Shown one piece after another: positions 1 through 32,000 of a stretch of 32,000 bases of DNA. Under the pieces are notes generated by a model that was not told the DNA's origin, ran no database searches, and worked only from the letters and a program-made list of their open reading frames with translations. The stretch is from Promethearchaeota archaeon (GTDB lineage: Archaea; Asgardarchaeota; Lokiarchaeia; Sigyniarchaeales; Promethearchaeaceae), in the NCBI GenBank assembly GCA_016933055.1, contig JAFGBS010000004.1, forward strand, positions 270,001 to 302,000, given 5' to 3'. Position 1 is the stretch's first letter. The number at the start of each line of letters is the position of its first letter. A program made the translations under genes and the position numbers.

Positions 1-1
1 T

Positions 2-115
2 CTATATGAATCCTATATCGAAAAAAATAAATTGACTGTACCTATTGAATTGGTCAAGAAGCGCTTCAGTAAGATACCAAGCATTACTGATGTTAAGATT
101 TATAAGGTGGAATAG
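2..115 (+). CDS. 3' end of an upstream gene (partial, runs off the window start)
   Basis: Frame +2 is open from base 2 to TAG at 113-115 (LYESYIEKNKLTVPIELVKKRFSKIPSITDVKIYKVE*). The next gene starts 9 nt later on the same strand. Not in the ORF track. Confidence 0.6.
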   Translation, partial: LYESYIEKNKLTVPIELVKKRFSKIPSITDVKIYKVE

Positions 116-124
116 GGTTCTCTC

Positions 125-397
125 ATGCCAGAAAATTCTGTAGATCATGAGGAAAACAACGAAAATCTCGCAAGCTATAAGTACATCCTTGGTGAGATGG
201 GGATTCAAATTTTAATCGCAATATCGAGAGGTGCTAGCAATAAAGTTTCTATTCGACTTATCTCTGGGGTACCACTTGAATGTATCAATGGTCGCTTGCC
301 TGTATTATCCAATCTTAATCTAATTCGGCAAAACCAAGAGGAATATCATATAACTGACCGGGGAAATAGTTTTTTAATTACATTAGAAAATGAATAA
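125..397 (+). CDS. Small winged-helix protein, putative transcriptional regulator
   Basis: 90 aa. The ILIAI...helix...LSNLNLI...YHITDRGNSFL pattern is typical of archaeal wHTH C-termini (Y-x-I/L-T-x-x-G). Confidence 0.65.
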   Translation: MPENSVDHEENNENLASYKYILGEMGIQILIAISRGASNKVSIRLISGVPLECINGRLPVLSNLNLIRQNQEEYHITDRGNSFLITLENE

Positions 398-401
398 TAT
401 A

Positions 402-473
402 GTTCCAATGATGAAATCAAGACGAACTGAGGGTTGCCCTACTCCATGATGACAGCGATCCACGCTGAGGAAC
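402..473 (+). ncRNA. Box C/D 2'-O-methylation guide sRNA (double guide)
   Basis: C box ATGATGA 408-414; 12-nt guide 415-426; D' CTGA 427-430; hairpin linker; C' ATGATGA 446-452; 12-nt guide 453-464; D CTGA 465-468; terminal stem GTTCC (402-406)/GGAAC (469-473). Confidence 0.9.
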
Positions 474-556
474 CATATATTCAAATATTAATCCATAATT
501 TTTTTAGCACGAAACCCAACTCAAGTATATAGGACAAAAAAACGAGGAATAATAAA

Positions 557-958
557 ATGCAATTCGGTGGAGATATTGGAATCGGGCCCGAAGATATAAG
601 TCGTTTAGAGCCCGAGATCGCCTATGTAACATCAAATTCAGATATTGAAGCTATCGCTCTAGTTACAGATTCTGGATATCAAATAGCGTATGCAGCGATT
701 AATCGATCGATTGATTCCGATGCATTGTGTGGAATCGCGAGTGCGCTTACCTCCACCTCAAATATGGTTACTAAGACTGTTTTTAATGAAAATTTATCCG
801 AAGTAATTGTTCGTGCAGGAAATGGTTATATTGTCGTATCCAATGCGGGACGTTTTGTGCTCGTAGGAGCCGCTCAGAACATCCAAAACATGATGAAAAC
901 CGTGAAAGTTTTTCGTGTTGCATCCCAACGAATAGCCTCTCAATTTCCCCGCTTTTAA
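557..958 (+). CDS. Roadblock/LC7 (MglB-like) domain protein
   Basis: 133 aa with IEAIALVTDSG..IA, then a helix (DALCGIASAL), then EVIVRAGNGYIVV...FVLVG. This is the roadblock pattern. Confidence 0.85.
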   Translation: MQFGGDIGIGPEDISRLEPEIAYVTSNSDIEAIALVTDSGYQIAYAAINRSIDSDALCGIASALTSTSNMVTKTVFNENLSEVIVRAGNGYIVVSNAGRFVLVGAAQNIQNMMKTVKVFRVASQRIASQFPRF

Positions 959-1089
959 TTCAGATATAAACAGTACCAATCACGACAAAAACCCTTTATC
1001 TTTTTATTAAATTAACTAAATTGGTTACTACTTTATAATTAACTAGGTCATAATAATATATTTTATATCATACTTCTTTATGACCCAAA

Positions 1090-1938
1090 ATGCCATTCGA
1101 TTCTATTTCCCCTGAAATCAAACAAACCATCCTAAATGCAAAGGAAAATGGGATGACTCGAATGCAGATTTGCTTACAGTACGGTTTTGATTGGGAAACC
1201 GTTTTACAATGTTTGAATGAGATCTCTGACCATATTATTGAAAGAAATATGTATCATCAAGGTTTTCAATATTCCTTTCGGTGGTTAAAACATCGTCATC
1301 TTTCCTTTCAACAGCATCGTGATTCCCAATTACTTCATCAATATTTATTAAAGATCACTCAAGACCGGTATCCTAAAGACATTTTTAACAATAAGGACAT
1401 CCAACGAATCTCCCAATTCCGATTGAACCGTCTCAAGAGGGGGAAGGTTTCAGAAATTGGTAAAATTCTCCGAAATGAGGGATCAATCCAAGAAACTCTG
1501 AGCATACATGATTTAACTAAAATTGCTAAACATACTTTTGCTGAATATGTAACTGCACAAAAACAAAGACCCTCTCATAATGATATTCAATTCCGTATTT
1601 TAGAGAAAGATCCTCATACAATCGCTATGGAAGTCCCTGTCTGGGGTAGACCCCCTATCAGCTCCGACATTATTACTGGTCATATTGACCTTATTCGAAT
1701 CATTGAGGATACTATCCAAATTGTAGACTATAAACCTGAGGATTCTTTTATGCCTTCTATACCCCAAGTAGCCTTCTATGGAATCTTACTTCAAAAAAAA
1801 CTGAATTTAAGTGAAGTTCGTTGTGCGTCCTTCAGTAAAAAAAAAATCTGGGAGTATAAACCTGATATCTTGTACAGGATAAACGAGCTTCTTCTTGAGC
1901 ATAATATTAGATTTTTTTCATGGCAAAGGTTCTTATAA
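1090..1938 (+). CDS. PD-(D/E)XK nuclease family protein with an N-terminal HTH-like segment
   Basis: Motifs IAMEVPVW, TGHIDLIRI, IQIVDYKP and PQVAFYG (RecB/Cas4-like E..D..DxK and QxxxY). Confidence 0.8.
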   Translation: MPFDSISPEIKQTILNAKENGMTRMQICLQYGFDWETVLQCLNEISDHIIERNMYHQGFQYSFRWLKHRHLSFQQHRDSQLLHQYLLKITQDRYPKDIFNNKDIQRISQFRLNRLKRGKVSEIGKILRNEGSIQETLSIHDLTKIAKHTFAEYVTAQKQRPSHNDIQFRILEKDPHTIAMEVPVWGRPPISSDIITGHIDLIRIIEDTIQIVDYKPEDSFMPSIPQVAFYGILLQKKLNLSEVRCASFSKKKIWEYKPDILYRINELLLEHNIRFFSWQRFL

Positions 1939-1952
1939 AAAAAGAAAAAAAA
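1937..1952 (-). terminator. Oligo-T tract, probable archaeal terminator of the oxidoreductase operon
   Basis: The minus strand reads TTTTTTTTCTTTTTT immediately after the beta-subunit stop, between convergent genes. Confidence 0.45.
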
Positions 1953-3044
1953 TTATTCACAATACGTATCCGAGCAATATCGGTTCTGTAAAGTGAATGA
2001 AGAAGATCTCACCATAGCAGATTTCAGAAATTGATAGCCTATGTCATAAGTGGAACCATCCCCCGCAAGGTGTATTACATACGGTACTTCTTTTTTCCAT
2101 AAGTTTTTATATCGCAACATTCGATACGTTGTGGCGATCGCATCCGCTACGGTAGCCCCACTTTCGAACAAATGATGCATCCATGATACTTTCCAAGAGG
2201 TTAAATCGTCTTTACTAGTCGCCACTTCCAAACAACTGGTGTTATTAACATAAATAATATTATTACCTGCCACTTGTGTTGCCCCAAGAGCTAATTGATG
2301 CATAATTGAACCCGCGCCACAACCTGGACATAATCCGTATCCCGGAGCGAGGTGAGTTTGAGGCTTTAATTTCTTTACGTTAATTTTATACACATCGAAT
2401 GGAGATTCAGCACCCATATTATCCACTAGCCGTTTCATATTTTCTAGCCGGGCTTCGGTCTGTTCAATTAGTTCGTTAATTAAATCCTCTTCAAATTTTG
2501 GTTTAAATAGATGCCTATATTTACCCATGGATTCTATAAATTCCATGAATTTTTCCCGACTGAATTTCATGGGTCGAGAATAACTCCATTTTGGAATCCC
2601 GTTTTTTACACGGATCGTGATTAAAGGCCAATATCCGGAATCGGTTGCCAATTTAGCAATACGATTGGAGTCATGGGCATCTGATCGCCATCCACGAGGA
2701 CAAGGAGAAAAAGCTTGGATAAATGCACCACCAGGAGTTTTCATGGCTTCTATTACTTTACCGATGAAATCATTGGGGTATGCCAAACTAGCAGTTGCCA
2801 GAAATGAAGATTTAGTGCCTAAAAAGGCCATGGGATTCAGAATATCTTGTTTGACACCTACTTTACCTTTGATTTCCTCTCCCCCCGGTCCTGTAGTTGT
2901 GGAACATGCGAAGGGGGTGGAACCACTTTCTTGAATTCCTGTATTCATGAACGCTTCATTGTCATAATTGAAAAACAGGACAGTGTGCCGTTCTTCGCGT
3001 TGTAATAGATCATTTACATCGATTATGTTGGATTTTACAGCCAT
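1953..3044 (-). CDS. porB: Pyruvate/2-oxoacid:ferredoxin oxidoreductase beta subunit, circularly permuted
   Basis: YDNEAFMNTGIQES at aa 27-40 and SPCPRGW at aa 113-119 precede LAPGYGLCPGCG (aa 232-243), NTSCLE (C271) and GDGSTYDIG (aa 328-336). The canonical order is the reverse. Confidence 0.9.
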   Translation of the reverse strand: MAVKSNIIDVNDLLQREERHTVLFFNYDNEAFMNTGIQESGSTPFACSTTTGPGGEEIKGKVGVKQDILNPMAFLGTKSSFLATASLAYPNDFIGKVIEAMKTPGGAFIQAFSPCPRGWRSDAHDSNRIAKLATDSGYWPLITIRVKNGIPKWSYSRPMKFSREKFMEFIESMGKYRHLFKPKFEEDLINELIEQTEARLENMKRLVDNMGAESPFDVYKINVKKLKPQTHLAPGYGLCPGCGAGSIMHQLALGATQVAGNNIIYVNNTSCLEVATSKDDLTSWKVSWMHHLFESGATVADAIATTYRMLRYKNLWKKEVPYVIHLAGDGSTYDIGYQFLKSAMVRSSSFTLQNRYCSDTYCE

Positions 3045-4262
3045 CTAGATCTCCTCCAATTTATCCTTGGTTTCTCGAACTCCAAGGTAATAATACAAAC
3101 GTCCCTTCATGTCATTTACCGTTTCCATCTTTTTAGCCGCAAGACTAAACTCATCTTTAGTAACATCTCTTCCCCCTAATCCCACAATGAAACTGCGTAA
3201 AATAGTTCCTAAGGGATATGTTGCTGTGGCAATCGCAGAACCAACTGGAGGGAGTATGTCACTCAAGGAATCATCTTTTTCTAACACGATAAGCTTTTCA
3301 ATGTTATTTTCTTCAATCATATCTTGTAGCTGTTTATAGGGGAACGGTCTCCAAGTTCGAATCTTGATCAAAGGATAGTCCTTATTCTTTTCCATCCAGC
3401 TAATAATATTCCCACACATAGATCCCATGGTAATAAATGCAGTTTTTGAACGTGCATCTAAATTAAAGCCTTCTATATGATCGTAATGTCTTCCTGATAG
3501 TTTTCCAAAATCCTTGTATGTTTTTCCAATAATATCGATTACTCCTTCCTTGGCCTTATCTAATCCTCTTCGTCCCTCCATGAAATATGAAGGGGTGACG
3601 ATACCGCCCCAAGTTCCTGGGTCATCGGGATTTATGGTTTTTCTTTTCTTTTTCGGAGTGAATTTCATTACTTCTTTATGCGTTAACGCTTCAAAGTTCT
3701 GGGCTGAATGAGAGATGATAAATCCATCATGAACAAACATTGTAGGGAATAAAGAGTTTTCGGCGATCTTGGAAGCCATAATTGCTGCATCATAAGTTTC
3801 TTGAACGTTTTCTGAAACGAGTGTGTTCCATCCAAAATCCATTAAAGTGAATTCCCACGAATTCCAGATACTCAGATTAGGTGCATTAAAAGCTCGTGCA
3901 GATATCATCATGGTTAACGGCAATCGCCAACCTACTGGCATAGGAAGTGCTTCACACATCAATAAGTAGCCCTGGCTTGCTGTAGCCGTAAATGTTCGTG
4001 CACCTGCAGCACATGCTGCTGTGCTATATGACATTGCTGCAAGTTCGGATTCCACATTCACGAATGCAGCTTTTAAAAATCCATGGTTGACCACATCACT
4101 TAATCCTTCCACAGATTGAGTTTGAGGGGTTATAGGAAATGCACAAATCACATCTGGGTCGGTTTGAGAAACTGCCCCGGCGACTGCATAATTTCCCGTC
4201 ATTGCTAATTGTTTTCGTTCAGTTATTTCTTGGAAGAATGGGCTCATAGGTTCTACTGACAT
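3045..4262 (-). CDS. porA: Pyruvate/2-oxoacid:ferredoxin oxidoreductase alpha subunit
   Basis: MTGNYAVA, AFPITPQT, VESELAAM, GARTFTATASQG and FVHDGFIISH motifs. Abuts the neighbouring genes with zero spacing. Confidence 0.92.
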   Translation of the reverse strand: MSVEPMSPFFQEITERKQLAMTGNYAVAGAVSQTDPDVICAFPITPQTQSVEGLSDVVNHGFLKAAFVNVESELAAMSYSTAACAAGARTFTATASQGYLLMCEALPMPVGWRLPLTMMISARAFNAPNLSIWNSWEFTLMDFGWNTLVSENVQETYDAAIMASKIAENSLFPTMFVHDGFIISHSAQNFEALTHKEVMKFTPKKKRKTINPDDPGTWGGIVTPSYFMEGRRGLDKAKEGVIDIIGKTYKDFGKLSGRHYDHIEGFNLDARSKTAFITMGSMCGNIISWMEKNKDYPLIKIRTWRPFPYKQLQDMIEENNIEKLIVLEKDDSLSDILPPVGSAIATATYPLGTILRSFIVGLGGRDVTKDEFSLAAKKMETVNDMKGRLYYYLGVRETKDKLEEI

Positions 4263-5195
4263 TTATTTTTTACCTCCCACAGGTTCTTTTTTCATCTTTT
4301 CTGTTAGAGCATTTTTGGGACAAATCAAAACGCAATTCATGCATCCTTTGCAGTGATACTCATCAACTCCGGCCACATGGTAGTCTCCATCCTCTCCCAA
4401 TTCCCTCAAAATTGCAAGATCGGGGCAGACAAGGAAGCATCGGTGACAATTAATGCATAAATCTTTATTCCATTGGGCTACAGAAACTCCCCATGAACCA
4501 GTTTTCACCTTTTCCGAACCTCCGAGCGTGTACCATACACCTGCAAGATCCCGTTCTTTATAGCCAGGTTTTCCTAAGTCTATTTGACTCCACGGTTCCT
4601 TGGTGTCTGCTTCGTAGTTCATCTTAAAGCCCAAATCGAGCATCTCGGTTCGTTCATACGCCATTTCCACTACTTTTGCATTTTTCTCTGCAATACTTGC
4701 CTTAAACGTCTTGAAGATTGCATCTTTCAATTGTTCTAACGTAAATATATCGGATACTTTTACCAATGCCCCTAATATCACGGTATTAGTAATATTTCTC
4801 CCTAAAACTTCTAGAGCAAGATTAGTAGCATCAAGTTTAGCAAAGTTGATATCATCTCTATGAATTTTTTCTCGAATTTCATCGAATGACATGGTGGTAT
4901 TCACAATCAACCAACCACCAGGTGTAATTCCTTCTGTAACATCAATGTCATCGAGAAGAGTATCATCCAATACTCCTACATAATTAGGAGCATACACTTG
5001 GGTATTTGTTCTAATTAGAGTAGGATTTTTACCTAAACGCGCGTAGGATTCGGTAGGAGATCCCATTCTTTCTGCGCCGAACCGGGGTTGGTTAACTCCA
5101 AAGCCGGGAAAAGAATCCACGCATAATTGTGACGCAGTAACTCCTCCTTGACCACCCCGTGCATGAAACCTAATATTAATTGCGTAGTCTGACAG
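4263..5195 (-). CDS. porC: 2-oxoacid:ferredoxin oxidoreductase gamma subunit fused to the delta (2x[4Fe-4S] ferredoxin) subunit
   Basis: The frame extends upstream of the tracked GTG (5120) to CTG at 5195, giving SDYAINIRFHARGGQGGVTASQL, the conserved gamma N-terminus. Also FGAERMGSP and TNTVILGA. The C-terminus carries CINCHRCFLVCP and CKGCMNCVLICP. Confidence 0.88.
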   Translation of the reverse strand: MSDYAINIRFHARGGQGGVTASQLCVDSFPGFGVNQPRFGAERMGSPTESYARLGKNPTLIRTNTQVYAPNYVGVLDDTLLDDIDVTEGITPGGWLIVNTTMSFDEIREKIHRDDINFAKLDATNLALEVLGRNITNTVILGALVKVSDIFTLEQLKDAIFKTFKASIAEKNAKVVEMAYERTEMLDLGFKMNYEADTKEPWSQIDLGKPGYKERDLAGVWYTLGGSEKVKTGSWGVSVAQWNKDLCINCHRCFLVCPDLAILRELGEDGDYHVAGVDEYHCKGCMNCVLICPKNALTEKMKKEPVGGKK

Positions 5196-5388
5196 TTTTT
5201 ATTCATCCTTCAACAGTTAATTCATCCGTAAAGAAATTAGATGAGTATGTTGAGTAACACTAAGATGCGCCATCATTAAAAATTTTTGTTCAAAAAGCGT
5301 TTTACCATCAATTATCAGCGAAATGTCCAATTGAATGATCCAATATATTTAAAATTCAAGGACAATAAACCGTAACTAATCCGAATTC

Positions 5389-6213
5389 ATGAATGGACTG
5401 GCGTTAATGACGAGACTTAGGAAGCATACTACAATCACGGGAATTCTTTTCTTTAGTATCTGTGCAGTTTTGGTGTTATCCCACTATATTACCATGAGTT
5501 CCGCTTGGACACAAGATGAAATCATTGTACCAGTTGGAGACATTCCCATTATAGATGGAATACAAGATGCAGCATGGAACAAAGCAAATGTAACCAAAAG
5601 TGGAGAAATTGATATTATAAATCTGAAAGCCATGATTAATTCATCCTATTTATTCATTCTTGTTGAAATTCAAGCAACCAATCATGATGATGATGAGTAT
5701 ATTAAGTTATTGTTATCCAATTCCTCGGATTTTGAGGATGAGGATTTCATAGATGCGAAATTGATCCAAACAAGAAATTTCTCAAAGGCTGATAACCGAT
5801 CATATATAATAACTGATCAAGTATATTATGAAGGAGAATATATTTCTGATAATCAAACCAATTTTGTGGGTGCTGCGAATATTTCTGCAGGAAACAAATA
5901 CAGTTATTATGAATTTTCAATTCCCTTTGCTTCCGTTAATAATGATACTTTAAATGATACATCCATTGTGTTAGGTAATACATTTGCACTTAAGGTAGAA
6001 TTTGGTATTCATAAGGAAGATCAAAGTCCAACATCTGTTGAAAGAACAGAAGAACTATTAATAACCCTAGAGAAAAAGGAAGGGGGAGGAAATGGAGATA
6101 TTGAAGAATTTCCCCTTAATCTGAAAATTCTTTCTTATGTGATGTTTTCCATAACAGGGGTAGCATTTATTGTGATTGCGGTCATCACATTCCAATCCCG
6201 GTCAAAAATATGA
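5389..6213 (+). CDS. Membrane-anchored surface protein with a CBM9/DOMON-like domain
   Basis: N-terminal hydrophobic segment, PIIDG..DAAW motif, C-terminal TM helix with a basic tail, and many NxS/T sequons. Confidence 0.6.
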   Translation: MNGLALMTRLRKHTTITGILFFSICAVLVLSHYITMSSAWTQDEIIVPVGDIPIIDGIQDAAWNKANVTKSGEIDIINLKAMINSSYLFILVEIQATNHDDDEYIKLLLSNSSDFEDEDFIDAKLIQTRNFSKADNRSYIITDQVYYEGEYISDNQTNFVGAANISAGNKYSYYEFSIPFASVNNDTLNDTSIVLGNTFALKVEFGIHKEDQSPTSVERTEELLITLEKKEGGGNGDIEEFPLNLKILSYVMFSITGVAFIVIAVITFQSRSKI

Positions 6214-6230
6214 GGAATGAGTGAGTATTT

Positions 6231-6671
6231 ATGCCAAAATACAAAAAAGAAGGAAAAAAACGAGCTAAAGAAGAAGACGAAACTCGAAAACAACTATCTG
6301 ATCAAAAATCTGAGATGTTTAATTCATCTATCCGATCTCTTCTCATAAGTAGTGGGTGTTTAGTTCTATCATTTTTATTTAATGGAAAAATCATAGACTT
6401 ACCAGTAGAACCAGGATCGGCAGTAGACGTCCTGCTGATTTTGCTGAAATCATTATTGATTACGCTTTTTTATACTTTTACTTTAGTTGGTCTTGCTAAT
6501 ACCATGGAATTACGGGGAAAACCCTCCTCATTGCGGGACATCATCATTGTAGGGATAATCTCCCTCATTCAAGGCGTATTAAGTCTGCCAGTTTTCCTTA
6601 TTTCATTCTTAGGAGTAATATTAGCGAGCTTATATCTCTGGGCAATTCAAGTGAAAGTAGAACGGTTCTAA
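6231..6671 (+). CDS. Hypothetical membrane protein (about 4 TM) with a basic N-terminus
   Basis: 146 aa with several hydrophobic segments, 17 nt downstream of the previous gene. Confidence 0.7.
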   Translation: MPKYKKEGKKRAKEEDETRKQLSDQKSEMFNSSIRSLLISSGCLVLSFLFNGKIIDLPVEPGSAVDVLLILLKSLLITLFYTFTLVGLANTMELRGKPSSLRDIIIVGIISLIQGVLSLPVFLISFLGVILASLYLWAIQVKVERF

Positions 6672-6754
6672 AACATTTAGCGATTTTGCGTGACATGTAA
6701 ATATTATTTATATTGAAATTCCCGAATACCTTGATCCAACAAAGTGAATAAATT

Positions 6755-6919
6755 GTGAAGCTGGTCACATTGAATATTCCTCAAGTCTACCTTGATGGTA
6801 TAGAAAGGTTGGTTGAACAGGAAGTATATCCTAATAGATCTGAGACAATTCGAATTGCAATTCGCGATTTCTTACGTAAAGAATATAATGGGCAGCAAAT
6901 TTTCAAAATAAAAAACTAA
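6755..6919 (+). CDS. Ribbon-helix-helix (CopG/CdrS-like) transcriptional regulator
   Basis: Not in the ORF track. GTG start, 54 aa: MKLVTLNIPQVYLDGIERLVEQEVYPNRSETIRIAIRDFLRKEYNGQQIFKIKN. It carries the beta-strand plus YPNRSE.IR.AIRD.L signature. Confidence 0.85.
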   Translation: MKLVTLNIPQVYLDGIERLVEQEVYPNRSETIRIAIRDFLRKEYNGQQIFKIKN

Positions 6920-6985
6920 ATTCTCCAATAAGGTTATTATCGGGTTTTACAAAACATAAATAATACCCAGCTCACTTAAGGAAAA

Positions 6986-7495
6986 ATGACCGAAAACACT
7001 GATGGAATTGAGGAAATCCAAAAACAAATCCTGAAAATTACTAAGAATGCAAAAAAATTACAGACTAATTACAAAAATCTTGCAAATTCTTTAAAAGAAA
7101 TGTCGAAAAATGTAAATTTTCTTCTGAAAACCGTTCAGCAGAATACAGAATCCATCGAAAAACTCATCACAGAACAACAGAATACTGTTGGTAATGAGAA
7201 AAAACTACTGCAGCACGATAAAACCCAAGGTGAGCGAACCATCATCGATCGAGAAAATTTTGTTCCTGCTCTGTATACAGTTCTAGCAGAATTTAAAAAT
7301 GGAATTAAGGACTTTATAGAAATTAAAACCGTAAAACATCTCTTTTTTAAGGAATATACCCTCAATGATGAGACTGAGTTTGATGAGTGGCTTTTAGCGG
7401 CCTATTGGTCCAACGAAATAGAATTAATATCGGGTATCGGTGATTACGCAATTCGGGATATTTATGACAATGTTTATCACTACATTAAATTCTAA
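6986..7495 (+). CDS. Hypothetical protein: N-terminal coiled coil plus a small C-terminal globular domain
   Basis: Heptad-like N-terminal ~75 aa. The 3' end overlaps the start of the methyltransferase. Confidence 0.7.
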   Translation: MTENTDGIEEIQKQILKITKNAKKLQTNYKNLANSLKEMSKNVNFLLKTVQQNTESIEKLITEQQNTVGNEKKLLQHDKTQGERTIIDRENFVPALYTVLAEFKNGIKDFIEIKTVKHLFFKEYTLNDETEFDEWLLAAYWSNEIELISGIGDYAIRDIYDNVYHYIKF

Positions 7496-9563
7496 TATAA
7501 CATTGAAAGATTTCATTGAGTTTTATGAGTCTTTTCCAGACTTTAATGCCTTTTTGAAAGCAGTTTCAAGATATTATTCAGAAAATTTCAAATTTCTATC
7601 CAACAAACAAATATTGGATACACATGTTCTTCAAAATATAATAACTTCTTTTAATCAATACTTTGAAGCGTTATCATTGTATGACAATATTGAGGATAAC
7701 AGAAAAAGTGGGAGTTATTTTACCCCAAAATCTGTTTGTCGGTTCATAAATCAACGTGCTTGGAAACAGTATTCCCAAAATTCCAATATTTTAGACAGAA
7801 TTCCTCAAATTCTAGATCCCAGTTCTGGATTAGGATTTTTTCTTATTGATATGTTCTTTATGACTCTAAAAGAATTTTCAGAACGCGGAATTATTTCAGA
7901 ACTATCATTGATTGACCTTATAAACGGTATTCATGGATGTGATATAAATCAAACATCGGTTGAATTAAGTAAGAATCTTTTCTTATCCATTATGGGAATC
8001 CTTTTACTCAATGAATTTTTTTCTGGAGATTGGTCGACAATCAAGCAAAGAATTAATGCAAATTTTATCTCGGAAGATTTCTTGAAAACCAGTCTTTCTT
8101 TTAAGCCAGACATTATAGTTGGAAATCCTCCTTACGTACGAGTGCACAAGTTGCAGAAATCCGTAAATACTTACTTAAGAAATCATTTTTTTTCAGCTAT
8201 ATTTGATTTTGACCTTTATGTGTGTTTTTTTGAAAAAGCCATTCAGATATTAACTAAAGGCGGCATTCTGGCTTTCATCACACCCGAAAAGTATTTGATG
8301 CGCAAATACGCTCGCAATATAAGAACTATAATGTTACTTAATTCCGTTTTGCTTGAATTGATTGACATTTCTCGATGTAATGAAGTATTTCCTGTAGATA
8401 CGTATCCGATTATCTCTGTGTTGATGAAGACAACAGATGGATTAATCCCAACCATAACAGATTGGCATACACACCAAAAGCAGACTATTCAAAAATTCCC
8501 GACATTCAAAATGGTAATTATCCGATCTCCTCAATTTTCCACAGATTATCAACAGAAAATCCATAAGATTTTGGATGGAAAAAAGCTGATCGGAACAGAT
8601 ATTGCTTCTCGAACATTTGAGATTAAAGATTTCTTGAAGTTTCAAGAAGATCCTGAAAAAAAGTTTTTGTTCTATATGGACCAAAAAATGCAACAATTGG
8701 AAGAAATTTTCCACAATTATAGTACAATAGGTGATACGAATACAAGTATTTTTTGTGGAACTCCTCGATCAAAATACTATCATGAAATAAAACATAATCT
8801 GACATGCAATCAGAATCCCTCAACAAATTGTATTCGATTTATTGTCTCCAAAAACATTGCACCTTATTGCATCTTTTGGGAATCACCCATCACCTTCGAT
8901 CATGAGACTTATACAAAACCATGTTATCTTATTGAAAAGGGTGTATTTTCATCCACAAAATTATCGAATTTTAAATTCACCCCCAAAATATTGATGAAAG
9001 CTAATTCTCGTTATATTACAGCGGCAGTGGACAATGTAGGCTATATTTTTATAGGTGTCTATGGAATATTATGGAAATTAGACTCAGTAATACATTTGGA
9101 TATATTGAACGCGATTTTCAATTCAAACCTCATCAATTATTATCTCCTCCACAAATACAAATCATATATGTTGAATTCCCGTTATCTCTCTATTAACAGT
9201 ACCATAATCAATGATATTCCCCTTCCGGGTGTTTTTCATGGGAATCGATTTCATCCAGCCATTTCCAATTCCAAATTCCATGAAATTTGTGTAAAACTTA
9301 CTCAATCGATATCAGAACTCCGGCATAGTATCCAGTCGATGTGTGATTCTGGAGACGAAAATCTTGTTGAATCCCTTAAGAGAATTCTCCATCAATCCCA
9401 AAGTGAACCTTATGTTAATAATAATGATAAAAATAGTAAAATTATGAACCATATACAAAAGATAAACAAATTTATATATGATTTATATGCAATTCCTAGA
9501 AAGTTCCAATCTCAATTAGAGGGGGAAAATATGATAATACATGATGGTATGGAAAATTGTTGA
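7464..9563 (+). CDS. N6-adenine DNA methyltransferase (gamma class, TaqI/Eco57I-like) with a C-terminal target-recognition region
   Basis: GSYFTP, ILDPSSGLGFFL (motif I), IHGCDIN, IVGNPPYVR (motif IV), DLYVCFFEKA and LAFITP. Start placed at ATG 7464 (or 7470), not the tracked 7440. Confidence 0.88.
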   Translation: MTMFITTLNSNITLKDFIEFYESFPDFNAFLKAVSRYYSENFKFLSNKQILDTHVLQNIITSFNQYFEALSLYDNIEDNRKSGSYFTPKSVCRFINQRAWKQYSQNSNILDRIPQILDPSSGLGFFLIDMFFMTLKEFSERGIISELSLIDLINGIHGCDINQTSVELSKNLFLSIMGILLLNEFFSGDWSTIKQRINANFISEDFLKTSLSFKPDIIVGNPPYVRVHKLQKSVNTYLRNHFFSAIFDFDLYVCFFEKAIQILTKGGILAFITPEKYLMRKYARNIRTIMLLNSVLLELIDISRCNEVFPVDTYPIISVLMKTTDGLIPTITDWHTHQKQTIQKFPTFKMVIIRSPQFSTDYQQKIHKILDGKKLIGTDIASRTFEIKDFLKFQEDPEKKFLFYMDQKMQQLEEIFHNYSTIGDTNTSIFCGTPRSKYYHEIKHNLTCNQNPSTNCIRFIVSKNIAPYCIFWESPITFDHETYTKPCYLIEKGVFSSTKLSNFKFTPKILMKANSRYITAAVDNVGYIFIGVYGILWKLDSVIHLDILNAIFNSNLINYYLLHKYKSYMLNSRYLSINSTIINDIPLPGVFHGNRFHPAISNSKFHEICVKLTQSISELRHSIQSMCDSGDENLVESLKRILHQSQSEPYVNNNDKNSKIMNHIQKINKFIYDLYAIPRKFQSQLEGENMIIHDGMENC

Positions 9564-9902
9564 TACAAGCATGAAAGTTAAGAAGAAAATTCCTGCTCCC
9601 TCTTTTAGGATTTCCTTCCATGACCAATTATCTTTATCATATTGAAATCGGAAAAATCCAAAACTTAGAATCCATGGGAACCCAAACCACACAAGAATCA
9701 TATATAGAAGCATCCACCATCCCACTAATCGGAATAGTGTTACACCAAGAAATCCCGCAATAGCACCAGTTATAGCCTTGCCCCAATAAAATAGCTCCTT
9801 TTGTCTAGTTATTGCATCTTTTTCCAGTTCTACTTTTGTCTTTTTCCGCTTAACTACGTATTTTCCAGCAAGTTTACTCTTATTCCTGATCCGGCGTGCC
9901 AT
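9516..9902 (-). CDS. EMC6/Rab5ip-like three-TM membrane protein
   Basis: GAIAGFLGVT..VGWWMLLY followed by EGAGIFFLTFMLVSTIFHTI resembles the EMC6 pattern AGILGL..GF.FY ... G...TFVL.WT..Y. Confidence 0.6.
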   Translation of the reverse strand: MARRIRNKSKLAGKYVVKRKKTKVELEKDAITRQKELFYWGKAITGAIAGFLGVTLFRLVGWWMLLYMILVWFGFPWILSFGFFRFQYDKDNWSWKEILKEGAGIFFLTFMLVSTIFHTIMYYHIFPL

Positions 9903-9990
9903 AATTTGTGTCTGATCCTAAGTGCCATATATAGTGAAAAGATAAAGTTAGTATAGTCTAACGCATTACACCTAATAAAGTCAATCCAAT

Positions 9991-12078
9991 TTGCTAAAAA
10001 TGCCTAAAACACAAAACTCAAAGAAAAATGTTTCGAATATAGATGTGTATGTAATTGCAAAGGAACTGAATACTATACTGGGAGACGGATTTATCGAAAA
10101 CGTATACGAAATCTCTGATAATCTCCTTAAAATTCGGTGTCGCACCAAAATGGGAAAAAAAGATCTCATCTTAGATGCCTCGAAACGTATGAATATTACC
10201 TCTTATGCCTATCCAGTTCCTTCTATGCCCTCTCAATATTGTTCAGCACTGCGAAAACATTTGAAAGGGAGAAGAATCACAAGAGTATATCAATATGAGT
10301 TAGATCGTGTACTAATTATAGAATTAGCAAGTAATACAGGAGAACCTTGGAAATTCATCGTAGAAATGTTTCTGGGAGGAAACTTTCTGCTTATTGACGG
10401 GGAAAACCGAATATTTATGGCCAAACACTATAAAATCTATAAAGACAGAAGAATTTTGGCAAAAGCAGACTATATTCCCCCTATTCAAAATCCAATTCAT
10501 TTTATGAACATGACTAAAGATGATCTAACCTATATTCTCAAAAATTCACAATTGGACTTAGTTCGAACTATTTCGAAAAATATTAGCCTTGTAGGCTATA
10601 TTGCGGAAGAGATGTGTAAACGAGCAAGATTAGACAAAAATAAAAACGCTAATTTCCTTACCGAGGAAGAAGTAAGCAGTCTTTTTCAAGAAATACAAGG
10701 CTTAATTGTAACTTTGAATCAAGATAAGTTCTCAGGAATCATTTATTCAGATGAAAACGATGATTATGTATTTTTTGAACCGTTCGATTTATTAATTCAC
10801 TCCGATTTAAAAAATAAAGCGGTTTTTCCCAGCTTTAATGAAGCAATCGATGAATTTTTTGCAAAAAAAGATGCCAAGTCCTTACTTTCTTCGGATTCTG
10901 AGAAAGTAGATAAAGTAGTGCGAAAATATGAACGAATTCATGAATCGCAAAAGGAGCAAATTGCCAATTCTAAGGAAAACCGAGAAGAACATTTATTTAT
11001 GGGAGATCTGATTTATTCTAATCTCATTCCCATTGATAATCTTCTTAGCAATATAAAAGACGCTCGTAAACGTGGATTTGATTGGAAAACCATTTTAGAA
11101 CGATTGAAAAAAGGGAAAGAGTTGAAAATTGAAGAAGCTCTCATTTTCCACCGTGCCTATCCGAAGGAAGCAAAAATTGCAGTTAAACTTGATGATAAGA
11201 TTATCCGGTTGGATTTTAGAAAAAATGCCACCGAAAATGCAACTCACTACTACAAACTAGCCAAACGAGATAAACGTCGAATCGAGGGGGCGAAATCTGC
11301 GCTCAAACAAACAAAAACAATACTAGATGAGAAACAAATAGAAAAAGAACTAACTGATCAACAACAAATAAGCTTAATCAAACAACCCAAAAAGCAATGG
11401 TATGAAAAATTCCGCTGGTTTAAGAGTTCTGATGGATTTCTTGTCATTGGTGGGAAAGATGCATCATCCAACGAGGTGATCGTGAAAAAATATATGGAGA
11501 AAAATGATCTGTATTTGCATACAGAGATAAGAGGTGCTCCTTCCACGGTCATAAAAAATCCTGATGATAAGACGATTCCTGAATTAACTATTAAGGAAGC
11601 GTCCAGTTTTGCAGCCAGTTACTCGAATGCATGGAGAGAAGGATGGGGAAGTACAAAAATTTATTATGTACACCCCGATCAAGTAACAAAATCCCCCAAT
11701 CCGGGGGAGTATCTTTCAAAAGGGTCCTTTTTCATTCAAGGAGAAAAAACTTACCTCCCTCCTCCCTTTTTGGAACTTAGTATTGGATTAGTTTTGGAAG
11801 TAGTAGGCCAATTAGATGAGGGTATTGCCGGTGATAAAAACATATATTTTCCTCGAATTATTGCTGGACCCCAAAGTGCCATTAAGTCGCAAACCAAGCA
11901 TTTAGTACGAATCAAACCTCAAGGAAATGGATTATCGGGAGGGAAACTAGCAGAAAAAATAAAAGCATATTTTGTGTCTGGTTCGACAGAAGACGTAAAA
12001 AAATGGGTTAATTTAATCGACATTAACCACATCATCCATTTCTTACCTCCAGGTAATTCCTATATCACCAAAAAATAA
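9991..12078 (+). CDS. rqcH: Ribosome quality-control factor Rqc2/NEMF (NFACT/FbpA family)
   Basis: N-terminal NFACT-N (DVYVIAKEL, YELDRVLII), central coiled coil (NATHYYKLAK), and NFACT-R WYEKFRWFKSSDGFLVIGGKDASSNE...YLHTEIRGAP. Confidence 0.92.
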   Translation: MLKMPKTQNSKKNVSNIDVYVIAKELNTILGDGFIENVYEISDNLLKIRCRTKMGKKDLILDASKRMNITSYAYPVPSMPSQYCSALRKHLKGRRITRVYQYELDRVLIIELASNTGEPWKFIVEMFLGGNFLLIDGENRIFMAKHYKIYKDRRILAKADYIPPIQNPIHFMNMTKDDLTYILKNSQLDLVRTISKNISLVGYIAEEMCKRARLDKNKNANFLTEEEVSSLFQEIQGLIVTLNQDKFSGIIYSDENDDYVFFEPFDLLIHSDLKNKAVFPSFNEAIDEFFAKKDAKSLLSSDSEKVDKVVRKYERIHESQKEQIANSKENREEHLFMGDLIYSNLIPIDNLLSNIKDARKRGFDWKTILERLKKGKELKIEEALIFHRAYPKEAKIAVKLDDKIIRLDFRKNATENATHYYKLAKRDKRRIEGAKSALKQTKTILDEKQIEKELTDQQQISLIKQPKKQWYEKFRWFKSSDGFLVIGGKDASSNEVIVKKYMEKNDLYLHTEIRGAPSTVIKNPDDKTIPELTIKEASSFAASYSNAWREGWGSTKIYYVHPDQVTKSPNPGEYLSKGSFFIQGEKTYLPPPFLELSIGLVLEVVGQLDEGIAGDKNIYFPRIIAGPQSAIKSQTKHLVRIKPQGNGLSGGKLAEKIKAYFVSGSTEDVKKWVNLIDINHIIHFLPPGNSYITKK

Positions 12079-13614
12079 TCATATTTCCTTAAGGATTTGT
12101 TTCACTGCAGTTCGAGTACCCCACATGGTACCTGATATTCCCCCTCCTGATTCTGAGTATGCTCCAATATACCAGAGATTTTGTATGGGAGTTTTATGAC
12201 TTGGTCCCACCTGTCCCATGATTGGAGCTAAACCTCCAAAACTATGTCTCTTAGTATTAATCCTCTTCCGAAAATCAGCAGGAGTCATCACCACACGAGT
12301 TTCTATACCTTCGTATAAACCTGGAATCTTTTTTTCTGCTTCCTTGATGAGTAGATCTGCATAATGATCTTTCATTTCTTCCCATGTTCCCTCTTTCAAC
12401 CTATCGGGACAAATTGTGTAGATCGTCACAGCATATTTTCCTTCAGGGGCCATACTGGGACTATGTATGGAAGGGATATAGATCAAAAATCCGTCTTTTC
12501 CCTTGTGATATATACCTCGTCGGCATCGTTCAATAGATTCCTCAATATCATATGTTTCATAATAATAACACAGTTGGTTCGGTTGAGACTGCAACGGATT
12601 AAAATTTATACCCAAGTGCACAAAAAAACAAGATTCCATATATCGTAATCCATCAATCTGCTCTTTAAGACTCTCGGGTATATTCTCGCGACCAATCACA
12701 TCATTGAAAATATCTGGAATTGATCCGCTAGAAAGAATTACATCCATATTTTCTATTGAGCCATCGGATAGTTGTACTCCCTTTGCTACACCTTTCTCAA
12801 TAAGAATCCTTTCCGCTTTGGTTTCAGTTTTTATCTTCCCTCCGTTATTTAGAATCAGTTTTTCCATTTCTTGAATTATCTTAAATGCCCCCCCTCGAAT
12901 ATAATGAAAAGTAGGCTCCCCAAGCATACCTAAGGCCTCGGTTAAAATACGTTTATCAAATGCCGATTCTATATTTATTTGCGGGATACCTAATGCCGGA
13001 AACTCGATAGGTTTTGTTACAAAATCCGCAAGTATACCAGTAAACAAAGCTTTTATCTTTTCATCTTTGAAAAACAAATCCAGAAGTTGAGCAGCATTCC
13101 AATCGACGAATTTTTTATATTTTGAGAATTTCAATCCCATTCTAAGTTTAAAAAACTGTTTTCCAAGCCCTTTTTTCAATTCCAAATCCCGATTCATATT
13201 AATTAGATCAATCATACCCGTATAGAATTCATAATATGCATCAATTCCCTCGGATTCTTCTGGAAACAATTCCTTAAGTTTCTCTCGTCTCCAATATCTC
13301 CCTTGAAATTCCTTGGGCTTCCAAAGTTTAAAATCGGGAAATTCTAATCCTCGGTCTTCAAGAATAAACTCCATTTGATCTTGTAGTCCCAATTCGGTTA
13401 ACACAATCGTACCAGTTTCTCGAGGTCCGAATCCTCCTAAAAGTAACGGACCAATTTCCCATTTATACCCATCTTGTTCCGCTAAACCAGCGACACCTCC
13501 TATCATATGATATTGCTCATATATTGTTACGTTATGACCATGCAGGGCAAGGTAACTTCCAGCTGTCATTCCTGCTAAACCAGCACCGATGATTCCCACT
13601 TTCATTTCATTCAT
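12079..13614 (-). CDS. FAD-dependent oxidoreductase, phytoene desaturase (CrtI/RetSat-like) family
   Basis: GAGLAGMTA dinucleotide motif, EQYHMIGG, and C-terminal TPIQNLWYIGA...GGGISG. Confidence 0.85.
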   Translation of the reverse strand: MNEMKVGIIGAGLAGMTAGSYLALHGHNVTIYEQYHMIGGVAGLAEQDGYKWEIGPLLLGGFGPRETGTIVLTELGLQDQMEFILEDRGLEFPDFKLWKPKEFQGRYWRREKLKELFPEESEGIDAYYEFYTGMIDLINMNRDLELKKGLGKQFFKLRMGLKFSKYKKFVDWNAAQLLDLFFKDEKIKALFTGILADFVTKPIEFPALGIPQINIESAFDKRILTEALGMLGEPTFHYIRGGAFKIIQEMEKLILNNGGKIKTETKAERILIEKGVAKGVQLSDGSIENMDVILSSGSIPDIFNDVIGRENIPESLKEQIDGLRYMESCFFVHLGINFNPLQSQPNQLCYYYETYDIEESIERCRRGIYHKGKDGFLIYIPSIHSPSMAPEGKYAVTIYTICPDRLKEGTWEEMKDHYADLLIKEAEKKIPGLYEGIETRVVMTPADFRKRINTKRHSFGGLAPIMGQVGPSHKTPIQNLWYIGAYSESGGGISGTMWGTRTAVKQILKEI

Positions 13615-13786
13615 CTTTTTTATAATCCTATATACTTTGATTCCACCAATCTAATATAAGTATACTTCAGTGGAACAGCAAAATCTTACCCTCCTTTCCA
13701 TACCTGATCTTTCTTTTCTACACTTCGAAATTATTATATACTTTCTGAACGAATTGTGTAAAATAGATAATTGTTCGGTGACCCCT

Positions 13787-15265
13787 ATGCAAAAAGAAAA
13801 ATTTGAAAATACACGATGGATTATGGCTTCATATGGAGCCCGTGAGTGTTTTTCGCAATGGATAACGTCAGCTTTCGGTTTCTATACAGTAATTTTTTAC
13901 GAAACCGTTATTGGTCTTAATCAAGTTCTTGCTATAGTTGCTTTCTTGATCTTCTCCTTATGGAATGCGGTAAATGATCCTTTACTGGGATTCTTGATTG
14001 AACGATTTCCTACACGATTGTATAAGAATAAGGGATTTAAACGATTTCCTTGGGTTGTGGCCATGGCATTACCCTTATTACTCGCATATTTCTCCATTTA
14101 TTTCGTTCCATTCGGATGGGCTCAAGATCCGGAGACGTATAAGTGGCCTATTTTCGCATGGTACACAATAAGTCTACTCCTATTTGACACATTTTTCTCT
14201 ATAATGGACATCAATTCGAGCAGTCTGTTTCCTGAAAAATTTCGCTCTCTAAATGAAAGAAGAACCTCTCAAGGATTTGGAACCCTTTTTGGAATTGCTG
14301 GAATTGTGTTAACATTTTTGATTACTTCCATGTTTTTACCAGATGACACAGTTACAGGCACTATAGAGATAATGCAACATTATCGAAGTGTCGCCTGGGT
14401 TAGCTTAATTGGAGGCATTTTCTTATTCTTACTAGTAATTCCGGGAATATGGGAACACAAAAAATTAAGAGAGAGAAATTTGGAGTACTTAGAAAGTTTA
14501 GATAGAAATAAAATCGAGCGAAAACCGTTCTTTTCGACTGTTAAGGAGATGTTATCTAACAAAGCATTTGTAATGAAAATTGTACTATTCTTTGGATATC
14601 AAGCTTCTGTAGCGTTAGTAAATGCTAGCGCTTTATATGTTGCAAATTACCTTCTAAGAGATCCTGGACTTCTTATTTTCCTATTAGGCGGAATGTTAGT
14701 CGGTGCTTTACTTTCTACACCCTTATGGGTAATTATTTCGAGAAAAGTGAACAACAATAAATTAATGAGTATTATAGGTGCGATAACTATGTTAGTTTCG
14801 TATATTCCCATGATATTCGTAAATGACTTAGTTCCATGGGTGATCGGCTTAGTAGTATTTGGGATAGGATTATCGGGGCAATGGTTTATGAGTCCCCCAA
14901 CGATGGGTGATGTTATCGATGATTATACGGTTCGAACGGGGAAAAAAGAAGCGTCGATCTTCTTAGGTTATCAAACCTTCTTTATTCGATTTGGTGAAGC
15001 GTTTAAAGTCTTAACTATTATGGTTGTGCATTTATTAACCTTTTTCCCACCAGGAGAGCCTACATATACGTCTTTGGAAGCTGCTTTAACACCTGATCAA
15101 CTTCAAATCGCTCTGTTTGGTATCCGAATTCACACAGCAATTGTACCTGCTGTACTCGTACTAATAACACTAATTCTATTTTGGGTACTTTATCCTCTAA
15201 CTCCTGATATAGTCGCTGAAAATAAGAAAAAACTTGCTGAAATGGGATTATCTGAACATCAATAA
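13787..15265 (+). CDS. MFS transporter, GPH (MelB-like glycoside:cation symporter) family
   Basis: WNAVNDPLLG motif, about 12 TM segments, and DVIDD..VRTG. The likely start is ATG 13787 rather than the tracked 13670. Confidence 0.88.
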   Translation: MQKEKFENTRWIMASYGARECFSQWITSAFGFYTVIFYETVIGLNQVLAIVAFLIFSLWNAVNDPLLGFLIERFPTRLYKNKGFKRFPWVVAMALPLLLAYFSIYFVPFGWAQDPETYKWPIFAWYTISLLLFDTFFSIMDINSSSLFPEKFRSLNERRTSQGFGTLFGIAGIVLTFLITSMFLPDDTVTGTIEIMQHYRSVAWVSLIGGIFLFLLVIPGIWEHKKLRERNLEYLESLDRNKIERKPFFSTVKEMLSNKAFVMKIVLFFGYQASVALVNASALYVANYLLRDPGLLIFLLGGMLVGALLSTPLWVIISRKVNNNKLMSIIGAITMLVSYIPMIFVNDLVPWVIGLVVFGIGLSGQWFMSPPTMGDVIDDYTVRTGKKEASIFLGYQTFFIRFGEAFKVLTIMVVHLLTFFPPGEPTYTSLEAALTPDQLQIALFGIRIHTAIVPAVLVLITLILFWVLYPLTPDIVAENKKKLAEMGLSEHQ

Positions 15266-15328
15266 TATCTTTTTTTTCATTTTTATGAAATACATACCTA
15301 CTATTACCAGGTTCTGTTTGCACGAACT

Positions 15329-15536
15329 ATGCTTGAAGACTATCCAAAAGTGCTCCTTATAGGGGATTTTAGCATAGGAATGTCTAAATTCTACAATCTA
15401 CCCTGAGGATTAGATAGCGTGACCACGTGGGACGAATGGTTTATCACATAAACTGTATAGTATATCACCCGTAGGATACCCTAAACTTGGATTCTGGAAT
15501 AATCGAGACTTCTTGAGGTCGAACATTACGGGATAA
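15329..15536 (+). pseudogene. Decayed small (Ras/Rab-like) GTPase remnant
   Basis: First frame: MLEDYPKVLLIGDFSIGMS..* (degenerate P-loop). Second frame: TNGLSHKLYSISPVGYPKLGFWNN (switch I T-x-G and a KLxxW-like G3 strand with Ras-like spacing). Confidence 0.5.
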
Positions 15537-15629
15537 ATCTTGATTAAATGAAGTTACTTTAAAGGATAGAAATTATTATAATGATAGGATACAGTCCGAA
15601 TTTAATCGAAGTATTTAGGCGAACTCCGA

Positions 15630-16523
15630 ATGGGAAAAAAGAAGGTATCGAAAACACGTTCATTTGGCACTCCCAAAAGAGAATCTCATGATTCATCGCT
15701 TTTTTACGAATCGAAACTCTATCAAAACATTCCAAAATCCCACGTAATAAAACAGATTGATAATTCTAAGAACATTCCGATTGAATACATTAATACTATC
15801 ATCCACGGTGATAGTCAAAGTATGGATACACTCCCCGACGAGTCCATTCATTTTGCAGTCACTTCTCCCCCCTATAATGTTCGGAAGGAGTATGATGATA
15901 ATTTGGGATTGACAGAATATCTTGAATTATTACGTAATGTATTTTTGGAAACTTGGAGGGTTCTAGTCCCTGGAGGACGCATAGCCATCAATATTGCTAA
16001 TATAGGAAGAAAACCGTACATTCCCCTTCACACTTATGTCATCCATTTGATGGATGAAATTGGATTTTTGATGCGAGGAGAAATTATATGGGATAAGTCG
16101 GCATCCGCTGGAATATCATGTGCTTGGGGATCATTTGGGTCAGCAAGTAATCCAGTTTTACGCGATGTACACGAATATATTATGGTTTTTTCTAAACAAA
16201 CCATGAAAAGAGCAAAAAATGATAAGAAGGATTCAATAAGAAATGAAGATTTTGTGCAATGGTCAAAATCCATCTGGAGTTTTCCAACTGTTTCTGCGAA
16301 AAAGATCGGTCACCCCGCTCCGTTTCCCGTGGAATTGCCGAAGCGTTTGATTGAATTTTATACTTATCAGGAAGATGTGATCTTAGATCCTTTTATAGGT
16401 AGTGGCTCTACGGCGATTGCTGCCTTGGAGACTAATCGTAGATTTATTGGATACGAGATTAATCAAAAATATGTAACATTAGCAAATGAAAGAATACGAA
16501 AATACTTTGTAGAACAACAGTGA
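15630..16523 (+). CDS. Beta-class N4-C/N6-A DNA methyltransferase
   Basis: VTSPPYN (motif IV) precedes DPFIGSGST (motif I). Also HPAPFP, IIWDK and VHEYIMVF. Confidence 0.92.
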   Translation: MGKKKVSKTRSFGTPKRESHDSSLFYESKLYQNIPKSHVIKQIDNSKNIPIEYINTIIHGDSQSMDTLPDESIHFAVTSPPYNVRKEYDDNLGLTEYLELLRNVFLETWRVLVPGGRIAINIANIGRKPYIPLHTYVIHLMDEIGFLMRGEIIWDKSASAGISCAWGSFGSASNPVLRDVHEYIMVFSKQTMKRAKNDKKDSIRNEDFVQWSKSIWSFPTVSAKKIGHPAPFPVELPKRLIEFYTYQEDVILDPFIGSGSTAIAALETNRRFIGYEINQKYVTLANERIRKYFVEQQ

Positions 16524-16557
16524 GGTGAATTCCTCCGTTCGAAATCCAGATCATAGC

Positions 16558-16851
16558 TCAAGGAAAATTACGACTTATCTTTCCACCTTGAAATAATCTA
16601 TAGTCTTCATTCTTTAATTCTCTGCTTGTAAAACATGAAACGATATGATCTCTTAAGGATAGTGGAGACTTCCAGTGTAATTGCATCTCAAGATAGTCGA
16701 AAATATCATCTTTCCAACTTGGAGGATTTCTGTGTGTTGAATACCATATGTGTTTTCCATAGGGTATATCAATCTTGGAATTAGTATGAAATAATTCGTG
16801 AAACGCAACTTTCACGAATATCCGTATATAATGAGAGAATATCAACCACAC
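16558..16851 (-). CDS. Hypothetical protein or gene fragment carrying an HExxH motif
   Basis: 97 aa with a GTG start and AFHELFH at aa 16-22. May be the remnant of a longer gene. Confidence 0.35.
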   Translation of the reverse strand: MWLIFSHYIRIFVKVAFHELFHTNSKIDIPYGKHIWYSTHRNPPSWKDDIFDYLEMQLHWKSPLSLRDHIVSCFTSRELKNEDYRLFQGGKISRNFP

Positions 16852-17326
16852 AGATTATTATTAGATAAATATATATAGACTTTGAGTGAGAAAAGAATAT
16901 GGGAGAGTCACTCCGAGGAGATAAACCAAAGTGGGAGAAGATTTAATTTGGATACACTAGACAAGAAATGATTTGAATTTTATGATGAGTGTGTTCCTGC
17001 AATTAATGAGATGTTTTGGACCTCTATGAGGATTTCTGGATTTATCGAAAATTTAAGGAAGATTAGCAAATAACTCTTTTCCATGATAGTTGAAGTCTTT
17101 AGGTAAATATGGACATTCTAAATGTACAATGGATTATGATAACAAATTAGTCTGGGCTACGCGAAAACAGAACCGCTTTTTTTTCTCATTCCTGATTTGG
17201 TTTGCTTTATGCAACATTCCCGACATTGTTCTAGTAGAACCTAAGAAATTAGTTAAGTAGTGAGTTTTATCATCTATTAAACGGATAAAAATCTGTTTAT
17301 ATCTATAGGAAATGTCTGAAAAAAAC

Positions 17327-18502
17327 TTATCCTACTTGAAAAGTAGTTTCCTTTTTTATATCTGAAAACTTGACCCACGCTTCTCTGTATTTTTCAAAAT
17401 CCTTTCGAGTTTCAAACACTTGACTATCATCCCATAACACTCTCCAATCATTATCCGCTTCCGGCCATAGAAATACTTGTCCCCTTATTAATCGGTTATT
17501 TGCATCAATTCCAGGATTTTCGGGTGTACCATCTCCACTTATTTGTAGTAGCTGTTCTTGAGATAACAAATTTTCATACGAACACATCAAGTTCTCTCTC
17601 ATATATTTCGATCTTGTAGTCATAACGACGAAACCGCAGCTTTTATTTTCTCGTTGAATAGCCCAATTCAAGCATACTTTTGCTGGTGATACATCAAGTT
17701 CGTTAGCAATAGCAACTATTGTGGAATCTGCCATGTCACTTCTATGTTCCTTAAAAGTATCCCGAGCTGGACGATGGGGAGATCCCATAGCCATGAAACC
17801 CATACAAACTATATTCTCCGATTGGAAATACCTAATCAAATCAGTTTGTTGAAATAATGGATGTATTTCCATTTGATTCACAGCTGGACGTTCGTCATCT
17901 GAACAATCTCTAAGAAGAAGTTGCATACACATTTTAGTGTGATTAGAAGTTCCTATGTCCACAATTTTACCAGCACGTTTCAACTTAACAATTTCTGCCC
18001 ATGTGTCCATGAAATCCTCATGTATATATGGAACAGCATCTGGATTTTTATGGTTTCCATCACAACCGGGTGTATGTACATTCCGCCAGGGCCAGTGATT
18101 AATATACAAATCAATTTTTTCGATACTCAATCCTTTAAGAGTGTTCTCAAGGGCTGGTTTAACATCCTCCTTAGCCATATGACCGTTCCATAATTTTCCT
18201 GTGATAAAGAGGTCATTAGGAGAGTTGATATAGCCCTTACTAATTGCTTCTTTAATGGCATCTCCGATGGTCTTCTCATTCTCATATGCACGAGCAGTAT
18301 CAATGTGTCTCCATCCGATGCGAATTGCTTCAACTGTAGCTTCATACATATATTCTTGAGCCCAATCTGAATGAAATGTACCATAAGCTGCTACAGGCAT
18401 CAAATTTCCGCTTGGTAATTTGATTTTTTGTACAAGTTTTGGATCAACAGATTCAATAGTAGGATCAATCGCCAGCTTTCCCTGTTTTTTATTTAGTGAC
18501 AT
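17327..18502 (-). CDS. Aldo/keto reductase
   Basis: Catalytic tetrad motifs HIDTARAY, ITGKLW and YINHWP; also IGTSN and AVNQMEIHP. Confidence 0.9.
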   Translation of the reverse strand: MSLNKKQGKLAIDPTIESVDPKLVQKIKLPSGNLMPVAAYGTFHSDWAQEYMYEATVEAIRIGWRHIDTARAYENEKTIGDAIKEAISKGYINSPNDLFITGKLWNGHMAKEDVKPALENTLKGLSIEKIDLYINHWPWRNVHTPGCDGNHKNPDAVPYIHEDFMDTWAEIVKLKRAGKIVDIGTSNHTKMCMQLLLRDCSDDERPAVNQMEIHPLFQQTDLIRYFQSENIVCMGFMAMGSPHRPARDTFKEHRSDMADSTIVAIANELDVSPAKVCLNWAIQRENKSCGFVVMTTRSKYMRENLMCSYENLLSQEQLLQISGDGTPENPGIDANNRLIRGQVFLWPEADNDWRVLWDDSQVFETRKDFEKYREAWVKFSDIKKETTFQVG

Positions 18503-18915
18503 TGTAACACCTATTAAATCAAATTTGTACTTAATTAGGATTATTTATCGGTGGTTTCATTTAAACAGTATAGAGATATACTCAAGATATCTTCGATTAA
18601 TCAACATATAGTCTGCTGAATAGATCGTAAATATCAACGTTTTCACTTAAAACTATCGTAAAATAGCGTGAAACGTATAAATTGGAATCAAAAGTCAATT
18701 CTACTACCCTTTCAGATGTAGAATAGGTCAGTCAACAGTCCGAACACTTAAGCAAGATAAGTCATCGTATGGCAATCGAAAATTAAATGCGTAGCATAAG
18801 GCATGTATAGATCGTACTGTGTACTTGTTACCTTCTGTACGGTACACCATAAAATTTTAGGATTCAACGGATTAGAATTTTATTAGAAAAAAAAAGTGAG
18901 ATGGCATTTTAATAA

Positions 18916-20376
18916 TTATTCAAACAAGATTTTAAACACAAAAGCATGTTTACATGGTTTTATCTCAGGAACTTGAATTGTTAAACCCTTTTTTCCATAT
19001 TCCCAAGATAATTTACCATCATATCCTAATAGAGTAATTGATTTAATGTCGTTCTTATAAATAAGACCTTTTCTGGGGTTGATTTTTTTAATACGAAGTT
19101 CATTCTTAGGCCAACCCAAAACTATCGCATAAAGTGCGTTTCCTTTTGATGTAAATCGGATGTCTTTTGATGAGTATATAGAATTCTTCCTTTCTTTAAA
19201 GAGGAATACTTGAATTTCTATAAATTCACTTTTCCTCAATTTAATTGGTCCTTCTTCAGCAATTGACCAAGAGGTGGACCCGTAGATGGCTTCCCCATTC
19301 ACCCGGAGCCAGTCTCCCAGCTCTTTAAAAATCACTTTCGTTTCCTCTGGAATCATCCCGTTGGCTTTGGGTCCGAAATTCATAAGTAAATAACCGTTTT
19401 TAGCTACTCGGTCTACCAAATCATGGATTATTTTTTTAGGGGTTTTAAATCCAGCTTTCTTTACGAAGGACCACGCCCCTTGATTATCTACTGTTGTGTC
19501 TGTTATCCACTTATGGTACGTCAACTGACTACTCTTTCCCAGTTCATAATCCAAGATACCAACTCCAGGGGGTAGATCATGATTTTTATAAAGAATTTCA
19601 ACTTCCTTTCCCCAATTTTCAGCTTTATTGTAATAGTAAGCTACCATTTTCTTACGGTAAATATCATTGATTCTCCCTAACCCAAAATCAAACCACATCA
19701 AGTCAGGTTGATAATTGTCAATGACTTCCTTAATCTTGGTAAACCAGTTATCAAGAAACTCCTTATTAGGAGGATCTTGCCTAAACCATGCCTTGATCCC
19801 TCTTGCATTTTCATCATGAAGTGGTCCATAAAGCTCTGTGTATTTTGGGTCTGAGGTATCGAACTTTTTTTTCCAATGAGGGTAAAAATACCAGCGATGG
19901 GCATGGTGGAATGCTGTCATAAATTTTAGACCTTGTTTTCGAAGTGAGGTAGCCATTTCCCCAACAATATCTCTTTTAGGTCCCATATTGAACGCATTCC
20001 ACTCATTGACATCACTTTTCCACATGGAAAATCCGTCATGATGCTCTGTCACCGGACCTGCAAATTTTGCACCTGCATCCTTAATTAATTTCGCCCACTC
20101 GTCTGCATCGAAAAACTCAGCTGTAAAAAAAGGTATTAAGTCTTTATATCCGAATTTTGAAGGGTCTCCATAATGCTTCACATGGTGTCGGTTCTGTTTC
20201 ATCCCCTTAATATACATTTGATTAGGGTACCAAGAGCCATTTATTCCACATTCAGGTACGGAATAGGGACCCCAATGAAAGTAAATCCCGTATTTTGCAT
20301 CATCTAACCATTCAGGACGCCGATGATTTTTAAGTGAAGACCAAGTCTCGTCGTACATAATAGGATATTTCAACAA
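18916..20376 (-). CDS. Alpha-L-fucosidase, GH29
   Basis: WLDDAKYGIYFHWGPYSVP, FDADEWA, TEHHDGFSMW, nucleophile region LMWFD, and NGYLLMNFGP..NG. No signal peptide. Confidence 0.93.
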   Translation of the reverse strand: MLKYPIMYDETWSSLKNHRRPEWLDDAKYGIYFHWGPYSVPECGINGSWYPNQMYIKGMKQNRHHVKHYGDPSKFGYKDLIPFFTAEFFDADEWAKLIKDAGAKFAGPVTEHHDGFSMWKSDVNEWNAFNMGPKRDIVGEMATSLRKQGLKFMTAFHHAHRWYFYPHWKKKFDTSDPKYTELYGPLHDENARGIKAWFRQDPPNKEFLDNWFTKIKEVIDNYQPDLMWFDFGLGRINDIYRKKMVAYYYNKAENWGKEVEILYKNHDLPPGVGILDYELGKSSQLTYHKWITDTTVDNQGAWSFVKKAGFKTPKKIIHDLVDRVAKNGYLLMNFGPKANGMIPEETKVIFKELGDWLRVNGEAIYGSTSWSIAEEGPIKLRKSEFIEIQVFLFKERKNSIYSSKDIRFTSKGNALYAIVLGWPKNELRIKKINPRKGLIYKNDIKSITLLGYDGKLSWEYGKKGLTIQVPEIKPCKHAFVFKILFE

Positions 20377-20475
20377 TCCCGTTTAAATAGATTGTTCTTC
20401 AAAAATTGTAGGTGTCCTAATTTCTCTGGAACATTAATATGAATCTATAAATAAATGTTGAAATAAGTCGAAGAC

Positions 20476-21906
20476 ATGGCTGAATTTGAGCAATCGAAAT
20501 CTCATAGATATTCAAGATGGATTATGGCTAGTTTTGGTGCCCGAGAGATGTTCGGAGAGTGGATTAATGGAGCATTTGGGTTTGCAGTTTATTATTTCTA
20601 TGAAGCTGTGATAGGCTTGCAAATTTGGATGGCGGGTCTGGCATTTATACTTTATTCAATATGGAATGCTATTAACGATCCATTGATGGGTTATCTTATG
20701 GAAAGGATTCACTGGCCATGGCAAAAAAAGTCAGGGATGCAGAGATTTCCAATAATAATATTCGGAGCTATTACTTGGTTAGCGAGTTACCTATTAATTT
20801 TTTTAGTACCGACTAAATGGGTTGTAGATGGTAATCAATGGAGAATTTTCACTTGGTATCTAGTGACTTTGTGTATTTATGACACAGTCTTGACAATTTA
20901 TGAGGTGAATGTATTGGCTTTATATCCTGATAAGTTCCAAGATTCTAGAGAAAGACGTGTTGCTCAAGGCTTTGGTACGGTATTAGGAATTACCGGAATC
21001 GTACTGGCAGCACTAATTCCCCCGATGTGGGTAACCAAAGAATTGGAATCCTACCGAACTATGGCTTTATTGAGTGTGGCAATTGGATTTCTACTTTTAC
21101 TAATTATATTGCCAGGAATTTACGAAGATAAGCATTTACGGGAAATTTACAAGAAACGTAATGCAAAAATTACCACGGAAAGGAAAAATTCTTTCTTCAA
21201 AACAGCAAAATTAGTCTTTTCAAATCGTAATTTTGTAGGTAAGATTGTGTTCCATTTTGGATACTATATGAGCGCAACATTCTTGCAAACATCAGCGTTT
21301 TATGTCTTGGTATTTTTGCTTAACAGACCTGAAACCGACTTGATACTCTTGATGGCACCTATGTTGACAGGTGCTATACTTTCGACACCGATTTGGGCTT
21401 TAATTGCTAATAAAGTAGACAATAATAAGAATGTCATCATGGTAGCTGGAATATTGATGACTCTATCTTTTCTTCCCTTAATTTTTGTGAATACTATTAT
21501 AGGATGGATGATAGGTCTATTTTTCTTTGGAATAGCTCTTGGGGGGCAGTGGTTTATGGATCCGCCGACATTCGCAGATGTTCTCGATGATGCTGCAGTA
21601 AAGACTGGTTTTCATCAGCATTCGGTATATATTGGATACCAGACTTTTATAGTTCGTTTTGCAGGAGCTTTTCAAGCAATAATTTTTTCGGTTGTCCATA
21701 TTTTGACCACGTTTCCCGAAGGAGTTAATACTTTAGAAGAATTTCTAATTAAATCGGAAAATCCATCCTTAGCAGTGTTCGGCATTCGACTTCACGCTAC
21801 GATCATTCCAGCAATCGTGATTTTAATAACACTTTTCGTATTTTGGAATTTATATACCCTAACTCCAGAAAAAGTTAAAGAAAATAAAAGTATATTAGCT
21901 CAATAA
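20476..21906 (+). CDS. MFS transporter, GPH family (paralog of 13787-15265)
   Basis: RWIMASFGARE, WNAINDPLMG and DVLDDAAVKTG. Confidence 0.9.
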   Translation: MAEFEQSKSHRYSRWIMASFGAREMFGEWINGAFGFAVYYFYEAVIGLQIWMAGLAFILYSIWNAINDPLMGYLMERIHWPWQKKSGMQRFPIIIFGAITWLASYLLIFLVPTKWVVDGNQWRIFTWYLVTLCIYDTVLTIYEVNVLALYPDKFQDSRERRVAQGFGTVLGITGIVLAALIPPMWVTKELESYRTMALLSVAIGFLLLLIILPGIYEDKHLREIYKKRNAKITTERKNSFFKTAKLVFSNRNFVGKIVFHFGYYMSATFLQTSAFYVLVFLLNRPETDLILLMAPMLTGAILSTPIWALIANKVDNNKNVIMVAGILMTLSFLPLIFVNTIIGWMIGLFFFGIALGGQWFMDPPTFADVLDDAAVKTGFHQHSVYIGYQTFIVRFAGAFQAIIFSVVHILTTFPEGVNTLEEFLIKSENPSLAVFGIRLHATIIPAIVILITLFVFWNLYTLTPEKVKENKSILAQ

Positions 21907-21910
21907 TGGG

Positions 21911-22936
21911 TTATTCCTTATTTATTTCTATTAAAGTCTTAATACTTTCTTTATTTTCACGGGCATGTTCAAATGCTTCATTAGCTTCTTCAATTTTGAA
22001 AATTTTACCAAAAATTTTGTCTGTTGGCAATATTCCATCAACAATTAATTGAATTGCTTCATTTATTTCACGCATGATATACATTAAAGTTCCGATAAGT
22101 TCCATTTCTCTATCTTGAAGATCGGCAGCTTTAATCTTAACTTCATCTCCATAAACCCCAAGAACTATAACTTTTCCTCCTTTTCGAATCACATCCATGG
22201 ATGTTCGTAGAGACGCTTCAATTCCAACACACTCAAATGCAATATCAATGCCCTCAAATCCTGCTTCTTTTTGAATAATCGATACAACGTCTGCTTTTGC
22301 ATTCACTACGCGATCAGCCCCTATTTCTTTAGCAAGATTCAATCTATAATCACTGAAATCGGTGACCCATATCTTGCTTGCTCCGGCTGCCTTTACACAA
22401 GCAAGTACTCCTAAACCAATCATTCCAGAACCGACAATTACAACATTTTTACCAAAGACATCTCCCGCACGATGAGTTGCGTGAACTCCTACAGCTACAG
22501 GTTCAACTAATGCGGCATTTTTCAAACTTAAAGACTCTGGGATGGAAACTACATCTTTTGCAGGGAGTAAAAAGTAATCTGCCATAGCCCCTTCACCTTG
22601 ACAACCCATAACACGAAGATTTTCACAAATATTATAACGTCCAATTTTACAATTGTAGCATTCTCCACATATTAAATTCGGTTCTGATGTTACTCGATCT
22701 CCTTTCTTAAATTTCGAGACTCCTTCTCCTACTTCTTCCACCCATCCACTAAATTCATGCCCTGGAGTAGCTGGTAAGGAAACAAAAGGGTGTTTTCCAA
22801 TAGATGCATGTAAATCGCTTCCACAAATCCCACAATAAGCGATTTTCATTACAATTTCTCCAGGTCCTGGCTTAGGAATTTTAATTTTTTCAACAATTGC
22901 TTTTTTGGGTTCAGTTAGTTTTACTCTTCTCATCAT
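21911..22936 (-). CDS. Zinc-dependent medium-chain (sugar/polyol) dehydrogenase
   Basis: CGICGSD, GHEFSG, CGECYNCKIGRYNIC and GSGMIGL. Confidence 0.92.
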   Translation of the reverse strand: MMRRVKLTEPKKAIVEKIKIPKPGPGEIVMKIAYCGICGSDLHASIGKHPFVSLPATPGHEFSGWVEEVGEGVSKFKKGDRVTSEPNLICGECYNCKIGRYNICENLRVMGCQGEGAMADYFLLPAKDVVSIPESLSLKNAALVEPVAVGVHATHRAGDVFGKNVVIVGSGMIGLGVLACVKAAGASKIWVTDFSDYRLNLAKEIGADRVVNAKADVVSIIQKEAGFEGIDIAFECVGIEASLRTSMDVIRKGGKVIVLGVYGDEVKIKAADLQDREMELIGTLMYIMREINEAIQLIVDGILPTDKIFGKIFKIEEANEAFEHARENKESIKTLIEINKE

Positions 22937-23282
22937 TTTACTTCTCTCACGAATATTAGAATTGATGTTTCGTTAAAAAAATATAATAAAGTCCAGCAAA
23001 AATGGAATTTAAAGTCATTGGGGTCAAATAAAATTAACTTGAGTTATGGATTTAATTTGCCTTAATTATTCAGTCACCATCTATTCAACCCATTCAGAGC
23101 AACAAATACGAGTTTTAATGTGTTACAACGTAAATTAGCATAGAAACGTGAGAAAGAACATCTTATGGGGTTTTAGGTGCTCCTACGATAAAAACATAAG
23201 TTTGATGTTCTATCATCTTTCGAGTGAGGTAAGTTCCATTGATAATAATATCTACTGTAAAGTTGTGGAAATGGTATAGCGT

Positions 23283-23477
23283 ATGTTCCAAGTCCGAAAC
23301 ATCAATTTCGATTATATTGTGAACGAGTCGAGAAAGAAGAAAAACGAAAGAAACTCCGAAGGCTTTTTGGATGCGTGTCTAACATACTTTTTTTATGAAT
23401 ATGAGATCAATTCGAAGGAACTAAAAATCCATACGAAACCAATCCGAAAATCCATAAAATATAAAAAAAATTATTGA
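23283..23477 (+). CDS. Possible small hypothetical protein
   Basis: 64-aa ORF in a non-coding/decayed region with no recognisable motif. Confidence 0.25.
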   Translation: MFQVRNINFDYIVNESRKKKNERNSEGFLDACLTYFFYEYEINSKELKIHTKPIRKSIKYKKNY

Positions 23478-23515
23478 TCGTCGTTTGAAAAATAATCAAT
23501 TAATTTTTGAATGTG

Positions 23516-23841
23516 TTATGCCATTTTTTCATTTTGAGATATAATGATTGGAACGAATACAAACACAAATTCGAATCCACAATTTTTACATTTCTTATTT
23601 ACCTCAATTATCTGTGTGTAATTATTCTATTTGTCGCTAAAATCTACTCGATAACGTAAATTCTTACGTTTTAACTCAATTCGAGTATTTGCGATCTTTC
23701 CACATGTTTCACAACGAATCGATCGCAATGTGGACATCGAAACGAGCTTATTTTTTGTTCATTTATGTATAGACCTTTGATAATTCGATAAATATTTTTG
23801 GTCCTTAGAGAAATTAATTTTTCGATTTGTTCGTTTTTCAT
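23516..23841 (-). pseudogene. Disrupted zinc-ribbon-like coding sequence
   Basis: Frame 23737-23516 has CETC...TAG...CKNC. The overlapping frame 23841-23671 has CPHC. Confidence 0.4.
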
Positions 23842-24173
23842 TTTTAACCGAATGTAGAGGAAAATTCTAGCCTTATAAATTCTGAAAAACCGCTAACCCC
23901 TTTTAGTGAAAATGCTGAATTACAACTAGGGTGTTTAGACCAGAGGTAAATTTCACAAACCAAAAAAAGTGAGTACATTGTACGTATTCGATTACGCTCA
24001 ACCACTCTTTCACACCTTTTGGTAGTACTATGGGATATACCTACGGACCATGCTGATGATATATTTCCCAGAACAAAGATATTAAAGGAAGAAAGAATTT
24101 ATTTTCGTTCCCGTTACCTAGTAACTGTAAATCAAACCTAAGGTGTTTAAGAATAATAGAGGATGAAACCCGG

Positions 24174-24674
24174 ATAAAATGCCCCGAATGTGGAACTCCC
24201 TTCACTCCCATGCAGATCCAACGAATTATTCAAGGTAAGATGGTGATTTGTGAAGCATGTGGGTTTGAGTTTTCGGCGAGAATAGATGATATTAAAGATT
24301 TAATACCTGCACACGGAATGGAGCCACAAAACTTACTCAGACCCGAAGATCTTGGTACATTTGGAGATCGGGACAAAATCCATCCTACTCGAAAACCTCC
24401 CGTTACTTCTACAAAACCTCTCTCTTCAAAACCGCTGGTTACTGTGAAAGATACGCATCCTCGAATAAATAAAGACAATATTTTGCGTGCTCTGTCTTTT
24501 AATTGGATTACTCTTCAAGATCTCGCCCAAAAAATCAGTGTATTAGGACGGCGGGAGTTTTATGTATTACGAATGAAATTGAATGAACTTAACCGGTTAG
24601 GGTATATTCAAATGGATTTTCAAGTCAATCGAGTTCTTATCCGTAAATTACGACAAAGCAAAAGAGTAAGCTAA
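24174..24674 (+). CDS. Zinc-ribbon plus C-terminal winged-helix protein
   Basis: The frame extends upstream of ATG 24210 to include IKCPECG (24174 onward), pairing with ICEACG. The C-terminus ILRAL..ITLQDLA...LNELNRLGYI is wHTH-like. The start codon is uncertain. Confidence 0.7.
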   Translation: MKCPECGTPFTPMQIQRIIQGKMVICEACGFEFSARIDDIKDLIPAHGMEPQNLLRPEDLGTFGDRDKIHPTRKPPVTSTKPLSSKPLVTVKDTHPRINKDNILRALSFNWITLQDLAQKISVLGRREFYVLRMKLNELNRLGYIQMDFQVNRVLIRKLRQSKRVS

Positions 24675-24677
24675 GAC

Positions 24678-25235
24678 ATGCTCTCGGCAATAAAAGAAGG
24701 AATTCATGTAGTCGCAATTGATGATTCTCCTCATCACAGAGGGCAATCAACCACTGAAATATTTTTTGTCTATTGTAAATCTACCTTTATCGAAAAAGTC
24801 ACTCATAACGCAATACGCGTTGATGGACTGGATGCTACAATGACTATCTTACAAGAACTTCAGAAAGAACAAGAAAATTTTTCTTTAATCTTATTGCATG
24901 GGATTACTGTTGGAGGAATGAACTTTGTCGACATAGATGAATTAAGCAATATTCTTCAAAAACCTATACTCGCTGTGACAGAAAACGCTCCTACTGAAAA
25001 TTCGATAAATAATGCAATCGAGAAATTACCAGACTGGAAAACACGTAAAGCCATATTAACTAAAGCAGGTGTCCTTGAAGTTTTCACTACCCAACATAGT
25101 CCAAATCCCATTTTTTTTCATTGCATTGGGATGGATCCAGAAGTCGCAAAAGTTTTTTTTACGAAATTCTGCATACGATCACGCCTTCCCGAGCAGTTAT
25201 TATTAGCACATAAGATTGCATCATCGTGGAAATAA
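24678..25235 (+). CDS. DUF99 family (endonuclease V/dU-like) protein
   Basis: VVAIDD, VDGLDAT, GITVGGMNFVDI and RSRLPEQLLLAHKIAS. Confidence 0.85.
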   Translation: MLSAIKEGIHVVAIDDSPHHRGQSTTEIFFVYCKSTFIEKVTHNAIRVDGLDATMTILQELQKEQENFSLILLHGITVGGMNFVDIDELSNILQKPILAVTENAPTENSINNAIEKLPDWKTRKAILTKAGVLEVFTTQHSPNPIFFHCIGMDPEVAKVFFTKFCIRSRLPEQLLLAHKIASSWK

Positions 25236-25247
25236 TAAAGAAGTGAA

Positions 25248-25329
25248 CGCGGAGAGTGGGGATCGAACCCACGTGCAGATTACTGCACTGGCTTAGCAGG
25301 CCAGCGTTCTACCACTAAACGATCTCCGC
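25248..25329 (-). tRNA. tRNA-Ser(GCT)
   Basis: Acceptor stem GCGGAGA/TCTCCGC with discriminator G; anticodon arm CTGGC-CTGCTAA-GCCAG; long variable arm TGCAG/CTGCA; T-arm GGTTCGATCC. No intron and no encoded CCA. Confidence 0.96.
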
Positions 25330-25437
25330 TTGGATTGCACTCTACAAGAGTAAGAGGGAATGGGAGACATAGCATAAAAAATATTTGGAGCCTTATGTCA
25401 AAATTCGTGATGACGATAAAAAAGGGAAGGTAGTGAT

Positions 25438-25884
25438 TTATTCAGAAATTATTTCGAACAGCATTTTATCTCGTATAGCTTTTTTGGATTCTCTCTTATC
25501 GTAAAAATGTCCTATGACATTATTCTCGGTTACAATTATCATGACTCCAGTAGATAAATAATTCAGAATCTCTTCATCTACTTCATGCAAATCTTCATTT
25601 CCATCTGGATGAGAGTGCATTTGCCAGACAATATCACATCCTCGCTCTTGCTTGAATTTGCGCATGTTATAGATTTTGTTTTTTTTCATTCGCATCCAAG
25701 ACTTGGGCTTCTCATGTGCATTGCTCTCCTCTTCAGTAATTACATAATCAGTTACAATCCCAAAGTAATCTTTCCTTTCTGCAAACACCCATCCTGAGAA
25801 GATCTTATCCCCGCTTTGCTTTACCTTCTCAGTTAACTCATCAAAAACTTGTTCGGGGATTAAATATCGATAACCAGACGTCAT
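25438..25884 (-). CDS. MPN/JAB domain protein with a variant JAMM motif
   Basis: WQMHSHPDGNEDLHEVD. The likely start is ATG 25884 (MTSGYR). Confidence 0.8.
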   Translation of the reverse strand: MTSGYRYLIPEQVFDELTEKVKQSGDKIFSGWVFAERKDYFGIVTDYVITEEESNAHEKPKSWMRMKKNKIYNMRKFKQERGCDIVWQMHSHPDGNEDLHEVDEEILNYLSTGVMIIVTENNVIGHFYDKRESKKAIRDKMLFEIISE

Positions 25885-26104
25885 TTTCCTCAGAAACCGC
25901 TTTTTTTTAAAGTAACTGCAAAATAATAGGTGGTATAATATTCCGGATAATAAAAAAATTTTCAATTTGGAGGAGAATTTCTTATTTGTCAGAGAAATCG
26001 CTACCTATCAGATCCGACACAATATTTAGCGCTTATTAAAATTCACTCATCAGCTTTTTATTTTGAGGAATTAACCAAACATAACAAAAAAGGGGTTAAG
26101 CACA

Positions 26105-26320
26105 ATGATGTTTTACGGCAACGAATATCGAAATATGACAGGTATAATACGAGATATGACTAAACAGATGGTGAAAGTAGAGTTTACTCAAGTTCAGGTC
26201 AAGGAGAATGTAGTATTTATCCCCAAAGACTTGATTAAGGGAAGTTTTGAAACTAAACCTGGACTGGAACAAGATTTTCGATTACCTATTTGGTTTTTAA
26301 GTCGAAATAAACTTGTATGA
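26105..26320 (+). CDS. Small hypothetical protein (beta-rich)
   Basis: 71 aa with protein-like composition, in an otherwise intergenic space. Confidence 0.6.
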   Translation: MMFYGNEYRNMTGIIRDMTKQMVKVEFTQVQVKENVVFIPKDLIKGSFETKPGLEQDFRLPIWFLSRNKLV

Positions 26321-26470
26321 TCCCCATATTTTCTCCGTTTATAAGTCTGGAGGCAACCCAAAGTCATTTAGCAAGATAAATGAATTCATATTATGATTGA
26401 GATCTTTATTAGAATTCTTAGAAACTACAGATATATCTGAAGATCTTACTTTTGGTACTTTATTCTGAAG

Positions 26471-26773
26471 GTGGAGAATATGGAATCGATGAGTGAAGAA
26501 GTCATATTAACTCAAATAGAAGCGGAATCCTATAGTCAACGGTGCGTCCTGCGTTTTCATGAAAACAATAAAGTTTCTATTCTAATTCCAACAGAAAATG
26601 ATGAATACATTGCGCATTTGGAAGAACATCAAAAGTTAGTAGAATTTTTAAGCAAGTTTTTCACGGATTTTGAGAAAATTCGCTTGTATTCCAAGATTTC
26701 CAAAGAAATCCGGAACAACAAACCTCCTGTTTCCACCATATTAATTGATTTTCTCCATCGGATAAAAAAATAA
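26471..26773 (+). CDS. Hypothetical protein
   Basis: 100-aa ORF (ATG alternative at 26480), convergent with the next gene. Confidence 0.6.
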   Translation: MENMESMSEEVILTQIEAESYSQRCVLRFHENNKVSILIPTENDEYIAHLEEHQKLVEFLSKFFTDFEKIRLYSKISKEIRNNKPPVSTILIDFLHRIKK

Positions 26774-26780
26774 AGTAACA

Positions 26781-27635
26781 TTACTCTTTATATCGTATTC
26801 CGCTCAATGCTAATAAGAGAATTCCCGGTCCATACACCATCCAGACTAATTGAAACGCAACTGATGATGCTAAACCTATTTGAACATTAAATATTTCTCC
26901 TACAACTTCTGTTAAATACCAAAGAGTCACTCCAATTGCCGCAAAAATTCCGTTTCTTTTTGGATATAATTTATATCGCACTGCCTCCCATGCAATCCAT
27001 GTGTTTGTCGTAAAAAAGAGTGTGTATACGGGACCGATAATGAGATGGTCAATAACCGCCATATCTTTCCATAAAATTGTTATGGCGACAACGGCAGATC
27101 CGTAAATCAAAATAGGGAGCCATAATTTTTGGAAAATAGTTTTCTTAGGTAACAGGTCTCGTGAACTTTTTCTCCAGTAGGGAAATTTCCTTCCATGTCG
27201 AAATAATAATAAGAAATGGGCGAATATTGAAAGTACTCCTCCCACCATGAAAATTGGGGTAGATGCATCTAATCCTGGAGCGAGATCTATTATTCGCATA
27301 ATGATATCAGTCGGCACCATACATAGAAATGCACCAAAAAGTAATATCCAATCTTTTTTATCAATTCGATTGTCAAGCACAATTAGTACTATAAATAAAC
27401 ATAGCACGGAATTTCCGGATTTTGCCACCCCTGTGAATAATGTCTGTTTCAAACCAAACGGTTTTGGATATTCCATACCCACGAAGATGATTTCCTCATA
27501 AAGAAACACCATCCAATCTACTGCAAAAATGGCTCCCATGAGCAATATATTGACACACACTATCACAAGCACCCAAGTGAGTTTCTTTCCAGTAATTGGT
27601 TGTTCAAATTTTCCTAGAGTAGTTGTTTCTGTCAT
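26781..27635 (-). CDS. Polytopic membrane protein, possibly YhhN/lysoplasmalogenase-like
   Basis: About 7-8 hydrophobic segments; AF..MVPTDII ... LSIFAHFLL loosely resembles the YhhN GD/AH pattern. Confidence 0.55.
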   Translation of the reverse strand: MTETTTLGKFEQPITGKKLTWVLVIVCVNILLMGAIFAVDWMVFLYEEIIFVGMEYPKPFGLKQTLFTGVAKSGNSVLCLFIVLIVLDNRIDKKDWILLFGAFLCMVPTDIIMRIIDLAPGLDASTPIFMVGGVLSIFAHFLLLFRHGRKFPYWRKSSRDLLPKKTIFQKLWLPILIYGSAVVAITILWKDMAVIDHLIIGPVYTLFFTTNTWIAWEAVRYKLYPKRNGIFAAIGVTLWYLTEVVGEIFNVQIGLASSVAFQLVWMVYGPGILLLALSGIRYKE

Positions 27636-27733
27636 GATCGTATGGTCGTTGACTTATTATAAAAATTTATCAATCTGTTGTGGATCAAAAAGAACTATGA
27701 AGATTTTTCAATAATGTCAACCAATTTCTGGAT

Positions 27734-28882
27734 ATGAAACCCATAAACGAAGAAAAATTCAAAAAAATTATTGATTTTCTCACCGAACATGCTATTGATT
27801 TCTTGCTTATTTCAGACTATGAAAACGCTAATGATGTAAATATGCAGTATTTGACGGGTCATCCTATGGATGCAACCGTCATTGTAACTCAGAAAGGAGA
27901 GACATATCTGGTTCCTTGGGATGTCGCTTTAGCACAAAAATATGCAGAAGTAGATGAAATATTCGATTTGATGAATTATGAACACAGTCAGATAAAATTT
28001 CTTCACACATTCATCGAGGAAAAAATTCAGAAACACAAAGTGACGGTGGGATTAAATTCTTCCACCTCTTTTGGCAGTTTAGTGATGTTCAAAAAAGCCA
28101 TCCCCCATATGGAGATCTTCCAGGAACCAATGTTAATTAGTAATTTATTAGGGGACCTACGAACAACCAAATCTGCCGCAGAATTGGAATTACTTAGAGA
28201 AGCTGCTAATATAGGGAATCAAACTATTCCCGAAATAGAAAATTTTGCTATGAATGCGACCGATGAAACAGAAAATGATCTTGATTTTTTCGTTCGTAAG
28301 AAAATGGCATCATTAGGTGCAGAAGATGTTGCATTTCCGACCCTAGTGGGAAGCTCTACTAGAGCGCATAATATTCACTGCCACCCTTCTGCGAGTAATG
28401 CAAAGTTCGCCACCCCTGGATTAGCATTGATCGATTTTGGCGCTAAATATAAAGGATATCATTCAGATATTACTGTCCCCATTAGTTTTGGAGAGTTAAC
28501 TGCAGAACAAACCAAAATCCGCGATTTGACACAAAAAGCATATGACGCAGCAATGGAAATTCTTGACATAGGAGTTCCTTTATGGAAAGTCCATGAAGCT
28601 GCGATTAAAGTAATACAAGAAGGGGGTTATAACATGCCTCATTCTCTCGGTCACGGATTAGGATTAGCAACTCATGATGCTCCTCATCTCGGTTCGAAAC
28701 CAACTAATCCTATCGCACTCCAATACTGGAAAGAAACCAAAGCTCAAAACGGAATGGTGTTTACCATTGAGCCGGGAGTATACAAAGAAGGTTTGGGCGG
28801 TCAACGCCTTGAAAACGATGTTATCATATGGAATGATAGAGTAGAAGTGATTACCAAATCTCGATTTATAACCGTACTATAA
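27734..28882 (+). CDS. Xaa-Pro aminopeptidase/prolidase (M24B)
   Basis: DFGAKYKGYHSDIT, HSLGHGLGLATHD, TIEPGVY and RLEND metal-ligand motifs. Confidence 0.92.
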   Translation: MKPINEEKFKKIIDFLTEHAIDFLLISDYENANDVNMQYLTGHPMDATVIVTQKGETYLVPWDVALAQKYAEVDEIFDLMNYEHSQIKFLHTFIEEKIQKHKVTVGLNSSTSFGSLVMFKKAIPHMEIFQEPMLISNLLGDLRTTKSAAELELLREAANIGNQTIPEIENFAMNATDETENDLDFFVRKKMASLGAEDVAFPTLVGSSTRAHNIHCHPSASNAKFATPGLALIDFGAKYKGYHSDITVPISFGELTAEQTKIRDLTQKAYDAAMEILDIGVPLWKVHEAAIKVIQEGGYNMPHSLGHGLGLATHDAPHLGSKPTNPIALQYWKETKAQNGMVFTIEPGVYKEGLGGQRLENDVIIWNDRVEVITKSRFITVL

Positions 28883-28906
28883 ATTTTAGTATTTTTTTTT
28901 TAATTC

Positions 28907-29542
28907 TCAAAATAAACCATGATCATTGATAGTGCTTGTAAAATCTCTCTTAAAGTCGAGAATTCCGGTTCCATATAAGGCGGATACTTCATAATATGTC
29001 ATTTTATTTGTTGCTGCAAAATCCATACCTTCCTCTCTGGTAATTGCTCGATACGGACTATCAATTTTATTAGCGATTAGGTATATCTTTATAGCTTGTT
29101 CTTCTTTTACATATTTCAACCATGTGCTTAAATTTATGAAGGAATGAAACCATTCAACTGAATATATCAAAATTACAATATGTGCGGCATGAAAAAACTG
29201 ATCTTGGAAATGTCGAAATTGATCTTGCCCTCCAAGATCCCATAAGAAAGCATAAGTAGGACGATCATTAATCATATCAATTTTGTGAAAATCAACCCCG
29301 AAAGTCATTTTCTGGACTTCATCTTCCCGTAAGGTACCAGCTAATCTTTTAGACAATGTAGTTTTCCCAACTGCACCATCTCCTGCCACGATAACCTTGT
29401 AATATTTGATGGGAATTTCGTTGTTCGATGCGTTATTCACCATACCATCCACTTCACATATAATAAAATGATGAAAATCCGTTATCTTGAGGATCTTTTC
29501 CATATTTATATTTAAATTTGATACATTGTAGTATTTTACCAA
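28907..29542 (-). CDS. Rab-like small GTPase
   Basis: G1 GDGAVGKT, G2 TFGVDF, G3 WDLGGQ, G4 NKID, G5 EVSAL. The real start may be ATG 29503 or 29443. No C-terminal prenylation cysteine. Confidence 0.93.
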   Translation of the reverse strand: MVKYYNVSNLNINMEKILKITDFHHFIICEVDGMVNNASNNEIPIKYYKVIVAGDGAVGKTTLSKRLAGTLREDEVQKMTFGVDFHKIDMINDRPTYAFLWDLGGQDQFRHFQDQFFHAAHIVILIYSVEWFHSFINLSTWLKYVKEEQAIKIYLIANKIDSPYRAITREEGMDFAATNKMTYYEVSALYGTGILDFKRDFTSTINDHGLF

Positions 29543-29688
29543 CCTATCAAACTTACGACAAAATATCTACCTACTATACACTATAGAGAAATCTGGGATA
29601 AGGATCTTAGAAGAAAGATACTTGGTAATTTTTAAGATATCGTAGTGCGAAAATTAAAAAGAAGTAAAAAAATAGATGTTAAATTTTC

Positions 29689-30834
29689 TTAGAAGCATCG
29701 GTGGATAACAGATGCACCTAATTCTTTATATTCTCTTCGAGATACCCACATTCGCTGGAAGGTTTTCAATGATGCTAAGATAGAACCACCAATCCAGACA
29801 GAATACATACGTTCGGGTGGGGCAATGACTTTTACTTCGACAGATTCTGCAACCTGTTGTTTAATTTCTCTGGTTAATCTTTCCTTCAATCCAGGATACA
29901 TTGTGGAACCACCAGATAATACTATGTTCGCATAAAGGTCACGTCGCAAGTCCACATCACAACCTTTAATAGAATTACACAAAACATCATCTAAGGGTTC
30001 TAACTCTTTTCCAATCACGGATGGATTGAAAAAGCATTCTGGTGCTAGGAAGCGTTCAACGCCCACGGTAATGGTTTCTCCATCGGGTAGCATATAGACT
30101 TTCTCGTTTCCAGAAATCTTTTTGGAAAGCATGATCTCTTTCTCCGGATCTAATGCAACATAACAGAGTTTCTCTTTAATATCTCGGACAATTTCTTTTT
30201 CTGCGGATGTAGTAAAACTGAATCCTTTTTGTCGAAGTAATCGTTGTAGGTAGGTAGTAATGTCTCGTCCTGCTAAATCCAACCGGGCGATTGCATGAGA
30301 TAATGCGAACCCTTCATAGATTGGCACGACGTGGGATACACCGTCTCCAATATCCAGTACACAACCCGTAGTACGACCGGATGCATATAAGGATAGTACT
30401 GCTTGCATTGCTACGTATATCGCGGGGGTGTTAAATGTCTCAAACATAATTTCAGCCATGCGTTCTCGATTTGGACGTGGATTCAATGGTGCCTCGGTTA
30501 ATAAAACCGGATGTTCTGATGGATCAACACGTAAATCGGTGTAGAACGTGTAATGCCAGATCTTCTCCATGGCTAACCAATCTTCAATGATACCGTGCTC
30601 AACAGGGAACATTAATTTCAAAACCCCTTTCAATTGAAGAGCTTCTTCACCAATGTAGTATTCCCGTGTGTAGTGTTCGACGTCAGTCATGATTGAAGTA
30701 TATTTTGGATAGCCAATTAGTGTTGGAAATACAGATCTTGGCTGATCTTCTCCCGCAAACCCGTTCTTAGAAATACCTGTACCGTTGTCGACAACTAATG
30801 GTTTGGCCGACAAAAAATCTTGATCTTCTGCCAT
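29689..30834 (-). CDS. Actin (Lokiactin-type)
   Basis: [93 protein letters not shown] and C-terminal IHRCF. Confidence 0.97.
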
Positions 30835-31116
30835 AATTTATAACCTACAGTTTTTGGTTTTTGGATAATTATACTAAGATTATTATCTTGAGGAATAGTT
30901 ATTTGTTCTTACCTAAATGAATTAGCTTGTTTAGAGAAATTTTATCGGATAGAAATTTGATCTTAAATCCGTTTCTCCAATCTAAGTTTTATTTTCCTCA
31001 TAGATAACATCTTGTATTTTGAATGAAAAATGAAAAATTGACTGGATTAATCTTATTCCAAGGGATAATTTACTGTGGTATGGTCAACTTGCTATTATAA
31101 GTGAAGAAGAAAAACA

Positions 31117-32000
31117 TTAAAGAAACAACTTTTCCTTGCTTTTATACTTCACATCTTCCATGGCATCCCGAATGGCAATCAAATCCGAATTCGGGTCCAC
31201 ATACTTCTTTTTTGAACCCACTTCTAAATCAACCGCACAGATTTGGGTGCCATTCAAACTGGACATTTTTCCATAGACTCCATCGATCAGCATACTCATC
31301 GCATGATAGCCATATCTAAGTCCTGTTATTCTATCATACACGTTGGGGGTACCTGCCCTCATCGTATGCCCCAGAACTACGGAGCGTACTTCAAAATTAA
31401 CATAGTGCTGTTCAAAGAATTGTTTCAGTTCTTTTGTCCTCTTGATCTGTTTTGCGATTTTATCTGCAATTTTTAATGCATGAAGTTCTGGGTGACCGAA
31501 AGTATCCTTTGGAAGATTATTTATGTCCTCTGCTGATATCACAGTGAAATCCCGTTCTAAGGATTCCATACTGGGATATGCACCTTCAGCACATGCAATA
31601 ATGTGGTAAGTATATCCTGCCCTAACTCGTTCTCGCAAAACTTCAATAACATCTCGTTGAAAATCGAAAGGAGTTTCTGGTAGTAGAATAATATCCGCAC
31701 CTGAGGACAATCCGCTAAACAAAGTCAGCCAACCTGCGTCTCTTCCCATAATTTCTACTACAAAAATTCTCTGGTGGCTATGAGCGGTCGTTGTAATACT
31801 ATCAAGGGAATTACTTGCCAATTGAGCGCTAGAAAAAAATCCAAAGGTATAATCGGTTCCTGCTAGATCATTATCAATGGTTTTTGGACACGCAACGACT
31901 TTGGCATTTGTATATTTATATAGTGCTGCTCCCACTCCGCATGTATCATCTCCACCGATAATAATAAGGGCATCTAAACCTATAATATGCATCTTTGCTT
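31117..32000 (-). CDS. pfp: 6-phosphofructokinase, PPi-dependent type (partial, 5' end beyond the window)
   Basis: GGDDT, PKTIDND, VEIMGRDAGWL and LGHTMRAG. The frame is open to the window edge. Confidence 0.88.
   Translation of the reverse strand, partial: AKMHIIGLDALIIIGGDDTCGVGAALYKYTNAKVVACPKTIDNDLAGTDYTFGFFSSAQLASNSLDSITTTAHSHQRIFVVEIMGRDAGWLTLFSGLSSGADIILLPETPFDFQRDVIEVLRERVRAGYTYHIIACAEGAYPSMESLERDFTVISAEDINNLPKDTFGHPELHALKIADKIAKQIKRTKELKQFFEQHYVNFEVRSVVLGHTMRAGTPNVYDRITGLRYGYHAMSMLIDGVYGKMSSLNGTQICAVDLEVGSKKKYVDPNSDLIAIRDAMEDVKYKSKEKLFL

Follow-up and report, generated by a model that had tools for sequence, protein, structure and literature searches.

Between a winged-helix gene and a roadblock gene of a Promethearchaeota archaeon lies a short stretch of DNA that reads like a box C/D sRNA with two guides. 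In C/D sRNPs, fibrillarin methylates the 2′-OH of the nucleotide opposite the guide base that stands five positions upstream of the D or D′ box (the N+5 nucleotide). We asked whether the stretch is a conserved RNA of this kind, and which nucleotides its guides would address. The window, meaning the whole stretch of DNA analysed, is 32,000 nucleotides long (G000:C6:270001-302000). G000 is the genome that holds it, with an assembly of 3.76 Mb that is 91% complete.

Anatomy of the dual-guide sRNA

The sRNA occupies 72 bases on the forward strand, window positions 402 to 473, as read directly from the DNA. An earlier note, made from the letters of the window, had claimed four consensus boxes (C, D′, C′ and D), a 5-bp terminal stem and two guides of 12 nt. 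Direct reading confirmed these elements: both guides are exactly 12 nt long and the terminal stem has five base pairs (Table 1). The stop codon of the upstream ORF lies at 395-397, so the stem begins at the fifth base past the stop, as had also been claimed. The complements of the two guides had been written correctly in that note, and the N+5 rule yields the U and the G that it named. The window sRNA is a genuine dual-guide box C/D sRNA, an ordinary kind of RNA. Its flanking genes encode a winged-helix protein (wHTH, HTH_45), a Roadblock/LC7 protein and a PD-(D/E)XK protein.

Table 1. Positions of the sRNA elements and of the adjoining gene in the window
Feature	Position	Strand	Remark
wHTH gene (Pfam HTH_45)	125-397	+	Pfam match; 3′ end adjoins the sRNA
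Terminal stem, 5′ strand, GTTCC	402-406	+	pairs with 469-473
A407, single base between terminal stem and C box	407	+	
C box ATGATGA	408-414	+	consensus RUGAUGA
D′ guide AATCAAGACGAA, 12 nt	415-426	+	predicted pairing with helix 89 5′ strand, E. coli 2456-2467; N+5 = U2460
D′ box CTGA	427-430	+	consensus
Linker, 15 nt	431-445	+	
D′-C′ stem-loop: GGGU (431-434), loop UGCCCU (435-440), ACUC (441-444)	431-444	+	from comparison of homologues
C′ box ATGATGA	446-452	+	consensus
D guide CAGCGATCCACG, 12 nt	453-464	+	putative derived P-loop guide, E. coli 2247-2258; N+5 = G2251
D box CTGA	465-468	+	consensus
Terminal stem, 3′ strand, GGAAC	469-473	+	pairs with 402-406

When both strands of the 3.76-Mb genome were scanned with a four-box regular expression allowing guides of 9-14 nt, the stretch at 402-473 was the sole match, and it was still the sole match in G000 when up to one mismatch per internal box was permitted. 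An Rfam scan of the stretch gave no family at the gathering score; sub-threshold matches ran end-to-end to the archaeal C/D families sR1 (E = 0.005), sR22 and sR14.

Other C/D candidates were also seen. Outside the window, G000 holds a second candidate box C/D sRNA of the same architecture at C6:59837-59906 (minus strand). Its 5-bp terminal stem ends one base before an ATGATGA C box, its D box is CTGA, and a 9-bp stem-loop stands between a GAGA-type D′ box and an ATGACTA C′ box. Both of its guides form eight pairs each with 23S CCUCGAUGUCGGCUCUUCUU near E. coli 2498-2515. Across the order, a perfect four-box candidate of any kind was found in 6 of the 151 genomes. Apart from the window sRNA, a single conserved perfect four-box C/D candidate was found in the order, at loci L021-L024 of genus g13 (genomes G036, G052, G021 and G042), with guides AACTAGACAAAT and TTAATAGTTACG and a 14-nt linker. 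In G021, its D′ guide pairs over nine contiguous positions with CUUGUCUAGU, in the region of helix 71. Its D guide resembles the helix 69 complement, judged against GAGUAACUAUAAC of G000, and has no match in the 23S fragment of G021. A permissive, G·U-inclusive genome scan for further candidates was set aside as too noisy, since 52 of its 62 candidates matched rRNA.

The sRNA family in Promethearchaeales

BLASTN of the element against 40 relatives returned no homologue, and the family became visible only through synteny and covariance models. In G001, a genome of the same genus whose flanking protein is 64% identical, the gene order is wHTH, a 159-nt spacer, roadblock and a 282-aa gene, and an orthologous element sits in the wHTH-roadblock spacer. 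The central 10 nt of both guides are identical between G001 and G000. The terminal stem is compensatory, with GTACC/GGTAT in G001 against GTTCC/GGAAC in G000, and the G001 boxes have been altered jointly, a C box ATGACGA standing with a D box CCGA.

A covariance model built from these two sequences matched G002, G007 and, weakly, G026. Model R2 was then built from five sequences, the G000 copy among them. It recovered one copy in 133 of the 151 genomes of the order, nearly always as one match per genome; by family, the counts were 12 of 13 (f1), 1 of 1 (f2), 119 of 132 (f3) and 0 of 4 (f4). The window sRNA scores 87 bits over its full length with this model. Since the G000 copy helped to build R2, the independent support is the one-copy recovery across the order. 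A covariance-model search of this kind had been suggested in the earlier note as a check on conservation, and the family it revealed answers that check positively. An exact-pattern scan of species-representative genomes found hosts that are mostly Promethearchaeota MAGs, some of them labelled Hermod-, Odin- or Hodarchaeota, together with the named organisms Promethearchaeum syntrophicum MK-D1, Ca. Lokiarchaeum ossiferum and Ca. Harpocratesius repetitus. It also gave a few bacterial matches, which we judged to be chance. The sRNA of P. syntrophicum MK-D1 lies at about 252943-253014 of NZ_CP042905.2 and that of L. ossiferum at about 3324166-3324237 of CP104013.1; in both, the guide for the P-loop is perfect.

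The genomic position of the sRNA is likewise conserved. A wHTH orthologue (43-73% identity, tblastn) adjoins the sRNA in G001, G002, G007, G010, G011, G009, G026 and G077, and in all eight of these further loci, drawn from two families, the sRNA adjoins the 3′ end of the wHTH gene. The two lie on the same strand in f1 and are convergent in f3. The sRNA-HTH_45 linkage persists across the two families despite this inversion of the sRNA (L061, L063, L064, L234-L236, L066 and L087).

In the otherwise diverged spacer, G000 and G001 also have in common a block, CATAATTTTTTTAGCACG, at window 496-520, which lies 22 nt past the sRNA. This block could be an oligo-T terminator of the sRNA, a promoter of the roadblock gene, or both.

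By these comparisons the sRNA belongs to a single-copy family conserved across the order Promethearchaeales (Lokiarchaeia). The window copy is best classified as a derived member of a putative Asgard-wide family of P-loop/helix 89 guides. We call it a member because of its synteny and structure, which speak for descent, and not because of the sequence of its D guide.

Both helices of the sRNA are supported by covariation. In an alignment of 50 sequences (A4), which contains 44 distinct homologues, 94.9% of the cells in the two helices together are paired, and 11 of 11 pairs are altered on both sides. None of 500 shuffles did as well, and slid-partner controls were only 26-42% paired. In the terminal stem, two-sided changes affect 5 of 5 pairs across the 44 distinct homologues, as illustrated by GTACC/GGTAT (G001), GCCC/GGGC (G002) and GGGGC/GCCCC (G007). 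The stem between D′ and C′ has six model pairs, all altered on both sides, with 96.5% of cells paired. Its length varies by paired insertions and deletions, from 4 bp in G000 to 6 bp in G001, and its UGCCCU loop is conserved.

This second stem differs from the one first proposed for the linker. The hairpin AGGG-TTG-CCCT of the earlier note can form, but the homologues favour a GGGU/ACUC stem around UGCCCU; the GGG/CCC hairpin is a preference of single-sequence folding. Archaeal K-loop linkers usually measure 3-9 nt, and a 15-nt linker with its own stem exceeds that range. The stem begins immediately after D′ and stops one base before C′. It thereby mirrors the geometry of the terminal motif, so that the internal C′/D′ motif can form a true K-turn. 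In genera g4-g6, short linkers of the usual archaeal K-loop type take the place of the stem.

The boxes themselves vary in a way that follows K-turn geometry, in which position 5 of the C box and position 2 of the D box form a pyrimidine-pyrimidine pair beside the sheared G·A pairs. These two positions are U/U in 42 distinct rows of the alignment, C/C in two (G001 and G007) and mixed in none; a CCGA D box is found in the two homologues with an ATGACGA C box and in no others. The D′ box is more variable among homologues (TTGA, AAGA and AGA-type), and the C′ box is degenerate in many of them (ATGACG, ATGATT, ATGAAA).

Predicted guide targets in 23S rRNA

Which RNAs would the guides address? The 16S gene of G000 lies at C6:93939-95429. 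The 23S gene lies at C6:1-2702 on the minus strand, where the contig end truncates it; its continuation is at the end of contig C28. About 25 nt are missing between the two parts (E. coli ~2609-2636, from the 3′ strand of helix 73 to helix 94), and the 16S gene is unlinked to the 23S gene, 91 kb away on C6.

The search for complements in 16S, 23S and tRNAs that the earlier note had proposed gave no exact target. The exact 12-mer complements, GUGGAUCGC for the D guide and UCGUCUUGA for the D′ guide, occur genome-wide only as the antisense of the sRNA itself. Imperfect sites do exist in the genome's own 16S and 23S: nine contiguous pairs for the D′ guide, equalled by 33 of 300 shuffled guides, and 10 of 12 pairs for the D guide, equalled by 240 of 300. 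Genome-wide, sites with at least 11 pairs number 444 for D′ (335-629 for shuffled guides) and 105 for D (55-225 for shuffled guides), and the 42 predicted tRNAs of G000 gave nothing above chance. By complementarity alone, neither guide beats chance in the genome's own 16S and 23S. Support for guide-rRNA pairing comes instead from comparison across the family.

In 37 of the 44 distinct family members the D guide contains GTCGCCCCA, which is exactly complementary to the P-loop sequence UGGGGCGAC. When the D guides of G011, G005, G009 and G008 are compared with their own 23S, the P-loop comes out first. In G000 the corresponding 23S 12-mer is AGUGGGGCGCUG; alignment with K-12 rrlH places it at E. 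coli 2247-2258, with G2251 as its fifth nucleotide. Against this site the G000 guide forms nine Watson-Crick pairs, a U·G pair at G2252 and an A×G mismatch at G2253. The family register is kept, with C8 paired to G2251 and with four pairs on one side and five on the other. The core of the guide is GCGAUCCAC in place of GUCGCCCCA, and perfect complementarity to UGGGGCG is absent. G001 and G002 have the same core as G000, and G007 is intermediate, with a single mismatch, an A opposite G2252. All four genomes keep the family register with a G·U pair and/or a mismatch opposite G2252/G2253; a 23S sequence covering this region was not found in the assemblies of G001, G002 and G007. The predicted duplex energy is −16.4 kcal/mol in G000, against −18.5 to −19.7 kcal/mol in relatives. 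It stays similar because the 5′ end of the G000 guide has gained three new pairs with the 3′ strand of helix 80. Taken across the family, these comparisons point to the D guide being the P-loop guide, with G2251 in helix 80 of 23S rRNA as its predicted target.

Would the mispaired arm still direct methylation? The G·U pair lies directly 3′ of the target nucleotide and the A×G mismatch lies next to the G·U pair. Known C/D RNP behaviour gives reason to expect that mispairs near the target impair methylation, so these positions could reduce or abolish it. We lean slightly towards methylation of G2251 still being guided in G000.

The strongest alternative is that the D arm has ceased to direct G2251 methylation in the clade of G000, G001, G002 and G007. 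It would then have become a pairing-only assembly chaperone, or would be under relaxed or different selection. Two non-Watson-Crick positions beside the target, where 37 of the 44 distinct homologues are perfect, would be expected under such a loss, and energy maintained through new pairs at the guide 5′ end fits selection for binding over selection for a regular helix. However, the core GCGAUCCAC is shared unchanged by three species from two genera, in which the guide positions around it differ, and C8-G2251 is retained together with the three pairs 5′ of it. A U opposite G2252 is also found in G039 and, by our own reading, in the RNA-seq-supported Sulfolobus Sac-sR110, and all four boxes have full consensus in G000. 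We therefore regard loss of methylation by this arm as unlikely, though it deserves to be kept in mind.

A related idea is that, in this clade, the universally needed P-loop guide has been deliberately detuned, its central C's replaced by U and A and terminal pairs added so that stability remained roughly constant. We hold this only tentatively and think it improbable. If true, it could reflect selection for a guide that lets go easily of the very G+C-rich P-loop in an organism living in the cold. It could equally mean that a methylation guide has been converted into a chaperone that serves only the folding of helix 80 and helix 89. Combined with a stem-closed C′/D′ K-turn, such detuning would be a step towards the behaviour of eukaryotic snoRNAs, with their extra pairing and non-methylating guides.

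The D′ guide has its best site in the genome's own rRNA at GUCGUCUUGGGU, the helix 89 segment given in Table 1. There it forms nine contiguous pairs (eight Watson-Crick and one G·U), with an A-U pair at N+5. The sequence of helix 89 differs between lineages, and the 5′ tetranucleotide of the D′ guide tracks the helix 89 of its own lineage: CCU with AGG in g4/g5, CCC with GGG in g6 and G014, ACUC with GAGU in g13, and ACUU in g15. The UU at 2462-2463 that is unique to G000 faces AA in the G000 guide. This guide reaches −12.4 kcal/mol with its own helix 89, compared with −5.3 to −7.1 kcal/mol with the helix 89 of other lineages. For G000, G014 and G021 the most stable duplex is the one with the helix 89 of the same genome; in g6 the own helix 89 shares first place, and in g4/g5 another helix 89 scores better. 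These data suggest that the D′ guide binds the 5′ strand of helix 89 and changes along with it from lineage to lineage.

Pairing need not mean methylation at this site. Many family members have 15-16 nt between the C box and D′, or a bulged D′ pairing, which makes conserved methylation of U2460 doubtful; the D′ arm may contribute no more than additional pairing. In G000, the spacing and box of the D′ arm are canonical, and we put methylation of U2460 in this genome at an even chance.

In G011 (Ca. Harpocratesius repetitus), the D′ guide of the family member was also seen to match UUUGUCAUGGGA at L030:2131-2142 in 12 of 12 positions (11 Watson-Crick pairs and one G·U). This site lies ~400 nt past the sarcin-ricin loop, apparently in the 23S 3′ trailer, and a near-repeat, UUUGUCACGGAA, follows 60 nt further on. 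It could be a pre-rRNA pairing site; we estimate the chance probability of the match at roughly 0.01.

Far less probable than loss of methylation is that the D guide now addresses a different RNA, one containing GUGGAUCGC, for example a tRNA or an RNA absent from the incomplete assembly, which also lacks the ~25 nt of 23S between C6 and C28. The best candidate would be the 5′ acceptor strand of a predicted tRNA-Leu(UAA) at C17:766947, where the guide forms nine contiguous pairs with positions 2-10 (−15.5 kcal/mol). Yet among 200 shuffled guides, 50 find a site of nine contiguous pairs in the tRNA set, and the guide of G007 lacks the tRNA-Leu(UAA) pairing while keeping the P-loop (−18.5 kcal/mol). 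The 9-nt core has eight genomic copies besides the antisense of the sRNA itself, and each is located within an ORF or on the strand opposite one. The part of 23S missing at the gap is expected to be the 3′ strand of helix 73, whose sequence, judged from the 5′ strand, should be like CCAAUGGCG, and the sequence of relatives at the gap is nothing like the target. We give retargeting very little credence.

Among individual sites, core matches at C6:392554, which is antisense to an ORF, and at C17:117472, an A+T-rich spacer without an RNA family, were dismissed as chance. Guide targets inside the 23S gap were rejected on the basis of the complementary 5′ strand and the relatives' sequence.

The targets named in the earlier note, the LSU motif CCCGUCUUGAAAC and the GGUGGAU region at the 5′ end of 23S, can be set aside almost entirely: the first resembles its site only loosely (the own region, UCCGUCUGGAAU, offers 9 of 12 pairs with a longest run of five and three mismatches, one of them beside the central run), no fitting site exists at the 23S 5′ end for the second, and the guides of the family track the P-loop and helix 89 rather than those regions.

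It is equally hard to believe that the stretch is a chance motif or a relic without expression. RNA data for it were not found: three metatranscriptome contig sets compared with the stretch gave no cover, and cover came from a DNA run alone, probably the source of the assembly. Its single-sequence fold is also unremarkable (z = −1.16). Against this stand an expectation, based on composition, of ~0.002 chance four-box matches per genome, zero matches to the relaxed four-box expression in three shuffled genomes, single-copy conservation across the order, helices that both change in a compensatory manner, and guide cores that stay invariant.

Proposed mechanism and relation to known guides

The explanation we favour, and consider probable, is that the window sRNA belongs to a conserved family whose D arm acts on G2251 of the P-loop and whose D′ arm acts on U2460 of helix 89. 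Beside the anatomy, conservation, covariation and complementarity described above, the protein genes of the RNP are present in G000: a Nop5-fibrillarin gene pair at C6:186940-188458 and L7Ae at C17:488519. We infer that the sRNA is expressed and assembles with these proteins. L7Ae would bind both K-turns, the C/D K-turn being closed by the terminal stem and the C′/D′ K-turn by its own short stem instead of a K-loop. Nop5 and fibrillarin would then join the L7Ae-bound sRNA, and each 12-nt guide would pair with rRNA, the D guide directing methylation to G2251 and the D′ guide to U2460.

The P-loop and helix 89 are both part of the peptidyl-transferase region of the ribosome. With two targets in this region ~210 nt apart, we propose that the sRNA may also hold the two segments together during assembly in a chaperone-like manner. 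In G000 and its closest relatives, the P-loop arm has drifted, two central C's being replaced by the A and U that face G2253 and G2252, and has gained three 5′ pairs that leave duplex stability similar.

Guides for the P-loop have been predicted in other archaea, and the window sRNA is of a known kind whose odd feature is the mispaired P-loop arm. Dennis et al. (2015, PMC4644070) predicted sRNA-guided methylation of alignment position G2520, equivalent to E. coli G2251, in three archaea, and chaperone roles have been proposed for dual guides that bind distant sites (PMC4644070). The equivalent Gm1950 of Haloarcula marismortui is attributed to aFib and an sRNA (PMC11542601). These published sRNAs share RNA class, RNP, target nucleotide and N+5 rule with the window sRNA, and like it are dual guides for elements of the peptidyl-transferase centre (PMC4644070, PMC11542601). 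They come from Crenarchaeota and Euryarchaeota, whereas the window sRNA is from an Asgard archaeon and has a mispaired P-loop arm and a stem-closed C′/D′ motif. Our literature search for C/D sRNAs, or for such a guide family, in Asgard archaea found no publication.

Sac-sR110 of Sulfolobus acidocaldarius (PMC4644070 supplement) may be a close parallel. It is given there as NP/NP, with no predicted target (PMC4644070). As we read it, its first guide, CGCCGCTCCAGT, suits the universal P-loop, forming a U·G pair at G2252 as in G000, and its second guide, CAACGCGACGAG, resembles the helix 89 guide (complement CUCGUCGCG) with the same U at N+5. The guide order is swapped relative to the window sRNA, the P-loop arm standing at D′, and the linker is short and without a stem. 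Read against the universal P-loop rather than the Sulfolobus 23S, Sac-sR110 would be a P-loop/helix 89 guide.

In eukaryotes, C/D snoRNAs address the G2251 equivalent, with the same target nucleotide and mechanism as the window sRNA. In many snoRNAs the C′/D′ motif is closed by a stem and both protein sites can be true K-turns, as in the window sRNA. The snoRNAs are longer, however, and use Snu13, Nop56 and Nop58, and sequence homology with the window sRNA is not demonstrable beyond the part that the target forces. The snoRNA-guided equivalents are Gm2619 in yeast, Gm4196 in human and Gm2620 in Arabidopsis (PMC11542601). In E. coli, Gm2251 is made by RlmB, a stand-alone SPOUT methyltransferase (PMC11542601), which modifies the same nucleotide by protein-only recognition without a guide RNA.

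The earlier note had supposed that an Asgard guide for sites methylated in eukaryotes would bear on the origin of snoRNAs. One part of this stands, in that snoRNPs ribose-methylate G2251 in eukaryotes (PMC11542601). The nucleotide is, however, also methylated in bacteria and in other archaea, so the finding has little specific bearing on snoRNA origins. With a universal target and similar guides in Crenarchaeota, the sRNA by itself is no evidence on that question.

For the biology of these archaea, the finding means that Loki-type Asgard archaea, which apparently have very few C/D sRNAs, retain a dedicated guide for a P-loop nucleotide that is methylated in all three domains. The fixed genomic position of the sRNA yields a reliable model for annotating a gene that has gone unannotated. 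The cultured P. syntrophicum MK-D1 and L. ossiferum offer a testable prediction, Gm2251 and possibly Um2460. The mispaired arm of the G000 clade offers a small natural experiment on the tolerance of C/D RNPs for irregular guide-target pairing.

Follow-up and report, generated by a model that had tools for sequence, protein, structure and literature searches.

In archaea, the pyruvate:ferredoxin oxidoreductase has four subunits, of which PorB is the beta subunit, and GDG-X(~25)-N is the signature motif of ThDP enzymes. In other ThDP enzymes, including transketolase, the decarboxylases, the 2-oxoacid:ferredoxin oxidoreductases (OFORs) and a split transketolase (PMC7661550), PYR and PP domains are re-ordered or located on separate chains. 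These enzymes indicate that the scaffold tolerates a change of connectivity, but in them whole domains have been moved or split. The literature that we searched, which included a PFOR-diversity review of November 2026 (PMC13768988) and lay outside the subscription journals, contained no permuted OFOR subunit and no case of a cut inside the PP domain or the GDG...N motif. We found no curated family model that covers a permuted topology. Here we describe a gene from an Asgard archaeon, located in a stretch of 32,000 nucleotides (hereafter the window), whose product is supported by sequence alignment as an OFOR beta subunit that has undergone natural circular permutation and has kept all cofactor residues.

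The permuted OFOR beta gene is located at 1953..3044 on the minus strand and encodes 363 amino acids followed by a TAA stop codon; it was defined by its open reading frame and by two swapped matches to PorB. It is preceded by the alpha subunit gene (3045..4262, minus strand; 405 amino acids), in which Pfam and NCBIfam detected POR_N and PFOR_II domains, and by a gamma-delta fusion gene (stop-to-stop frame 4263..5198, minus strand) with the Pfam POR domain and two Fer4 motifs. The three genes thus run head to tail on the minus strand in the order gamma-delta, alpha, beta with zero spacing. The tight coupling of beta to alpha had been pointed out in a first-pass annotation made from the letters alone, and the TAG stop codon of alpha indeed directly abuts the ATG of beta; the gamma-delta/alpha junction is built likewise. 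The listed gamma-delta open reading frame begins at a GTG at 5120 and encodes 285 amino acids, and the conserved IRFHARGGQGG lies upstream of it in the same open frame. In relatives, the gamma-delta gene starts at an ATG further upstream. A T-run at 1937..1952 (minus strand) follows immediately after the beta stop codon and is a probable archaeal terminator. The order gamma-delta, alpha, beta was observed in every related locus having upstream DNA.

Comparison of the beta protein with solved structures using phmmer revealed two matches to PorB of M. acetivorans (9bt4_C) in swapped order: residues 17-189 of the query corresponded to residues 114-279 of PorB, and residues 225-350 corresponded to residues 3-119. 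The beta subunit of oxalate oxidoreductase (5c4i_C) yielded the same swapped two-part match. The NCBIfam PorB model likewise matched two separate stretches in swapped order, with 211.9 bits against a cut-off of 405, and a genome search with the PorB model placed model positions 116-294 upstream of positions 5-120 in one open frame. BLASTP against the canonical PorB of the same genome aligned residues 8-202 with 111-294 and residues 235-350 with 21-126; in the same type of comparison, 119 of 120 close homologues showed the swapped order. The first-pass annotation had recognized the swap from motifs. Each of its motifs was found at the residue given, and the claim now rests on alignments as well, in which each half of the protein matches the opposite half of canonical PorB. 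The chain is cut after the helix next to GDG..DIG and before the strand leading up to YDN, within the ~25-residue spacer of the ThDP/Mg motif. Accordingly, GDG (328-330) and YDNEAFMNTGIQ (27-38) are located at opposite ends of the chain, in agreement with the proposed cut inside the GDG...N motif.

The chain begins with a new N-terminal segment (aa 1-16; 2997..3044, minus strand), which is partly alignable to the canonical helix after GDG. In the BLASTP alignment, query residues 8-23 corresponded to canonical residues 111-126, a segment also matched by the C-terminal end of the protein, and in an AF2 model the N-terminus formed a strand (6-9) and a helix (10-14) with pLDDT of 83-94. HMM and BLAST matches identify residues 17-205 (2430..2996, minus strand) as the homologue of the C-terminal half of PorB in its canonical order (~114-294). 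This part carries the second half of the ThDP/Mg motif, YDNEAFMNTGIQ (aa 27-38; 2931..2966, minus strand), which by sequence comprises the Asn ligand and the substrate/ThDP loop. It also carries Cys115 in SPCPRGW (2700..2702, minus strand), the family-invariant fourth ligand of the proximal [4Fe-4S] cluster, which phmmer aligned to the PCP.GW cysteine of PorB and of OOR beta, and the GKYRHLF motif at residues 174-180. A connector (aa 206-224; 2373..2429, minus strand), defined as the region between the two HMM/BLAST matches, joins the former C-terminus to the former N-terminus; in the AF2 model, this part of the chain forms a helix (186-210) followed by a strand (211-220), with pLDDT >90. Phmmer, the genome search and BLASTP identify residues 225-346 (2007..2372, minus strand) as the homologue of the canonical N-terminal half (~3-126). 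The Fe-S ligands Cys239 and Cys242 of CPGC (2319..2330, minus strand), which lie in LAPGYGLCPGCG, and Cys271 of NTSCLE (2232..2234, minus strand) are located here. The first half of the ThDP/Mg motif, GDG (aa 328-330; 2055..2063, minus strand), opens GDGSTYDIGYQFLKSAMVR at residues 328-346. This is followed by a 17-residue C-terminal tail past the break point (aa 347-363; 1956..2006, minus strand), which has the family consensus TSSFxxMNxYL and into which the helix of the AF2 model continues as far as residue 354.

In an alignment of 67 family members, C115, C239, C242, C271 and GDG (328-330) were invariant, as were Y27, D28, N29, E30, A31, N34, T35, G36 and Q38. All four Fe-S cysteines and both motif halves, which had been described as intact in the single sequence, are therefore preserved throughout this alignment. 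Among 78 species, the majority residue was present at 88% in both core halves, 81% in residues 190-224 including the connector, 77% in the N-terminal segment and 71% in the tail; the chain ends and the connector thus come close to the core in conservation. The value of dN against the closest relative was 0.089; synonymous sites were saturated even in this comparison, and dN alone is given here in place of a dN/dS ratio. The permuted beta is under purifying selection, and it is very probably functional.

To determine the spread of this arrangement, we searched protein and genome collections. The protein search returned 308 relatives; the best 120 clusters comprised proteins of 336-388 amino acids that shared 55-87% identity and were co-linear over 91-100% of the query, and the same co-linear protein of ~361 amino acids recurred across >120 clusters from many studies. 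Among species-representative genomes, 153 were carriers, nearly all of them labelled as Asgard lineages. When 400 genomes of the phylum were searched, 130 carried the permuted gene, with 128 of the 160 genomes in the class of the window and 1 of the 239 elsewhere. A HMMER search of 1.84 billion representatives gave 1,355 hits, and the best 150 of these consisted of 1 full-length permuted cluster, 1 permuted fragment, 123 canonical proteins and 25 proteins with a single half. One full-length match was found among the AlphaFold DB fold clusters. The annotation had proposed a functional natural permutant and a search for the same order in Asgard and other archaeal genomes. The permutation and the conserved cofactor residues were borne out, and the protein is not peculiar to this genome. 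The swapped order is the norm in the whole family, but we found no curated or published family that describes it. The annotation had named a known family with this order as grounds for refutation, and the family seen here does not count against the proposal in that sense.

The AF2 model of beta had a pLDDT of 80.9 and a pTM of 0.88 and was weak only around the NTGIQ loop, a region that the cofactor and alpha keep ordered in real enzymes. In Foldseek, each half of the model matched the corresponding half of PFOR domain VI, PorB or OOR beta. For residues ~8-210, VIA comparison with PFOR domain VI, OOR beta and PorB covered about 180 residues at Z of 10.6-12.1; for residues ~225-363, Z was 4.3-4.9 against OGOR and the Sulfolobus OFOR beta. 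Both programs are sequential aligners and match one half at a time, as a permutation would lead one to expect. Modelling of the complex, which had been suggested as a check, passed for its alpha/beta part, with an ipSAE of 0.79 compared to 0.00 for the highest-scoring of 3 controls. Among 80 solved complexes, 58 attained the pass mark, as did 2 of 110 mismatched pairs. Three runs shared >=95% of contacts, with partner pLDDT >=85, and the predicted interface involved beta residues 261-346, including the C-terminal helix, and alpha residues 37-108 and 210-226. The permuted beta is thus predicted to pair with alpha, and the pass, which is no proof of binding, may reflect likeness to solved OFORs. 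In a beta-alpha-beta unit, the chain runs away from the cofactor side along the helix and comes back along the next strand, so that the connecting loop is at the far edge of the sheet. From this general topology, the break would be in a loop far from the cofactor, and it is therefore improbable that the new ends come together at the ThDP site.

The genome also contains two canonical POR/VOR-type clusters; the permuted enzyme is therefore a third paralogue, not the sole such enzyme. For both canonical betas, the top-scoring model is that of the VorB subfamily, and one beta exceeds its cut-off (418 bits, NF008818). These canonical clusters could cover the oxidation of pyruvate or 2-oxoisovalerate. 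For phylogenetic analysis, family members were re-ordered by a script and entered into one alignment together with 99 beta sequences and domains of canonical order. The re-ordered permuted proteins formed one clade with SH-aLRT of 100 and a stem of 0.99 substitutions per site. This clade emerged from a poorly resolved set of canonical PorB/VorB proteins and was not sister to the two canonical copies of the genome. We propose a single origin of the permutation, at the base of the Asgard class to which the window belongs or close to it, followed by retention under selection.

Several explanations other than a functional permutant were weighed. The window comes from a metagenome-assembled genome of 36 contigs, and a swapped order could in principle result from a wrongly joined contig or from the collapse of a tandem repeat. 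A Logan contig of 62,981 bases spans 1700-5300 without differences, so a second assembler yields the identical sequence; the only run covering beta is the probable source of the window DNA, and this contig, which was built from the same reads, gives no independent support. A sequencing run of another study covers parts of alpha and gamma-delta, not beta. An assembly or binning artefact is nevertheless effectively refuted, with a negligible probability, by the recurrence of the same co-linear protein in hundreds of independent assemblies from many studies, several of them closed single-contig genomes, and by the preservation of the chain order down to 50% sequence identity. It is also very improbable that beta is a decayed or non-catalytic paralogue without ThDP or Fe-S clusters, with the canonical clusters doing the work. 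The presence of those two clusters and the below-threshold score of Pfam TPP_enzyme_C would fit such a relic, but all cofactor ligands are family-invariant, dN is low while synonymous sites are saturated, the partner alpha is even more conserved (85% mean column identity), the three-gene operon is intact in all loci, and the family persists across the whole class. A search for RNA data sets containing the operon, or beta by itself, listed none; three metatranscriptome runs from the study of the probable source run shared almost no sequence words with the operon, and the two compared in detail yielded no match, an outcome neutral with regard to expression.

The route by which the order arose and the substrate of the enzyme leave more room for alternatives. 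Both chain ends are alignable by BLAST to canonical residues 111-126, as would be expected after a tandem duplication whose two outer ends were later lost; this is suggestive of such an origin, and the N-terminal segment may be a remnant of the duplication. Fission of porB into two genes, followed by a swap and re-fusion, appears unlikely on balance; the alignment of both ends to the same canonical segment speaks against it. In its favor, a remnant of duplication is only weakly indicated: at the cut, the HMM matches share no more than about 5 profile positions, and the BLAST overlap of 16 residues at the N-terminal end contains 5/14 identities. Some database proteins also comprise just the C-terminal half. 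The one half-only protein examined begins at base 8 of a 1,255-base contig and was hence rejected as a fragment at a contig end, and we found no split intermediate. As for the substrate, the best NCBIfam models for the three genes were PorA, PorB and PorC, at about half of the cut-offs. The equivalog scores (beta 212 vs 405; alpha 286 vs 550) are far below these cut-offs, and any assignment of a substrate is therefore tentative. A functional permutant acting on another 2-oxoacid, such as 2-oxobutyrate, glyoxylate/oxalate, or a branched-chain or aromatic 2-oxoacid from amino-acid breakdown, is a less likely but serious alternative. It would agree with the missed cut-offs, with the long stem of the clade and with the gamma-delta fusion, which resembles the delta subunit of oxalate oxidoreductase. 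In relatives, moreover, the operon is often beside genes for enoyl-CoA hydratase, M28 peptidase and an MFS transporter, with UPF0047 as a further common neighbor; none of these four is in the window, and the neighbors point to no firm pathway. However, no other models outscored PorA, PorB and PorC on the three genes, and the OOR models (NF045790-NF045792) were missed by wide margins (beta 180 vs 590, alpha 136 vs 500, delta 87 vs 230). In alpha, R123 aligns with Arg114, L130 with Leu121 and I132 with Ile123 of D. africanus PFOR, residues that contact pyruvate in PFOR structures, and the loop has the length found in pyruvate enzymes, whereas OOR alpha differs just after the conserved Arg. The two canonical alphas of the genome are without this 4-residue pocket segment. 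Among the three POR/VOR-type enzymes of the genome, we regard the permuted one as the more PFOR-like, with pyruvate as the slightly favored substrate.

Taken together, we assign a probability of about 85% to the reading that the gene encodes a functional, permuted PP-domain beta subunit, binding ThDP and [4Fe-4S], of a three-gene OFOR. In this subunit, the chain starts at the strand ending in YDN, runs through the former C-terminal half and crosses a connector of ~20 residues. It then runs through the former N-terminal half, with CxxC, C, GDG and the DIG helix, and ends after that helix. The fold and the cofactor sites would be kept, connectivity alone would differ, and the pairing of beta with alpha would be that of canonical enzymes. 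A small 2-oxoacid, most likely pyruvate, would be oxidized to acyl-CoA and CO2, and the electrons would pass via three [4Fe-4S] clusters to ferredoxin. A more speculative proposal, which we consider improbable, is that the permutation is not neutral. The family-specific conserved elements are beta residues 1-16, the TSSFxxMNxYL tail and an invariant N-terminal peptide of alpha (MSxEPMxxFFxEIxE), and these might form a new element. Such an element could complete the ThDP site only when the chain ends close during assembly, or it could dock a lineage-specific redox partner. If this were true, the main pyruvate-oxidizing enzyme of Lokiarchaeia-type Asgard archaea would have a regulatory or assembly property without counterpart in canonical OFORs.

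No other prokaryotes are as closely related to eukaryotes as these Asgard archaea, whose ferredoxin-linked oxidation of 2-oxoacids is central to syntrophy models of eukaryote origin. The chain of a core anaerobic enzyme is here cut inside its ThDP signature motif and has been kept so throughout the history of an archaeal class. It is a natural test of how far connectivity matters for cofactor binding in the ThDP fold, and it offers a ready design for split or permuted OFORs. The main weight of the finding is in protein science and in an annotation trap in Asgard metabolism. Pfam reported no domain above threshold in the permuted beta. TPP_enzyme_C (PF02775) reached 16 bits against a gathering score of 21.9, over residues 18-110 and profile positions 71-150, because the permutation cuts the domain model in two. 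There was also no co-linear full-length match above the cut-off of the PorB/VorB-type models (NF008819, NF008818), so the protein, which by sequence would work like PorB, fails the co-linear model test of the curated family. Database names differ, with NCBI using 'hypothetical' and JGI naming an OFOR beta subunit. HMM-based metabolic reconstructions of Asgard archaea will score the operon as lacking a beta subunit, because the Pfam and NCBIfam thresholds are missed and the NCBI labels read 'hypothetical'.

Among known systems, the best sequence and Foldseek match is PorB of M. acetivorans (PDB 9bt4 chain C; NF008819), which in VIA Z comes directly after the fused PFORs and OOR beta. The permuted beta shares with PorB the ThDP motif halves, the four Fe-S cysteines, PCP.GW and RHLF, and it has PorA-like and PorC/PorD-like partner genes. 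It differs in that the order is swapped (canonical 114-294, then 3-126), with about 30-34% identity per half, in its ~20 new connector residues, new N-terminal segment and conserved C-terminal tail, and in the fusion of gamma and delta. The oxalate oxidoreductase of Moorella thermoacetica (PDB 5c4i), the second-best beta match, is similar in having three genes with a gamma-delta fusion. In contrast to the permuted enzyme, its beta subunit is in canonical order and its alpha pocket differs after the conserved Arg. Domain VI of the fused PFORs (D. africanus 1b0p, M. thermoacetica 6cin) has the PP-domain fold in the aligning half, with VIA Z of 11-12, and the pocket Arg, Leu and Ile of the alpha-equivalent part are conserved; PFOR, however, is a single chain of 1,170-1,230 residues with the canonical order within domain VI. 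Unlike the re-ordered and split ThDP enzymes mentioned above, the permuted beta is cut inside the PP domain, within the GDG...N motif itself.

The permuted beta gene (1953-3044, minus strand, 363 aa) was compared with its counterparts in related genomes. In four of these genomes, the permuted porB contained a hairpin insert of 30-31 bases (L088:185-250, L089:185-250, L090:185-250, and L091:64-130, all in relatives and outside the window). The insert interrupted the gene exactly within the Ile37 codon, between NTG and IQ in the ThDP-loop region. Three of the four inserts carried an in-frame TGA, while the remaining one shifted the reading frame, and removal of the insert restored NTGIQE. The stem of the hairpin co-varied. 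By its fold, the insert looks like a bulge-helix-bulge mini-intron.

The extreme C-terminus of the window beta subunit was YCSDTYCE (aa 357-363; 1956-1976, minus strand), which includes a CxxxxC pair. Among eight members compared, this pair was shared only with the close relative P0003, and the other tails ended without cysteines. In the relative L092 (G123:C221), an in-frame TAG was present in the C-terminal tail of the permuted beta (VRAG*WGIQN), at a position occupied by Thr in the others. This TAG could represent a shorter tail, an error, or read-through.

The genome of the window also harbors two canonical POR/VOR-type alpha-beta gene pairs on the same contig, one approximately 3 kb past the window end (L001; G000:C6:303858-307721) and the other approximately 50 kb past it (L002; G000:C6:350342-354226). 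The two beta proteins encoded there are 310 and 311 aa long, and for both the VorB-subfamily model gave the highest score.

To the 3' side of the permuted beta gene, 33 of 52 related loci carried an enoyl-CoA hydratase gene (e.g., L010:7015-7788), and genes for UPF0047, M28 peptidase, and MFS transporter proteins also recurred nearby; none of these four genes was found within the window. An ORF of 282 aa (1090-1938, plus strand), convergent with the beta gene, showed a weak match to PD-(D/E)XK nucleases, and the translation of a 707-aa ORF (7440-9563, plus strand) contained NPPY, a typical motif of N6-adenine DNA methyltransferases. An Asgard-type gamma-delta/alpha/permuted-beta operon with 63-71% identity was detected in a MAG filed as 'Nanopelagicaceae bacterium' (L037; DATKTW010000155.1), and this contig is probably mis-binned.

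The gamma-delta frame was open up to 5198 (minus strand), and the conserved gamma-subunit motif IRFHARGGQGG was located upstream of the first ATG, GTG, or TTG codon, a GTG at 5120 (5121-5198, minus strand). The sole start options in this region were CTG (5195-5193) and ATT (5180-5178 and 5174-5172). The closest relative, L007, showed the same situation, and the gamma-delta genes of other relatives began with ATG (MLTPE...). Either translation begins at a non-standard codon, or the called gene is too short.

In the alpha subunit, aa 1-15 formed the peptide MSxEPMxxFFxEIxE (4218-4262, minus strand), which was invariant across 27 family members. The alignment with Methanosarcina acetivorans PorA started only at residue 15.
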